A DNA stretch of 64,000 nucleotides, taken from a virus. Where the stretch lies: IMG/VR virus record IMGVR_UViG_3300021963_004241, positions 1 through 64,000 of that record; one strand, written 5' to 3'. Position 1 is the stretch's first letter. Each line of letters starts with the position of its first letter. Below, in pieces: positions 1-64,000 of the stretch. The translations under genes were made by a program, and so were the position numbers. A model generated the notes under the pieces. That model searched no databases. It saw only the letters and a list, made by a program, of their open reading frames with translations, and was not told the DNA's origin.

Positions 1-610
1 TTTCGTAGTCGCAAACTATATCTGGTCGAATAGCTTCGTGTTTCGCCTCACCACTACAACTTAGTTTAGCACTAACACTGAATGTGATCTCTTTGTGATA
101 TTCTGGATGAGGCATCAGCCATTCTAACAAATAATTTGCAAAATCTTCAGTTAATGGCTGAGTTCCATTTGTTTCAAAAGTGATTTCTTTGAGACCTGCC
201 ATTTTAGGATGACGCAGTAAATCCGGATATGCACGTTGCCAACCTAGTAATGGTTCGCCGCCTGTAATTACCAAATGTTCATCTCGCCATTCATTGAACG
301 GTAGAATCTCAGAGATTCTTTCTGCGATGGCGTCGGAAGTAAGCATTGGACTAAGATCCTTAAAACGAGGATCCCAGCTAGCATAACTATCACAACCTGT
401 AGAAACCAATGGAAGTTCTTCATACTTTTTAAAATCCGTAATTCTTTCGGCAATAGCCTCTACTTCTGTACTGAGCTCTCCTTTAGGCATACCAAAGCCA
501 GCACACTTAAAGTTACAACCAAATGTACGTAAGAAAACAGACGGAACACCCATGTACCGTCCTTCGCCTTGCACACTATAAAACAATTCTGCAATTTTTA
601 ACTTACTCAC
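1..610 (-). CDS. queE: 7-carboxy-7-deazaguanine synthase QueE (radical SAM), runs off the left edge of the window
   Basis: Not in the ORF track. Manual translation from GTG at 610 (AGGA SD upstream) gives MSKLKIAELFYSVQGEGRYMGVPSVFLRTFGCNFKC...GCDS...LVITGGEPLL...ITFETNGT, the hallmark QueE motifs. Confidence 0.92.
   Translation of the reverse strand, partial: MSKLKIAELFYSVQGEGRYMGVPSVFLRTFGCNFKCAGFGMPKGELSTEVEAIAERITDFKKYEELPLVSTGCDSYASWDPRFKDLSPMLTSDAIAERISEILPFNEWRDEHLVITGGEPLLGWQRAYPDLLRHPKMAGLKEITFETNGTQPLTEDFANYLLEWLMPHPEYHKEITFSVSAKLSCSGEAKHEAIRPDIVCDYE
563..609. repeat. 47-bp direct repeat, copy 1 (5' end of intact queE)
   Basis: ttcgccttgcacactataaaacaattctgcaatttttaacttactca, identical to 1236-1282. 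Confidence 0.97.
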
Positions 611-627
611 TACTAATCCTTATCTGT

Positions 628-1203
628 TTAATATCTAACATTGAATGACAAACTTAATCTTGGTTTGACTGCTGGGAGAGTTCTGTGCATTAAATGGCTC
701 ATAAACACAATACATCTTCCAGTGACACTTTCATATTCAACATTACAACAATTCTCTATATTGACTTCGCTATATTCTGGGAAACATGGTTGATGAAAAT
801 ACCACGGAGCTTGAAATATGAAATCTTTGGTTTCTGTTCCGTCTATATAATAGACACCCGAAATCATACTGTCAGGATGATGATGTAAATCTTGATAACC
901 ATTAGTATTATAGTAATTTAACCATGCATCCTTTATCTGTAAATCTTTTGTGACAATTTTGTGAACATCGCAAAAAACTGTTACCGTTTCTACTATTTGT
1001 TTTTTGATAGACTCAAATTCATCAAGGTTAAGTAAATCTTTTGAAGTGTGAACCGTACTAACGCAAGGAGAGTAAAATGGTTTCTCTCCTAACTGATTAA
1101 TTATTTCCATTGCTTTATCTACTACACTATCTTTGTTTTCAATCTGATAGTCTTTATAGATAACATTACTAGGAAATAATTTATCAATGCAAAAGTCTGT
1201 CAT
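628..1203 (-). CDS. 2OG-Fe(II) oxygenase (TIGR02466-like)
   Basis: WLNYY...HHHPDSMISGVYY...GRCIVFMSHLMH...RLSLSFN motif pattern. Confidence 0.85.
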   Translation of the reverse strand: MTDFCIDKLFPSNVIYKDYQIENKDSVVDKAMEIINQLGEKPFYSPCVSTVHTSKDLLNLDEFESIKKQIVETVTVFCDVHKIVTKDLQIKDAWLNYYNTNGYQDLHHHPDSMISGVYYIDGTETKDFIFQAPWYFHQPCFPEYSEVNIENCCNVEYESVTGRCIVFMSHLMHRTLPAVKPRLSLSFNVRY

Positions 1204-1283
1204 ACAAATAGATCCTCATTGTATTCACAGTGGCTTTCGCCTTGCACACTATAAAACAATTCTGCAATTTTTAACTTACTCAT
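1200..1283 (-). pseudogene. Truncated duplicate of the queE N-terminus (27 aa)
   Basis: MSKLKIAELFYSVQGE followed by the unrelated SHCEYNEDLFV*. Its ATG overlaps the end of the upstream gene and its TGA overlaps the oxygenase ATG. Confidence 0.85.
1236..1282. repeat. 47-bp direct repeat, copy 2
   Basis: Identical to 563-609. Confidence 0.97.
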
Positions 1284-1479
1284 TCCTTATTATACCTTTA
1301 TTAATAAACGTTGTCAAGTCTTCTTTTGTTAATGTATACGAACCGTCTCCATTGTTAATCCAATAAAGCGAATCACCAACTTTAAAACCAGATTCTTTTA
1401 AAATCTCATCTGTAAGTTCGATATAACAATCACCTGTACTTTTATCTTCTTGAACATCTAATAACCAACTTTTATTCAT
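1276..1479 (-). CDS. AbrB/MazE/SpoVT-like small DNA-binding protein
   Basis: GDCYIELTDEILKESGFKVGDSLYW...GSYTLTK swapped-hairpin pattern. Confidence 0.65.
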   Translation of the reverse strand: MNKSWLLDVQEDKSTGDCYIELTDEILKESGFKVGDSLYWINNGDGSYTLTKEDLTTFINKGIIRNE

Positions 1480-1682
1480 AGATACTCGCTTAAAAATATT
1501 TTACAGAGCAGAGCATCTTCTTCAGTTCGAAAAAGGAATTTCATTTTAGTTTCTGTAGGATGATATGTCCAACGATCACCTGGTAAACCGAATCTTTCTA
1601 CTACGCCTGCACATATTTCGTTCCAGGGAGTACTTGGTTGTTTCCAGGGAACTAATATTTGATTATTATACTGGATCGCCAT
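1476..1682 (-). CDS. Hypothetical protein (start probably MAIQY at 1682)
   Basis: ORF track 1476..1733. Its upstream part overlaps the CDGSH gene. Confidence 0.6.
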   Translation of the reverse strand: MAIQYNNQILVPWKQPSTPWNEICAGVVERFGLPGDRWTYHPTETKMKFLFRTEEDALLCKIFLSEYL

Positions 1683-1833
1683 TGAGATCTGCTTTGCCTG
1701 TTTCGTAAAGTTCTTTACGTTGTTGAAACTCATCCTCAGATAACCCGTGCCAACCTATGCACTTACCAGTTGGACTACGACCACACCCACATTTACCAAT
1801 TTCGCTTTCGTTTTGTTCAACTCTCACTTGCAT
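1666..1833 (-). CDS. CDGSH-type (mitoNEET-like) 2Fe-2S small protein, 55 aa
   Basis: Below the ORF-track cutoff. MQVRVEQNESEIGKCGCGRSPTGKCIGWHGLSEDEF..., with an AAGGA SD 6 nt upstream. Confidence 0.75.
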   Translation of the reverse strand: MQVRVEQNESEIGKCGCGRSPTGKCIGWHGLSEDEFQQRKELYETGKADLNGDPV

Positions 1834-1835
1834 AA

Positions 1836-2045
1836 TCATTCCTTAAAATATTTTTGTATTACTTCTAACTTATCCATGTATTCAGAAATTTGATCAATTT
1901 CTTTTTCAATGGCATCCATTAAATCAGTATGCTCGTGAATAGCCATAGGATTGTTTAGCATAATGTCTACATTCATTTTATGCTTTAGAATGTGTGCCTC
2001 GAAGTGCTGTGTTAAAACGCCAATAATTTCTTGTCTCATTACCAT
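1836..2045 (-). CDS. Hypothetical helical protein
   Basis: ORF overlapping neighbours in the operon. Confidence 0.6.
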   Translation of the reverse strand: MVMRQEIIGVLTQHFEAHILKHKMNVDIMLNNPMAIHEHTDLMDAIEKEIDQISEYMDKLEVIQKYFKE

Positions 2046-2428
2046 TTCCTATAATTGCCCTTTTCAGGAATAACGTGACGAACGCCTCCTGTGGGGTCTT
2101 CCATATCTCCAGTACGTCTCGGGATGAGATGTACGTGAGGCCAACCTACGGTTTGACCTGCTGCTTTACCGTAGTTAAATCCTACATTGAATCCGTCGCA
2201 GTCACCTTCTTCGACCATGCGCATTCCGTCGCGGACAGCACTTTCGAATGCATCCATTAGAACAGCTACAGTGTTATATTTAGGCACGAATAACAAGTGT
2301 CCTTCTGTTACAGGATATTTGTCATAAAATACTTTTACGTGAAAATCTTCTTCTAGAAGATTATCCCAGGGTGCTGTGCTATCTTCGATAAAAGGAGGTT
2401 GCCCCTCCATAATAACTTCTTTTTTCAT
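2039..2428 (-). CDS. HIT family hydrolase
   Basis: YPVTEGHLLFVPK...AAGQTVGWPHVHLIPRR. The first His of the triad is replaced by W. Confidence 0.9.
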   Translation of the reverse strand: MKKEVIMEGQPPFIEDSTAPWDNLLEEDFHVKVFYDKYPVTEGHLLFVPKYNTVAVLMDAFESAVRDGMRMVEEGDCDGFNVGFNYGKAAGQTVGWPHVHLIPRRTGDMEDPTGGVRHVIPEKGNYRKW

Positions 2429-2979
2429 TTTGACCACCATTCTTCATATGGAAATTCAATCCATAGATCGTTTTCTGCTTTATTGATTTCTTCTCCGGTA
2501 TAGTCCATTTTAATTTCAGACTTACTGGCTAAGTTATCAAACACAACTGCAAATCTTACATTTTTATTCCAGACTGTGTTCCATACACTAGTCTCATTTG
2601 GAAAACAACCCGATTCCCAATCTTGCTTAATCCAGTTAATAGTCGATCCGCTGTCGTTAATATCATCGACTATTAGAATATTTTTTCTAAAACTAATGTC
2701 CCAGCGGCTACGTATTGTTTCTTGTTGATCGAGTGGAACAGCACCGAAGGCATCTTCAGCCATCCACAAATTACTCTCACAGCTTCCGCCGTCTCTAAGA
2801 GATACAGCAAGTGTGTGCATAGGTACACCTAACCAGTGACTAATCATTACAGCTGGCAAAAGTCCACCGCGAGTAATGCCAACAACGTAATCTGGTTTCC
2901 AACTTGAAAATTGAACCTGTCTACAAATGGTGCTGACATGATTTCTAAAATCACTAAACTTTACTATGCGCTTGTTCAT
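2425..2979 (-). CDS. Type I phosphoribosyltransferase (xanthine/guanine PRT-like)
   Basis: VVGITRGGLLPA and the PRPP-binding ILIVDDINDSGST; C-terminal WIEFPYE. Confidence 0.88.
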   Translation of the reverse strand: MNKRIVKFSDFRNHVSTICRQVQFSSWKPDYVVGITRGGLLPAVMISHWLGVPMHTLAVSLRDGGSCESNLWMAEDAFGAVPLDQQETIRSRWDISFRKNILIVDDINDSGSTINWIKQDWESGCFPNETSVWNTVWNKNVRFAVVFDNLASKSEIKMDYTGEEINKAENDLWIEFPYEEWWSK

Positions 2980-3391
2980 ATCTCCCTTTCAAATATTGTT
3001 CGTGTTGTATCCATTTTCCGTTAACATCAAATCCCCACTCTCTTTTATGGGGACCTGGCATAAACAATGTCCAGCAAGTAACATTAGGATCTAGTTCAAC
3101 TCTGTGAAAGCTTTCTGCTTTGCAGACTCTGAAATGACCAGGTCCTCTCCAAAAACGACCTTCTGGAGTTGTTTCCCAGTACCCGCCTTTTAAAATTAAT
3201 GTGGCATATGGCCAAGGATGATCGTGGAGATCGTCTGGATCTCCTTTTAAGAATTTGTGTAAAAAGATATTAAATGGAAATTTCTCTCGGTCCTTAAGGA
3301 ATAGATAGTATCTTTCTAGATATGGCTCGTCACTTAGACGATCCATTATGATACGTTTTCTTCCAATTTTTTCAAGCAATTTTAGAAACAT
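2954..3391 (-). CDS. Cupin-fold protein
   Basis: LHDHPW...LILKGGYWE...FHRVEL cupin metal motifs. Confidence 0.7.
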   Translation of the reverse strand: MFLKLLEKIGRKRIIMDRLSDEPYLERYYLFLKDREKFPFNIFLHKFLKGDPDDLHDHPWPYATLILKGGYWETTPEGRFWRGPGHFRVCKAESFHRVELDPNVTCWTLFMPGPHKREWGFDVNGKWIQHEQYLKGRYEQAHSKV

Positions 3392-3815
3392 TGAAAACCT
3401 CTTCTTCTAAATATCTTTTTAATTCTTTATCTGTTGGTACAACATTATAGTTCTGTTTAAAAAAGATTTCGTAACTATCAGAACCATACTTTCCAATGCC
3501 GTATAAATCTGTAGCATCGATACCGTCCCAGATTAAAAAATCATTGGTCATTTTTTTAATTCGTTGATATCGAACATTTACCATTCCTAAAGGCCATATT
3601 ACATCCTTGACATCTTCTTCTGATGCACAAGTAAACGAAATATGATCGTACCAACGATTCAAGAAGATAGGTAGAACATATTTGACTGCCTTTCTTCCTG
3701 TCTGATTTAGCATTATTACAGCTACCATGTGTTGCCACATTTTAGCCCTAACATCCTGGGGATGTGCCGGTAGCTGTTGCTGAACCATTAAGTCGTCACG
3801 CAATGGGGTGATCAT
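3372..3815 (-). CDS. MBD4-like HhH-GPD DNA glycosylase
   Basis: VIMLNQT...PLGMVNVR...LYGIGKYGSDSYEIF...PTDKELKRY, resembling the MBD4 glycosylase domain with the catalytic Asp retained. Confidence 0.75.
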   Translation of the reverse strand: MITPLRDDLMVQQQLPAHPQDVRAKMWQHMVAVIMLNQTGRKAVKYVLPIFLNRWYDHISFTCASEEDVKDVIWPLGMVNVRYQRIKKMTNDFLIWDGIDATDLYGIGKYGSDSYEIFFKQNYNVVPTDKELKRYLEEEVFNVSKIA

Positions 3816-4651
3816 CGCGGAGCAAACTCCTGTTGCATTTTAATGTTGTCAAAGAATTCTTTCTTTGTGCCAGGATCATCTTTAAATGCACCTTTGAGTA
3901 CAGTAGTCTGTGTAAGACTAGAATGTGCCATAATGCCGCGATTCTCGCAGCATCCGTGAGTGGCTTGTACGTATACTCCTAGATCTTTGGCTCCTGTGGC
4001 CTTTTCGATCTCCCTAGCAATATCATTACAAAGTTCCTCCTGGAGAGTGCCTCTTCTGGCACACCATTGGGCGATGCGTGTGTACTTAGATAAGCCGATA
4101 AGTTTACTAGCGGCAATAATGCCAATATAAGCAACGCCAACAACGGGTTGGTGATGATGACTACACATACTACGTAACTCACTACGAACAACCAACATGC
4201 CTTCATATCTTTCCTCACTATCATTAGGAAACGCTGTAGCGTTTGGGCCAGGTTCATACCGTCCTGCCATAATTTCATTAAAGTACATTTTAGCTAAACG
4301 ACGAGCAGTACCTTGACTGTTAGGATCACTTTCCCGATCAATTAGCAAACGGTCAAGCACTAGTTCAAATGCTTCTGTTGCTTCGTCAATTAACTTTGAC
4401 TTATCTTCTTCTGAGATGTAATCGCTGATGTTATCTCCGGCCCAGAAACGTTTCTTGTCACGTTTCATTTTAGCACGTATCGCATCTGCGAGATATGATT
4501 CTTCATATCCCTTATCACTCATCATTTCGCCGGCTTTTACATAAACCTTTTGTGGCAAGGGTACATACTTGTCCTCAAATGTTTCTTCGACGAATGTTCT
4601 ATCTATTTGTGCAGTAAGCACTGGATCTGGTTTAAATTCTGGTTTTGCCAA
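3812..4651 (-). CDS. folE: GTP cyclohydrolase I
   Basis: SMCSHHHQP, IGLSKYTRI, LQEEL, HGCCENRG. TTG start. Confidence 0.95.
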   Translation of the reverse strand: MAKPEFKPDPVLTAQIDRTFVEETFEDKYVPLPQKVYVKAGEMMSDKGYEESYLADAIRAKMKRDKKRFWAGDNISDYISEEDKSKLIDEATEAFELVLDRLLIDRESDPNSQGTARRLAKMYFNEIMAGRYEPGPNATAFPNDSEERYEGMLVVRSELRSMCSHHHQPVVGVAYIGIIAASKLIGLSKYTRIAQWCARRGTLQEELCNDIAREIEKATGAKDLGVYVQATHGCCENRGIMAHSSLTQTTVLKGAFKDDPGTKKEFFDNIKMQQEFAPR

Positions 4652-4692
4652 TTATTATTCTCCGATGTTTAGGCAGTGGATTGCCGTTATTA

Positions 4693-5766
4693 TTATTTTA
4701 AATTCTCTAGTAGATTATTACAACTGAAGAAGTTTTCTTTTAGTAAATCTACCTGTTTATTTAGGCTAGGTAAACGAGTTTTGTAATTATCCATGTGTTC
4801 GATAATTTTTCTACATAAGTCCGGACGATATACAGTATATGAATCATAACTCTCAGTCCATTTGCTAGGATACTTGAAAACATCCATAGCCATTTCACTG
4901 TAGCTAAGACGATCTGGGACCATAGGAATAGCATCAACTAATGCGCCCTCGTACCAACTAATGCCAAGTGTTTCTTGTAAGTTAGCACTGAATACCATTT
5001 TAGCTTCGCCTAACAAATTATGATATTCATTCTTTGTTAGTTGTTGCTCTTGGCAAATTACAAATTCGTATTGTGGAAGATGAGTCTTAAGATCGCGGAA
5101 GATCTCGACTTGTTTTTCTGGAGCGAGTCTGTGTGGGAATAGGATGAGATCACGCTTGGGCATGTTCTTATACATTAACAGAGTATCGGCCATATATTCC
5201 ATAGGCCAACCTGTGCGAACAATCTTACCTTTTGCTATATGGGATGCATCTAGCAAATTTCTGTCGAGTCTTAACAATTCAAGACCAAACATATCAATAT
5301 GAAACTCTGTAGCAAAGTAGTTATGATCAATAGCGTAAAAGAAACTTTTCTCGGCGTGTCGAACCCACTTAGCGTCACCAATTAGTCGACCTAAAAAGTC
5401 TTGAGGATCATAACTGCCGGCATGCCATAATGCGTGTATTGTTACAGGAATCTGTAACAGTTCACTCATGTATTTTAAATTTATGATACCAGGGTGCCAA
5501 GCATCAGTAAAGATAAAGTGATCGCCGGGATGAACGGCTCCGTTACAAAATAAACGCCCCATCTGCTCAACTTGGCTAGACTTATATATGTTAGTCCCCC
5601 CAAAATTAAGAAAGGCGCCAGGAGTAGTGGCATTAGGAATATCCGTAGGGCCATCGATAACTTGAACATCGTAACCTCTCTTTCGTAGTAACGCAGGCAA
5701 GTGGATTTTCCACTCGCCTGTGTAACGTGTTTCAACAGCTTCTAGATCAACGAGAAAAATTTTCAT
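4693..5766 (-). CDS. GT-B fold glycosyltransferase (GT4-like)
   Basis: FPHRLAPEKQ and ETLGISWYEG (ExFG...E motif) in the C-terminal Rossmann domain. Confidence 0.8.
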   Translation of the reverse strand: MKIFLVDLEAVETRYTGEWKIHLPALLRKRGYDVQVIDGPTDIPNATTPGAFLNFGGTNIYKSSQVEQMGRLFCNGAVHPGDHFIFTDAWHPGIINLKYMSELLQIPVTIHALWHAGSYDPQDFLGRLIGDAKWVRHAEKSFFYAIDHNYFATEFHIDMFGLELLRLDRNLLDASHIAKGKIVRTGWPMEYMADTLLMYKNMPKRDLILFPHRLAPEKQVEIFRDLKTHLPQYEFVICQEQQLTKNEYHNLLGEAKMVFSANLQETLGISWYEGALVDAIPMVPDRLSYSEMAMDVFKYPSKWTESYDSYTVYRPDLCRKIIEHMDNYKTRLPSLNKQVDLLKENFFSCNNLLENLK

Positions 5767-5995
5767 TGCGACCGGATCTGTTAAAATCTCTACGAGGTTT
5801 GTTGTACCTCGTATTATGATAAGGACGTTTCGATTGCTGGAACGCCTTATATTGCGGACTGTTATACATGTCCGCTGGGTTAAATGGTAGTAGATTAAAT
5901 CGACAGTAATCTAGATATGCATCCAGATCGTCGAATACTCTAGTGACTTCAGGCTTCATCGTTAGATATTTGTTAAGCCAGGAAGGATTTGCCAT
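5747..5995 (-). CDS. Hypothetical protein (start MANPSW)
   Basis: AAGGA SD upstream of the ATG at 5995. Confidence 0.6.
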   Translation of the reverse strand: MANPSWLNKYLTMKPEVTRVFDDLDAYLDYCRFNLLPFNPADMYNSPQYKAFQQSKRPYHNTRYNKPRRDFNRSGRNENFSR

Positions 5996-6011
5996 TTTTA
6001 TTTCCTTTAAG

Positions 6012-6407
6012 TTAGTACTTGATAAATGAACCATTTTCTCCGTCTTCGGAGACCTCAATCCAAACCTCACGGTCTGGATACTTTGCGTGAATCTGAGCAT
6101 ATAAATCGTCGCTCATCATCTCACAACTTTTGTAGTCTAGCGACAATACACCTTCGTTGCTAGAATACAGTTTTTCGAGCCATCGCTTGAATTGTATAAA
6201 TTCCACATCTCTGTCATTGTGGGTGACACTAAGCCATACCCTAAAATGAAAAATATGGCGATGGGGATTAGCCAAAAACGATACATCATATTCATCTCCT
6301 GTTGCTAGGTTAGGATCTGTTGCGGCTGCTGGATATTTGTGGATACCTTCTTTACGGAAGGTAACCCAAATCATTTTGTGTGGTCTAATATCTTGCTTAA
6401 CGATCAC
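6012..6407 (-). CDS. QueD/PTPS-like T-fold protein (divergent)
   Basis: EGIH...PHRHIFHF...DRDVEFI...SCEM...EVSEDGENG. Lies next to folE and the GT. Confidence 0.75.
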   Translation of the reverse strand: MIVKQDIRPHKMIWVTFRKEGIHKYPAAATDPNLATGDEYDVSFLANPHRHIFHFRVWLSVTHNDRDVEFIQFKRWLEKLYSSNEGVLSLDYKSCEMMSDDLYAQIHAKYPDREVWIEVSEDGENGSFIKY

Positions 6408-6604
6408 TTAACTAATCCTTCGCTTAATTCTTTAATTTGAGAGTCTGTCAAAAAGAATTGATATGTAGAAGTGTTTTCGACTTCTCCGTCTTTAATAGAC
6501 TCTTGAATAAACTCAAGACTATTTAGATCGTTGGGCCTAAGACAACGATTTTTTCTAACGCGAATTTGAAAAGCTTCGCTGCTTTTAACAATAAATTCTG
6601 TCAT
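6404..6604 (-). CDS. Hypothetical protein
   Basis: ORF with overlapping start/stop junctions. Confidence 0.6.
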   Translation of the reverse strand: MTEFIVKSSEAFQIRVRKNRCLRPNDLNSLEFIQESIKDGEVENTSTYQFFLTDSQIKELSEGLVK

Positions 6605-6918
6605 TTTAAACCTTCCATTGTGATAATTTTTCCTATTTCTTCGCCTAGGTCTTTATCATCGGTTATAACATAAACACCATTGCTGTGGCGTTCTTTTGAA
6701 ATCTCATAACGATTAACCTCAACAATTGTTCCGCCTGTAGCTTTAACAACTTTAAGATTAAATCCTCGAGATTCAATTGTATTATCTCGATATCCAATTG
6801 CTTGTGCAGTACCCATTTTTACTAATCCTTCTTCAACATAGTTTTCTTTGTTACGTGCTCGATTCCAAGATTCTTGCACTTGGTTATCAAACCATTTAAT
6901 CAATTGCTTTTTAATCAT
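6601..6918 (-). CDS. Hypothetical protein
   Basis: ORF with ATGA overlaps. Confidence 0.65.
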   Translation of the reverse strand: MIKKQLIKWFDNQVQESWNRARNKENYVEEGLVKMGTAQAIGYRDNTIESRGFNLKVVKATGGTIVEVNRYEISKERHSNGVYVITDDKDLGEEIGKIITMEGLK

Positions 6919-7457
6919 TTGATTATTTCATCTTTCAAATAATCGGACCAGGGAGTAAAGTTTTTACGAGTTTTAAGATCGTGCAAACTGTGACTCCATA
7001 CTCCGGGGTTAGTAGATTTAAAATCTCTGTCGTCGATTTTTATCATTGTGTTATAATTCCAAAGTTTGATGTAAGGAATTGGAACTCTTATTTGCGGAAT
7101 AAAATTATCACTGTCATTCAATCCGCCGTCATTAAATTCTTCCACTGCACTAAGTGGAATATCTAAACTACACAAATAATCTTTGTCGAGAAAATATTGA
7201 ATCATTTCTTCCCATTGTTTCCAGTCGTCGTAGTCAACAGGATGAAAACTGTGATTAGCACCAAAGAAAATATGCTTGATATGTTTTGAATGATCTATGT
7301 AAGAATTTTGATCGTTGAGAATACTGTCAATCGCATCAGTAGGTTGAACACCTGTTACAAACAGAGTTCTCATTCCGTATGCGGGAGTATGTTCGACCTC
7401 GTTACCTATAAAGAAGATAACGTCATTTGCTGATCCTGATGCGTAGTTTCGATCCAT
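6915..7457 (-). CDS. Uncharacterised protein in the deazaguanine cluster
   Basis: 180-aa ORF with enzyme-like motifs GNEVEHTP and HIFFGANHSF. Confidence 0.7.
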   Translation of the reverse strand: MDRNYASGSANDVIFFIGNEVEHTPAYGMRTLFVTGVQPTDAIDSILNDQNSYIDHSKHIKHIFFGANHSFHPVDYDDWKQWEEMIQYFLDKDYLCSLDIPLSAVEEFNDGGLNDSDNFIPQIRVPIPYIKLWNYNTMIKIDDRDFKSTNPGVWSHSLHDLKTRKNFTPWSDYLKDEIIK

Positions 7458-7690
7458 TATTCTGCTTGTATAAATATGTTGATAGCTTCTGCCACTGACT
7501 GACCTTGTTCTTCCGTTAGATCTTCTGACAGTTCAGCGAAACCTTTTCCGAACTTTGTTTCTTCAACTAAACCATCCTTGTTGACAACTCCGTCTGCCAT
7601 TAGTAATTTCCAAACCCGATGGAGGTCTTGATAGTCGCCTACTAGAGTTTGTAATTCTGGGTCTGTTAGTTTAAATACGTCTCTTGCCAT
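7457..7690 (-). CDS. Hypothetical protein with its own promoter
   Basis: 77-aa ORF with an AAGGG SD. Confidence 0.6.
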   Translation of the reverse strand: MARDVFKLTDPELQTLVGDYQDLHRVWKLLMADGVVNKDGLVEETKFGKGFAELSEDLTEEQGQSVAEAINIFIQAE

Positions 7691-7707
7691 TTTGTTCCCT
7701 TTTAAAA

Positions 7708-7740
7708 ATTATACGATCTTGATACATAAAAATCAAGATC
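7708..7740 (-). promoter_or_regulatory. Sigma70-type promoter overlapped by an inverted repeat
   Basis: TTGATT-17nt-TATAAT; GATCTTGAT-N8-ATCAAGATC at 7715-7740. Confidence 0.7.
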
Positions 7741-7744
7741 AATG

Positions 7745-7954
7745 TTATCGATCATCGTCAAAATCAACAGTCTCGTGATCGTGTTCCCACTGCAATTTCA
7801 CAAGTCTCGCGATTTCATCTTTAAGCAATAGCTTTTGTTTTTTCATATTAGAAAGAGCTTCGTCAGTATAATTTCCTGTTCTTTCTAAATCTGAAATTTG
7901 TTTATCGAGGAGTCGATGTGATTCCTCTAGGTGTTTGATCCTGCCTTCATACAT
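7745..7954 (-). CDS. DUF465/YdcH-like coiled-coil protein
   Basis: HRLLDKQI...MKKQKLLLKDEI. Confidence 0.75.
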   Translation of the reverse strand: MYEGRIKHLEESHRLLDKQISDLERTGNYTDEALSNMKKQKLLLKDEIARLVKLQWEHDHETVDFDDDR

Positions 7955-9488
7955 TCTGAGCCTCCTGTTCTAAAAATTCATGTTCTAGTTCTTCTAAAAC
8001 ATTTTCATCTAGTACCGGCATAGCAGATACTTGACTTACACTTTTATCTAAAACAATTTCATCACTTTCGAACAAGTTGCTGAATGTATTGTTAGCATTG
8101 CCTCCACGCAGACGCATACCCATCATGCTATTAAGCATAGGTTTTGCATCGTCAATCATTTGCATAGGAGTCTCACTAGTAAATAATTCTTCTACAAACT
8201 CGTTAAAGTAAAGAATATTACGTGGAACCCATTCACTTAGTTCGTCACTCTTATCTGAATCTTTAACTTTTCTCCAATGGCGCCAATCCGGACCAAATTT
8301 AGCAGTTTCAATGTCCATTAAGTTATTAGCTCTTTGCACAGCAACAATATGGCAGTATGTGTTATGCGCCATCATTAGAGCATAACCGAAGCTATCCCAA
8401 CTTGTTTTTCCTTCTTTGCCAATCTTGTTTAACATTCCTGGCTTGTACCAGCAGATGTCACCGATTGAAAGTCTGCGTCCGATTTCTGATTCGAACGGGA
8501 AGGGGACATGAAAAGCCTGGCTAATTGCTTTGTTGTCTGGGGCCTTATCCATGATAACGGACCAGCGTTTGTTTGTGTGCTGGGCGTTTGTGTAGACGAG
8601 ACCGTGGGCTGTTGCAATGAAGGGTGATGCGCAGTCAAAAGAAATGGTAAAGTTTTCATTTATATGTTTACGTACCTGTCGTTGAATAGAAGTTAGATAG
8701 CAAGACCAGTCTAATTGGGCAGTACCCAAGAAGTGCATCCAGTTCCTGTCATCTAACAGTTTCTCATCTCTTAAGATGATGAGCCTGCGTAGTGCGACTT
8801 CCATGTCACACATATTCTTTCCACCCATTGCCCAACCTTCTGTAGGCAAGTGCTTAACAGCATTGTACCAGGTCTGTGCTGTATCCCAGTCACTTCCTTG
8901 TAATACATTTAAAAATTTAGTTTGACCTAAGCGATTACGTATAAAGTAATCGTTATTATGCAAAGTTTTATCTAAACAATCTTGAAAACTCTTAAGACCA
9001 GTCTTTGGACTATGGATATGATCGCAAGCCCAGGTTGGCACGTCTAGTAACATTGACCAGTCAGCAGTTAATTCTAACCAGTTAAGGATTTTGTCTCGAG
9101 TAGCATTTGCACTAGGACCTTCAAAGTTTAACCAATCAAATTTAAGAACACCCTTACCAATTTGATACCCGCCCGAGTCTCCGACAATGACTGTGTTGGC
9201 TCGATCTCGATCTTGGATCATTGCATCCATTGTCATTGTTTTTTCGAGATCTAGTTGTGCGTGACCTGCTGAATACAGACCGTATTTGTATGTAAAATAT
9301 CCTTGTTCTGGATTAAGGAAATTCATTCCTTCGATACCGCGATCAAATCCTGCCGGGATACGATCATCGGGAACAAACTTTTCAAATCTTTGTTTACTAA
9401 CATAAGTTGAAAAGAAGCAACTAATTGCTGGTAGATATACAGCATAGTCCTTTTGTAATGGTGATAAATTAACTGGTGGTTTTGTCAT
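7947..9488 (-). CDS. TGT/DpdA-like guanine transglycosylase
   Basis: DSGGYQI, MLLDVP, NVLQG, HFLG and SFDCASP match the TGT catalytic motifs. Located in the queE/folE/queD cluster. Confidence 0.8.
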   Translation of the reverse strand: MTKPPVNLSPLQKDYAVYLPAISCFFSTYVSKQRFEKFVPDDRIPAGFDRGIEGMNFLNPEQGYFTYKYGLYSAGHAQLDLEKTMTMDAMIQDRDRANTVIVGDSGGYQIGKGVLKFDWLNFEGPSANATRDKILNWLELTADWSMLLDVPTWACDHIHSPKTGLKSFQDCLDKTLHNNDYFIRNRLGQTKFLNVLQGSDWDTAQTWYNAVKHLPTEGWAMGGKNMCDMEVALRRLIILRDEKLLDDRNWMHFLGTAQLDWSCYLTSIQRQVRKHINENFTISFDCASPFIATAHGLVYTNAQHTNKRWSVIMDKAPDNKAISQAFHVPFPFESEIGRRLSIGDICWYKPGMLNKIGKEGKTSWDSFGYALMMAHNTYCHIVAVQRANNLMDIETAKFGPDWRHWRKVKDSDKSDELSEWVPRNILYFNEFVEELFTSETPMQMIDDAKPMLNSMMGMRLRGGNANNTFSNLFESDEIVLDKSVSQVSAMPVLDENVLEELEHEFLEQEAQNV

Positions 9489-9837
9489 TTTCTCTCGCTA
9501 GTATTGCTGTAAGTTCTAATCTTGTTCTTGCCTGTTCTAGTTGTTCTAATGCTATATGAACTGCTTCGTTATTTGTAGCCAACTTATACCATTCTTCTTC
9601 TTGTTTCATACGTTTAATGGCCCAAGAAATAGCCTGTTCTGCATCGCTATTTAGGCCAACATTGGCTGAATTGGCATAAATTTTTGTCCAAGTGTTACCA
9701 TCAAATACTTCCATGTCGGAACCGTTTATTCGTAACATTCCTTGTGAAGGATTGTTGCTGTTATAAGATATGTATGGCAGGGAACTTCCCCCTGCGGCAT
9801 ATACATGTTGGCTAGAGCTATTAATGTTATTGATCAT
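9469..9837 (-). CDS. Hypothetical protein
   Basis: ORF in the operon. Confidence 0.6.
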   Translation of the reverse strand: MINNINSSSQHVYAAGGSSLPYISYNSNNPSQGMLRINGSDMEVFDGNTWTKIYANSANVGLNSDAEQAISWAIKRMKQEEEWYKLATNNEAVHIALEQLEQARTRLELTAILARENDKTTS

Positions 9838-10568
9838 GTGTTTGCTGGAATAATGTATTTGTAATTGGCCATTCCGCTGTCGATAGTAATCTGCAGAGCG
9901 CCTTCATTAGAAATACTTAATTCTAGTTCTTTACCTGCGGCTGCTTTGAAAATACTAGCGATTGCTAATACAGGCCAAGTCCAACCACGATCTAATTTAC
10001 CACTAATACCAGTTTCAAATACAAATTCTCCGCCGTGTGTGCTAACGTCACCGAAGATAAACTTTAAGTTGCCGTTATCAGTCTTGGCCAAGAACGATGG
10101 ATGTTCACTATTTGCACCGACTTGCATATGAAATCTCTGTAACGCTGCCACCGAAGGCTTAACAGTTACATCCCATTTAACACCACGGAATTTAACAGTT
10201 TTCATTTTTTCATTAATAACTTCAGTGTTCATAAAACGATAATCGTTCTTGAAGTCGCCTGCTTTATTTTCGAAATGCAATCCTGTTGGAACAGTTTCAC
10301 CATTACGTTCTGCTGTAATAATACTAATCTGAGCACCGTCTTTATATTCAGGGCACTCTAAGTTATATTTGAGTTTAGACATTTGACTCATTCCAAACAC
10401 GCCGACCATGTCGGGATGTGCTGCTGTAGTCTCTGCCTCCATAATAACCGAACGATTTTCGGCCATTGCGTTAAGTGTGGTCTTCTCTTCTGTTCCGGTA
10501 ATTTTGACCATGTCTAATAGTCCGGTATCGTGTGTATGTGCTACGATATCTTTTAAGATGTCTTTCAT
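9834..10568 (-). CDS. Putative sliding clamp (gp45/PCNA-like)
   Basis: 244 aa, beta-rich two-domain size, directly downstream of the polymerase. A clamp loader is present at 32.9 kb. Confidence 0.5.
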   Translation of the reverse strand: MKDILKDIVAHTHDTGLLDMVKITGTEEKTTLNAMAENRSVIMEAETTAAHPDMVGVFGMSQMSKLKYNLECPEYKDGAQISIITAERNGETVPTGLHFENKAGDFKNDYRFMNTEVINEKMKTVKFRGVKWDVTVKPSVAALQRFHMQVGANSEHPSFLAKTDNGNLKFIFGDVSTHGGEFVFETGISGKLDRGWTWPVLAIASIFKAAAGKELELSISNEGALQITIDSGMANYKYIIPANT

Positions 10569-10625
10569 TAGGATTCTCCAGTAATAATGTGATTATATTT
10601 AGATCGTTGTAAAAAAACAATGATA

Positions 10626-13298
10626 TTATTCACCAAAATCAAACAATTTGTTAAATGTGTTATCGTTTCGAGTAGAACTAATATCCCATTCTAGTACGCC
10701 GATCAAGTTTGATAACTTTTCATCGATGACGGTAGTTTCCATTTCTCCATCATCAAATGGAAGTTCTTTAAACCAACGAGGCAATCTTAGCTCGTCGACC
10801 GGATAAGCGACGGAGGTATACCCCATTGGATTATCCTTGAGTTTGCAAACAATAACTTTGGCTCCGTCAGTAATGCCCATTGAGTATTTGTCATCGAACA
10901 TACGTTTGAGTGTATTCCAATTAATGCTTGCACGAACGTGACCAGGCATATTTGCCTTGCCTTGTTTCTTTTCTTTAGACTGATATTCTGTAATGTTGTT
11001 AGCTCGTTTGGGTGAACCTTTCTCCCAACCTGGCCTTAGTTTGAATTCTTGTCTAAATTCTGCTATGTATTCGAGGATCTCATCTCGTTCAACCCCGTTA
11101 AGTACTTTGGTTAATACTTCGCTCAAGAAGTCCTGTATAACCACAGGAGTATCTGATCTCTTAAGATCCAACCCCATAGCTTTGATTTTTCCCGGCTTGC
11201 CATCAACATCCGATCGTTTGCCTTCTTTATCGTAATAAAGAACAGCGTAACGTTTCTTAGTAATAAACAAACCTTTTGACGCAACAATTTCACGACCTGC
11301 CTTAATGACTTCGCCGCGAGTTTTAGGACAATGGAATGCGTCTTGCATAAACTTAATGAACGTATCGTTTACTTCTGATCCGATTTGATCATAAAGCTGT
11401 ACAACAGTTTCTTTAGTCCAGGGTAGTTTTCCTGATTCAATATCTTTCTTTAATATAGGATATGCTGAGAAGTAACAACTATCTGTATCACCGTAAATGA
11501 TTGCCTTACCAACGTGATTGAACTCGCCAGTAATGAATTCATTTACTTTACCAGCCATATGTTTAGCAATAGCTCTTCCGGTAAGGGTGGTGGATTGTCC
11601 AATACGATTATCAAAGAACCTACAACCAGGGTTAAGAATAGCACCGTATAGACTGTTAAGGTTAATCTTCTTAACCAATTGTCGCTTATCCCAATATTCT
11701 TCTTCAATGGGGTTTTCTGCATCTTTAGCTGCCTTTAATTTTGCCTGCATTTCTTTACGTTCGGCATACCAACGTTTTAATAATCCGGGTACAACCCCTT
11801 CATTCTCATAACTGAATATAGTTCCGTTGGCACTTAATGTCCAAGGTTGATTACTATCAAAGATTAAGTCGTATATTTGAGCTGCGCTCAACGAATCGCT
11901 ACCGCCATTTTCCCAATCGATAGTAATTTCTCTACCAATTTCTTTATTCATTACAGCACTATATTCTAAACTACCAAATAATCCTTCCCAGGCAGCGGCA
12001 AATGATTTCCCTTTAGCCATTTCGCCTTCGATATATGACTTGGTAGCTTCTGGACGTAGTTGGCCTACGATCGTTTCTGGCCCCATGTTCAATGCACGAA
12101 TCGCACTAGGATACAGTGAGTTAATATCTAGTGAGCCAATCCATTCGTGGATACCTTTTTTAGGATAAGCTACATATGCACCTGCGGCCTGTGTAGATTC
12201 TCCGTCATCACGTTTTGGACGATTAGGAACAATCATTCCTCTACGATGTGCTTCATTGATAATAGCTTGTTCAGTAACAGCCACGGCACCCATAGTAGTC
12301 TGTAGCAATACTGTATTTTCGTGTGCTAGTTTGTTAGCTAGATCTAAGAATTTTAATTTATCATCTAGTTTAGCCAACAGCATTGTATCTTGTCTGTTGT
12401 ATTCTATAAATCTACGAAAATCTTCATTATATAACTGATCCAACGTGCCTTCAAACTGTGTCTTACGCTCACCTAGTTCATACTCTGCAATGGCATCTAG
12501 TCGATATGTGTGACGTTCTTCATATGTGTACTTTCGATATAGTTCCAACGAGTCCAAGTGTACACGGCCAATGAAGTCAAAAGTAACAGCCTGCCTACCA
12601 AATTTTTCAAATTCTCTCTTTTTCGGAAATTGATCCCATAGGCAAAATCTACGTGTGTCCTCTTTTGATAACACTTTAGTAACTCGATTAACAGTATATG
12701 GAATATCAAAGCCTTCTGAGTTCCAACCACTTATTACATCTACATCTTCTATAAGATTTAAAAATGTATCTAACAGATCTGCTTCAGTTTCGAATAGATA
12801 TGTATTAGCAAAACCTTTAACAGATTCTTGCGCCTGCACCATCGAAATAGACTTTGGCGGAATTGCTAATGTAATAAGACTATCCAGCCATTGCAAATAC
12901 AGTGTAATAGCAGTGATTGGCATAAATGGATCATCTGGTGATGCATATCCCCTCTCTGGATCAAAGTCTACTTCAATGTCAAAGAAGCAAACATTTAATT
13001 TGGGTTCTTCTGAATTTAGATAGTTCTCTTCGAGGCATCTAAAAATAGGATTGACATCGGATTCGAATAGCTTTCTGCCATCGTGTGTTCGTAATTCTTT
13101 ATGGAAGTCTTTTAGATTTTTACAAGTTACCCTTGATAGTGGGTCCCCGTAAATTGATTTGTATTTTCCTCTAGAATCTATGTAATAAAACAGATGTCTA
13201 GCAGGATGATCTTTGTATTGTCTTTGACCTTTACCATCTCTTTCTACAACATGGATGGTATCTTGATCGCGGTCATAGAACGCATCAACGTAACTCAT
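10626..13298 (-). CDS. Family B DNA polymerase
   Basis: Exonuclease DIEVD, GWNSEGFD, YNRQD; polymerase DINSLYPS, KINLNSLYG, YGDTDS, KKRY. Confidence 0.97.
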   Translation of the reverse strand: MSYVDAFYDRDQDTIHVVERDGKGQRQYKDHPARHLFYYIDSRGKYKSIYGDPLSRVTCKNLKDFHKELRTHDGRKLFESDVNPIFRCLEENYLNSEEPKLNVCFFDIEVDFDPERGYASPDDPFMPITAITLYLQWLDSLITLAIPPKSISMVQAQESVKGFANTYLFETEADLLDTFLNLIEDVDVISGWNSEGFDIPYTVNRVTKVLSKEDTRRFCLWDQFPKKREFEKFGRQAVTFDFIGRVHLDSLELYRKYTYEERHTYRLDAIAEYELGERKTQFEGTLDQLYNEDFRRFIEYNRQDTMLLAKLDDKLKFLDLANKLAHENTVLLQTTMGAVAVTEQAIINEAHRRGMIVPNRPKRDDGESTQAAGAYVAYPKKGIHEWIGSLDINSLYPSAIRALNMGPETIVGQLRPEATKSYIEGEMAKGKSFAAAWEGLFGSLEYSAVMNKEIGREITIDWENGGSDSLSAAQIYDLIFDSNQPWTLSANGTIFSYENEGVVPGLLKRWYAERKEMQAKLKAAKDAENPIEEEYWDKRQLVKKINLNSLYGAILNPGCRFFDNRIGQSTTLTGRAIAKHMAGKVNEFITGEFNHVGKAIIYGDTDSCYFSAYPILKKDIESGKLPWTKETVVQLYDQIGSEVNDTFIKFMQDAFHCPKTRGEVIKAGREIVASKGLFITKKRYAVLYYDKEGKRSDVDGKPGKIKAMGLDLKRSDTPVVIQDFLSEVLTKVLNGVERDEILEYIAEFRQEFKLRPGWEKGSPKRANNITEYQSKEKKQGKANMPGHVRASINWNTLKRMFDDKYSMGITDGAKVIVCKLKDNPMGYTSVAYPVDELRLPRWFKELPFDDGEMETTVIDEKLSNLIGVLEWDISSTRNDNTFNKLFDFGE

Positions 13299-13303
13299 TT
13301 ATT

Positions 13304-13376
13304 CTCCTATGCAATTTATGGCTTGCAAATACCTAACGTGCGGTTTGTGGCCACGCCTACCTTTACTCTTTATTTA
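13304..13376 (-). promoter_or_regulatory. Structured 5' leader of the polymerase gene
   Basis: TAAATA, then two small hairpins containing GCCAYAAA, then an AGGAG SD. Confidence 0.45.
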
Positions 13377-13667
13377 ACTAATTAGCATTCTCACCAGCCC
13401 AACACTATCAATGGTGGTGAGCAGGATATAGTTAGCCAGCATGCCAAAGGATTTACGAGTCCAAGCAGCCCAAGCATACATAGCACAACCAGTGATCCAA
13501 ACAGGATATAGAGCAAGGAGTGGAGGATTGGGAACCGTAAGCGCCATTGTGATGCTACATCCAATTGAGACAGCCCAAGCAAGCAGCTCAATAATAAAAC
13601 GTATACGGTTAGATGCCCAATCATCCTTTATCCACTCTATAGTTGGACGAAAAATATCATTTATCAT
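13374..13667 (-). CDS. Small membrane protein (about 3 TM segments)
   Basis: Hydrophobic segments. Confidence 0.7.
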   Translation of the reverse strand: MINDIFRPTIEWIKDDWASNRIRFIIELLAWAVSIGCSITMALTVPNPPLLALYPVWITGCAMYAWAAWTRKSFGMLANYILLTTIDSVGLVRMLIS

Positions 13668-13934
13668 TTATTCCTTTTCTGGAAGATTCTTTGTAACACC
13701 GAGAATCATTTCGATTTCATCCCACTCTTGTTCGTGTTCTTTCCAGTTATCTTTATGGGCAATTTTGATAGCTTTATTGATCCAGCTAGGTTTGATTTGA
13801 AGTTCTTCTGCAACTGCTTTAACAGTCTCTTTAAGACCTTCTTGTAGGTCTTCAACTTCTCTTAGTACGTTAGATCCTTCGTTAATAAGACGCTCTAGTT
13901 TGGCTTTTTCTTCTGGTCCGTACATTTTAGACAT
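13668..13934 (-). CDS. T4 DsbA/GapR-like dsDNA-binding protein
   Basis: Start MSKMYG with an AGGAG SD; EVEDLQEGLKETVKAVAEELQIKPSWINKAIKIAHK. Confidence 0.65.
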   Translation of the reverse strand: MSKMYGPEEKAKLERLINEGSNVLREVEDLQEGLKETVKAVAEELQIKPSWINKAIKIAHKDNWKEHEQEWDEIEMILGVTKNLPEKE

Positions 13935-13958
13935 ATAATAATTCTCCTTATAGAGGTT

Positions 13959-13987
13959 ATTATATAGCAAATAAAAAAGCCAGTCAA
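13959..13987 (-). promoter_or_regulatory. Sigma70 promoter
   Basis: TTGACT-17nt-TATAAT. Confidence 0.8.
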
Positions 13988-14003
13988 CTAAGGACTGGCT
14001 TTT
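13974..14003 (-). terminator. Intrinsic terminator
   Basis: AAAAGCCAGTC-7nt-GACTGGCTTTTTT. Confidence 0.85.
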
Positions 14004-14021
14004 GTTTACCAAATGTAATAA

Positions 14022-14906
14022 TTACTTTTGATTTTCTGATAGTACATCATACAATTGGAATTCTCCGCCGTATGACTCATATACTCTAGCTGCATATGCA
14101 TCTGCACGGATACCAGAACCAACTTTATTTGATGCTACTCGTTGTGCCCAATTCCAAAGTGCTGAGTCAACTGGATCGATCTGTTGCTGGCCGCCACTTT
14201 CTTTTACAATCTTTAGGCATTCGACAAAAGATAGTTTTGGTTGAACTGACTCAGCAACAACTCTCTTAGGAGTTTTTACAGATTCAGTTTTCTTACCACC
14301 GGCTTTTTTCTTCTTGCCGCCCATTTCGTCTTTGCCTAAACGACCTGCGATAACATCACCGCGTGTGACCTTATCATATGGCTTGGCATTATTGGCTAAG
14401 TTACCGTCGCCTTTACCTTCTTCCATTTTTTCGTCTTTCTTCTTAGCCATTGTTTTCTTATCTTCTTTCTTTTTAGCTTCGACCATTGCATTAAACTTTT
14501 GTTTGAATTCAGAACTTTCTTCGTCTTCAATTAATGCATCTACATCTACTTCTGTGCTTTCTGCTTTCTTCTTAGCGATCTTAGTTGCAGTAGCATACAT
14601 TACTGATTTGCCTTTGTCACCATAACGCTTTTCAAAGCCTTCTTTGTCTTTCTTCATGCTCTTAACAACTTCTTCCTTTTTCTTCTTTTCGGGAGTTGTT
14701 AATTTTTTCTCAACGACGGGTTGTCTGTCACTAATTCTGCGTCCTTCTTCAAGGACGTTAGACACACCAGCTAACACTCTCATTTGAGCGTCTTCGCTAA
14801 GTGCTACACGTTGTACAGGTTTTGCCTCTGTGGCTTTACCTTGCGGATTGAACACATTTGTTGGTTCAATTTCTTTAAGTTTCGATACTAGTTTGTGAAA
14901 GTCCAT
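14022..14906 (-). CDS. Putative internal head/core protein, Lys/Glu-rich and modular
   Basis: Highly charged, with a QMRVLAGV motif and many hydrophobic-x-E sites. Confidence 0.55.
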   Translation of the reverse strand: MDFHKLVSKLKEIEPTNVFNPQGKATEAKPVQRVALSEDAQMRVLAGVSNVLEEGRRISDRQPVVEKKLTTPEKKKKEEVVKSMKKDKEGFEKRYGDKGKSVMYATATKIAKKKAESTEVDVDALIEDEESSEFKQKFNAMVEAKKKEDKKTMAKKKDEKMEEGKGDGNLANNAKPYDKVTRGDVIAGRLGKDEMGGKKKKAGGKKTESVKTPKRVVAESVQPKLSFVECLKIVKESGGQQQIDPVDSALWNWAQRVASNKVGSGIRADAYAARVYESYGGEFQLYDVLSENQK

Positions 14907-14918
14907 TGGCTTCTCCGT

Positions 14919-15287
14919 TTATTTCTTTCTACCTGCACAGTGCGCACGTTGGCTAAATCCTTTAGGATTGTTGCAGTTAATTGATTTTTTATACTTCTCG
15001 CTCCATTTTTCTTGTAGCTGAGTTTGTACTTTTTCTAATCTTGCTTCCTCAAAGCTTCTTGGTCCGCGATTGATCGCTTCACCTTTGGCTTTTTCATATT
15101 CTGTATACTGCACGACATTATTCAAATGATCGGCAGCAATAGTAATCTTTTCTTGTACCCAACCCATTAATTCTTCATTCTCGTCGATCATTTTCAAAAG
15201 TTTCACAGCATTTTTAGCGATGCTTAAAAGATCGCTTTTTGCCATTCTTCCTTCATGATCGTCTTTATGTTGAATTTCGAGGTCCAT
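14919..15287 (-). CDS. Putative internal head protein
   Basis: DHEGRMAKSDL module, then LQE followed by the basic Cys-containing peptide KWSEKYKKSINC...HCAGRKK. Confidence 0.55.
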   Translation of the reverse strand: MDLEIQHKDDHEGRMAKSDLLSIAKNAVKLLKMIDENEELMGWVQEKITIAADHLNNVVQYTEYEKAKGEAINRGPRSFEEARLEKVQTQLQEKWSEKYKKSINCNNPKGFSQRAHCAGRKK

Positions 15288-15294
15288 ATCGTAT

Positions 15295-15558
15295 TTATCT
15301 CTTGACAGCGGCGCCTTGACCGAACAAACTAGTGCCTTGATCTAGTGCGTTTTTAGCTGTGCCGTCTTTGTTTTTAGGTTGTACAACTTTAGGCTGCGGA
15401 GGTGCTTTGGTTCCCGACTTACCACCCCAAGGACTACCGATATAGCTCTTTTTACCACGTGCTTTCCCGGGGCTGATATGCGGGTTCGGGACAGTTGCAA
15501 TATTGCCCGAACTTGTGCTTCCTGCGGTAGCTGATTCAACGATATCTTTAATTCTCAT
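15295..15558 (-). CDS. Putative internal head protein (MRIKDIVE tag)
   Basis: N-terminal tag followed by a basic, disordered body. Confidence 0.55.
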   Translation of the reverse strand: MRIKDIVESATAGSTSSGNIATVPNPHISPGKARGKKSYIGSPWGGKSGTKAPPQPKVVQPKNKDGTAKNALDQGTSLFGQGAAVKR

Positions 15559-15564
15559 AGTTTA

Positions 15565-16353
15565 TTATTTACCGTATTTTGAAAGATACTGGTAAAGTCC
15601 TTTTTTGACTCTGTTCCAGGCTGTTTCTTTGCTGTATTTTAAGAATCGCCCATAATATTCTATAGCTGCGTACAGAGCATTTAAGTTAGGTACTTGTACA
15701 ATCTTTCCGCCTATTGTTGCATAATCTTGGCGCTGTGCTTGTCTAAGAATATTGTCTAGATTTCCTAGACTATCCTTTCCAAATTTATTATAGATGTCGT
15801 TAGCAATTTGGCTAATCCAAGCATCTTTTTCCATGTTATCTAATGTGTAAAGATAATATTGATCTCTTTTAGTTAGCGCCTTAGGTGGAGTCTTTTTCCA
15901 AACACTAGTTTCTAGATCAAATACATCCTGATCATTTTTTGATTTTTTTATCTGTTGTGTGCGCTGACTAGCATGATTGAGCTCGTGAATTAATAGGGAA
16001 CTTAATCTGTCTATAAAGTTATTTGAAGTTTTTTCATCTGTAGGTGCGTGTGCTACATTAACTTCTACTGTGATTAAGTGTTTAATGGGATCGCCTGATA
16101 TTTCGTGTTCTGCTTCTAATGCAGAATATTGACTGTCCGGTCTATCTAACAATTTAGGTTTAATTGTTAGAGGTCTGCTGAGTGTAGCTTCTCTCCATTT
16201 AGTTAATTCTTCGCTCTTATTAAGATTTTTAAAAAACTTACCGTACCAATCTAGATCATTATTATACGAACCTATATTGGAAACAGCCTTAGCTATCCAG
16301 GGTCTTACCCAGGATGTTTCCATGCGTTCGATAATAAATTCACCGGCTCTCAT
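15565..16353 (-). CDS. Zincin-like metallopeptidase with MRAGEFIIE tag
   Basis: IHELNH...MEKDA. Confidence 0.6.
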   Translation of the reverse strand: MRAGEFIIERMETSWVRPWIAKAVSNIGSYNNDLDWYGKFFKNLNKSEELTKWREATLSRPLTIKPKLLDRPDSQYSALEAEHEISGDPIKHLITVEVNVAHAPTDEKTSNNFIDRLSSLLIHELNHASQRTQQIKKSKNDQDVFDLETSVWKKTPPKALTKRDQYYLYTLDNMEKDAWISQIANDIYNKFGKDSLGNLDNILRQAQRQDYATIGGKIVQVPNLNALYAAIEYYGRFLKYSKETAWNRVKKGLYQYLSKYGK

Positions 16354-17264
16354 TTACTACGACCGCCTTTCATGTTGGCACACCAGTGATACATTTTAGC
16401 TTTTTCGCCTGAAGCGTTTTTTGCACGTTTACGTAGATCAGTCACAGAGCCCGAACAACTAGCACCTGCACGTTTTACTCGTCCTGGGCGACTTTTACCT
16501 TTTACTTTACCGTCTGCAAAATTCTCATTAGTCATTCCGAGGTTTGCCGATGACCAGGTTGTTCTTAAAATTTTACCTTGATATCTAATTTCAATATTGC
16601 ATCTTCCTAATTGATTTTTTTCACATATACCTATTATTAATTCAGATGCTTGATTTAACTGCGACTTAACATCGCCTTTAAATTTGCCTGTAAGATCAAG
16701 TTCTTTAAATTCGCCTTCTATTGATATACGTGCGATCATTCTATCTGGATCTGATTTATCCTGCGCTTGAGCAGCACTTCCTAATGCTGCTCCTGCAGCC
16801 GCAGCACCTCCGAATTTTAAGAAATCTCTTCTGCTTATAGCTTCATCAAATTCAACAGCCTGCATTTTTAAATACTGAGGATATTTTTTATTAAATGTCC
16901 TCATCATTTCTCCAGCTTTCTCGTGAGCTTCATTTTCTGTAGGACTTCCAGTTTTCCAACTGTTTTTGCCTAATCTACCTTCTAAGTCTTGTTTATAGTG
17001 AACTAGTTCGTGTGCTAATGTTCTAATGATATCGTTTGGATTTCGTTCTTCGATGTCTAACTCTATAGATTTGTATTCGTCACTATGATGATAGCAACCG
17101 AATGTTGGTTGATCGTGTTTGCTGACTACATCCTTTGAAAATTTTATTTCTGGAATACTAGGTAACTTGAGGAAAGATACGGCGAGTGGCATAAAATCTT
17201 CAATAGCATCTTCTAGAGTAAATTTATTTTCTGCATTTTCTATTATGAATTCTTTTGCTCTCAT
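16350..17264 (-). CDS. Modular protein: MRAKEFIIE tag, HExxH peptidase domain, internal Tat-like signal, basic C-terminal peptide
   Basis: AHELVH...ENEA; SRRDFLK; NFADGKVKGKSRPGRVKRAG. Confidence 0.65.
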   Translation of the reverse strand: MRAKEFIIENAENKFTLEDAIEDFMPLAVSFLKLPSIPEIKFSKDVVSKHDQPTFGCYHHSDEYKSIELDIEERNPNDIIRTLAHELVHYKQDLEGRLGKNSWKTGSPTENEAHEKAGEMMRTFNKKYPQYLKMQAVEFDEAISRRDFLKFGGAAAAGAALGSAAQAQDKSDPDRMIARISIEGEFKELDLTGKFKGDVKSQLNQASELIIGICEKNQLGRCNIEIRYQGKILRTTWSSANLGMTNENFADGKVKGKSRPGRVKRAGASCSGSVTDLRKRAKNASGEKAKMYHWCANMKGGRSK

Positions 17265-17267
17265 GGC

Positions 17268-17546
17268 TTAGTTGTCCTTATCTATTTCTAGATAGCCGTC
17301 TCTTATGTCTTGTAGTCCGTCTTTTAAGATAGCCCAAAAATAGTCACCGCCCGAATAACGTTGACTATAGTATTCATACATATATTCGAAGCCTGGATAA
17401 TCGTCAAATGTTCTAGTGATATTACTATCACCGTCCATGTTATCGATGTATGAAAGAAGTTCGTCGGCATCGTCAGCAGATAGCCCCCAATTATTATCTT
17501 TGGTAAACTCTTCTTCTTCCTCTATGACGAATTCTTTAGCTCTCAT
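17268..17546 (-). CDS. Acidic protein with MRAKEFVIE tag
   Basis: ORF track. Confidence 0.6.
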   Translation of the reverse strand: MRAKEFVIEEEEEFTKDNNWGLSADDADELLSYIDNMDGDSNITRTFDDYPGFEYMYEYYSQRYSGGDYFWAILKDGLQDIRDGYLEIDKDN

Positions 17547-17632
17547 TAATGTTGTCCGTAAGGGTTCAAAGGACGATCTTCTTCGTCTTGCTGTTCTGGA
17601 TAAACAGGATATTGATCTTTATTTTCGTTCAT
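17546..17632 (-). CDS. 28-aa micro-protein [28 protein letters not shown]
   Basis: Exactly fills the gap, with ATGA and TAATG overlaps on both sides. Confidence 0.6.
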
Positions 17633-17955
17633 ACTGAAAAGCTACTCCCACATCCACAAGTTGTTTGAGCATTTGGATTTTTAATTACAAATTGAGATCC
17701 TGAAAGATCTTCTTTATAATCAATCTCTGCACCTGCTAGGTACTGCATGCTCATAGAATCGACTACTACTTTCCAATTATCGTCTAACTGTATTTCGAAG
17801 TCATCGTCATTCTTTATTTCGTCAAATGTAAATCCGTAATTAAATCCCGAACATCCCCCGCCTTGTACAAATGTTCTTAACATAAGGGCTTTGTTATTTT
17901 CTTCTAATAACAAATCTATAACTTTATTTTTTGCAGAATCGGATATAGTAATCAT
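17629..17955 (-). CDS. A-type Fe-S carrier (ErpA/IscA/HesB)
   Basis: GGGCSGFNY...[14 protein letters not shown]. Confidence 0.92.
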
Positions 17956-18779
17956 GATGTTTTTTCTTTAAGTCCTAGTCCCGGTAATTCGAAGCCGCTA
18001 TTTTTAATAAGTTCTACAAAATTATTAGATTGCCAATCAACTGAATTGTTCCAGATTTTTAAATCTTCGTTCCAATTTCCTGTAGGATCTTGTTCGTGTA
18101 ACAAATAATTATGTTCGTCGATTCCAGAAATCATAATGGTTGATTCAGGTGATACTTGATATGCTAGATCAGTATCAGTGGCTACAAAACAGAAAGAATA
18201 ACCATCTCTGAATATATTAGATTGATTTTCGTCTGATCCATGCAACATATATGGATGATGCATTAAAAACTGTCCAGGTGTAGTTTCAACGTAATCCACA
18301 GCATCGTCTGCGTTTTGTTTGTCAAAGATTATTTTATCGTTAACTGTTTTATACTTGTGTGAATCTCTTACATATTTTAAACAGCCCATTTCTTTAGTCG
18401 AGCCGGATAAAGTAATCCATACGGTCAATGCGCGAGTTTGATCTTTAAAATTCCAGTAGATGCCATCTCTGTGATAAGGAACTTGTTTCTTATTTCTTGG
18501 ATCTTTATTCCATACGTATGAATCATAACAAGAAAAATTCGGTCCTATGATTTTCTTTACATATTCTATAAGTGTGGGATGCTTTGAAAGTTTATTAATA
18601 AATGGAAATAAGAAGTTTGCTTTTCTTCGATAGTCTGAGTTCATCCAATCTATTTCTTGGATATGCCTATCTCTTTCAGAGATAAAATAATCAAGCTCAT
18701 CTGCCTCTAGAAAATTTACAGGACCGTAATACCCTTGTTGATCAAATACTTCTTTAATATTTTCAGATTGGAACAACAT
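17952..18779 (-). CDS. Phytanoyl-CoA dioxygenase-family 2OG-Fe(II) oxygenase
   Basis: [32 protein letters not shown]...R. Confidence 0.85.
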
Positions 18780-19148
18780 TTAAACTCCGTACTTGTTACG
18801 TTTTACATTAGCAAGTGGACTTGTCTTATTAATAATTTTATCGGGTAATTCTTCAGATCCCTTTCCAGTCCCGGTATCGAATTTAATACCCATTCTTTTA
18901 GCAGCAGCTTGTCTTATTTCTCGATCCCCGTCGGTGTAATCCACCATGGCAAAGTCGCTGCCGATAGGACCCTCGTCATATATATCGGATACATCTGGTG
19001 ACGGTGCCAATGCAACACCGAATCGATAGGCAAGGTACGGATGATTGTTGTTGTCTAGATCTCCAGAAGCTGTAAGATTCGGCATACTTTGTCTAGTACT
19101 TTTGCGTAACGGTTTCTTATTTTCGTTGATGAATTCTTTAGCTCTCAT
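18780..19148 (-). CDS. Protein with MRAKEFINE tag
   Basis: ORF track. Confidence 0.65.
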   Translation of the reverse strand: MRAKEFINENKKPLRKSTRQSMPNLTASGDLDNNNHPYLAYRFGVALAPSPDVSDIYDEGPIGSDFAMVDYTDGDREIRQAAAKRMGIKFDTGTGKGSEELPDKIINKTSPLANVKRNKYGV

Positions 19149-19455
19149 TTTTTCCTCCTACTGGTTTTTCTCCTGTTAGGTAAGGTAAACTAAACCAAAG
19201 TTGAAACCATTCTGGAGTGCCTGGCTTGATATTATTTTCTTTTTCTAATCTTTGCTTTTCCATTCCTGTTACGGAAACATTGCTGCCTTGATTTAACTGA
19301 GACTTGTATTCTGTTAATCTCGCTTGAGCGCCTAAGCCCCCAAGGTATTGCATTCTTTTTATTTCGTGAATGGGATCGTTAGGAGCAAGATAGCAATCGT
19401 CTGAGCTATCTTGATTGACAGAATTTTCAGATGTAATTTTATATTGTTTAATCAC
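19138..19455 (-). CDS. Hypothetical protein
   Basis: C-terminal IKPGTPEWFQLWFSLPYLTGE. Confidence 0.65.
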   Translation of the reverse strand: MIKQYKITSENSVNQDSSDDCYLAPNDPIHEIKRMQYLGGLGAQARLTEYKSQLNQGSNVSVTGMEKQRLEKENNIKPGTPEWFQLWFSLPYLTGEKPVGGKNES

Positions 19456-20362
19456 GATCTATCTCCATTCCGCCATGTAATTCATCTTGTATTTCATCCC
19501 AGGTTTCACCATAGCGATCTTTAAATTCTGCAACTATTTCGTTTATAATTTCGTCGAGATCTTCGGGATATAGATAATCTGATATTGAATAACCGGCATT
19601 AGTATCAGTTCTATCGGCTAAGATACGATTTTCACCGGTGTTGATATTTACTTGGAAATCTATCCAACCAGTTGGTCGTTCATCGTCGCCTTCGATTTCA
19701 ACATCTTCGCCGTAGAGTATGACTCCTTCGTCGGTATTTTCGATTCCATACCATCCCGAAGCACCTGGTATTTTAATTTCTTCTGCTGACTTAGCATCCT
19801 CAGTTACATCTTGTTGGACAAACTGCACATTTAGTTTGGCACTTTTCCATAATGGATTTTTAGGGTCCATTCTCTGTTGTAGTAGCCATATAGCAGATAC
19901 CCTGTGGGCACCATCTTCAAACTTACCGTTTAATACTATTGCTGGTGGTAACTTCGCTAAACTGTCTGGGTGATCCTTTAAGTAGGTAGCATATTCAATG
20001 ACCTTTTTTGTAACACCCCAACTGTAGTCTTTAGCGTCCCAATCATCAACTACATTATTATAATAAGGCACACCCGGTACAGATGATATAATATCTTTTA
20101 CAGTCATTTGGCGAGTTTGTATTTTAGCATCGGAGCCAAACTGTTTTGGAGCACCCGAACTCGGTCCTGGTTGAGGAACGCCTTCTGCAATCTTATCTGT
20201 AGCACAGGTTTCTTTTTCTACAGAAAACTCTTTTTCTGGAAACTTTGCTTTGAGGTGTTTAAGCATCGTAATAGCTTCCCAGCTGTCTTGATATTGAGCT
20301 GCCGGTTTACCATTTACGAACAAAATAAATTTAGAGCTTTCTTTTAATTCTTTTACTCTCAT
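19448..20362 (-). CDS. Modular protein (MRVKELKE tag) with a ParB/Srx-like domain
   Basis: Start reassigned to MRVKEL; PPAIVLNGKFEDGAHRV. Confidence 0.6.
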   Translation of the reverse strand: MRVKELKESSKFILFVNGKPAAQYQDSWEAITMLKHLKAKFPEKEFSVEKETCATDKIAEGVPQPGPSSGAPKQFGSDAKIQTRQMTVKDIISSVPGVPYYNNVVDDWDAKDYSWGVTKKVIEYATYLKDHPDSLAKLPPAIVLNGKFEDGAHRVSAIWLLQQRMDPKNPLWKSAKLNVQFVQQDVTEDAKSAEEIKIPGASGWYGIENTDEGVILYGEDVEIEGDDERPTGWIDFQVNINTGENRILADRTDTNAGYSISDYLYPEDLDEIINEIVAEFKDRYGETWDEIQDELHGGMEIDRD

Positions 20363-20363
20363 T

Positions 20364-20990
20364 TTATTTTCTTGATTGTTTAGGGCCTTGTCTGGTTTTC
20401 CATTTTTTATCAGTGGAGCAATAATAACGGCCGTAACCTTCTGCAACATCCATTTCTTGTTTTTTATGTTTAACGTCGCCTTGCTTGGCAGCTTTCTTTT
20501 TGTCTTTATGTGCGCCGGCACCACTAGTCTTTTGATTCTTAGCAACAAAATTTCTAGGCTTTAATGCTTTTTTGGGATCTACAGATTCTCGCTTCCACTT
20601 ATGTTCGTCCATTTCGTATTGTAGTTCAAGGACTTGATTATCTAGATCTCTTAATAGATACTTGAAAGGTTCATCAATTCCGTAGACAGCCGATTCTAGA
20701 GCATTCATAGCTTCTTCAGCATCTGATATAGCAGATTCGATTTCGCTTTTATAACCTTTATCTTCGAAATCAATTTTTTCTGCCAACTGTCTAATCCTTA
20801 CAATGATATTAGAAACAGTGTCATCATATTTTATTTCGGTGGTGATTTTTTGAGCTTCTCGGGCAAGACTTTCTACAACATCTTTTTGTTGTTCAGCGAC
20901 AGCGATTAATTTTTTAAGTTCGTCAACGGGGCGTGGATAATTATCATCTGCCTCTTCTTTTACTTTATGTATAAATTCATTCAATCTCAT
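20364..20990 (-). CDS. Modular protein (MRLNEF tag): coiled coil plus basic peptides
   Basis: Start reassigned; DVAE followed by GYGRYYCSTDKKWK. Confidence 0.6.
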   Translation of the reverse strand: MRLNEFIHKVKEEADDNYPRPVDELKKLIAVAEQQKDVVESLAREAQKITTEIKYDDTVSNIIVRIRQLAEKIDFEDKGYKSEIESAISDAEEAMNALESAVYGIDEPFKYLLRDLDNQVLELQYEMDEHKWKRESVDPKKALKPRNFVAKNQKTSGAGAHKDKKKAAKQGDVKHKKQEMDVAEGYGRYYCSTDKKWKTRQGPKQSRK

Positions 20991-21339
20991 TGTCGTAGTC
21001 GCCTTTATGTATATGCTTTGATTGCTCCTCTGCAAATCTTTCAGCTAATTTTTTTATTTCGTCTTCGTTAAATATTTCATCTTTATGATCCATTAGATCG
21101 AATTCTCTGCAATATGCTTCTGCACATTTCTGCAAAGGAACTATATAGTGTGTAAAAGATTCTGGATGATCCGGAGCAACCAGATGGTGCTTTAGGGCAG
21201 GGAAGATATGATTGCTCAGCATCTTATCGTTGTTATCTATCCAGAATTTTAAATCGTTCACATAATCGACATCTTTGTCAAATTTTTTATCTTTGACATC
21301 GTCAACACCGGGCACGGAAAACAATTCCATTAATTTCAT
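20977..21339 (-). CDS. Hypothetical protein (MKLMELF tag)
   Basis: ORF track. Confidence 0.6.
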   Translation of the reverse strand: MKLMELFSVPGVDDVKDKKFDKDVDYVNDLKFWIDNNDKMLSNHIFPALKHHLVAPDHPESFTHYIVPLQKCAEAYCREFDLMDHKDEIFNEDEIKKLAERFAEEQSKHIHKGDYDNEIE

Positions 21340-22298
21340 TACCAGCTCCTACAAGACCAGTAACGTGCTTTCCAACGTGGACCTGGATTCTTACAATTGT
21401 GTCTTGCACGGAATGATTTTCTACGTGCAGGATTTGATTTTTTAATACGCATCTTCTTATCGCCAAAGTTTACTTTGACGATATTGCCATTTGGTTTGCG
21501 CACATATACTTTTGATTTCTTGACATCCCCTGCCATTTTCTTACCTAAGGGGACTTCTCTACCTTGATATTTTGCTTCGTCGACATCTAGATCTTCTGGC
21601 AATTTACCTTTTGGTCCGGTGATTTTTTCGTCTTGATCTGGATTATTCCCAGCAGTATGCCATCCACCTTTGGTTGTTTGGCCCTTGGCCATTTGCTTAT
21701 ACTTTTCGGGGTTAGCAGTCGGTGTTGCTTTTTTACTGCGACTTGCTAGTTCATCACTACTACGATCTTTTGCACTTTTATCTTTTTCTTTATGGAAGTA
21801 GAAATATTCTCCTAATTGATCTTCCCCTATCTTTTTGCAAGAGCCTTTTTCGCCGCGAGCTTTTCCTGGTACTTTTCTATGACCCTTCCAGCATTTATCG
21901 TAAATTTTACTATTACCGTGTTGTTCTCCCTCGACTATTTCGCCTTCGTCGAAAGTAAACCCGCTATCTTCGAGGAATCTTAAACTAGCATCATCTAGTT
22001 CAATAACGATTCCGTCTTCTAAGAAATCAACGATCTCTGTTCCGATTTCAAAATCTTCTGAAATGCTGATGCCAAATGCATCGCCCATTTCGAATACACC
22101 AGCAGCTTTAGCTTCTTTTTCAAGATCTGCTCTGCGCTGATCGATAGCTTTGGTAATATCGGGTTCTTTTGAAGCAGCAGGATCGTTTTCTAGGTCGTCC
22201 AGTGCTTGGCTTTTTGCTTGATAGTCACCCTTGGGATCCTTTGGATTCAGGGCAGTTTCATTGACGATAGCGTCTAATTTTGATAATAGGTCTCTCAT
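21339..22298 (-). CDS. Modular putative internal protein with basic Cys-containing peptides
   Basis: KCWKGHRK...GSC; VDE followed by AKYQGREV...RHNC...YWSCRSW. Confidence 0.6.
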   Translation of the reverse strand: MRDLLSKLDAIVNETALNPKDPKGDYQAKSQALDDLENDPAASKEPDITKAIDQRRADLEKEAKAAGVFEMGDAFGISISEDFEIGTEIVDFLEDGIVIELDDASLRFLEDSGFTFDEGEIVEGEQHGNSKIYDKCWKGHRKVPGKARGEKGSCKKIGEDQLGEYFYFHKEKDKSAKDRSSDELASRSKKATPTANPEKYKQMAKGQTTKGGWHTAGNNPDQDEKITGPKGKLPEDLDVDEAKYQGREVPLGKKMAGDVKKSKVYVRKPNGNIVKVNFGDKKMRIKKSNPARRKSFRARHNCKNPGPRWKARYWSCRSW

Positions 22299-22342
22299 AG
22301 TATCTTCCAGAAGATGATACTATATTTATCTAGTTTGAATTA

Positions 22343-22711
22343 TCAGTGATTGAATCTAATTTCGCGTATAGTGCCCTCTTGCAGTATGTAACCTGCACGT
22401 ATCCATACAAAATTTCCAGTGAAATTTCTATATGCTGCGGATACTAATGGAGTACTATCGAGTGCAGTAAGATCAACTGGGTTTGAGTCATATGTAACAT
22501 CGAACCAATCGTCTTCTGTGGGACTAAGTGCCAGGGTTGCCTGTATCTTTACAGCACCTTTAAAGTTATCGAATAGGAATACAACGGTATGTTTACCGTC
22601 ACCTAGGTTATAATAACCGTCGCCCTTCTGTTTTTCTGTATAGGTATACTTGGAAAAATCAGCTGATTTTGTAGATGTTTGGGCTAATAATACTGTACTT
22701 TGACTTGGCAT
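22343..22711 (-). CDS. Hypothetical beta-rich (probably virion) protein
   Basis: ORF preceded by TAAATA. Confidence 0.6.
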   Translation of the reverse strand: MPSQSTVLLAQTSTKSADFSKYTYTEKQKGDGYYNLGDGKHTVVFLFDNFKGAVKIQATLALSPTEDDWFDVTYDSNPVDLTALDSTPLVSAAYRNFTGNFVWIRAGYILQEGTIREIRFNH

Positions 22712-22716
22712 AGTAA

Positions 22717-23397
22717 TTATTTATCTGCTTTTACATATTCATAAACCTGGCCCAAAACTTCTGAGTTCCTGAGGTTTAACATCAGCAGAGTATCCTTATC
22801 TTCGACATACATATAGCGTCGATCCCAGTTCCAATCAGTTTCAATAAACCACTTTTTAACACTATTGGAAATTAAAACGTGTTCCGATTGTGTGTCTAAC
22901 CAGTTTAAATAATTCTTTTTATTCGGAATATCGTGGGCTAGTTTATGTGGCTTCAAATATACTTTGTAACGATATTTGTCATGTGGTAGTTTTTTACAGA
23001 CTATTTTCTTTTCCTGATCCAATACACTCAGCGAGTCTAATTTTGGTTCAGATAGTCTCGTAATTAATGTAGAAAAGTTACTTCTAGCTGATTCGTAGAA
23101 GTCTCTGCTGTTTGTATATAGATCTATGCTGTATCTTTCAATCCTGGTAGAATATAAGCTGTGATCAAACGACTGCAAAAATCGACTCAAATTAAGTATA
23201 GAATCTCTATTATGCCAACTTTCTTTGAATATTCTATTCCAGAATGCATTTGAATCTAGAGGTTCTTCGCCTAGGCAGAATTTTTCTACATCCTCGTGGC
23301 TTCTGGCACGGAAAATGGTTACACCGGGTAACGTTAATGTCACCTTGTATAACCATTTGTTGTAAAATTTACGTTTTGTCTCTTTGGGCTTAATCAT
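22717..23397 (-). CDS. Hypothetical protein
   Basis: ORF track. Confidence 0.65.
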   Translation of the reverse strand: MIKPKETKRKFYNKWLYKVTLTLPGVTIFRARSHEDVEKFCLGEEPLDSNAFWNRIFKESWHNRDSILNLSRFLQSFDHSLYSTRIERYSIDLYTNSRDFYESARSNFSTLITRLSEPKLDSLSVLDQEKKIVCKKLPHDKYRYKVYLKPHKLAHDIPNKKNYLNWLDTQSEHVLISNSVKKWFIETDWNWDRRYMYVEDKDTLLMLNLRNSEVLGQVYEYVKADK

Positions 23398-25696
23398 TTA
23401 TCGATGTTGTGCTAACAGATAAGGTATCGGCATCGGGACCTTTAATCATTTTTCTTTTATTTTCTAAAATCTCAAAAATGATCTTATTATCTTTAATATC
23501 GATGACTACCTTTCCGCCTTGTTGTAAATCGCCGAACAATATCTTTCTACTCAATGGAGATTTGATTTCGTTATCAATTAACCTCGATAACGGTCTTGCA
23601 CCCATCTTACTATCATAACCGTGTTTAGCTAGATAGTCAACTGCTTCGTTTGTGGGAGCAAGTTCAATATTTTTCTCTTTAAGTTGTGTTCCGAGATCTT
23701 TAATAAACTTAACAACAATACTCTTGACAGTTTCTGATGAAAGTTTGCTAAATTTGATAATAGCATCTAGACGATTTCTGAATTCAGGAGCAAAGAATTT
23801 CTTAGCAGCTTTGTCATCTTCGCCAGTTTTATCTAAAGTTCCAAAACCGATAGTGTTCTTCTCATTATCAGAAGCACCCAAGTTACTGGTCATAATCAAA
23901 ATAGTATTTCGTCCGTCTGCTTGTTTACCATTTGAACCAGTAACAAACCCATTGTCCATAAACTGTAACAGAATATTACTAACATCTGGATGAGCTTTTT
24001 CAATTTCATCCAACAATAGGATACAATTAGGATTTTCTTGTAGCTTAGTAATCAGTTGACCGGCATTGTCTTCATACCCGACATAGCCCGGAGGAGCACC
24101 GATTAGTCTTGCTACTGAATGTTTCTCCTGATATTCGCTCATGTCAAATCGGATTAACGGCATTGACATCTTATCGCTAAGTTGTTTAGCAGTTTCTGTC
24201 TTACCAGTACCAGTAGGTCCTAGGAACAAGAAGCATCCGATAGGTTTGTTAGGACTTTTCATTCCTGCTTGTGCAATAAAAATCTTATCTAACAGATTAT
24301 CTACAGCATTGTCCTGACCGTACACTACTGCTTTCATGTTCTTTTCGAGATTAGAAAGATTTTTGCTTTCTTTTTGTGCTACAGTTTCAAGAGGCATATT
24401 AGTCATTTTGCTGAGTTCAAACATTACCTGTTCTACATCAACAATATTAATAACGTCTACGCCTTCGTCCTCATCTTTAAGTTTGTATCGAGCACACGCA
24501 CAGTCTAAAATATCAATAGCCTTATCTGGTAACTTCTTGTCGCTCATGTATTTGATTGACAGCTTTACAGATTGATCGATTGCAGCATCTGTAATTTTTA
24601 CATTATGATGCTTTTCATAATATTTCTTAATACCTTTGAGAATCTTAACAGTAGTTTCTGCTGAAGGTTCATCAATAGTAACACGTTGGAAACGACGCAT
24701 TAATGCACGATCACTTTCGAAGTGTTTGCGATATTCTTCCCAGGTAGTTGATGCAATTAACTTAATAACACCTTTAGTTAAGATAGGCTTGAGCATATTG
24801 GCCATGTCGTTACTACTGTTATTAGCAGCACCGGCACCCTGCATCATGTGAGCTTCATCAATAAACAGAATGATCTTGCCTTTGCGTTCTAGCGCAGACA
24901 ACACTGCCTTGATACGCTCTTCGAAATCTCCTCGATATTTACTGCCTGCAAGCAAGGCACTGATATCCAGTGTGTAAACCTGGTGGTCTTGAATAAACTT
25001 AGGAACTTTCTTTTCGAAGATCTTACGGGCGATACCTTCTGCAATAGCAGTCTTACCTACACCCGGATCACCAACCATTAGGACGTTGCTCTTATTGCGT
25101 CTAGCAAGCACCAGTTGGATCTTTTCGATTTCTTCTTCTCGTCCGATAACTGGATCAATCTTTTTCTGTTTTGCAGCCAAGCTAAGATTGGTGCAATACA
25201 TATTGATTACTTTTTCGATTTGATTAGGATTAGTCAATTGATGTTCTTGTTCTTCTTCTGAATCTACATTATTATGGTAGAATTTTACAAACTTGTCTTT
25301 GATAACACCGCCCTTGGTAAGGAAGTAGAAACCAAAACTATTTTTCTCGCTTAAAATACTTATAATAACATCCGCAGGTTCCATGGTTTGTCGCCCGCTA
25401 AACAGTACCTGCGTAAAGCATCTATTTAAAACACGTTCTACAGAATTAGTTTTACGGGGCTTATAATTTTCGTCGTCAACTACTAGTTCGTTAAGATTAG
25501 TCTTAACGAAACTAGAAATGTTTTCTTTGATAAAATTAGTATCTGCCCCGAACCTTTCCAATAGATCGGATGTAGGCTGATCCATCATGATACTATAGAC
25601 TAGATGTTCTATAGTAATGTATTGATGTTTGTTTTCTTTAGCGATAGTAATAGCTCGCTCGAAGATTTCTTGTAATGTATTGCTAGGTTCGATCAT
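23390..25696 (-). CDS. clpA: ClpA/ClpB-family AAA+ chaperone
   Basis: Clp N domain and two AAA modules (GDPGVGKT/FIDEAH; GPTGTGKT/LLDEIEKAH), with no ClpB-type middle domain. Start MIEPS overlaps the def stop. Confidence 0.9.
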   Translation of the reverse strand: MIEPSNTLQEIFERAITIAKENKHQYITIEHLVYSIMMDQPTSDLLERFGADTNFIKENISSFVKTNLNELVVDDENYKPRKTNSVERVLNRCFTQVLFSGRQTMEPADVIISILSEKNSFGFYFLTKGGVIKDKFVKFYHNNVDSEEEQEHQLTNPNQIEKVINMYCTNLSLAAKQKKIDPVIGREEEIEKIQLVLARRNKSNVLMVGDPGVGKTAIAEGIARKIFEKKVPKFIQDHQVYTLDISALLAGSKYRGDFEERIKAVLSALERKGKIILFIDEAHMMQGAGAANNSSNDMANMLKPILTKGVIKLIASTTWEEYRKHFESDRALMRRFQRVTIDEPSAETTVKILKGIKKYYEKHHNVKITDAAIDQSVKLSIKYMSDKKLPDKAIDILDCACARYKLKDEDEGVDVINIVDVEQVMFELSKMTNMPLETVAQKESKNLSNLEKNMKAVVYGQDNAVDNLLDKIFIAQAGMKSPNKPIGCFLFLGPTGTGKTETAKQLSDKMSMPLIRFDMSEYQEKHSVARLIGAPPGYVGYEDNAGQLITKLQENPNCILLLDEIEKAHPDVSNILLQFMDNGFVTGSNGKQADGRNTILIMTSNLGASDNEKNTIGFGTLDKTGEDDKAAKKFFAPEFRNRLDAIIKFSKLSSETVKSIVVKFIKDLGTQLKEKNIELAPTNEAVDYLAKHGYDSKMGARPLSRLIDNEIKSPLSRKILFGDLQQGGKVVIDIKDNKIIFEILENKRKMIKGPDADTLSVSTTSIND

Positions 25697-26193
25697 TTGT
25701 TGGCGGTCTTCCTTAGTTTCTTCATAGCTAATTGTAACTTCATCTGACTGACTCTGTCTACGAAACATACACCATTAAGGTGATCGTATTCGTGCTGGAA
25801 ACACTTGCTAAGATATCCGTCTATCTTTATTTCTCTTGTAATACCCTTCGAATCTGCATATTCTGCTACAATCCATTTAGGTCGTTTAACCATAAGCCAT
25901 AGTCCGGGATAACTTAGGCATCCTTCTTGATCTATAACTAATTCAGTGCTTGCTTCTATGATTTTAGGATTAAAAATCGCAAAAGATTTAGGGAATCCGG
26001 GTATGTTATCGCTGCCCATTACAAAGACAGATTTTGTTAAGCCTACTTGATTGGCAGCAAGTCCTATTCCTTTGTTAGCTAACATAAAGGAAATAAGATC
26101 TTTTTCTAATTTTTCGGCATCGCCGTCTTGAGAAAAGTCCCAAGGAGTGCTAACCTCAGCGAGGCTATCGTGCGGGCCTAATTTATATTCCAT
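25693..26193 (-). CDS. def: Peptide deformylase
   Basis: GIGLAANQVG, EGCLS, QHEYDHL. Confidence 0.95.
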   Translation of the reverse strand: MEYKLGPHDSLAEVSTPWDFSQDGDAEKLEKDLISFMLANKGIGLAANQVGLTKSVFVMGSDNIPGFPKSFAIFNPKIIEASTELVIDQEGCLSYPGLWLMVKRPKWIVAEYADSKGITREIKIDGYLSKCFQHEYDHLNGVCFVDRVSQMKLQLAMKKLRKTANK

Positions 26194-27046
26194 TTCTTAT
26201 TTGTTCTACTAGATCTTTTTGCTTAGGTGTTAAGCTTCTTGGAACAGAGACTTTAACTCTAATGAAAAGATTTCCTCTTTGACCGGTTCTTATGTTAGGT
26301 AATCCTTCACCAGAACAGCTAAGAACAGTATCTGGTTGTGTGCCAGCAGGTATACCTATAGTTAATTCTTTACCTTCGGGGGTAGTAATCTGTATACCAG
26401 TGCCCATAATAGCATCCCACACGGGTAATTTATATTCGCATACTAGATTATCGCCTTCTCTGGTATAGAACTCATCTCTTTTAATTCTAATATTAACTAT
26501 AAGATCGCCCGGAGGAATACCTGCTATTGAGGTATCTCCCATTCCTGTATATTTGATCTGTTGACCGTCGTCGACTCCTGCAGGAATATTAATATTAATT
26601 AATTTCTTCTGTCCGCCGGATATAGTAAGTTCTGCTTCAAGATCCTTACCTTTTATTACGTCAACTAGTGTAAGCTCTACAGTTATAGCAACATTTGAAT
26701 TTTTTCTTCGTTGATGTTGCTGTTGACCGCCAAAGCCAAAGTGTGTAAAAATGTCATTGAACGGGTGACCAAAACCAAAGGGACTGTTTCCTGTATGGAA
26801 ATGAAATTCCTGGAATCCAGGACCACCGCCCCCGCCTTGATTTTGTTTAAGCGGATCGATACCCATGTCGACCATTTGCTTTTTCTGTGGATCGCTTAAT
26901 ATTTCGTAAGCTTCATTAATTTTTTTAAATTGCTTTTCGTCACCACCTCGGTCAGGGTGATGCTGCATCGCTGCTTTGCGAAATGCTTTTTTAATTTCTT
27001 CGGAGCTTGCTCCTCTTTGTAAACCTAATACGCTGTAATAGTCCAT
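26183..27046 (-). CDS. DnaJ-class co-chaperone (CbpA-like, no Zn finger)
   Basis: MDYYSVLG...HPD J domain, G/F-rich linker and C-terminal domain. Confidence 0.92.
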   Translation of the reverse strand: MDYYSVLGLQRGASSEEIKKAFRKAAMQHHPDRGGDEKQFKKINEAYEILSDPQKKQMVDMGIDPLKQNQGGGGGPGFQEFHFHTGNSPFGFGHPFNDIFTHFGFGGQQQHQRRKNSNVAITVELTLVDVIKGKDLEAELTISGGQKKLININIPAGVDDGQQIKYTGMGDTSIAGIPPGDLIVNIRIKRDEFYTREGDNLVCEYKLPVWDAIMGTGIQITTPEGKELTIGIPAGTQPDTVLSCSGEGLPNIRTGQRGNLFIRVKVSVPRSLTPKQKDLVEQIRNGI

Positions 27047-27053
27047 AGTTCCT

Positions 27054-27082
27054 ATTATACAAAAACAAAAGGACTGTGTCAA
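27054..27082 (-). promoter_or_regulatory. Perfect sigma70 promoter
   Basis: TTGACA-17nt-TATAAT, 7 nt before the dnaJ ATG. Confidence 0.85.
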
Positions 27083-27093
27083 ACAGTCCTTTT
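27067..27093 (-). terminator. Intrinsic terminator after the lysis cassette
   Basis: AAAAGGACTGT-loop-ACAGTCCTTTT. Confidence 0.85.
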
Positions 27094-27116
27094 ATTTACT
27101 ACTTTTCTAAGCCTGA

Positions 27117-27338
27117 TTATTTTTTCTTGGCATCTTCAAGCTTTGTGCCTTCGTGCTTCTTGTGTTTCTTTACTTCTTTGCATTCTTGCTTTGGCTTCTT
27201 AGTCTTTGGATCAATTACAGGCTTGCCGTCTTTGCCCTGTACATCAACGCATACTTTGGTTGTTTCTGCGGCATCTGCTGCATACACGGGATACGATAGT
27301 GCCAAAGCCAACCCTGCTACAAAAATTATATGTTTCAT
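27117..27338 (-). CDS. Small secreted basic protein
   Basis: Sec signal MKHIIFVAGLALALSYPVYA; two Cys. Confidence 0.7.
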   Translation of the reverse strand: MKHIIFVAGLALALSYPVYAADAAETTKVCVDVQGKDGKPVIDPKTKKPKQECKEVKKHKKHEGTKLEDAKKK

Positions 27339-27463
27339 TTGACTTCTCCTGATTTTTTAAACATAGCCAATACTCTGGCCTGTATTGTTTTTGCAAACTC
27401 CGGTTGCGGAAAATTCCATCCGACAAATGCTCCTAATGCTAGCCAAAATAATGTTTCTAACAT
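27335..27463 (-). CDS. 42-aa membrane protein
   Basis: Manual translation MLETLFWLALGAFVGWNFPQPEF...; AAGGAG SD. Confidence 0.65.
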   Translation of the reverse strand: MLETLFWLALGAFVGWNFPQPEFAKTIQARVLAMFKKSGEVK

Positions 27464-27474
27464 ATTTTATCTCC

Positions 27475-28002
27475 TTATAGTTCTGGTTGTGCTGGTTGTA
27501 CAGGCATTGGTTTGCCTGTGCTACTCATCGCTGGTGCTGCTGGAGTACTTGGGGCTCCGAAACTTGCCGGCGTACTAGGTGTGCTTCCAAAGCCGCCTCC
27601 GCCAAAGCTACCTGAGGAGCTTGATGCTCCAAATCCACTTGGCGCAGCCGGTGCCGGGAAACTGCTTGGTGCTGCTGGAGGTACGCCAAAGCTTGCTGTT
27701 GGTGCTGGTTGTGCTCCGCCATTATTTGCTCCATTTAATTTTTCTTGTGTACGACCAAATGCCGCGATACCTAAAACGGCACCCATTGCGATGTGGAATA
27801 AACCAGCACCTTGTAAGGTTAGTGGATTCCATTGTGTAATTGGTGTATGAGTTACAGTTTGTAACAAACTCCATAAGATTGGAAATACTACCATGTCCAT
27901 TGTACAGACTAGCATATACATCCAGCCCATCATTGGACGCCACTTACTGTTCATCCAATCTTCTTTTTTCTTTTCGCTTTCGCTTTTAACATCTTCGCTC
28001 AT
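27475..28002 (-). CDS. Putative holin (GTA 3TM-holin-like) with a P/A/S/G-rich tail
   Basis: WRPMMGW plus TM segments and LGIAAFGRTQEK; lies in the lysis cassette. Confidence 0.7.
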   Translation of the reverse strand: MSEDVKSESEKKKEDWMNSKWRPMMGWMYMLVCTMDMVVFPILWSLLQTVTHTPITQWNPLTLQGAGLFHIAMGAVLGIAAFGRTQEKLNGANNGGAQPAPTASFGVPPAAPSSFPAPAAPSGFGASSSSGSFGGGGFGSTPSTPASFGAPSTPAAPAMSSTGKPMPVQPAQPEL

Positions 28003-28070
28003 AACCGCTCCTAAAATAATTTACTTCTTGGGATGTTTCCCGCCACAAATTGGGCATCCTTCGTCGTTAT

Positions 28071-28634
28071 TTAAAACCATAAGAATAATCCGTTTGCTGA
28101 TAATACCAACCCAACTCCTGCTACTCCGAAACTTGCCCAGAACATCGGCATACTTACTGCAAGAATACTTGCTGATAACACAACGATTGCTAGTTGATAT
28201 GCTGTTGAAGCATAACCGATCCAAGGACTAGATTTTTTGGCTAGCTCACGATCGGCCTCCATCTTACGTGCATTTACAGCAATTTCTTTCTTGTCGCTGT
28301 CCATGCGTTCTGCTTCTGCTTTAAATTCTGCTTTTAGTTTAGGATCGCTTGTTGTCTTTGATGCGATTTCATAACTAACTAAACGATTGTTCTTTGCTTG
28401 ATACTGTGCCCAAGCATTGTTAGCACCTAATGTATTGTTTAATACTGTGCTGGATAGCTTACCACCATACCAGCTGTTTACTGCTAAGAATAGTGCAAAC
28501 ACAGAAATAACCATTCCTGCTTTGTCTTTAATCTTTGCTTCACGCTCACTACGGCTACCTACTGGTGCTTTTGGCGCATCGGGATCTTTAGGTTCTTTGT
28601 TAATTAACTTTAGAACTGAATCTACTACACTCAT
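28071..28634 (-). CDS. DUF4337-like membrane protein
   Basis: TM - NNAWAQYQAK - coiled coil - 2 TM. Confidence 0.6.
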   Translation of the reverse strand: MSVVDSVLKLINKEPKDPDAPKAPVGSRSEREAKIKDKAGMVISVFALFLAVNSWYGGKLSSTVLNNTLGANNAWAQYQAKNNRLVSYEIASKTTSDPKLKAEFKAEAERMDSDKKEIAVNARKMEADRELAKKSSPWIGYASTAYQLAIVVLSASILAVSMPMFWASFGVAGVGLVLSANGLFLWF

Positions 28635-28655
28635 CTAACGCTCCTTTATATGCTA

Positions 28656-28922
28656 TTATTTAATTGAATCGTAAATTTTTTTGTTTTCTTGGTACCACTC
28701 TTGCCAAGCTTCTACTTTGACTTTACAGCCGTGATATTTGCTGTAATTTCTAATAACCACTTCTGCTGTGGTACTTAATTGCTTTGTATCTTTTGGAATT
28801 TTTTCTAAATCTGGGCAAGCTTCCAATAATTCTGCAGGAACTTCTGGAAACTTTGGAACCACTGGAGCAGTAGTAGAACAACCGATTAAAAATGCACTAA
28901 GGAACAATGCTAGGTATTTCAT
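28656..28922 (-). CDS. o-spanin (Rz1-like lipoprotein)
   Basis: Lipobox LIGC, Pro-rich, extra Cys residues; follows the i-spanin. Confidence 0.8.
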   Translation of the reverse strand: MKYLALFLSAFLIGCSTTAPVVPKFPEVPAELLEACPDLEKIPKDTKQLSTTAEVVIRNYSKYHGCKVKVEAWQEWYQENKKIYDSIK

Positions 28923-29386
28923 TTAGCACCTCCCTTGGTAGGATCATCCGCAGCGTTGTTTAGTGCGTCAACGACCCTTGGATCTACTTCGCATTTAGCA
29001 TCGACTTCTTTTGCTATTTCTTTTATACGGTCAACGTATACTGTTTCTTTTTCTTTGATCACTTTAGTTTTGTAAACTATTTTTTCTTTGATCACTTCGT
29101 TAACCTGTTGGCTTTTTTGCTCTGCTACTTTTAGTTGTTCTTCTAACTGCCTTACTTTATCTCGCCAGCTCATTTCAACACCATAGCCACCAAACAAATA
29201 AGTGCCAAACAGCAGAACTACAATACCAATCAATTCTGCAGGCAATTTGTATCGCCCCATTAAAGGAATCCACTGAACTAGTTTACTGGCTGTGTATAAA
29301 CCAAACCCAATAAACATTAGGATGTACGTAACCCAGATAAAAATGCTATCTGGAATTAAACTAAGCATCCACTGGAATTGCCACAT
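28919..29386 (-). CDS. i-spanin (Rz-like)
   Basis: N-terminal TMs plus a periplasmic coiled coil; follows the endolysin. Confidence 0.75.
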   Translation of the reverse strand: MWQFQWMLSLIPDSIFIWVTYILMFIGFGLYTASKLVQWIPLMGRYKLPAELIGIVVLLFGTYLFGGYGVEMSWRDKVRQLEEQLKVAEQKSQQVNEVIKEKIVYKTKVIKEKETVYVDRIKEIAKEVDAKCEVDPRVVDALNNAADDPTKGGAK

Positions 29387-29388
29387 TT

Positions 29389-30018
29389 TTAATGAGCTCC
29401 GAATACGTGAAGTGCGTGTTCGTAGTGTTTGATTCTATCTTCTAGGCCGATATATCCACCGTTGATTTTTCTAGTCATTGTTTTAATATCACCGGCATCT
29501 GCTTCTTTGTTAAGATTATTTTGTTCCCAGAAGAAACAAGCACTTTGTACAGCACCTTCGAATGTTTGCAAATATTCAGAACATTCTTCTAAATCGATTC
29601 CTAAAGATCCCGCAAAGAATGTATAATTGTTTTTACCAGTTAACTGAATTAATCCACGTCCACAGAAACGCCAACCGTCTCCACTTTCTTCAGGACCGTT
29701 TCCCATTCGATTTGCGTAAACTCTATTGGCAATTTTTTCAGGCTTATTTGCATAGGAAGCAGCAGTCCCAGCATCTGGAAAATACTTAGGAAATACTCTT
29801 TGTAAACTAGCTGCCTTATAGTTTAAGTTTTCTTTTAAGAATTTAAATCCGCCGCTTTCGTGTGCGCATTGTGCTAGGAAAGCTGCAACTCTATGTGGAG
29901 TATCGATTCCATACTCTGGAAGAATTTCGTTTAATGCATCATACCAGTGATCCAGATACGGATTTCCTGGAATAAGTTGTGCTAACTGACTTTTTGTAAA
30001 TTCAAATGTAAAGCTCAT
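29389..30018 (-). CDS. GH19 endolysin
   Basis: FLAQCAHESGGF, ENLNY, GRGLIQLTGKNNY, INGG. Confidence 0.93.
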   Translation of the reverse strand: MSFTFEFTKSQLAQLIPGNPYLDHWYDALNEILPEYGIDTPHRVAAFLAQCAHESGGFKFLKENLNYKAASLQRVFPKYFPDAGTAASYANKPEKIANRVYANRMGNGPEESGDGWRFCGRGLIQLTGKNNYTFFAGSLGIDLEECSEYLQTFEGAVQSACFFWEQNNLNKEADAGDIKTMTRKINGGYIGLEDRIKHYEHALHVFGAH

Positions 30019-30782
30019 TATAGTATCCTTTCAATTACCAATGATTGGTTTTTATTTGTTAGATGGAATTTATTTCCTATCTTGGTAATACCATAGTCAC
30101 CTAAAACTTTAGTAAGCCAGAATACTTCGCTCATGCTCCCGGTGTCTACTTGTATTCGATCTTCTGTGTTTTCTAAAATATTTTTATCGGCAGTATCGTG
30201 TATTTTGAATTTTAATTGTTGATTAAATGGTTTTTTAATTGTTATGATGTTATCATTTAATTCCAAATCATCCATTAGAGTTTTACTGAAAAAACTCTTG
30301 ATTTCGTTTGTTTTGACACGCAAAATATGTTGAGCATATTTTTGCCTATCATCAGGAACTACAGATAATGTTTCTTCTGATAAAGACATTTCATCACTGT
30401 TCTGATAATATTTAAATTTCCATTCTTTTATGCCTGTGAGCCTTTGTACTCCGCTGATAATTTCTTGTATATAATTTTTAAGATCTGGACGTCTCGGCAA
30501 CTCAACAAAAACGGTATACTCACCTTTTTCGTTTTCCCCAGAACTAACATCGGCATCCAGGACATACTCATAGCCTTTTTCGATAAATTCCATCATGTCT
30601 CTTGCTGGATTTCTATCTTTAACATTGAAGCTGATCACGCAGACATCTTCATCTTCCCCCATTTTTGATCTGTAGGTATCGATGTTGAAAATTGAATCTA
30701 CTAGATTTTCTAAATCTAAAGATCTCAAACCTTCTGAAAGTAATTTATTGTGCTGGTTGCTGTTCTGCTTCTGGTTGTTCAT
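30018..30782 (-). CDS. Hypothetical phage protein
   Basis: ORF track. Confidence 0.7.
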   Translation of the reverse strand: MNNQKQNSNQHNKLLSEGLRSLDLENLVDSIFNIDTYRSKMGEDEDVCVISFNVKDRNPARDMMEFIEKGYEYVLDADVSSGENEKGEYTVFVELPRRPDLKNYIQEIISGVQRLTGIKEWKFKYYQNSDEMSLSEETLSVVPDDRQKYAQHILRVKTNEIKSFFSKTLMDDLELNDNIITIKKPFNQQLKFKIHDTADKNILENTEDRIQVDTGSMSEVFWLTKVLGDYGITKIGNKFHLTNKNQSLVIERIL

Positions 30783-31293
30783 TTGAAATATCCTGTACTT
30801 GTGCCTCTACTGCATCTTGTTGCATGTTGACTACTGATCGTTGATCTAGCATGTCTTTGACTTTATTCTTGTCTAATGCGTGATAACCTTTGTCGATATC
30901 GTGCATTAATTTTTTAGGCATTTCGATATTAACCAGCCAGACTGGATGATGATCTATCTTTCCCTTTCTAGTGCCAGGGCGGATATCATCGGGAGTTTCG
31001 ATTTTTCTTACTCTTGAAACTTCTGTTTCTTGATATGTAACATTGCAGCCGTAATCTGTAAGTCTGATCGCTGCTCTAGGATCGGGCATCTTTTTTAAAG
31101 GCCACATTAATGTGCATTTAACCCAATATCTAGATTCTTCAGGACCTTTTACAACTTCGCCATCGATCCAGTTTTCAAAGACGTAGCAATCTAGCTCGTC
31201 TATAACACGCTCGAAGTCTTTGAGTAATTTTAGGCTGTTATTTGACCCGTATATATTTTCTACGTTTCTAATGACGTCTTTGATATCTAGCAT
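30745..31293 (-). CDS. Hypothetical phage protein
   Basis: TAAATA and an AGGAG SD upstream. Confidence 0.7.
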   Translation of the reverse strand: MLDIKDVIRNVENIYGSNNSLKLLKDFERVIDELDCYVFENWIDGEVVKGPEESRYWVKCTLMWPLKKMPDPRAAIRLTDYGCNVTYQETEVSRVRKIETPDDIRPGTRKGKIDHHPVWLVNIEMPKKLMHDIDKGYHALDKNKVKDMLDQRSVVNMQQDAVEAQVQDISNEQPEAEQQPAQ

Positions 31294-31371
31294 AGTATTC
31301 TCCTAATGTATTTATCGAATCAAAAAAGTTATAATAACTTATAATTTTTTCAATTTGGGTTTAAATACTGT

Positions 31372-31417
31372 TGTGTTCGGACACGGACACAGCGGCTAAA
31401 GGTCCGTGCCTAACACA
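31372..31417 (+). promoter_or_regulatory. Stem-loop in the phoH leader
   Basis: TGTGTT/AACACA and CACGGAC/GTCCGTG helices between TAAATA (31362) and AGGAGG (31423). Confidence 0.6.
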
Positions 31418-31435
31418 TTGATAGGAGGCTATCCT

Positions 31436-32167
31436 TTGAGGAAACAAAGAAAATCCGCAAGAAATCTGGTAGAAAAACCAGTTGATAACGTAGTACAAAT
31501 AAATAAATTCCTTCCAAAAAAGAAAACTAGGGTGCTTATATATCCTAAGAATCTTAATCAAGAAAACTATCTTTTAAAACTTCAAGAAGCTCAAAAACAC
31601 ATAGTTTTTGCTATAGGCCCAGCGGGCACTGGTAAAACTATGCTGGCCTGCCAGTGGGCTGTTAAGATGTTTCAGGATGGGGAAATTGAAAAGATTGTGG
31701 TAACAAGACCTGCTGTTTCGGTAGATGAGCAGCACGGATTCTTGCCAGGAACTCTACAACAAAAAATGGAGCCCTGGACTCGCCCTATTTTTGATGTTTT
31801 TGAGGAATATTATTATGCCAGAGAAATCGAGGAAATGGTCAGAGAGGGGGTGATAGAGATCAGTCCACTGGCATACATGAGGGGACGCACATTCAAGAGA
31901 AGCTTTATTATTGCTGATGAGATGCAGAACGCAACTCCGAGCCAAATGAAAATGCTACTGACTAGATTAGGGGAGGGGTCTAGGATGGTAGTAACAGGAG
32001 ATCTAAATCAAGCAGATAGACCTAGCAATAACGGTCTATTAGAGTTCTTAAATCTATATAAGGAATTTAAAAATCACAAATACGTAGACATCTGTCAGTT
32101 TGATCTGAGAGATGTAGAAAGACACGAAGCTGTGAAGGAGATATTAAAGATTTACAAAGATTCTTGA
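31436..32167 (+). CDS. phoH: PhoH-family ATPase
   Basis: GPAGTGKT, GFLPG, MRGRTF, DEMQN, GDLNQAD. TTG start after AGGAGG. Confidence 0.95.
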   Translation: MRKQRKSARNLVEKPVDNVVQINKFLPKKKTRVLIYPKNLNQENYLLKLQEAQKHIVFAIGPAGTGKTMLACQWAVKMFQDGEIEKIVVTRPAVSVDEQHGFLPGTLQQKMEPWTRPIFDVFEEYYYAREIEEMVREGVIEISPLAYMRGRTFKRSFIIADEMQNATPSQMKMLLTRLGEGSRMVVTGDLNQADRPSNNGLLEFLNLYKEFKNHKYVDICQFDLRDVERHEAVKEILKIYKDS

Positions 32168-32400
32168 GGTAAGTGGGGGGTAAGTTTATCCCCCAATAAC
32201 CTTTTATAAAACTCTAGCATATCATCAAAGTTAGCATCAGGATTAAGACCGTTTTTAATTACAGTCTTTTCCTTGAAGTCTAGTATTACTTTGGCAGTCT
32301 GTATATGCTTAGATTTTAAACTATTTTTAAATTCAGTTATTTCGTCCCACTTGCCAGTTGGCTTTTTGTAGTAGGTGACGATCATGTATCTTTCACTCAT
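32152..32400 (-). CDS. Hypothetical protein
   Basis: ORF track. Confidence 0.6.
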   Translation of the reverse strand: MSERYMIVTYYKKPTGKWDEITEFKNSLKSKHIQTAKVILDFKEKTVIKNGLNPDANFDDMLEFYKRLLGDKLTPHLPQESL

Positions 32401-32914
32401 TTATTTTCTTAACCTCTACTCCTGATTTCGTAAGGAAATCGATGCCTGCATTATCTCGATAATCCTCAGCGTAAAATACGCGGCGAATGCCAGACTGAAA
32501 GATAAGTTTAGCGCATTCCATGCAAGGGCTATGAGTGACGAACATGTCAGCACCGAGGCCAGAATTATTAGACTTAGCCAACTTAGCGATCGCGTTTGAT
32601 TCTGCATGTAATACCTCCGGTTTAGTTTTGAGAGCATATCGTCTCCATATATTAGAATCTTTTGGAAGTTGCTGTTCACAATAGGGCCAGCGTTCTTCTA
32701 TTTCATCAGGATTTAACCAGCCGCCGGCATCGCTAGACATATAGTCTTTATCTTCGCAGTTGTTATCCCATCCCGCGGGCATACCGTTGTAGCCATAACT
32801 GATCACCGTATCGTCTTTAACAACAACAGCACCTACGTTTAATCTTACAGCGTGACTTAACTGAGCTGCTCTTTTAGCCCAATCCATGTAAAGACTTACA
32901 AACTTTTCTTTCAT
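32393..32914 (-). CDS. dCMP deaminase
   Basis: GYNG, HAESNA, PCMEC. Confidence 0.92.
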   Translation of the reverse strand: MKEKFVSLYMDWAKRAAQLSHAVRLNVGAVVVKDDTVISYGYNGMPAGWDNNCEDKDYMSSDAGGWLNPDEIEERWPYCEQQLPKDSNIWRRYALKTKPEVLHAESNAIAKLAKSNNSGLGADMFVTHSPCMECAKLIFQSGIRRVFYAEDYRDNAGIDFLTKSGVEVKKINE

Positions 32915-33828
32915 TGCATCCTTGAAAGTTTTACCATTGTAGCTGAAAGATTGATTTCGGGATCTACAACAAAGTAGTGATCTACCAATCCTTGTTTAAT
33001 TATTAGGATAGCAGAATCTTGTTTGTATTCGTCTCCGAAGATGCTAACGTTATCATACAGCCAACGATACACATCTACCATTTCTTCTGCACGTAGTTTC
33101 CCGCACAGCATCTTTCTTGCTTCGAGGATTTTTCCTGCCTTAAACAACTCAACCATTTCAAACTTCCACTCTAGTTCGCCAGCATCTGCTTTGTTAGGCT
33201 CAACTAATTGCCCGTCTGCGATATTCTGTTGTACGAAGTTAATACATTTCCTTAAATCTGGATAAGTTGCTGATACATATTCGTCTAACGTTTCGAGATT
33301 GAACTCAACTTCTTCTGTGACAAGGATAGTAGCAACTCTAGCTGTAAACTCTGTTTTATCAATCTTTGTGAAGTTAAAGGTTTGACAGCGACTGTGGATA
33401 GCGTCCATAATCATCCAGGGTTTATTACAGGTTAAAATGAATCTAGCAGTTTCGTGATATTCTTCCATTACGCCGCGAAGTGCTCCTTGTGCGTTGTGTG
33501 AAAGATAATCAGCCTCGTCAAGTAAAACCACCTTGAAAGGACCAAACGGAATCATCTGCACAAAGTTAGTGATCTTGTCACGAACGTCTTCAACAGAGTT
33601 AGTACGACTTGCGTTAATTTCTAAAACATCATAGTCTTCAATGCCAATCTCATTGATCAGCATCTTAGCCATTGTAGTCTTACCAATGCCAGGACTACCT
33701 GATAGTAGTAGATGAGGAATACTTTTGTCTTTGACCCAGGTTTCTACTTGTTTTCTTTGACCTTCGTCACGCCATACGTATTCTTCTAATTTTTTAGGAC
33801 GATATTTTTCAACCCATAGTGTTTTCAT
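32911..33828 (-). CDS. Clamp loader / RFC small subunit (gp44-like)
   Basis: WVEKYRP, GSPGIGKT, LDEAD, SRC. Confidence 0.93.
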   Translation of the reverse strand: MKTLWVEKYRPKKLEEYVWRDEGQRKQVETWVKDKSIPHLLLSGSPGIGKTTMAKMLINEIGIEDYDVLEINASRTNSVEDVRDKITNFVQMIPFGPFKVVLLDEADYLSHNAQGALRGVMEEYHETARFILTCNKPWMIMDAIHSRCQTFNFTKIDKTEFTARVATILVTEEVEFNLETLDEYVSATYPDLRKCINFVQQNIADGQLVEPNKADAGELEWKFEMVELFKAGKILEARKMLCGKLRAEEMVDVYRWLYDNVSIFGDEYKQDSAILIIKQGLVDHYFVVDPEINLSATMVKLSRMQ

Positions 33829-33991
33829 TTTTATTTGCCTGTTCTCTATGATAATTTGTTGCTATGACATGGAGGTCATCGGCACAACGTCTAAGGTTGT
33901 CGCTTATTTCGATTCGTCCACATTCCTGTTCTATCTGGCTAGCGATATGATGTAGTTCTATTACTAGCTCAGATAATCTTGCATTTTTCAT
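33809..33991 (-). CDS. Hypothetical protein
   Basis: ORF track. Confidence 0.5.
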   Translation of the reverse strand: MKNARLSELVIELHHIASQIEQECGRIEISDNLRRCADDLHVIATNYHREQANKNENTMG

Positions 33992-34194
33992 TATAGTTTT
34001 TCTCCGCAGCTAGGACATTCATAATCGACGAGATCTTCATCTAATAATCCTTCGTCGGTGGTGCCGATCCAACCGCAAGATCCGCATTCTATTTTAGTCT
34101 CTTCTGTTTTCTTGCTAAAAATATTATCCCAATTATTATCGAAGGTTTCTTGATCGACACTAAACGGGCGAGGCCTTGATCCCTTACCGCTCAT
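33991..34194 (-). CDS. Small zinc-ribbon protein
   Basis: CGSC...CPSC. Confidence 0.65.
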   Translation of the reverse strand: MSGKGSRPRPFSVDQETFDNNWDNIFSKKTEETKIECGSCGWIGTTDEGLLDEDLVDYECPSCGEKL

Positions 34195-34624
34195 TTTTTA
34201 ATCCTTTATTAACTTCGGCAGCGATAACACGCTGGCGTAGTTCACTGGTCGAGAAGTTGTGTTCGCGTTTGTTAAAATAAAACTCGATGCCTCGTTCGAT
34301 GCATTCCCGGCGACCTGTAAAATCTTCGTTTTCGTATTCTTGTCCTAGTATTCTAACATTAATAGGATAAGAAAGTAAAATGTTGACGAGATCTTGTTCA
34401 GTTTCATAAACAAGGATTTCGTCTACGTATTTGCAGGCTTTTAGTTGTTCGTATCTTTCAAATATACTTTGAACTGGTTTATTTTTAATCCCAGGGCGGT
34501 CGATAGTAGGATCTGTTTGAAGACCTACGATCAAATAGTCGCATTTAGTCTTTGCTTCTTTAAGCATCATTATATGACCTGCGTGAAACAGATCAAACGT
34601 TGAACAAGTAAAACCTATTTTCAT
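34184..34624 (-). CDS. Cytidylyltransferase (TagD-like)
   Basis: TFDLFHAGH, FSTSELR. Confidence 0.9.
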   Translation of the reverse strand: MKIGFTCSTFDLFHAGHIMMLKEAKTKCDYLIVGLQTDPTIDRPGIKNKPVQSIFERYEQLKACKYVDEILVYETEQDLVNILLSYPINVRILGQEYENEDFTGRRECIERGIEFYFNKREHNFSTSELRQRVIAAEVNKGLKNER

Positions 34625-35406
34625 TTTCTTCTATGTTTTTTATTAATTGATTCAACTCGATCTAACAATTCAAAGTCTGCATTTAGATCGATTGCTTCCA
34701 TTATTATAGCAGCAACATCTTTAGGAAAGCAAGCACCTCCCCAACCGTATTGACCGTCATTACCCGGAACCTGCATGTGTGTATAACCGATGCGGTCGTC
34801 CCAAATTGCCAATTCAGTTAATTTACTAAATTCGATTCCTTCTGCATCTGCTAGGTTTTTAAAATCATTCATAAAAGTTACTTTGGTAGCAAGGTAACTA
34901 TTCATCATGTATTTGTACAAGGCCGCAGTTTTGATGTCAGTTATTAAAAACTTTTGATGCACTAACGGAACACCGTGATGTATAATATCTCTAGCCTTTT
35001 CGCACCAATCCTTATTTCCGCCTAATACAAAGTAGTTGGCATTTTGATAGTCAGCTACATTATTGACTGCTGTTAAAAATTCTGGACAATGTACTATGTT
35101 AGGATACTCTTTTTGTAATCTCTCGTAAACGCTTGGAGTAGCAGTTGTTTTGCAAATGATTGGGATTGGTTTGTCAATAATAGCAAACAGTAATTCTTTT
35201 AAAGTTTGTTCTAACAAAGAAGAATCGCAATGGCCGTCATCTGTTGAAGGGCTAGGGACACAAACAAACACAGCATCGAGATCTACAAATTTTTCATAGC
35301 CGGCGCTGTTTTCTAACTTAGGATCGCGTATAAGAATATCGTCGTAACGATGTGCCCAAGCAATAGCTTGGCCGACAAAACCGAAACCTATAATACCAAT
35401 ACGCAT
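34621..35406 (-). CDS. UDP-glucose/GDP-mannose dehydrogenase family, short form
   Basis: GFGFVG, CVPSP, PEFL, GGACFPKD. Lacks the C-terminal domain. Confidence 0.85.
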   Translation of the reverse strand: MRIGIIGFGFVGQAIAWAHRYDDILIRDPKLENSAGYEKFVDLDAVFVCVPSPSTDDGHCDSSLLEQTLKELLFAIIDKPIPIICKTTATPSVYERLQKEYPNIVHCPEFLTAVNNVADYQNANYFVLGGNKDWCEKARDIIHHGVPLVHQKFLITDIKTAALYKYMMNSYLATKVTFMNDFKNLADAEGIEFSKLTELAIWDDRIGYTHMQVPGNDGQYGWGGACFPKDVAAIIMEAIDLNADFELLDRVESINKKHRRK

Positions 35407-35415
35407 CTGATCCTT

Positions 35416-35655
35416 TCAGGATTTAAGTATTTTAATTATACGTTTCTTTTCTTGTTCTGTCAACCAGTCTTGCTCTATGCTTCCAAAATCTGGGGCATCG
35501 TTAAGGGATTTATCTATTATCTCTTTGATAATATAGAGATCTTTTTTCAATTCAAAAGCTGTAAACCCATCATTGTAAGGACTAGAACATTCTCTGGAAA
35601 TAGAATGTATCTGGTTTACAATATCGCTTACGTCCCAGCTTTTCTTGAAACCCAT
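35416..35655 (-). CDS. Hypothetical protein
   Basis: ORF track. Confidence 0.6.
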   Translation of the reverse strand: MGFKKSWDVSDIVNQIHSISRECSSPYNDGFTAFELKKDLYIIKEIIDKSLNDAPDFGSIEQDWLTEQEKKRIIKILKS

Positions 35656-35656
35656 T

Positions 35657-36016
35657 TTATTTTTTTAAGAATGGTACTAGATTAGGCGCAGTCCAACCGA
35701 GAGGTTTTAAAACTTTACCATCTTCACGTTTACGAACTTTGCCAGTTTCGCTATCTATTTTGGCAAAGTTAGATCGCATAACTTCCTTCCAAGCTCCCTC
35801 TGCGTCAAATCCTGCAGAATGAATAGCACCGATAGTTACTACTAAAATATCAATAAGGGCATCTAATTCTGCTTCCATGTCGTGAGCTTCTTGCAATTCA
35901 CGGAACTCTTCTTCGATTAACTTCTTATACATTGCGTATTGAGGATCATTCATCGCATCAACTGATTGATCACACGCCCGCATGAACTTTTCTTGATCCC
36001 GAAACGGATTCGTCAT
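35657..36016 (-). CDS. MazG-like/PRA-PH NTP pyrophosphohydrolase
   Basis: EEEFREL...LDALIDILVV...SNFAK...REDGKVLKP. Confidence 0.85.
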   Translation of the reverse strand: MTNPFRDQEKFMRACDQSVDAMNDPQYAMYKKLIEEEFRELQEAHDMEAELDALIDILVVTIGAIHSAGFDAEGAWKEVMRSNFAKIDSETGKVRKREDGKVLKPLGWTAPNLVPFLKK

Positions 36017-36405
36017 TTGTTCTCCAATCGATATGCTTCGTTTACACTAGGGGCAGTAACAGCATCGCCGATGCTAACACCACTTGGTTTTTCTTTAGAC
36101 CACATTAGAATACAGTTATTGTCCACCATTCTAATAGTAATAGGCTCTAGATCATCATTTTCTGAGTACTCAATTCCTCGAGTCCATCGTCCGTGTTCTA
36201 CTAAGATCCAGTCGCCGACTGTAAATTCTTCATTGTGCTCTGGACCTACAGCGTACACTTGACCCCAGCGAGGATAGATTCCTCGATCTTTACCGTCGTC
36301 ACCTAAAATAACGATTCCGCCGCTTGATCTTTGCTCGCCAAAATGCATATTGTAGACAATAACCTTATCTCTCAAAGGTGTTAATTTGCCTTTTACTGTT
36401 GCCAT
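36013..36405 (-). CDS. GroES-like co-chaperonin
   Basis: PLRDKVIV...SSGGIVI...VYAVGP...VGD. Confidence 0.8.
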   Translation of the reverse strand: MATVKGKLTPLRDKVIVYNMHFGEQRSSGGIVILGDDGKDRGIYPRWGQVYAVGPEHNEEFTVGDWILVEHGRWTRGIEYSENDDLEPITIRMVDNNCILMWSKEKPSGVSIGDAVTAPSVNEAYRLENK

Positions 36406-36406
36406 T

Positions 36407-36634
36407 TTAACCTTTCTTTCTATCTGCTAATTCTTCTGTAACTGCTCTTGGATTATTAGCATAATAGTCTGCTAGGATTTGTTCTCTAGTTCGAACAATT
36501 TCGCCACCTGGACCTAGTTCGTCTCCTCTAGCGTTGACCTTCATGTTTCCTACAGCAGGAGTTAGTTCGTGACGTAGAGACAGCTTCTCCATGTCAATTT
36601 CTTTACCTTGCATACTTGTATATGTTGTTCCCAT
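36407..36634 (-). CDS. Hypothetical protein
   Basis: AVGNMKVNARGDELGPGG. Confidence 0.65.
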   Translation of the reverse strand: MGTTYTSMQGKEIDMEKLSLRHELTPAVGNMKVNARGDELGPGGEIVRTREQILADYYANNPRAVTEELADRKKG

Positions 36635-36635
36635 T

Positions 36636-37115
36636 TTATTCTCCTTTAAAGAATTCTCCTATGGGGAGATTGTATTTAATACTGTCGATCTTATGGACCC
36701 CGATCAAATAGAGTACGTAACTGGCTACACTACTGCCGCGTCCTACACCCCAAACGATATTATTGGCTCTTAACGTATCTACAACAAATTTCATAGTTTT
36801 AAGAACAGGAATCATATCGTATTTTTTGAAGAGCTTTAATTCTTCTCCTACACGAAATACTTTGTTTTCATGCTCAGGATCTACTTGTTTCCAAATCCAG
36901 TCTTCAATATCTAACTCTTGGTATTCCTGAGGAATGAACCAATCTGTTTTATTCACTGTAGTTGGAGGTATTGGATAATGCAGATGTTCTTGATGTATTC
37001 GATCTATATATTGCGTCAAATCGTCAGAACAAATGCAGTTTTCTAAAATTTCTGGTCCAAATTTTAGAACACCTGCAATAAGATCTTCAGTTGAGTTTTC
37101 TGTTTTAATCGACAT
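36636..37115 (-). CDS. Stand-alone fragment of the DNA polymerase III alpha (DnaE) palm region
   Basis: NIVWGVGRGSSVASYVLYLIGVHKIDSIKYNL; ends before the PDID catalytic motif. Confidence 0.75.
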   Translation of the reverse strand: MSIKTENSTEDLIAGVLKFGPEILENCICSDDLTQYIDRIHQEHLHYPIPPTTVNKTDWFIPQEYQELDIEDWIWKQVDPEHENKVFRVGEELKLFKKYDMIPVLKTMKFVVDTLRANNIVWGVGRGSSVASYVLYLIGVHKIDSIKYNLPIGEFFKGE

Positions 37116-37389
37116 TGATCAGTTGATCCAAATCTCTATCATCTTGTTTTAATATTTTCGTTCTGTATCGTTGACTTAATTCGTCTCTATACATATTAAC
37201 AAAAGTAGCGATTTGTGTCAATAGCTGATGATTGCCTAAACGTTGGGCCATGAAGTATTTTTTTGATAATTCCTGTAACTTAGATTCTAATTCTGAATCT
37301 GATAGTGTGGAAAGATCTACTTCTAAGGCATTCATTAGACAAATTGACCTAGGTAATTTAAGAAAATAACACCCGAACTGTGTCTCCAA
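37105..37389 (-). CDS. Hypothetical protein (start may be MNALEV)
   Basis: ORF track. Confidence 0.55.
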   Translation of the reverse strand: METQFGCYFLKLPRSICLMNALEVDLSTLSDSELESKLQELSKKYFMAQRLGNHQLLTQIATFVNMYRDELSQRYRTKILKQDDRDLDQLINVD

Positions 37390-37889
37390 ACTTCTACAAA
37401 GTAAGGATTAGTGGAAGAATTTATCACAAATGGGCTTGGGAAACTGGCTGGCTTTTTAATTACAGTACCACCCGATGCTAAAAATGTTAAAGTTCGATTT
37501 TGATCGTTGCCGTATAATTCTAGTGTAACTTTTCCTAGATTATCTGTTGGGAAGTTTAAAAAATCGACAGTAACATCTGCGGTAAATCCGTAGATTTGAT
37601 ATTCACCGTTGAGGAAATCTATAGTTGTTGCTACCTGATTAGCTAAACCACCGCTGTGTTTTTTCTTTTTATTGGCTTTAAGTACTCCGCCGGAGATTAC
37701 AGTATTAGCAAACTCGTTAGTAGCGTTCAATTTTGCCGTGTTAGCCTGGAGAGCGGTAATTTCTGTATAAGCATCACCTAAGCTGGTTTTGATAATATTG
37801 AAATTATCTCTAAATTCTTGCGTGTCGTTGTCTTGTCCCGCCAATGGAAAATTTTCATTGATCGTTGTATATTTTATATTACTGGCCAT
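37335..37889 (-). CDS. Putative virion structural protein
   Basis: GQDNDTQEFRDNF N-terminal motif; TAAATA upstream. Confidence 0.6.
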   Translation of the reverse strand: MASNIKYTTINENFPLAGQDNDTQEFRDNFNIIKTSLGDAYTEITALQANTAKLNATNEFANTVISGGVLKANKKKKHSGGLANQVATTIDFLNGEYQIYGFTADVTVDFLNFPTDNLGKVTLELYGNDQNRTLTFLASGGTVIKKPASFPSPFVINSSTNPYFVEVWRHSSGVIFLNYLGQFV

Positions 37890-37914
37890 TTATGTCTCCG
37901 AGATTCTTTATTTA

Positions 37915-40584
37915 TTAAGGTGTTACTAGCCCATTCGTTGGGAATGGAAGATATTGTTCTTCGTCTTTTCCGTTTATGAAATCTATGGAATATCTGTCGA
38001 TTTCAAAATTAAGCAGTTTAAAACTGAAATTTAAATTCCAAAATGAACTACTGATATCCGGAATTTGATTAACTCCGGCTTTTATTGCAGTGTAATAAAA
38101 TCCTTTATACAGAACAGAGTCACCAGTTTGATAGGTTACTGAACTTAACCATGTGCCTCTAGATGCATAATCAGTCCTTAATTTAATTTTTGAAATTATT
38201 TTGTCAGCTTCTCCGGGTTTGGTATAACATAATACCAAGCATTTTACGTATCCTGGTTCGACAAATACTGTTTTATCTTCATCTGACTGAATACTTCTCA
38301 TCCATAATGGAAGAAAAGTGCTATTAGTTTCCCCTACATTCTTAATTCGAGATCTCATGTTTCTGAAAGAATTTGGAAATACACGCCGAGTGTCAGAGTC
38401 AGAAACTTTATAATTCCAGTCAACATAATTGCTTTGATTTCCACTGTCAACTGTAATGTTGTTTTGACTTACCTGTACTGGGCTGTTAATATAATCTGGT
38501 AATTCTACAACAGAGGAAATGCTTATTTTATCTTTTTCTAATTCGTCTATGACATCAATGAACACAACTTCGTATTCAACTTCTTGTGTAACTGGATTTT
38601 TTCCTACAGCTTTTCTAAGAGTACCGAATCTTAATTTTTTTCTAGAATGATTTCTACTTATAGCCTGGATGAATTGTTCTGCACTTACACTCTCGATGCC
38701 AGCATACATTAATACTTTAAGATCTGTTTGCACTCCAAATGCAGGATCACCTATACGATATAATTGCTTAGAATCAAAGATAGTTGAGTCGGTAATAAAA
38801 TCATACCATTTGTCTCTTCTATCTCTTGTTTGAAATGCTCTTGCATATATATTGCTGAAAAGTGTAGTGTCTCCATCAACTACTGATATCTTAAAAGTTT
38901 TGTCGCGAGATGAAAAATTTAAAGCATCTTTTGCAGTGATTGTAAAACTAAAAGATTTATCGAAACTAGTTATACCGTTGTCGAAAACAATATTATAAGC
39001 AGCTGAGCTAGGGTCGCTATCGTAAAATCTTGTAATACCTGCACGAGTTACTGAACCTATCTTGTTTACTTTTCCAATTATATTTCCATTGCTGAGTAAT
39101 GATAGTCCTGGTGGTAATTCACCGCTAGTTAAAGTATATGTTACAGTTCCACCGTATGCAGAGCTAGTTGCTAAAACTGAGAACATTGAATCCTGCTGAG
39201 GTCTAATAGTTCCTAGATCGCTATTGGTAATCCAGGTTATTCCGCTTTCTACTTCACCAATAGTATCAACAGTAAAGGTTCTAATAGTAGTTACAGCACC
39301 GATGTTCCAGTATGACACATTGCTAGGTAACTGATTTTTATGAGGTGTAAGGCAGAGATATATTGCTTCACCGATGCCTTCTCTAATAGCACTATCTTCG
39401 TATACCAACGGATCTATATATTTTACGATATCTCCTACCGCATAGGTTGTATCGGGATTCCAGCTGCCCACTGTTTTATATTCTGTAGCGTAAGTTTTTT
39501 CTCCAAAACTTACAGCTCTTATGGTGAATTTATATCTCTTGGTAATTTTAGGTTGGTAAGGAACCTTTCCTACTAGTTCCCCAGTTAATGTATCTAATTG
39601 TAAACCAGGGGGCAGTTCGCTATCAGTACCGTCTGGATTCTTAGTTTCTAAAAAATATCCTATGGTAAGATTTAACGAAGGAGGATTGTAAACATCTATG
39701 TACAGTGTTACGTAGTTATTGGCTCTTACTTTTCCTAAGTAAGTAGGAGTTACCCAAAACGGAGTTCTTATATTATTATTATCAGCTTTAAAAACTGTAG
39801 AAGATACTTCTATAACTGAGTTGTCCGCTCTTAAGAATTCTTCATCGATTACATATATTTTGAAGCTTCTATTTTCAGTCGAGACCCCATCGGTGACTGT
39901 TACAACAAAACTATAAAATCTGCTGATACTTTTAGGAAGTTTAGCAGGCTCTGCATAATCAAAAGTATCGTTGTCAAATGTAAATGTATCAAAACCTACA
40001 CTGGATCTTGGACCAATATCAAATGGTGCTAGATCAAATACGGTTGTATCGTAATTTCCTGTTGCCTGATTAAACTGCAATCTAGGTAAAGATTTAGTAA
40101 ACCCTTGTATCCGTCCGTCGGTGGATAATGTTAGTCCCGGAGGCAATTCTCCGCCATTGTTAGGTATATAAAATTTTAAACTGTCTCCGGCTATTAAGTC
40201 TGGATCTGTAGCCTCTAATTGAAAATCTACATAAGAATCATCTAATACAAAATAAGCATCGTTGCTTCCGACTGGTAAAAATCCAGCAGGTGTAATCCAT
40301 CTAGGGGCATCCGGTCCTTCGATTATTAAACTAAATGTTCGATCGTTTTTCTCTGATGCATTTGCAGCTCGAACAACGAATCTATATTGTTTAGTATTTT
40401 TAACTTCGACCGTCGTACCTTTGATGACTCCATTTTCTAATCTGAGACCTATCGGAAGATTACCTGCTATAACTGAGTAGGTAAGAGGTCCAGAATCACT
40501 AGATGCTTGTAATGGAAGATTGAAAGAAGATCGTTCTTCAAATGTTCCTAAAGTTCCACTAGGAGTAACCCAGGTTATAGACAT
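37915..40584 (-). CDS. Putative baseplate wedge protein with Ig-like (He_PIG) repeats and CBM5/12-like motifs
   Basis: Repeated GELPPGL motifs; WNPDTTYAVGDIVKY and WLSSVTYQTGDSVLY. Confidence 0.65.
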   Translation of the reverse strand: MSITWVTPSGTLGTFEERSSFNLPLQASSDSGPLTYSVIAGNLPIGLRLENGVIKGTTVEVKNTKQYRFVVRAANASEKNDRTFSLIIEGPDAPRWITPAGFLPVGSNDAYFVLDDSYVDFQLEATDPDLIAGDSLKFYIPNNGGELPPGLTLSTDGRIQGFTKSLPRLQFNQATGNYDTTVFDLAPFDIGPRSSVGFDTFTFDNDTFDYAEPAKLPKSISRFYSFVVTVTDGVSTENRSFKIYVIDEEFLRADNSVIEVSSTVFKADNNNIRTPFWVTPTYLGKVRANNYVTLYIDVYNPPSLNLTIGYFLETKNPDGTDSELPPGLQLDTLTGELVGKVPYQPKITKRYKFTIRAVSFGEKTYATEYKTVGSWNPDTTYAVGDIVKYIDPLVYEDSAIREGIGEAIYLCLTPHKNQLPSNVSYWNIGAVTTIRTFTVDTIGEVESGITWITNSDLGTIRPQQDSMFSVLATSSAYGGTVTYTLTSGELPPGLSLLSNGNIIGKVNKIGSVTRAGITRFYDSDPSSAAYNIVFDNGITSFDKSFSFTITAKDALNFSSRDKTFKISVVDGDTTLFSNIYARAFQTRDRRDKWYDFITDSTIFDSKQLYRIGDPAFGVQTDLKVLMYAGIESVSAEQFIQAISRNHSRKKLRFGTLRKAVGKNPVTQEVEYEVVFIDVIDELEKDKISISSVVELPDYINSPVQVSQNNITVDSGNQSNYVDWNYKVSDSDTRRVFPNSFRNMRSRIKNVGETNSTFLPLWMRSIQSDEDKTVFVEPGYVKCLVLCYTKPGEADKIISKIKLRTDYASRGTWLSSVTYQTGDSVLYKGFYYTAIKAGVNQIPDISSSFWNLNFSFKLLNFEIDRYSIDFINGKDEEQYLPFPTNGLVTP

Positions 40585-40589
40585 TGGTA

Positions 40590-41654
40590 TTACCTAAATA
40601 GATCGTATTGGAGATTCACTGCGGTAACAGTCGATGCATTAATTAAATTGGTAGTCGAAAGTCTTAGCTCCCAAGTATTTCCAGAGATGAAGTTCAATGA
40701 TGCAGCGCCGATAATTGTAACTCCTGTGTTATTCGGAAAGTCATCTAATAATGCGCTAACTCTTCCTTGACCTCCGAAGAAATTCCCCATTAGTCTAAAT
40801 GTTTGTGTTCCTTGAGAATTGGTCACATTGAATATAGCGTGAAATCCTTTATCAGTGGCAGCGTTGAAAGTAACTACTGTAAATGTTTCGATTGTCGCAC
40901 TGGCAACTTGTGTATAGGTTATATAATTGATTTGATGACGTTGACCAAAAGCGTTTGTAGCTGGATCGAAAGCGTAGGTAATACCATCGTTATCAATCCT
41001 TGTAGTAACTGGAGCAAACTCAATACCTACAACTACGTTATTTTGAATTCTAGTTTTTCCTAGTACAACGTAGCCAGTTCCACTGGCGGAAATTTCAATA
41101 TTAGAATTGGAATCTAAAGTTCTAATATTGTTATTCGCTATTGATATATTTTCTAAATATACGCCTTCGGCATACACATCTCTCCATTTTAGATTCGATG
41201 CTCCGAGGTCTCGAGTCTTTGTTGTGCTAGGTTTAATTCCACCGTTAACTGTTAATGTACCGGTAGTCTCAACTGCATTAACATATACAGTAGACCAATA
41301 CTTAGATGATGCACCTAAAGTCAAAGAGTTTGATGTGTTAGGAACTATATTAGAATTAACCTCGCCTCCGAACACGATATTATCAGCATCAGTATCACCT
41401 AATGTGATATTTCCTGTAGCGGTAATAGTTCCATTGATGTTAATATTACCAGTTCCAGTAATGTCGTAATTGTTTAAATTAATATTTGAACCTAAGTTAC
41501 CCCCAATGGATCCTGCTACAACAGGTATTCCACCAGATGTACTGCCGTTACCTATGTATAATTTTACTTCTGTAGTGTCAAATACTAGCTCTCCAGATGC
41601 TGGTACAACAGCGGTTCTTTGAGCGGTAGTTCCTCTTCTAATTTTTAATGCCAT
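40590..41654 (-). CDS. Tail fibre-like protein
   Basis: N-terminal LKIRRGT...GELVFDT...LYIGNG (Mtd-N-like). Confidence 0.65.
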   Translation of the reverse strand: MALKIRRGTTAQRTAVVPASGELVFDTTEVKLYIGNGSTSGGIPVVAGSIGGNLGSNINLNNYDITGTGNININGTITATGNITLGDTDADNIVFGGEVNSNIVPNTSNSLTLGASSKYWSTVYVNAVETTGTLTVNGGIKPSTTKTRDLGASNLKWRDVYAEGVYLENISIANNNIRTLDSNSNIEISASGTGYVVLGKTRIQNNVVVGIEFAPVTTRIDNDGITYAFDPATNAFGQRHQINYITYTQVASATIETFTVVTFNAATDKGFHAIFNVTNSQGTQTFRLMGNFFGGQGRVSALLDDFPNNTGVTIIGAASLNFISGNTWELRLSTTNLINASTVTAVNLQYDLFR

Positions 41655-41665
41655 TTTTTTCTCCG

Positions 41666-42232
41666 TTATAGTGTTCCAGCATCATATTCAAATGCAGCAG
41701 GACTGTCAAAAGTTCCAAAGTCTATCTCTACAGCCTGCGCCAAAAATGATAGTGTATCGGTCGGGACAGTTCCGATTGATCCAAAGTCTATGGATCCTAA
41801 AATATTTTCTAAGTTTCTAGATGTGTCAACCGTTACAACGGTTCCATTTGCAGTTACATCTATGTTAGGACCACCTTGTATGGTGATCTGATCTGTTCCT
41901 GTAATAGCATTAGCAGTTACAGAACCGGATTCAGTTGTAATAGATCTAAATCCGTCATATTGTGTTGTTCTTATTCTTACAGTGTCGGCATTCCCAACTT
42001 CTTCTATGATTATCCTGCCTTCACCTATCAATTTTTTAAATTCTAAATTGCTGCCAGTTTTCTGTTTAAATACACCTACTCCGGTTCCGCCCGTAGGAAC
42101 ATTTGAAGCAGTGACAGTTAACTGACTATTTAATTCTGTAAAATTAGCATTTACCTTTTGAAAAGCGGTGCGAAGGTCATCGCCCAGTCCGTCGTTGACT
42201 ACATTTCCTATGTTTATTGTTTGTATGGCCAT
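41666..42232 (-). CDS. Baseplate/tail protein with T4 gp9/gp10-like N-terminus
   Basis: INIGNVVNDGLGDDLRTAFQKVNANFTEL. Confidence 0.7.
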   Translation of the reverse strand: MAIQTINIGNVVNDGLGDDLRTAFQKVNANFTELNSQLTVTASNVPTGGTGVGVFKQKTGSNLEFKKLIGEGRIIIEEVGNADTVRIRTTQYDGFRSITTESGSVTANAITGTDQITIQGGPNIDVTANGTVVTVDTSRNLENILGSIDFGSIGTVPTDTLSFLAQAVEIDFGTFDSPAAFEYDAGTL

Positions 42233-42259
42233 AATGCGCTCTCTTTAGTATATTTACCG

Positions 42260-43678
42260 TTACCAAGTGTCGCCGGACCAAGCAACACGCTTCCAAATGT
42301 TGTTTACACCGTTGTAGTTTGCTGTACAGTAATAGATATACGAACTGTTAAATGCTACAGATCCAATATAATCGCCACTGGATCCGATGCTAGTAGCAGG
42401 CACAGCAGCCATTATCCTTACCCGTTGATCGGTTATCACGATTGATTGGCCATTTGCTAGATTACCATCGCCAATCTGTATTTGGCTTTGCCCGACATGG
42501 CCAAGATAGTTGGCGTTCACTGTGCCAAACTCGCCAACATGTCCAGTAGCAATAATATCACCCGGGGCTGTTAAAGTGCCATTTTCATTGAATGTCCAGT
42601 TGTTATTAGTAGTTCCTGAATCGCTTCTAATGACGACGTGTCTCTCAGCGGCTAGGATCGCATCATTAACACCGTCTATTTCAAGACCTGCGGATGAACT
42701 TGGAGATGCTAGTAGTCCGATAAAATCGCCTAAACCATATATTCGAGCGTCAGTTCCAAGGGTTATTGCGCCGGGCACTGTTAATATACCACCGTTATCA
42801 AACAGCCATTCGTAAGGTCCAGAACCGGTTCTGATTACCACTTCGCCGTCGTTTCCCGAGCCACCTGTGCCTGCTTGGATGTAAATGCTACCGCCGTCGA
42901 CAGCACCTGTACCTGATTTAAGAGTAACTGTTCCGCTACTGGCGCCAGCTAATAGAGAATCCATACTACCAAACGTAGCCTGTACTTCAGCCGAACTTAG
43001 GTACGATCCTTGAGCAGATTCTAGTTCTCCATTATTTTTAAATCGCCATTCCCCATTAGTTCCGTCTGTGGCCGCTAGAACAACACCTCCAGACAAACTG
43101 GAAAGTAATAGGTCATTGCCGTTTTGTTGGATTCTAGTTTTTTCTACATTGTTAAGGTACATTGATAGTCTAGTTGTACCTTCTTGGTTGAGCACTATCT
43201 TATCTGTTCCATTTACTAATCTGTCTCCGGTTGGTATAGTTGGCTTGCCTGTGACATTGGCCCAAGCTACAGATCCTGCTGTTACACCAGAACCTCCAAC
43301 AGTTAGTTGTCCAGATTGATTAACTGCTATAGCAGTATTACCTAGATAGATAGTTGAGTTACTGACATACAAACTACGCCAAGGTTTAGCACTACTTCCT
43401 AGGTCTCCGCCGTTGGCTACGCTGGGTAATAGGTCTCCGCCTACAGTCAAGTTGCTGGTTACAGTTGTGGCTTGATCAATAACAATAGCACTACTATCTG
43501 TGGTACTTATAGTGCTGCCAGTAAATTCAAAAGCAGCAATATTCAAACCACCACTATTTAATCCAAGAGCGGTATAAAGTTCTGAAAAATTATCATTAAC
43601 TTTACCGAAAGCAGCTCTTAGGCTATCACCTTTTCTATCGTTGGCTGTTTGACCTATATTAATTGTTTTCTTTGTCAT
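42260..43678 (-). CDS. Tail fibre/baseplate protein with gp9/gp10-like N-terminus
   Basis: INIGQTANDRKGDSLRAAFGKVNDNFSEL. Confidence 0.7.
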   Translation of the reverse strand: MTKKTINIGQTANDRKGDSLRAAFGKVNDNFSELYTALGLNSGGLNIAAFEFTGSTISTTDSSAIVIDQATTVTSNLTVGGDLLPSVANGGDLGSSAKPWRSLYVSNSTIYLGNTAIAVNQSGQLTVGGSGVTAGSVAWANVTGKPTIPTGDRLVNGTDKIVLNQEGTTRLSMYLNNVEKTRIQQNGNDLLLSSLSGGVVLAATDGTNGEWRFKNNGELESAQGSYLSSAEVQATFGSMDSLLAGASSGTVTLKSGTGAVDGGSIYIQAGTGGSGNDGEVVIRTGSGPYEWLFDNGGILTVPGAITLGTDARIYGLGDFIGLLASPSSSAGLEIDGVNDAILAAERHVVIRSDSGTTNNNWTFNENGTLTAPGDIIATGHVGEFGTVNANYLGHVGQSQIQIGDGNLANGQSIVITDQRVRIMAAVPATSIGSSGDYIGSVAFNSSYIYYCTANYNGVNNIWKRVAWSGDTW

Positions 43679-46600
43679 TATGCTCTTCCTACCGCTATTT
43701 GAATAGTACCGATATGATCCGAATCATAGTCTTCTATCGCCTTACCTATTAGTGTTCCAACAGCAACAGTTCCGGATGCTGCAATAGCCACTCCCGGTAT
43801 ACCTGAAGTTACCATTAGGTCTCCTTTTCTTATCTTACCTACAACCTTGCAGGGAACTCGACCGACCAACGCTACACAAGACTTGTTTCCTTGACAATCT
43901 TTGTTCATAATGTAAGCAGGATCAGTAGATACTACTCCAGCTATCCTATGATCATTTTTTACATTTGAAGTTGTTACTTCTTTATCACCACCAAACACTA
44001 AAACAGTACCGGCTTCATAATCTCTATCTGCTTCGTAATATTCTGCTAAGTCAGCATACGTAGCTTCTAATCGACCATCAACTGACCATCGACCTTTAAT
44101 ACTACCAGTGTCAGTATTATTCGCACCGGCCTCTATAGCCTGTACTCTTATTACTCCGCCAGTAGAACCATTTAAATTAGTAAAATCATGTCTAGAATTT
44201 GCATACAATGTTCGATCGTTATTCGAACCGCTGCTAGAACTTCCTAATGCAATGTATGGCGCACTTAACAATACCCCACTACGTCCGCTGATTTTAGTCA
44301 CATAACCATTGACAGCAGTTTCAAATGACAGTGCAGTGTAATCTGATGATCCGTCGTAAACCTGGAATCCACTTCTACCTATAACAAATCGACCTGCAAA
44401 GTCACCGTTGGTATTTCTTGCTACAAGAGTTGATCCAGTGATGCTAGTTGATGCAGAATCAATAACTTCGTAATCTGTATCTAATACACTACCGCTAGTC
44501 TGCTTTTGCCTTAAGAAACCGTTAGTTGAGTATTGACCTTTCTTGACAGCATTACCCTGATCAACTACAGTAGCAAATGTAACCGCACTAGGTACAGAAG
44601 CTCCACCGGATGCATTACCTACTACAGTTTTATCTGCAATAGATTGGATGCTACCTAATGTAATACCTCCACCTTTTAGAGTCACATAACCATTTACAAC
44701 TGTAAATGAACTTTGATCAAATACGCTTAATCCTCTTTCAGCAATAACGGTTCCGTTAACAGTACTGTTGGCTATAGTTGTTGGTACAGTAAATGATACA
44801 GCAGTTGATGACGGAGCAGGACTACCTAGCACTGTCCAGGTTCCGTTATATCCCGAAGGAGTCATTCCGGATACTGTTATCCTGTTACCGGCTGCAAATG
44901 GAATCGGATTTCCTGTTATTGCTGCAAAGGTTATCGTTGCTGTGGTGCTTGCACAACTAGCACCAGTTACAGTCATTCCACCATTGGCTAAACCTGATCC
45001 AGCTGTAGATGATGTTGTTGACACACTGTTAGTTAATGCCAGCTTAGTTTGATCGATAGCCGCACTAGAATTAACATCTGCATTTATAATAACGCCAGAA
45101 TTGATTTGAGCATTTAAAGTTCTTGTAGCTCTAACAGTTCCGAATGCTGTACCAGCTGTCAGTGTAGTTGTTACTGTAAATGTAGTCTGTAAGTTGTTAC
45201 TGGTTACTACAGTCCAAGTTCCATTATACCCGTCTGGAGTTACACCTGCTACAGTAATTGATTGACCGGTAGTGAACGGGGCAGATCCAGTATTACTATA
45301 ACCTAAGGTTGCAGTATTGGAAGCCCAGGTAGCACTAGTTAATGTAATTGGACTTGATGCTGCATTTAAAGTTACAGTCATGTCACCAGTCATAACAGCG
45401 TTAGTAAATTGATGTTCGGCTGTTACACTTTCGCTAGCATCTGCTACGTTGGTTCCGGTGAATACCAACAGATTACTTACACCAGGATTTAAACCAACCC
45501 AATCTTTGTTATGAGGAATACTTAACCATTGTCTTGTAACAGCATTTGATGCCGATGTCGGATTCAATAAATTAATAATCCTTCCATTGGTTCCCATGTC
45601 AAGGTTGCTCAACATAGGTAAGCCGCCGTTTCTAGACATGTATCCAGGACCAATTAAATTGGCTACGTTGGCACCAGTTCGATCTTGTCCTAATCTTCTG
45701 TCGATATAGGTTTGTGTAGCAAGGTCGGTTGTTACACTGTTATTTGAAACACTGCTAAATCCAGCATCAGAACTGAAGTTAGTGATCTGTTCACCTTGTG
45801 CTAATTGGATCGATGAAATGTTAGTTAAACTGATCTTGGCACTTAATTGTGCTTCACCAGTTGATTGATTTACACCAAAAAGTTTACCAACTTTGAAGTT
45901 ACCTTCCTGGTCGATAGTTGTATAGAACACACGGCCCTTGCCAACTTCTTTTGCTTCATTTGCAGGAATCTTTTCATTTGCAGGAACACCAAAGATATTA
46001 TTTGGATAGTTAGTGTCTGCATAAGATCCTGTGCCAATATCAAGAACGTCGTGTGCTGTGGCACGTACTGTAGAAATCTTGATAGTGATGCTAGCAGGAT
46101 GGCTTTGTTTTACGTTTGCAGTTATATAATCAGTAACAGCAGTCTGTGTTGTTGATCTTTGTGTTTGAGTTGTAACAAAGTCAGTGGTCAACGCACTAGT
46201 TACCCAACTTGTATCTGGACGATAAGTTACTTGTGCAGTTATAGTTAAGCCGGTACCGTTAGTGAAACTGGCTAATGTTGCACCACCGATAGTTGCTGCT
46301 AATGTAAATGTATTGGAAGCAGGAGTGCTAGACACATAATAGATAGTACCAGAAGTTAGTCCGTTGGCAGTAGAGTTTGGTATAACAGTATCGCCCGCTG
46401 ATAGATTGTGTGTAGCACTTGTAGTAAATGTATTATTGGTAGCAATAGTTGTAATGGTTACTCTAGTAGTATAACCATTTGTTACTGTATCGGATATAGT
46501 TGTTATTCTTGAAGTAACGAAATTCGAGGCCGCTAAAGTACCGGCTGTTCCACTTTGATCTTGTGTTAGATTGTTATTGGTAGATTTTGTTACTAGAGTT

Positions 46601-49600
46601 GCTTGTGCAATCTGTCCAAGTATTGTGCTCAATCTAGACAATGTATTAACAGTTGGAGTTAATTGATATGCTGGTTCTACAAACAATCCGTAGGTATAAT
46701 ATGATCTCGCTACTACCTGTGTTTGGGTGTTGCCGCCATAGGTCAAATCGTATCTAATAGCATCTAAAATATAACCAACATCTCTCTGACAAGTTAGATA
46801 ATCATAAGTGAAGCCGGGAGTAAATCCGTTTAGGCTTCCAGCCTTTTGAACTTCAATCCAACGATATATTTCTTCTACGATAAACTGTCTATTAGATTCG
46901 ATTAATCTGCGAGCATTAAAGAATCCTACGGTAAATGCATTATTAGTTCCGCCTGTAGGATCTGTTAATGTATAAACAGGGTAGAAATTAATAGCTGTGG
47001 TACTTAAATTGCTACTTAGATTTTTGCTAAGAACAACACTAGTTCCGTTGATTAGCTGTACAAATGTTGCACTCGGAATACCGGTAGCCACTGCTAATTG
47101 TCCAACTTGTATTCCAGTTGCGTTGGCTACAGTAATATTCGGTGTACCACTAGTACCGGTAGCTGTGGTAGTTGCTGCTGCGGAGTTAGAAGCAGCAATA
47201 GATGCCAGTGCTGTAGTAGGACCGTTGCTAAGAATGCTGATCAGATTGTTTAGATTAGCGATTACTCTAAGATCAAACGTACTGTCAGATGCCTGAGATA
47301 CTAGCAAATCTCTAGTTTTAGTGAATGCTAAGATAGTAGCAGTCTTTTGTGCTGTGCTAACAACATTAGTAGAAGTTAAATTTCTATAATATGATAATGC
47401 AGACTTGATAGTTGCTAGGTTGCTATTGAACATAGCATCAAATCCAACAGCATCGATTACATATCCTACGTCACGTTGGCAAGTTGATACATTATAAGTA
47501 AAGCCGTCTCCTGGTCCTACTAGTAGAGAGTAAGAGTTTACTAGACCGCTCAAACTGGCAGTTAGTGCTGTGTCAATATTGATTCTACCAGTAGACACAC
47601 CAGTGACCGCCGGGCTTTCATATGACAACACTCTATAATTTTGACCGGCATAACCGAATACGTATTGACCTGTATTCAGTTTAGCAATAGTTGTAGTATC
47701 TGTTAGTGCAGTAATACTAATTTGTTTACTGCCAACTGCACCGTGATATGTTCTACCAACCAATTGTTGATCAGTTGACACTGTCAGCGCCATGTATGTG
47801 TAACTATCTCTTAGATTGGCAACTGCTTCACCAGTGCCCCCAGATCTTACATAACCACCTGTGGTATAGTTAATAACTGAGTATACATTTAATGGATCAT
47901 CGTCGTTGAATAGTAACGCTGTTGAATTCTTCTGTGTAGTGATATCGTCAACATCAGTTAAGAATAGTTTCTTACTCTGTCTAATAGTAACTGACTGCGA
48001 GTTAGGAACCGATGCATAAAGTCCTGTAGTACCATCTGCTCTGGTAGTGGATGCCAATACAAGTTTAATTACTCCAGTTGGTAATCCTGAAGTATTAATA
48101 CTATTGATAGTATAAGTTAATATTCTCGGCATCAATCTTACTACAGGTGTTATGGTACCGCCGCTGACATAAGTTGTCACTGTTGCGTTAGCATAAGAAA
48201 TACTACCCGGAGTTGAAGCTGTAATAACTACGACACCGTTGTATCCTGCCGGACTAATTCCTGAAATTGTAACAGTAGATCCTACTAGGAATGGAGTTAC
48301 GTATGGTCCTGCTATTGTAGCGGTACCTGTCGGAGTTCCTATGACATTACATAGAACTTCAACATAAGTGGTAGTACAGGCAGTAACTTGCCAATAGTCA
48401 TTGTATCCTGTATAGACAGTAAATCCGCTGATTCTGATCTGATCGCCCACTGCATATGGCGCAGAACCTTGTGCGCTGGCAAATGTAAATCTAGCCGTAG
48501 TTCCGTTAGCAAAAGTAAATGTAGAACTGGCTAAAGAAGTTAGTGTAGTTGATGCCTGGACAGGATTAAATGTAACAGTCGCTGTTCCGCCTCCATTGCC
48601 ACTAGCACCGGTTATACTGATAGGTGTTAACGAGTAAGTTCCAGTGGCAGCACTAGTATCGAGATTAAGAGTGATAGTACCACCGGAAGTATCAACACTG
48701 TCAACTACAAATAAATTTTTACTACTGTTGTAATTTAATAAACCAGATAATGTTCCGCCGGCGTATGGAAGTCCGGATACCTGTACATAATCTTGGCTAG
48801 CAAAGTAACCTGCCGCTATTGATCCTACTGCTAACTGTGTCTTAGCACCTTTAGTTACGGCTGTAAAACTAACTCCAGTCTGTGCGTTAGAATTCTTAAA
48901 GTGCGCTATTTCGATCTGGCTGTCAGTTAATGGAATATAGGTATAATTGTTAATGTAAAGCTCAACACCGTTTTGAGCGTTAGAATATTGTCCTACATTA
49001 TAAATTGTTGCAGATTGGCTGAAAGGATATCTTGTTCTTACGGCATCTGGAATTTCTTTTGGATCGCTGCCCTCTGCTCTTAACGCATACACACCGTTGG
49101 CGCTTGATCCACCAACTGAACGGATCTGTCCACCGTTTAATGCATAATAAGCATTGTAGCAGTAGTAAGTGAACATACCAACTGCTTCACTGATACCGCC
49201 ATTGGTAGTAAACAGACCGTAACCCATGTCGTTAAGTTGCGTCCAGTCGTTACTTAAAATACTTCTATTACCAGCTGTAATCAGTTCAAACAGTTCAGCA
49301 ACGGTTCCACCGGTTCCGGATGCTGTTTCACCGCTGATAAAACTTACAGTGCTAGTAGTACAATCTGTTACAGTCCATACACCGTTATATCCTGTAGCAG
49401 TAGTACCAAATCCTGTTACTGTAATTTGATTACCAACAGTAAACGGTGCAGTTCCTCTGGTTGCGAATGTAATGGTTGCCACACTTCCTGTTCCGGCAAC
49501 TGTACAAGGTGTGATCAAACCAGCTAATGCATTGGTGTAAGGGGTTGATGAATCTAACACTAGAGTAGCACTAGATCCAGTTGGATTGTAAACAAAGTTA

Positions 49601-52587
49601 CGTAGATAGTTTACTTTGTAGTTGACTCCCTGTACTGTAAAGATACAAGGTAACTGTGGTCTTCTAAATAGTTGATCTACTTCAAGAGTAAAATTGTCAG
49701 TCTTTGATTTAATTCTAAATCTTTGATTACCAGTGTATCCGTCTACAAAGATACCTCCACGGAATGATTGTTTGTTGATACTAGCAGAGAATATAGATCC
49801 TTGCTGTGAATACGGAGACTTAGTAAGTATTTGTCCTTCGGGGTCAAGTACCTGCGCCATTCCACCGTGACCTTGTACAGTAATCTGCCTTAAAATATTA
49901 GCATCATTTAATAAGAATACATCCATTTCTGAATTATTCTTAGGGAAGTTTACTTGGCTAGGTTGATCTAGCATCTGAGAAATAACATTGACTAGTGTAG
50001 ATAATGTTGTTCTGGAGCTAGGAATATTTTGACTAGGGTTACCTGGCTCAGCAGTTAGCGCAAAGTTGATGACCTGAACAGCATCTGGGTCTGTGTTTAA
50101 TCTTGTATGAGGTGTGTTTGTAACGACCTTGTCAGCCAGTGTACCTAAGTGTGCTACAGCAGCAAGAGTTAATGGTTTCTGACTTCCCGATCCAACCGGA
50201 GTTAATCCTGCGTCGACAGAACCAGTTAATCCAATGGCTATAAGTCCACTGGTACTTTGATAATATTTTAATGCAGATTCAACAGATCTGGTATAGCTGC
50301 CATAGATTAAATCGTAGGCCAACGCATCGACCATTAACCCCACGTCTCTTTCGCATAGTGTTTGATTATATGGAACTAGTCCCGGTAATGTGTTTACATA
50401 AGCTACTACTTCTTTTTGTAAGAATAATCTGTTCAAACTTAATAGAGTTGAAGCGTTATAGTTCTTACCGATATTGTTAATAATAGGCCAGATTGGTCTA
50501 GAGTTATCTCTTAGATAATGATAACCGTATTCAAGAACAGTTCGCAAATACCAATTTCCCGCCGTAGCAGTTGTTGTACTGGTTAACTCATCATAAACCT
50601 GTACAGTAAATTGTGTTGAAGAAACGATGCTTCTAACAATACCTTCGCCTCGATTCATTCCAAATACTTTACCTAACCAGTTAACATTGGCACTAGCAGT
50701 ACCAATAGTTACGGTGATAAGACCGTTTATTCCGCTAGGTGTTGCTGTAGTATTAAGAGCATCAGCATAGTTAGGACCGCTCAAGCCTGTTACTCTGAGA
50801 TTATCGATTACAGGATCTCTTCTGAAGTAAATCTGGGTATACGGACTGGTACTGATTCCTGGTTTAGGTCTAATTAAAGTTCTACGGAATTCTTCACCAA
50901 TTAAAGATATATTTGGTGGAATACGCAAAGGTAAGTTTTCTTCAAATACACCAGACTCCATCTGGATGGTAATTTGCTTATTCTTTACAAGTTCGCCATA
51001 GAGTAATTCTTCACCGTTAATAAATTCACCCTGCAAGATACCTACATCAAACATTTCGTTATTACCGCTACCTGCAGGATAACCATTTGCTGGTGTATCT
51101 AGAGATGCACTATGGCTTAATATTTCTGCTACAGCGCCAGAAGTTGCTCCTTTGATACCTAACCCTTCTCTGATGTCTTGAGATCTTGGATCAACGCTCT
51201 TTGAAAAATCTGTTTTGATTCCGTTAGTGAATATAAAAAGTCTAGGCAATCTTACTGTAACTGTTGGGATAGCTGTATATCCAGTTCCGCCAGCTAATAA
51301 AGAGACCGTTGTAACAACCCCGTCAGTAACGTTGGCCACTGCGCTAGCTCCACTACCAGTTCCGGAAATCGTAACACTGACTGGTCCGTACCCAGTGCCC
51401 CCATCGAAGATACTTAATTCTGTTACTTTATATGTTAGATTAAATGTTGCACCGGCACCAATTGCTGTTAGTTGAGACCCTGGTGCAGAAGTTACTGTAG
51501 TTGATACATTAGTAGTTCCAGGTAAACTGCTATAGTTTCCAGAACTTAGTCTTTGATAAGTTAGGATAGCACCATTTGATGTGTTAATAGACAACACTCT
51601 ATAAGATGCTTGTGCAGAATATGAACCGCCCTGGATGGTTAGCACGTCGCCGACACGATAACCAGTTCCTGTATTATTTAGAGCTTCAACTTCAACAGTC
51701 ATTCTAGCTCTAATGTCTGCGCCCGAACCGCTGTTAGGAGCAGTTTCGATTTTAGTTAATGTACAAGCCAAACCGTCGTTATAGGTTAATTTTTTAGCAT
51801 ATACACTAAGTTCGTATAATGATTCAGTTATGACTCTTTCGGCTTCTTTAACTGCTCTTTCAAGAGTCCTAAATGCGTATGCCGGAGATCTTCCCTTTCT
51901 ACTATCGGGAATATCTGTTCGATTATCGTTTCCTCCTAGATTCACATATAAAGAAGTTGTGCTGGCAAAACTAGAAGCATCAACATACGACTTAGTAGCA
52001 GCGATTAGGCCGCCATAATTATCATCGTCTTCTGCCCTAGGGGATCTTGACAGAACCAAAGGTCCAGTCATAGTTCCAAACGCTCTGTTGGTTATACCTG
52101 TAGCAGGATCTATAGCACTAACACCAGCTATACTTAATTTAGAATCTACATATGATTTTTTAGCAGCATCGTCCGCTGCCACAGGATCTGCAAGATTTTT
52201 AATTCTTCGTGCTATTCCGTCCGAAGTAGCGTTAAGATCGCCGCCCAATGCTGGACTTTTATCATTTACTATGCTCTGATTTAATGCTGTAAATGTAACT
52301 GTTCCGGCTGTTTCGTCGTGTGTGATAGTTAATCCTGTTGCGGCAACTAATCGACGGAATTCCATTCCTGTCTGATTATTGTTAACTACTAGGATTTTTT
52401 GTTGTTGATTGAGATACGATCCAGGAACGTCGTCGAGTCCTGTAAATCTTAGTCGTTCCCCTAATCCTAAAGAGCTGTAAAGCTCTTGGAAATTATCGTT
52501 TACTTTCTTAAACGAGTCGCGAATACTATCGCCTGTGCCGTCATTATCGGTTAAACCAACATCAATTATTTTTCTTGCCATGTTCAA
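43678..52587 (-). CDS. Giant (2969 aa) virion/tail protein with gp9/10-like N-terminus, internal repeats and a peptidase G2-like C-terminal domain
   Basis: DNDGTGDSIRDSFKKVNDNFQEL; T/S/G-rich beta repeats; C-terminal YADLAEYY...VALVGRVPCKV. Confidence 0.8.
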   Translation of the reverse strand: MNMARKIIDVGLTDNDGTGDSIRDSFKKVNDNFQELYSSLGLGERLRFTGLDDVPGSYLNQQQKILVVNNNQTGMEFRRLVAATGLTITHDETAGTVTFTALNQSIVNDKSPALGGDLNATSDGIARRIKNLADPVAADDAAKKSYVDSKLSIAGVSAIDPATGITNRAFGTMTGPLVLSRSPRAEDDDNYGGLIAATKSYVDASSFASTTSLYVNLGGNDNRTDIPDSRKGRSPAYAFRTLERAVKEAERVITESLYELSVYAKKLTYNDGLACTLTKIETAPNSGSGADIRARMTVEVEALNNTGTGYRVGDVLTIQGGSYSAQASYRVLSINTSNGAILTYQRLSSGNYSSLPGTTNVSTTVTSAPGSQLTAIGAGATFNLTYKVTELSIFDGGTGYGPVSVTISGTGSGASAVANVTDGVVTTVSLLAGGTGYTAIPTVTVRLPRLFIFTNGIKTDFSKSVDPRSQDIREGLGIKGATSGAVAEILSHSASLDTPANGYPAGSGNNEMFDVGILQGEFINGEELLYGELVKNKQITIQMESGVFEENLPLRIPPNISLIGEEFRRTLIRPKPGISTSPYTQIYFRRDPVIDNLRVTGLSGPNYADALNTTATPSGINGLITVTIGTASANVNWLGKVFGMNRGEGIVRSIVSSTQFTVQVYDELTSTTTATAGNWYLRTVLEYGYHYLRDNSRPIWPIINNIGKNYNASTLLSLNRLFLQKEVVAYVNTLPGLVPYNQTLCERDVGLMVDALAYDLIYGSYTRSVESALKYYQSTSGLIAIGLTGSVDAGLTPVGSGSQKPLTLAAVAHLGTLADKVVTNTPHTRLNTDPDAVQVINFALTAEPGNPSQNIPSSRTTLSTLVNVISQMLDQPSQVNFPKNNSEMDVFLLNDANILRQITVQGHGGMAQVLDPEGQILTKSPYSQQGSIFSASINKQSFRGGIFVDGYTGNQRFRIKSKTDNFTLEVDQLFRRPQLPCIFTVQGVNYKVNYLRNFVYNPTGSSATLVLDSSTPYTNALAGLITPCTVAGTGSVATITFATRGTAPFTVGNQITVTGFGTTATGYNGVWTVTDCTTSTVSFISGETASGTGGTVAELFELITAGNRSILSNDWTQLNDMGYGLFTTNGGISEAVGMFTYYCYNAYYALNGGQIRSVGGSSANGVYALRAEGSDPKEIPDAVRTRYPFSQSATIYNVGQYSNAQNGVELYINNYTYIPLTDSQIEIAHFKNSNAQTGVSFTAVTKGAKTQLAVGSIAAGYFASQDYVQVSGLPYAGGTLSGLLNYNSSKNLFVVDSVDTSGGTITLNLDTSAATGTYSLTPISITGASGNGGGTATVTFNPVQASTTLTSLASSTFTFANGTTARFTFASAQGSAPYAVGDQIRISGFTVYTGYNDYWQVTACTTTYVEVLCNVIGTPTGTATIAGPYVTPFLVGSTVTISGISPAGYNGVVVITASTPGSISYANATVTTYVSGGTITPVVRLMPRILTYTINSINTSGLPTGVIKLVLASTTRADGTTGLYASVPNSQSVTIRQSKKLFLTDVDDITTQKNSTALLFNDDDPLNVYSVINYTTGGYVRSGGTGEAVANLRDSYTYMALTVSTDQQLVGRTYHGAVGSKQISITALTDTTTIAKLNTGQYVFGYAGQNYRVLSYESPAVTGVSTGRINIDTALTASLSGLVNSYSLLVGPGDGFTYNVSTCQRDVGYVIDAVGFDAMFNSNLATIKSALSYYRNLTSTNVVSTAQKTATILAFTKTRDLLVSQASDSTFDLRVIANLNNLISILSNGPTTALASIAASNSAAATTTATGTSGTPNITVANATGIQVGQLAVATGIPSATFVQLINGTSVVLSKNLSSNLSTTAINFYPVYTLTDPTGGTNNAFTVGFFNARRLIESNRQFIVEEIYRWIEVQKAGSLNGFTPGFTYDYLTCQRDVGYILDAIRYDLTYGGNTQTQVVARSYYTYGLFVEPAYQLTPTVNTLSRLSTILGQIAQATLVTKSTNNNLTQDQSGTAGTLAASNFVTSRITTISDTVTNGYTTRVTITTIATNNTFTTSATHNLSAGDTVIPNSTANGLTSGTIYYVSSTPASNTFTLAATIGGATLASFTNGTGLTITAQVTYRPDTSWVTSALTTDFVTTQTQRSTTQTAVTDYITANVKQSHPASITIKISTVRATAHDVLDIGTGSYADTNYPNNIFGVPANEKIPANEAKEVGKGRVFYTTIDQEGNFKVGKLFGVNQSTGEAQLSAKISLTNISSIQLAQGEQITNFSSDAGFSSVSNNSVTTDLATQTYIDRRLGQDRTGANVANLIGPGYMSRNGGLPMLSNLDMGTNGRIINLLNPTSASNAVTRQWLSIPHNKDWVGLNPGVSNLLVFTGTNVADASESVTAEHQFTNAVMTGDMTVTLNAASSPITLTSATWASNTATLGYSNTGSAPFTTGQSITVAGVTPDGYNGTWTVVTSNNLQTTFTVTTTLTAGTAFGTVRATRTLNAQINSGVIINADVNSSAAIDQTKLALTNSVSTTSSTAGSGLANGGMTVTGASCASTTATITFAAITGNPIPFAAGNRITVSGMTPSGYNGTWTVLGSPAPSSTAVSFTVPTTIANSTVNGTVIAERGLSVFDQSSFTVVNGYVTLKGGGITLGSIQSIADKTVVGNASGGASVPSAVTFATVVDQGNAVKKGQYSTNGFLRQKQTSGSVLDTDYEVIDSASTSITGSTLVARNTNGDFAGRFVIGRSGFQVYDGSSDYTALSFETAVNGYVTKISGRSGVLLSAPYIALGSSSSGSNNDRTLYANSRHDFTNLNGSTGGVIRVQAIEAGANNTDTGSIKGRWSVDGRLEATYADLAEYYEADRDYEAGTVLVFGGDKEVTTSNVKNDHRIAGVVSTDPAYIMNKDCQGNKSCVALVGRVPCKVVGKIRKGDLMVTSGIPGVAIAASGTVAVGTLIGKAIEDYDSDHIGTIQIAVGRA

Positions 52588-52652
52588 TACCCTGGAAAAA
52601 TGGTTACTTCAATATTTAGCCCAAAGTTTGATAAGCCTAATGTAAATATTAG

Positions 52653-52940
52653 ATGTTCTTAGATATTGAGACAGTCGTTTCGGAATATAAACGACCAAGC
52701 AAATTAGGCAATGAGCACACCTACACGCGAACTAAAACTGTCGCAGTGTTTAGGTGTGATAATTGTAATGAAATCTTTAAAAGAGATCTAAAGAAGATTG
52801 ATCGCAAACGATTAAGCAACAACTACTTTCACGTGTGCTCAAACTGCGATGCCAAGAGATTTGCCCAAAGAAAAGGTGTAGAGCAAAAGAATATATGGAA
52901 TTTGCCGGCTAGCAGCAATTTACCTGTGGGAAAATATTAG
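52653..52940 (+). CDS. Small zinc-finger protein
   Basis: CDNC...CSNC; TAAATA 4 nt upstream. Confidence 0.65.
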   Translation: MFLDIETVVSEYKRPSKLGNEHTYTRTKTVAVFRCDNCNEIFKRDLKKIDRKRLSNNYFHVCSNCDAKRFAQRKGVEQKNIWNLPASSNLPVGKY

Positions 52941-53257
52941 ATCCTAAAAGATTCTCCACACCCGCATCGATCTTTTTCTAAAGGATTTATAAAGTCGAAC
53001 CCTTCGTTTAGCCCGTTACGTTTCCAATCCATTGTTAGTCCTTCTAAAAACGTAAGACTTTTTGGATCTACGAATACGTGTACTCCGTAGCTCACAAAGC
53101 TAATATCTTCTAATCTAACGGAATCTACGTATTCTAAAGCGTAGGCATACCCGCTGCAACCGGTAGTTTTAACTCCGATTCGGATACCTAATCCTTTGCC
53201 TCTGCGTTCTATTTGTTGTTTTACTTTATCGGCTGCTAACTCAGTCAGTGATATCAT
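52937..53257 (-). CDS. iscA: Fe-S cluster assembly protein IscA
   Basis: KTTGCSGYAY...CGCGESF. Confidence 0.92.
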   Translation of the reverse strand: MISLTELAADKVKQQIERRGKGLGIRIGVKTTGCSGYAYALEYVDSVRLEDISFVSYGVHVFVDPKSLTFLEGLTMDWKRNGLNEGFDFINPLEKDRCGCGESFRI

Positions 53258-53627
53258 GTTTCTTTTTGTAGTCTTCTATGGCTGCTTTAATTGCGTCTTC
53301 TGCTAGGATAGAACAATGTATTTTAACCGGAGGGAGCGCAAGCTCTTCTGCAATCTGACTATTCTTAATCTGTGTTGCTTGGTCAAGCGTTTTGCCCTTA
53401 ACCCATTCAGTGACCAATGAACTGCTCGCAATAGCACTTCCGCAACCATAAGTTTTAAACTTAGCATCTTCGATAATTCCTTGATTATTAACTTTGATTT
53501 GCAATTTCATTACATCACCACAGGCAGGTGCACCGACCATTCCTGTGCCAATAGTATCATCTATTTCGAACTTGCCCACATTTCGTGGATTTTCATAATG
53601 ATCAATTACTTTTTCAGAATATGCCAT
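53241..53627 (-). CDS. iscU: Fe-S scaffold IscU
   Basis: MAYSEKVIDHYENPRNVG, GAPACGDVM, GCGSAIASSS, LPPVKIHCS. Confidence 0.96.
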   Translation of the reverse strand: MAYSEKVIDHYENPRNVGKFEIDDTIGTGMVGAPACGDVMKLQIKVNNQGIIEDAKFKTYGCGSAIASSSLVTEWVKGKTLDQATQIKNSQIAEELALPPVKIHCSILAEDAIKAAIEDYKKKHDITD

Positions 53628-53628
53628 A

Positions 53629-54183
53629 TTAAACTCCTAGTCTAGTATTAACAACATCCCAATCGATTATTCTCCAAATATTTGATAGGTATTTGGCCTT
53701 ATCTTGTTGATAATCTAATGCCCAGGCGTGTTCCCAAGCATCTATCAACAGAGCAATCTTCATCGTGTTTTTGTATTCGTGATTGTGTATGGTATGCAAG
53801 TCTCCAGCGGTGTCCATGTAGATCCAATTTGATCCTTGTGCTGCCATAAACTCTTTTTCAAATGCTTTTTTAAATTCTTCAAAGCTTCCATATTTTTCTT
53901 CGATTAAATCCTTGCTTGCACCAATAGCTTTATTTGCAGCTCTTGGGGGAGTTAGATTATTGAAAAATAAATTATGAAGGACAGCACCTCCGTAGTTAAA
54001 ATCCGGGTCGCCTTCACCTTTATTATATCTCTCTGAATACTTAGAAGCAAGCCCATCGTAATGGTATTTTATAGTTGCTTCGCTCATAACGGGATCAAGC
54101 TCATCTTTTTTAAATTTGAGCTTATCTTGTTTTAATTCTCGTTGATCTTTAGATTCTGTTAAACTTTTAATAAAATGTAGCAT
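53629..54183 (-). CDS. Fe/Mn superoxide dismutase (divergent)
   Basis: HNLFF, DAWEHAW. Confidence 0.85.
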   Translation of the reverse strand: MLHFIKSLTESKDQRELKQDKLKFKKDELDPVMSEATIKYHYDGLASKYSERYNKGEGDPDFNYGGAVLHNLFFNNLTPPRAANKAIGASKDLIEEKYGSFEEFKKAFEKEFMAAQGSNWIYMDTAGDLHTIHNHEYKNTMKIALLIDAWEHAWALDYQQDKAKYLSNIWRIIDWDVVNTRLGV

Positions 54184-54188
54184 ACCTA

Positions 54189-54206
54189 TATTTACCGCGC
54201 TAAATA
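54189..54206. promoter_or_regulatory. Back-to-back TAAATA late-promoter-like motifs
   Basis: TATTTA-ccgcgc-TAAATA between divergent genes. Confidence 0.6.
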
Positions 54207-54227
54207 TTCCACAAGGAGATTTATAAA

Positions 54228-54515
54228 ATGCTTGGATTACTCAAAAAACTTTTTGGCGGTAAAACTGAAGAGGCACCAAAAGCAGAAGCCCCATACAAGG
54301 TTGAAGCACCTACTACTGTAGCAGAACAAGCTACTGAGGCAATGGTAGCATCTACAGCACCAGCTGCTTGGCCATTCCCAGATGCACAAAAGCCTGCGGA
54401 ACCCGTAGCAGAAGCTGCACCTAAAAAGAAAAAAGCGCCAGCAAAAAAGGCTGCTCCAAAAACTAAAGCAGCCCCTGCTGAGAAAAAACCACGTACTAAG
54501 AAATCAAAGTCCTAA
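54228..54515 (+). CDS. Ala/Pro/Lys-rich protein with an amphipathic N-terminus
   Basis: MLGLLKKLFGGK...PAKKAAPKTKA; AGGAG SD. Confidence 0.7.
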   Translation: MLGLLKKLFGGKTEEAPKAEAPYKVEAPTTVAEQATEAMVASTAPAAWPFPDAQKPAEPVAEAAPKKKKAPAKKAAPKTKAAPAEKKPRTKKSKS

Positions 54516-55529
54516 GCTTTTGGCTTCTTCGTAAAGTGCAAAGCTGGCTAAATTCTTAGCCTTGCTTTCGCACATAATGTCGTGTGTTTCTCTAAAGCTC
54601 AGAGCCCATCTGTTAACTGCTGTATTCCAGTAGAAGTCAGAATGAGCTCTGAGTTTTGCTTTCTTGTAACCATTTTCTAGAAGAACGGGATAGTCGGGCA
54701 TTGTATTTGAGCAATGTCCATTGAGAATATCTTCACGGCTAACGGAATAGTGACACACAGGACGAACACCACGCCAGCTATCAATGACTTTCTGCACTCG
54801 GGCATCTGTTGGTACAATATACTCACCTTCACGACACCAGTGATGATGTATATCGAGCACGATAGGTACAACATCAGAAATAGTAAGACAGTCATCTAAC
54901 CCCCAAGCGTTTTCTTCGTTTTCAATAGTAATAGTATTACGTGCTTCGGGTGTTAGGCGAGCCAACGCAGCACGTATTCCATCGGGGCCTCGTCGACCCG
55001 CGATATGAACGTTGATTTTAAAGTCTTGAAACGTTTGACCAAACCCCATCCAGCGAGCCATGTCCACATGGTATTCAAACTCCTCAATTGATCGATTTAC
55101 AATATCATCGTTATCAGATGCAAGCACAGTAAACTGGCCAGGGTGAAAAGACAACCGAACATTATTCGAACGAGCCACATCTCCGATTTGTCCAAATCCT
55201 CTTTCGCAATAGTTTCTAGTATCGGGAAGCCGCCAAAACCAGCTCCAAGTAGGCTCAGTGTAGACAGGAAGTATATCGCTGCTGAGTCGTACCATTCTAA
55301 GATTTTCATCGAGCCCTCCTACACGCTCTACAAGTTTACGAGTTGCTTCGATGTTTTGGACCATTAGATCCCACAGCTTTTGTTCAGCAACTGCCTTGTC
55401 TTGTCTATTTAACCAGGCCACTGTAGTAGCACCAGTGTTGTAGATCTTACACTCATCTTTGGGTTTAATACCGTCCACTTGATCAGGGCGGTCGATCCAT
55501 TTGCAGGCAAAGCCGATACGTTTAGTCAT
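54504..55529 (-). CDS. uvsE: UV-damage endonuclease
   Basis: RIGFAC, RLSSD, RLSFHPGQF, IENEE, LDIHHH, HSD, MCESK. Confidence 0.93.
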   Translation of the reverse strand: MTKRIGFACKWIDRPDQVDGIKPKDECKIYNTGATTVAWLNRQDKAVAEQKLWDLMVQNIEATRKLVERVGGLDENLRMVRLSSDILPVYTEPTWSWFWRLPDTRNYCERGFGQIGDVARSNNVRLSFHPGQFTVLASDNDDIVNRSIEEFEYHVDMARWMGFGQTFQDFKINVHIAGRRGPDGIRAALARLTPEARNTITIENEENAWGLDDCLTISDVVPIVLDIHHHWCREGEYIVPTDARVQKVIDSWRGVRPVCHYSVSREDILNGHCSNTMPDYPVLLENGYKKAKLRAHSDFYWNTAVNRWALSFRETHDIMCESKAKNLASFALYEEAKSLGL

Positions 55530-55535
55530 ATAAGC

Positions 55536-55564
55536 AGTATAACGTCATTAACGCCAGTTGTCAA
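55536..55564 (-). promoter_or_regulatory. Sigma70 promoter of uvsE
   Basis: TTGACA-17nt-TATACT, 6 nt before the ATG. Confidence 0.8.
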
Positions 55565-56267
55565 CAATAACAGGATCTTCAACATCGTGTGGATTTGGAG
55601 TTCCGTGGAATGCCAATATACAAGTACCTTTTGGAACTATAGGATCGATTACTTGTTTAAAGAAGAACTGACCTCCTCTTCTTTCTAACTCGGATTGATT
55701 TCTAATTTCCCATTTATAACTGCGTATCCATTCTGCTGGAAAAAATTTAATCTCGTCTCTGTATAAAGACCAGATGTATTCCTGGTCTCCGGCAAATCTA
55801 CTGCATATATTAGGATCTTGTTCTATTGTAGTCCATATCCTAGAGTAGTTGTCTCCTCGCCATTTTAACACAGCACTGCCTAACTTAGGTGCTCGGTATC
55901 CGAATACTCTTCCGACATCTTCTAATCCTACAAATTTGTCAGGTTCAAAAGAAAAAAAGTGATCGATGTTTTTTACAATAACCATGTCAAGGTCTATAAA
56001 GAAGTTGGTATCTTTAGAATCGAAATGACCTTTTTTAAAAATATACGGTTTCCACCACCATCCTCGATAGTTTCCGGCAGGCAGCATTCTTATATCTATA
56101 TCAGGATTTAACCCTGCCGCATTATCTGTAAAGCAGATAAAATTATAGGGCAAGGTTAAATTTCTAGATATCATGTTGAATAGTTTGTTAACATACTCGG
56201 GGCCGTATTTGTCCCCGTGTTTCAAACAGACAATATTAACCTTCGTAGGTTGCGCTGTTTCCTGCAT
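55548..56267 (-). CDS. GT-A-like glycosyltransferase
   Basis: CLKHGDKYGPEYV, FICFTD, DLD (DxD), GDQ, FHGTPNP. Confidence 0.75.
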   Translation of the reverse strand: MQETAQPTKVNIVCLKHGDKYGPEYVNKLFNMISRNLTLPYNFICFTDNAAGLNPDIDIRMLPAGNYRGWWWKPYIFKKGHFDSKDTNFFIDLDMVIVKNIDHFFSFEPDKFVGLEDVGRVFGYRAPKLGSAVLKWRGDNYSRIWTTIEQDPNICSRFAGDQEYIWSLYRDEIKFFPAEWIRSYKWEIRNQSELERRGGQFFFKQVIDPIVPKGTCILAFHGTPNPHDVEDPVIVDNWR

Positions 56268-56802
56268 GCTCGAATACTTTTGCAGAACGAAGTTTAACAC
56301 CTGAGCCAGTTGGATAACGTGCTTCAAAGACACGCCCGTCTGGATGGGTCCATCCTCGTCCTTCTTGATATGCTGCTAGTATTTCAGACATTGTTTGATA
56401 TGCTAGTTCAGCAAACTTTTCGCAACCGACCGCATCTACAATTCTAAGATCGCAAAGTGCTCTGCGTTCGTGGGGTTTAACAGCTTCTAAAGATCCTGTT
56501 CCAGATATAGGAGGATCACCGAGGTTACTCATTTGCCTGAAAAAGTTTAGATGAGGATCATCTTTAGCAACTACTAGAGTATGATCGAATTGCCATTCGC
56601 TCCATTCTTTGAATGCTTTGAGACCTCCAAAGTCCATAACCCAATTACGATCGTCTAATGTTTCAGATTCGAAAACGAGTTCGATACCGATTGAGTAACC
56701 GTGAATTAATGAGCAGTGTGAGTGTGTAGAACGCCATTGGCGGAAGCAACAACTAAGTCCTCTGTCGTTGCCATAAGTTTTTGTAGAAAGATATTTTGCC
56801 AT
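56236..56802 (-). CDS. queD: 6-carboxytetrahydropterin/6-pyruvoyl-tetrahydropterin synthase
   Basis: HCSLIHGYS, WVMDFGGLK, FDHTL, GCEKFAE, EHAGNSA; AAGGAG SD. Confidence 0.88.
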   Translation of the reverse strand: MAKYLSTKTYGNDRGLSCCFRQWRSTHSHCSLIHGYSIGIELVFESETLDDRNWVMDFGGLKAFKEWSEWQFDHTLVVAKDDPHLNFFRQMSNLGDPPISGTGSLEAVKPHERRALCDLRIVDAVGCEKFAELAYQTMSEILAAYQEGRGWTHPDGRVFEARYPTGSGVKLRSAKVFEHAGNSATYEG

Positions 56803-56844
56803 CTCTAGTCTCCTTGTAAAAGTAGCAAGTTTGATGACATGCAG

Positions 56845-56878
56845 AGTATTTAAAGTGGGATGAACGCCTAAGACCACT
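56845..56878 (-). ncRNA. Candidate preQ1-I-like riboswitch aptamer
   Basis: AGUGG-UCUUAGGCGUUCAUC-CCACU-UUAAAUACU upstream of queD. Confidence 0.35.
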
Positions 56879-56888
56879 AACCAGTAGT

Positions 56889-57494
56889 TTACAGAGTTGC
56901 ATTGAAAATGTCAATGTCTTTAACAACAACATTCTCCAAATCCCATTGCCTTGGTAACTGCCAATTGGACTTGTTGTAAACTACGAAGTATTTATCAGGA
57001 AAACTTTCGAAGACCTTTGAGATCTGATAGACCCAATAGCTGTGGTCAATAGCGTGACTATCTGATTTAGAATAGTTTTGAGTTCCTTTATATACGTTAT
57101 TGACTTTGCCGTCGATGCCGTATAAATCAAATCCGATCATTTCAACAGTACTGGGATAATCCAATGCTGCCAACAGTGCAGCATATGGTCCACTACCCCA
57201 GTGCCAGGGGTCGTCTTCTCTGTTTGTTCCAGCATACGGCAAGTTGGGAACTACTCTAACCTGTGGGAATTGTTTGTAGTTGTTTATCCAATCTGTCCTG
57301 GTATAAATTTTAGATATTTTTTTAAGACTGACTAGTGCTTCGTCAACCATTCGAGAGTCAACACAGATCAAATGATCTACATAATGATCTCTAAAAATAG
57401 CATTGCACCCGTATTTGGTACAATGTATTAAATCTAGATTTATATTTTTTCTGCTTTCACCGTTACCAATGACGAGAGTTTTGTCTGATAGCAT
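56889..57494 (-). CDS. DUF115/MptE-like or GT29/GT42-like Rossmann protein
   Basis: LVIGNGESR, GCN, GSGPYAALLA, MIGFDLY. Confidence 0.55.
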   Translation of the reverse strand: MLSDKTLVIGNGESRKNINLDLIHCTKYGCNAIFRDHYVDHLICVDSRMVDEALVSLKKISKIYTRTDWINNYKQFPQVRVVPNLPYAGTNREDDPWHWGSGPYAALLAALDYPSTVEMIGFDLYGIDGKVNNVYKGTQNYSKSDSHAIDHSYWVYQISKVFESFPDKYFVVYNKSNWQLPRQWDLENVVVKDIDIFNATL

Positions 57495-57514
57495 TACGCT
57501 ATTTAAAAAGATTT

Positions 57515-58384
57515 TTAATTGTGATTAAAAATTTGACCGAAAGGTAACCATTGTCCTGGGCGACCTGCTTGCACACAAACCCATCCAACACATTTACCTA
57601 GATTAGGTTCAGTGTTCCACAATATATCACCTTGTGTAAAGCTGCCGTCGCTTGGAGGTTCAGTTCCGCTTAGGTGTAGGTTATTATTAAATTTAATAGA
57701 ACCACCTACATGCAATTGGACTCTAGGATCTACAGAATTGACATTTACACCCAATGTACCATTTATAGACACTTTAGTTGGACCGAAGTTTTTATTTCCA
57801 AGGTCAATGTCTCCGTTAGCCTTAACGGTAATTCTGGATGTACTGTCCGTAACGATATCGAAATCATCAGAAGCAAAGGTTCCTATTTGTGCCCTAAACT
57901 CTTCAGAAGTACCAATAATAATCTCAACACCGTGTTCAGCTACGCTAATGGCAGCATTTGGACTATCTGTTCCGATGCCCAATCTATCCGAAGCAGCATC
58001 ATAATATAAGTACTCGTTTATGATTAGATTGCCATCTACTATTAAACTTTTTAATCTTCCTACTTCTCTTAGGCTGCTAGAGCTAACACTAGGACCTAGA
58101 GAAGATTCTGACAATACAGGAACACCACCTACGCTGTAGATTTTATCTTTGGCGATATCGATGTTTTCTGTAGTAAACAACTTATCAGAATTACCAGATA
58201 GGATCAGCTGTTTAGTGATTCCTTTACCAGACCAAATCAATCCTTTGCCAACAAGATTTCCGTCTTTGCCTGCTTTAAATTCTACAAATGGCACATTCAC
58301 AAGACTTACATCTTGTGTTCTTTCTTCTAATAATTCTTTCAGTGCAGAAGTTATTGTTTCTAAATTTTTATCTAACGAGCTCAT
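57515..58384 (-). CDS. Putative virion protein, paralogue 1
   Basis: Extensive similarity to the next gene; RLGIGTDSP. Confidence 0.65.
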   Translation of the reverse strand: MSSLDKNLETITSALKELLEERTQDVSLVNVPFVEFKAGKDGNLVGKGLIWSGKGITKQLILSGNSDKLFTTENIDIAKDKIYSVGGVPVLSESSLGPSVSSSSLREVGRLKSLIVDGNLIINEYLYYDAASDRLGIGTDSPNAAISVAEHGVEIIIGTSEEFRAQIGTFASDDFDIVTDSTSRITVKANGDIDLGNKNFGPTKVSINGTLGVNVNSVDPRVQLHVGGSIKFNNNLHLSGTEPPSDGSFTQGDILWNTEPNLGKCVGWVCVQAGRPGQWLPFGQIFNHN

Positions 58385-59511
58385 AAATTAACTATTGCTC
58401 CAAATGGTGACCAGGTTCCTGGACTACCTGATTGTGTGCATACCCAACCAACATAACCTCCTACGTGAGGATAGTTGTTCCAAACAATATCTCCTTGATC
58501 GTAGTCACCGGATGTTGGAGAATTGTTTCCGTATTCGTGTCTATGACCGTGGAACTTGATAGGACCGGCAACATGAAGATCTACGTCCGGATCTGGGACA
58601 TTCACCCTAACAGCTAGTTTGCCGTGTATTCCTACTTGTATAGGAGGCATTTTGTTATTGCCTAGAGTGATGTTGCCGTTTGCGGCTATAGAAATTCTAG
58701 TAGTGTTATCAGTAACAATATCAAATGCTTGCCCGGCAAAGGTACCGACCATTCCTTTAGTATTGTTGATAGTGCCTAGCATCACTTCGATACCATCTTC
58801 GGCTACACTGATTGCTGCGTTAGGAGCATCAACACCTAATCCTAGTCTGTTGGTAATAGAATCAAAAAATAGATATTCTGCTATTTCAACGTCGCCATCT
58901 ACTTTTAATTCTCTCAGTCTGCCTAATTCTTTTAGATTACTTTTAGTTACAGAAGGTCCAAGTGTGTTTGAAGAAAGCACACCAATACCGCCAATGGAAA
59001 ATGATTTTTCTGCTGCTAGATCAAAATGTTCTGTACTAAACAGCCTATCAGGATTTCCTGACATTACCAATTGCTTAGTAATTCCCCAACCAGTCCAAAG
59101 CAACCCTTTTCCGTATGGGCTGTCACCTTTGATCGCTTTAAATTCTAATGGAGATGTCTTTTCTAATTTGAGATCAGCTTTGATTTCTCCAACCTCCAAT
59201 ACTGCTGCTTTTATCGTTCCCGTTACAGTGAGATCGCCTTCTGTAGTCACGGGACCTTGCAGTACTGAAGTGGTTATTTTGTTTGTTACTATGCCGTCGT
59301 CGTTAACTTGTAAAACTAGATCTTTAGCACTATCTTTGATTCCTGTGCTGGCAAAATTTACGATTTTCCCGCCAGAGATATGATCACCGGTAAGCCCTCT
59401 TTTCGGCATAGCTAATACCAGTTGTGTTGGATCTAGAGCGGCTTTATCTGCTATGTTATTGAGATGTTTTCCGAGATCTTGAAGGATAGAATCAATAGTT
59501 TGTTTGGTCAT
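58381..59511 (-). CDS. Putative virion protein, paralogue 2
   Basis: Start MTKQTI 7 nt after TAAATA. Confidence 0.65.
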   Translation of the reverse strand: MTKQTIDSILQDLGKHLNNIADKAALDPTQLVLAMPKRGLTGDHISGGKIVNFASTGIKDSAKDLVLQVNDDGIVTNKITTSVLQGPVTTEGDLTVTGTIKAAVLEVGEIKADLKLEKTSPLEFKAIKGDSPYGKGLLWTGWGITKQLVMSGNPDRLFSTEHFDLAAEKSFSIGGIGVLSSNTLGPSVTKSNLKELGRLRELKVDGDVEIAEYLFFDSITNRLGLGVDAPNAAISVAEDGIEVMLGTINNTKGMVGTFAGQAFDIVTDNTTRISIAANGNITLGNNKMPPIQVGIHGKLAVRVNVPDPDVDLHVAGPIKFHGHRHEYGNNSPTSGDYDQGDIVWNNYPHVGGYVGWVCTQSGSPGTWSPFGAIVNL

Positions 59512-59533
59512 AGTACTGTATTTATCAGCCAAT

Positions 59534-59556
59534 AAAAAAGCGGGCCGGAGCCCGCT
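59534..59556 (-). terminator. Intrinsic terminator
   Basis: AGCGGGC-TCCG-GCCCGCT-TTTTT. Confidence 0.9.
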
Positions 59557-59577
59557 GGTTACTGAGTAATTACTTTG

Positions 59578-60747
59578 TTATTGTATTTTTAACAGCACAG
59601 TTTCTTCGTTAATACGACCATTCATTTTAGTATCAACAGCATTGATATCTTCAAGGAATTTTCGTAGTGCTACTTTACCAGCAGATTTAAACTCTTTGAG
59701 TTTCTCTTCAGGCTTACGCAGGGTCTTTTGAACGCTGAGATTTTCGCTAAATCCTGTGATGCTGGTTCCTTTAATACCCAATTCCATGTATTCATTGGCA
59801 ACATATTTGCCTAATTTGCGTGTTTTAGTATTGTAAACCCACAGCTCTTTAGAACCAATAATGTCAGCAGGATTAATCGATACTAGTTTCAGCGGCTCAA
59901 AAGTTTTAGCATATTTCACTTTAGCTACAAGTTTATCTTTGCTCACGGTCTTTTTGGCACGTGGCTTGCGATTAACTTTAGCTTCCTGCATCAGCATATT
60001 GCAGGCACTAAGAATTTCGTTATAGAAAGAGACGATCTTCTTAACATCTGCTTTGCTAAGGTGTCTATAAGCTTCTTTAAGCTGCTCGCACTTGCCTTCT
60101 TGTAGTTCGACATACTCGTCGTGTTGACGTTGATAAAAGTCACGAATAATTCGAGCGTGTGCAGCCTTGGCGTCTTTGCCTTTAAGGAGATTAAGAACTT
60201 TAAATGCTTTTGGATCGAAGGTTGCAGGATCTTCAGCAAACAGCTCTAGGGCATCTTCAATTTCTTCTGCCATTTTATAGCTGGCTTCTCTTACACGTTC
60301 CTGGATACTGATCTGCGGAACAGCTGATACTGGTTCTGCAGTTTCTTCATCTTCAGCATCATCGCGACCTTCATTAATGACATTCTGGATAGCATTACGT
60401 AACCAGGTATCAGTATTACGACCCTCATTGAAATCAGGACGAAGGTCGGGCATTCCTTTAAGAAGATTGGCTGCTACGGCACCCATTGTAAGTCCACAAC
60501 GATTATCTTTAGTTTTCTTAAAAGCAGAAATCTGATCTTTAGTATAACCGTTACGACCCATCCAATCAATAACTTTTGGTTTTAATTCTTTACCGCTTTT
60601 TTCAAGACGATACCATTCCATTGATCGGCGGAAGTGTTTAGAGAATTCGTCAGCTGACCAGGTTTCGTGACCATCCCACTTTGGGCTGAGATCACGTCCT
60701 TTGTTTTCACGAACAGCGATAGACAACTTCTTTGTTTTGGTTACCAA
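59578..60747 (-). CDS. Hypothetical basic phage protein
   Basis: 389 aa with its own sigma70 promoter. Confidence 0.75.
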   Translation of the reverse strand: MVTKTKKLSIAVRENKGRDLSPKWDGHETWSADEFSKHFRRSMEWYRLEKSGKELKPKVIDWMGRNGYTKDQISAFKKTKDNRCGLTMGAVAANLLKGMPDLRPDFNEGRNTDTWLRNAIQNVINEGRDDAEDEETAEPVSAVPQISIQERVREASYKMAEEIEDALELFAEDPATFDPKAFKVLNLLKGKDAKAAHARIIRDFYQRQHDEYVELQEGKCEQLKEAYRHLSKADVKKIVSFYNEILSACNMLMQEAKVNRKPRAKKTVSKDKLVAKVKYAKTFEPLKLVSINPADIIGSKELWVYNTKTRKLGKYVANEYMELGIKGTSITGFSENLSVQKTLRKPEEKLKEFKSAGKVALRKFLEDINAVDTKMNGRINEETVLLKIQ

Positions 60748-60785
60748 TTTAGGCTCCTGTTGTTAAGTTAAACAAAATAATACTT

Positions 60786-60814
60786 AGTGTAACTTCGAAA
60801 AAACATTCTGTCAA
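60786..60814 (-). promoter_or_regulatory. Sigma70 promoter
   Basis: TTGACA-17nt-TACACT. Confidence 0.7.
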
Positions 60815-61005
60815 TCAAGTACGAATCTCTGGAATTCTTCCAAATCACCATCTTCGGTTTCGCGATAGATCACTGTTTCTGTAAAGCCTTCGTCTAATGT
60901 TCTTTCGGCTAGTTCCATCGCTTCTTTTTGACTTTTAGTTGTTTCGATTAACTGTTCGTGTCCTGCCTCGTCAACGGCCCAGACCTCATAGAGTTCCCAG
61001 GTCAT
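60811..61005 (-). CDS. Hypothetical acidic protein
   Basis: ORF track. Confidence 0.6.
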   Translation of the reverse strand: MTWELYEVWAVDEAGHEQLIETTKSQKEAMELAERTLDEGFTETVIYRETEDGDLEEFQRFVLD

Positions 61006-61028
61006 TTTATCTCACTTATCTCCTTGAA

Positions 61029-61625
61029 TTAAACAAATTTTTTCCAATCTCCATCGGGCGCCACTGCCCAACCAAGACGTTGGAGATCATTCCGGATCTC
61101 GTCGGTTATACAGCCTTCCGGCACGTATCTGTCAACAACAGCCTTTCTGGCTAATTGTTCTTCGGTAAATTCTTCGTTTTCTTTAGCAGGTGAATAGATT
61201 CCGATATCCCTTATACCTGAACAGTACCAATCTATGTAATCACCTTTTTGTTGCATGTCGGCAACGATGCCTCCGGCATAACGCCAAGAGGCGCTCCAAA
61301 AATCTTTCTCTGGATCTTGCCTAAGAATCGGAACGACTTCCATTTTGATAAAGTCATTATTGCACATTGCCGCATATAAGTTTTGGGCATAGGCATCATC
61401 AGCACGAGCTTTTTCCAGGATCCAATCGGTGGTTAGGAGATCGTATTCCATGTTGTCGATTCTGCTTTGGGGATCTTCAAATTTACGATCGTGATCGTCG
61501 AGGACCTTTTCAAAATAATCTAGGTATGCTTCGCTGGGAGGTTCACCTTTTTCCTCCATTCTTTTAACATACCCTTCTTTTTGAAAGGAGTGCCGCTGTG
61601 GGCTCTTAGACACAGTCTTGTTCAT
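61029..61625 (-). CDS. Hypothetical protein
   Basis: YAQNLYAAMCNN...SWRYAGG...DWYCSG. Confidence 0.7.
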   Translation of the reverse strand: MNKTVSKSPQRHSFQKEGYVKRMEEKGEPPSEAYLDYFEKVLDDHDRKFEDPQSRIDNMEYDLLTTDWILEKARADDAYAQNLYAAMCNNDFIKMEVVPILRQDPEKDFWSASWRYAGGIVADMQQKGDYIDWYCSGIRDIGIYSPAKENEEFTEEQLARKAVVDRYVPEGCITDEIRNDLQRLGWAVAPDGDWKKFV

Positions 61626-61995
61626 TTGCTTCTTTTACAGCTTGTATATTTTCTTTTTTAGAAAGTCTTTTATTACGGAATTCTTTAACATCTTTAATAG
61701 ATGATTTTAAAGTTTCTGCATAGTTCAATGCAGTCTGTTCGGACATAGTAAGAACTGTTTCCTGTTGTAGATAACCTTTAGTAAGTAAAGTCCAAATCTG
61801 TTTAAATCGATTCATTGACCACCAAGGACTTTTTACAGTTGAATAGATCGTTACAGTAACACCTACATCTTCAGCCTCTATCCAAAGATCGTGAGTATGC
61901 CAATCTGCACCACAGTCACAGACTACGTGATACATTTTTGAATCACCCCATTCGTTCTTTTTAAGAATACCTTCCGCAGGTGTTTGTAATTTCAT
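61606..61995 (-). CDS. Hypothetical protein
   Basis: ORF track. Confidence 0.6.
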   Translation of the reverse strand: MKLQTPAEGILKKNEWGDSKMYHVVCDCGADWHTHDLWIEAEDVGVTVTIYSTVKSPWWSMNRFKQIWTLLTKGYLQQETVLTMSEQTALNYAETLKSSIKDVKEFRNKRLSKKENIQAVKEANEQDCV

Positions 61996-62267
61996 TGCAG
62001 TTTCCTATTCCGTGGCATACCCATGGATTCTAATTCGTTTAATTCTTCTTCGTCAAAAAAATGTTCAGCTAACTGTGCAAGAATTTCAGGGGGGAGATCA
62101 TCCGGATCAACCATCCTACCAGAAGATTTAATTTCTTCGTGTGTTTTTCCTTCGAACATTTTTTGAATATCTTTAACAAGCTCGTTGAGTTCTTCTTGGG
62201 TTCCCTCGAAGTGATCGAAGCAACCGGGTGCAAATACAACCTTGGTTTCTTTCTTTTCATCAGTCAT
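61992..62267 (-). CDS. Hypothetical protein
   Basis: FAPGCFDHFEGTQEEL. Confidence 0.6.
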   Translation of the reverse strand: MTDEKKETKVVFAPGCFDHFEGTQEELNELVKDIQKMFEGKTHEEIKSSGRMVDPDDLPPEILAQLAEHFFDEEELNELESMGMPRNRKLQ

Positions 62268-62434
62268 TGTAATGCTTTCTTAAATTGGTGTTTAAGCCAA
62301 TACTTGTGTTTGGCCCAATACTCTTTTATTTTATATGGGGATTCGCCATATGTCAAATGTTCTTCGGAGTTTTCTATCCAAAGTTGATAAACCCACGCCC
62401 GGAATCTACTAGGAGTTTTTGGAGTTAAGTCCAT
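62264..62434 (-). CDS. 56-aa hypothetical protein
   Basis: Manual translation MDLTPKTPSRFRAWVYQLW...; overlaps both neighbours. Confidence 0.6.
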   Translation of the reverse strand: MDLTPKTPSRFRAWVYQLWIENSEEHLTYGESPYKIKEYWAKHKYWLKHQFKKALQ

Positions 62435-63234
62435 AACGATTCGCGAATTTTAATAAGACGGATCATCATTTCTTCATCTTCTTTATTGTATGCTTCTTCA
62501 AGCTCTCTGGTTTTATTAAGGGCAGTATTACACATTTCTGCCATTTCGGGAGTTTTATCTTCCATATCTAAAAGATGATAACCTTTTTCGCGGCGAAGAT
62601 TACAGTAAGCAGTCCAACCGCTAGCGTCGTGAACATCTGGACGATTTGGATAAATTTCTTTCCACCAGGTATAGAGCTCTAAGATTTCTTTAGCAGCTTT
62701 GGCTTGATATGTAGGTTCTTCCTGTTCGCCTTCTTGGATGAACTCTTTGTTAGTTAGAGTCTTTGCCCAATTTAGATAAGCAATGCCAGCTTCTGGACAC
62801 CGCCAGTTTCGATACCAACGACGCCACCAGGGATAGCTGTGCTTTTTACGGGCTTCTTCGTCCCATACACAGTGATGCCACGCCTGTTCTATCTCGACGA
62901 AATCCACAAGCTCGTTAAAAAGACAGGGAAGAAAACGATTTCCCACATCACGCCATTCGCCAGGCTTAATGTCCCTAGGATGGGCAGTAAGAGCATGAGT
63001 ACGGGTAATCCAACGATTGTTAATATAGTAGCGAACATCATTAATCCTATCAGGAATGAACATCCAAACGTCTTGGATGTAGTCGAGACCTTCTTCAGCT
63101 AACCACCAACGGAAAGGATATCTGGCTTTGGCAGCTTTCTCCCACTCAGCCCATTCTTTTCCGGTGCCACACTTTAGTTTTGTGGTCCCGCGGATCCAGT
63201 CTGCAAATTTTGAACAAGTCCAGTAATTTCTCAT
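62425..63234 (-). CDS. Trp-rich hypothetical protein
   Basis: 269 aa after a perfect promoter. Confidence 0.7.
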   Translation of the reverse strand: MRNYWTCSKFADWIRGTTKLKCGTGKEWAEWEKAAKARYPFRWWLAEEGLDYIQDVWMFIPDRINDVRYYINNRWITRTHALTAHPRDIKPGEWRDVGNRFLPCLFNELVDFVEIEQAWHHCVWDEEARKKHSYPWWRRWYRNWRCPEAGIAYLNWAKTLTNKEFIQEGEQEEPTYQAKAAKEILELYTWWKEIYPNRPDVHDASGWTAYCNLRREKGYHLLDMEDKTPEMAEMCNTALNKTRELEEAYNKEDEEMMIRLIKIRESLWT

Positions 63235-63243
63235 AGTAAAGTA

Positions 63244-63272
63244 ATTATAAGATATTTTTTAAAACCTGTCAA
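63244..63272 (-). promoter_or_regulatory. Perfect sigma70 promoter
   Basis: TTGACA-17nt-TATAAT, 9 nt before the ATG. Confidence 0.85.
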
Positions 63273-63289
63273 TACTTATGAATTTTGAT

Positions 63290-63673
63290 TCAAAATTTTC
63301 TTTGATATCCGGCTAGATTAAGCATTACAGAATATTGTTCGTAGGCTTTTTGTACAGCAGGATTGGTATTACGATAGTGTGCTTCTTCTCTTTCTTTGTC
63401 CATTAAAGTTTGGAACATATCGACCTCACCCTGACTGTGCCGTTGCCATCTAAAGAATCTGCGCTCCATTTCTATAAGAGTGCGTAGTCTACCTTCTGGT
63501 ATTTCTAAAGTAATGACTTTTTCAGTTTCGTATTCTACAATGTCATTTCGGATGATGTCAGCACGTTCTGGTTCTGTAAAGAATCTGGGAGGGTGATATC
63601 GTGCCCTGCGTTTTTGGTCGTTCAGGACACGAACCTCGTAATTTTGACAGAAATCTTTTAATTCTTCAGTCAT
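63290..63673 (-). CDS. Hypothetical protein
   Basis: ORF track. Confidence 0.65.
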   Translation of the reverse strand: MTEELKDFCQNYEVRVLNDQKRRARYHPPRFFTEPERADIIRNDIVEYETEKVITLEIPEGRLRTLIEMERRFFRWQRHSQGEVDMFQTLMDKEREEAHYRNTNPAVQKAYEQYSVMLNLAGYQRKF

Positions 63674-64000
63674 TGCTGATTAAACTCTCGCTCATAGGAA
63701 ATATAGCAGCGATAGCTTTGGCGCAGGCAAGAGCAACTAATTGATGCTCTTTTTGTGTACCGTTTCCAGAACGCAGTTCAATAAAATGAACCCAACTACG
63801 TAAGGTACCATTCATGTATAGACGACTCACAGTTAATCCCTCTGGCAGCACCGCACGGGCTTGTTCTTTAGCTATGCCCTTAGATATAGCCCATTCGTAT
63901 GTTTCCTTGGCGACTCTGATGAGTTCGAGTTGTCTATCTCTCCATTCATCTTGTATGATTGCATGGCCAAGTGTGCCGTCCAGAGGGACACTGTTCTGTC
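63666..64000 (-). CDS. thyX: Flavin-dependent thymidylate synthase, 3' part
   Basis: RQNS...IAKEQARAVLPEG...MNGTLRSWVHFIELR. Confidence 0.9.
   Translation of the reverse strand, partial: QNSVPLDGTLGHAIIQDEWRDRQLELIRVAKETYEWAISKGIAKEQARAVLPEGLTVSRLYMNGTLRSWVHFIELRSGNGTQKEHQLVALACAKAIAAIFPMSESLISND

Follow-up and report, generated by a model that had tools for sequence, protein, structure and literature searches.

Several described systems share parts of the arrangement reported here. The internal proteins of phage T4 (IPI, IPII, IPIII and Alt) carry a capsid targeting sequence (CTS), are processed by the head protease gp21 and are injected with the DNA (PMC9026906, PMC8442874, PMC3012670). 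gp21 cuts at L/I-x-E, and related jumbo-phage head proteases have a similar preference; in addition, T4 delivers proteins fused to the CTS, which refold in the recipient cell (PMC9026906). The polyvalent proteins of phages and conjugative elements (Iyer et al. 2017, PMC5512222) carry unrelated effector-type domains in each chain, which are freely shuffled among relatives, and delivery with the DNA followed by proteolytic release has been predicted for them (PMC5512222). Regarding export signals that lie away from a protein's N-terminus, the bipartite transit peptides of chloroplast lumen proteins provide one precedent: a peptidase removes the upstream targeting part and exposes a second, Tat- or Sec-type signal, which is later removed by signal peptidase at A-x-A (PMC10267391). 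Another is found in dual Sec-Tat membrane proteins such as actinobacterial Rieske proteins, in which a twin-arginine motif works at a great distance from the N-terminus, after Sec-inserted transmembrane helices, and is not cleaved off (PMC3471235, PMC5449189).

The stretch of DNA analysed here, a 64-kb window, belongs to a viral contig of 111 kb, rated ~31% complete by CheckV. The contig originates from an uncultured giant T4-related (jumbo) phage, the nearest family-B DNA polymerases being those of Sinorhizobium phage Phosso (51%), Agrobacterium phage Atu_ph07 (47%) and Rak2-like E. coli phages (44%); no DNA near-identical to the window was found among the phage records searched. Reading expression timing from T4-type late promoters was dropped, as the late promoter motif TATAAATA was observed in 1 copy in the window versus 7 expected. 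The locus of interest is an ORF encoding a polyvalent-type phage protein, a putative cargo protein, which is built of a CTS-like leader, a zincin peptidase, a Tat cassette and a basic tail. Its features, all on the minus strand, are the following:

16350-17264, minus strand: the whole modular ORF of 304 amino acids, with its stop codon at 16350-16352
17238-17264, minus strand: N-terminal leader, residues 1-9, ending in I-I-E, which fits the L/I-x-E rule of gp21, and resembling the T4 capsid targeting sequence
16860-17222, minus strand: zincin-like metallopeptidase domain (MPTase / IrrE-SprT-like), residues ~15-135, assigned from the AF2 model, Foldseek and motif conservation
16998-17012, minus strand: HExxH motif, residues 85-89, within the zincin-like domain
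16935-16937, minus strand: invariant Glu110, within the zincin-like domain
16863-16865, minus strand: ATG (Met134) in the same frame, 8 codons before Ala142, at which translation might start internally
16842-16850, minus strand: junction F139-D140-E141, candidate endoproteolytic site after Glu141; the Glu is conserved here and the segment is disordered in the AF2 model
16764-16841, minus strand: Tat-type signal peptide, residues 142-167, with twin arginines R145-R146, assigned by Pfam and TIGR01409
16524-16763, minus strand: passenger domain, residues 168-247, modelled as one helix between two hairpins (AF2 pLDDT ~80)
16524-16532, minus strand: junction T245-N246-E247 at the end of the passenger domain, its Glu preceding the basic tail
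16353-16523, minus strand: basic C-terminal module, residues 248-304, with a Cys...His-Trp-Cys pattern, the commonest tail of the protein family

A protein from other assemblies, P0001, also has 304 residues, is 92% identical and has the same architecture. The leader, compared with the T4 CTS sequence given in PMC8442874, is common to three neighbouring ORFs starting at 16353, 17546 and 19148. Like the T4 internal proteins, the ORF has a short leader with E-F-I-x-E and a hydrophobic-x-Glu end, and it belongs to a hypervariable gene cluster whose otherwise unrelated products have nothing but the leader in common, in T4-related phages. One of these neighbours, a 262-residue ORF at 15565-16353 (minus strand), carries the same leader, its own HExxH and weak Pfam matches to predicted Zn proteases, and is a second, unrelated metallopeptidase-like cargo gene of the same cluster. 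The T4 internal proteins are single small basic proteins with one cut, whereas the 304-residue protein contains several modules at Glu junctions, one of them with an export signal. Two small proteins of the window (27117-27338 and 28656-28922, both minus strand) have ordinary N-terminal signals of Sec and lipoprotein type without the leader, so the phage combines the buried signal with export signals of the usual kind.

[quoted passage not shown] The domain also matches viral "IrrE N-terminal-like" proteins (E 3e-11), and H85, E86, H89 and E110 are invariant across 27 sequences. As modelled, residues ~15-135 have the topology of the zincin-like MPTase, the hub domain of polyvalent proteins, which is described there with the same HExxH and downstream Glu, three-stranded sheet and N-terminal helix (PMC5512222). 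The basic C-terminal module lies far above every other part of the family in conservation, being 93-96% identical in P0001 and P0013 while other parts of such proteins reach only 45-60%; it may be a DNA-binding or head-retention element.

Between these two parts lies the putative export signal. Within residues 142-167, S-R-R-D-F-L-K leads into a Gly/Ala-rich h-region and then A-Q-A; the next residue is Q168. The twin-arginine consensus S/T-R-R-x-F-L-K is satisfied by residues 144-150, the h-region spans residues 151-164 and A-Q-A residues 165-167, with a signal-peptidase cut predicted after Ala167. The segment matched the Pfam model TAT_signal (PF10518) at residues 143-162 with 30 bits (cut-off 22.7; E 4.3e-7), and the NCBIfam model TIGR01409 with 25.8 bits against 16.7; a six-frame scan of the 111-kb contig returned it as the sole match to a Tat model (E 6e-9). 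By these two curated models it is an authentic Tat-type signal, as predicted from the sequence. The motif, h-region and AxA claimed in the preliminary description for 16764-16841 were thus recovered at exactly residues 142-167, and the position directly after V-E-F-D-E was likewise correct, those five residues being 137-141 and forming the disordered end of the peptidase module in the AF2 model. What the segment lacks of a Tat signal is the N-terminal location, since it starts at residue 142 of 304.

Relatives of the 304-residue protein are numerous (3900 word-indexed, 2793 representatives at 50% identity) and are mosaics of a few modules combined with GH19 muramidase-like, cytidine-deaminase-like, HicA-like, ART, nucleotidyltransferase, Zeta-toxin-like kinase and GP88 domains. 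A word-limited search with the cassette region returned only 2 proteins, and a profile search was used instead: a passenger-only HMM, from which the signal was excluded, was run on 309 fetched proteins. It matched 53, and in 52 of them an RR motif lies at most 45 residues upstream. Loss of the RR in homologues had been set beforehand as grounds for rejecting the idea of a buried signal, and its retention in 52 of the 53 passenger relatives speaks for it. The start of the passenger domain ranges from residue 15 to residue 992 among the 53 proteins, and that of the Tat signal from residue 13 to residue 966. The modules upstream of the cassette are mutually unrelated and include a peptidase, a nucleotidyltransferase, a Cys/His mini-module and a Gly/Tyr-rich module, among others. 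On this comparison, the predicted Tat signal and the ~80-residue passenger domain form a portable cassette that moves as one unit. One 1084-residue relative, P0272 (locus L003), has two twin-arginine signal-like segments, at residues 288 and 966, both of which follow an acidic junction.

The signal could in principle be a relic of module shuffling, carried over from a gene in which it was once N-terminal and now functionless inside the chain. P0013 carries the signal right after the leader, and the A-V-E-F at the end of the peptidase module is similar to the leader's A-K-E-F, a likeness that could have promoted a fusion. About 45 of the 53 occurrences are deeply internal, however, and still keep the RR, the h-region and A-x-A. 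The twin arginines and A-x-A are kept in the relatives examined, and in five distant pairs the identity is 54-73% in the signal versus 45-56% in the passenger domain. The predicted signal is therefore under selection and at least as conserved as its passenger; a decaying relic would not be expected to show this, and we regard that origin as very improbable. In only five proteins (P0013, P0147, P0156, P0255 and P0305) does the signal lie near the N-terminus, 13-34 residues in and right after the leader, which indicates that masking is not obligatory.

The passenger domain itself resembles nothing informative. Foldseek against the PDB gave no informative relative (best E 0.03), and the best VIA-align scores (Z 5.1, to a designed protein and T4 Dmd) are within noise. 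Only generic small folds were returned from the ESM Atlas, and neither a sequence search of the PDB nor PHROGs, for that part of the protein, gave a match. No passenger relatives were found in a pattern-limited scan of one genome each of 185,579 prokaryote species, nor by tblastn in 50,697 phage records. The preliminary description had offered immediate superinfection exclusion as an example of function; this has no basis, and is guesswork because the passenger fold matches nothing recognisable. Two cysteines of the domain, Cys214 and Cys222 (16599-16625, minus strand), occur only in the lineage of this ORF, P0001 and P0013; in other relatives the two places are taken by Phe and Ser. The cysteines might form a disulfide in the periplasm.

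The segments that precede the portable modules follow a common rule. In 41 of the 44 distinct contexts of the Tat cassette, the residue directly before it is Glu. Looked at across related proteins, as the preliminary description had proposed, the cassette almost always follows a hydrophobic-x-Glu site of the kind that T4-like prohead proteases cut. All 193 contexts of the basic tail have a Glu before it, and in 158 of them the position two residues ahead of that Glu holds V, L, I, F or M. For the Cys/His mini-module, 41 of 44 contexts have a preceding Glu, and the position two residues further upstream is L, V, I or M in all 44. This basic mini-module of ~28 residues with a Cys...His-Cys pattern is found at the ends of proteins or between modules, in the window (14919-15287, minus strand) and in many relatives, among them P0087, P0112, P0025 and P0070. 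Unrelated portable modules that each sit behind hydrophobic-x-Glu point to one common boundary motif. In the 304-residue protein, the boundary tripeptides at residues 7-9, 139-141 and 245-247 lie in linkers, and the other five hydrophobic-x-Glu tripeptides are inside folded parts. The fit is imperfect at P3, which is Phe at the residue 141 junction and often Val or Thr in relatives, versus the Leu/Ile of T4. Judged by its sequence, the hydrophobic-x-Glu junction motif matches the specificity type of T4 gp21. Taken together, we consider it firmly established that a conserved, portable Tat-type signal sits behind a Glu junction in a polyvalent-type phage protein.

With an authentic and conserved signal, a leader, a junction and a polyvalent layout, the best reading is that the signal would be unmasked by a cut after Glu141, and endoproteolysis at this junction is probable. 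The protease responsible is a separate matter. Compared with the polyvalent proteins, the present family adds a CTS-like leader and regular Glu junctions, which would favour a head protease over autoprocessing. A prohead protease (PF03420) gave no match on the ~31%-complete 111-kb fragment, and the control genomes were equally silent. The alternative is a cytoplasmic cut in the producing cell, made by the zincin domain (in cis here and in trans for the relatives) or by a host protease, with export from that same cell. The peptidase domain adjoins the junction and retains H85, E86, H89, E110 and the zincin MPTase fold, and MPTase autoprocessing is a published prediction for polyvalent proteins (PMC5512222). 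The 14 relatives that have no leader would also fit export without packaging: in them the cassette is buried behind a protein-initial nucleotidyltransferase domain, from which it follows that CTS-type packaging is not a universal route. Against a cytoplasmic cut, the peptidase is present in the same chain in only 2 of the 53 passenger-domain proteins, and the junction rule is that of gp21-type serine proteases. We know of no Glu specificity in the zincin peptidase clade. On balance, cleavage of this kind in the producing cell appears unlikely. A fusion of a leaderless nicotinamide-nucleotide-adenylyltransferase-like domain to the Tat cassette was observed in P0252, P0257-P0270 and P0296, and at loci L001, L036 and L038.

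The signal could also become N-terminal with no cut at all, if translation started at Met134, or at a Met before S-R-R in relatives, and yielded an ordinary Tat precursor, of 171 residues in this case. An internal start codon had been named in the preliminary description as a finding that would count against unmasking, and the ATG at 16863-16865, which that description had not noted, is indeed in frame; that part of the objection stands, but no Shine-Dalgarno-like sequence lies upstream of it. The n-region produced in this way would resemble that of the free-standing homologue P0013, and in 27 of the 68 occurrences of the cassette the residue just before S-R-R is Met. On the other hand, Met134 is not conserved among relatives of the peptidase domain, the GAGGA present in some relatives is 1 nt from the ATG, and many relatives lack a Met in the 20-60 residues upstream (P0137, P0087, P0112 and a group with distance 38). 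Internal initiation is thus rated as rather improbable.

Finally, the signal might work without prior cleavage, by looping into TatBC; the C-terminal part would then cross the membrane and be cut loose by signal peptidase, with the peptidase domain left on the cytoplasmic side. Internal twin-arginine motifs do function in the dual Sec-Tat membrane proteins (PMC3471235, PMC5449189), and conservation of A-x-A fits release by signal peptidase in any model. The known internal Tat motifs, however, follow Sec-inserted transmembrane helices, and residues 1-141 contain none; no uncharged hydrophobic stretch was found in them, and these upstream 141 residues are instead occupied by a soluble peptidase domain, with A-x-A following the signal. 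Furthermore, in relatives such as P0294 the cassette has a nucleotidyltransferase upstream and a Zeta-toxin-like kinase downstream. Enzymes of cytoplasmic type located downstream would be exported along with the passenger by an uncut signal, which makes cutting likely to be needed where the cassette is sandwiched in this manner, and the conserved Glu junction would be left without explanation. We judge an uncut internal signal about as improbable as internal initiation.

Returning to cleavage by a head protease, the premise that leader-bearing proteins are packaged was addressed with Atu_ph07, the closest cultured phage that has such data, whose genome was rebuilt from its record. Its ORFs with an M-R/K-W/L-x-Q/D-L-x-E leader were listed (n = 20) and matched to the published virion proteome by mass (within 0.03 kDa) and map position. 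Although that proteome lists only 131 of 714 proteins, 19 of the 20 leader-bearing ORFs match it, and twelve consecutive genes with an M-R/K-W-x-Q-L-x-E leader (MF403008.1, 39484-50592, minus strand) are all present in it. Atu_ph07 encodes a gp21 homologue, gp204. The tagged gp53, the 87-kDa member of that run, was recovered in the published proteome mostly from a gel band in which ~20-kDa proteins migrate, which fits processing. The Tat-signal model gave no match on Atu_ph07 or Phosso, and no internal hydrophobic segment was found in the tagged proteins of Atu_ph07, so that these proteome data speak to packaging and processing only. To our knowledge, no T4 cargo leaves the cytoplasm through Tat.

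Buried addresses of other kinds occur in the same family. Sec-like internal signals are found inside P0229, P0122 and P0152, and 9 of the 11 GH19 muramidase-like modules lie behind a hydrophobic or RR-type segment that follows a Glu junction, 3 of those with an RR motif. In P0024, P0028, P0044, P0046, P0099, P0108, P0144, P0174 and P0237 the order is peptidase domain, Glu junction, hydrophobic or RR-type segment, Pro-rich linker and GH19 muramidase-like domain. From its sequence, this layout looks like a buried signal-anchor placed before a cell-wall hydrolase. A peptidoglycan hydrolase has to cross the inner membrane to act, and the buried addresses therefore look purposeful.

The sequence of events we propose is as follows. 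A trans-acting Glu-cutting protease, most plausibly a prohead protease of gp21 type, would cleave after Glu9, Glu141 and Glu247. The middle piece would then start at Ala142 with its Tat signal exposed, host TatABC would export it, signal peptidase I would trim it after Ala167, and the product would be a small periplasmic protein. We put forward this overall scheme, with a Glu-specific protease acting in trans and export of the middle piece by the host Tat system, tentatively and at somewhat under even confidence. Its weakest step would be the cut inside the capsid, with injection of the piece along with the DNA and export in the newly infected cell; cleavage by the head protease in the capsid and export in the next host are plausible on present sequence comparisons. 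A more far-reaching version, in which the head protease cuts a packaged polyprotein and host Tat sends a ready-made protein to the periplasm of the new host before any phage expression, as one instance of a general code that places an address behind a cut site, is a possibility that we regard as doubtful. The idea of a general code stems from the relatives, which place Tat-, Sec- and anchor-type segments before different cargo, muramidase-like domains included.

Regarding novelty, the preliminary description knew of no such mechanism. This holds for phage cargo, for which we found no description: a search of the literature for links of phages or prohead proteases to twin-arginine signals returned nothing relevant, and the paper on polyvalent proteins does not use the term "signal peptide" (0 occurrences in PMC5512222). 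It does not hold in general, in view of the dual Sec-Tat proteins (PMC3471235, PMC5449189) and of the chloroplast lumen (PMC10267391), where proteolytic unmasking of a second Tat-type signal is textbook knowledge. The chloroplast system differs in that it serves import into a eukaryotic organelle, the part upstream is a transit peptide where the phage protein has folded enzyme domains, and virus particles play no role.

Should the exported piece arise by internal initiation or by autoprocessing in the cytoplasm, the finding would come down to an unusual gene fusion. If cleavage does unmask the signal, giant phages related to T4 would address proteins in two steps, with the capsid as the first destination and the periplasm of the next host as the second. 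The parts of such a system are known separately: a CTS leader, a head protease specific for Glu, injection of proteins and export by Tat. Injected phage proteins would then reach past the cytoplasm, and this would account for the export signals and the hydrolase modules with membrane segments that are buried in long phage proteins across thousands of metagenomic sequences.
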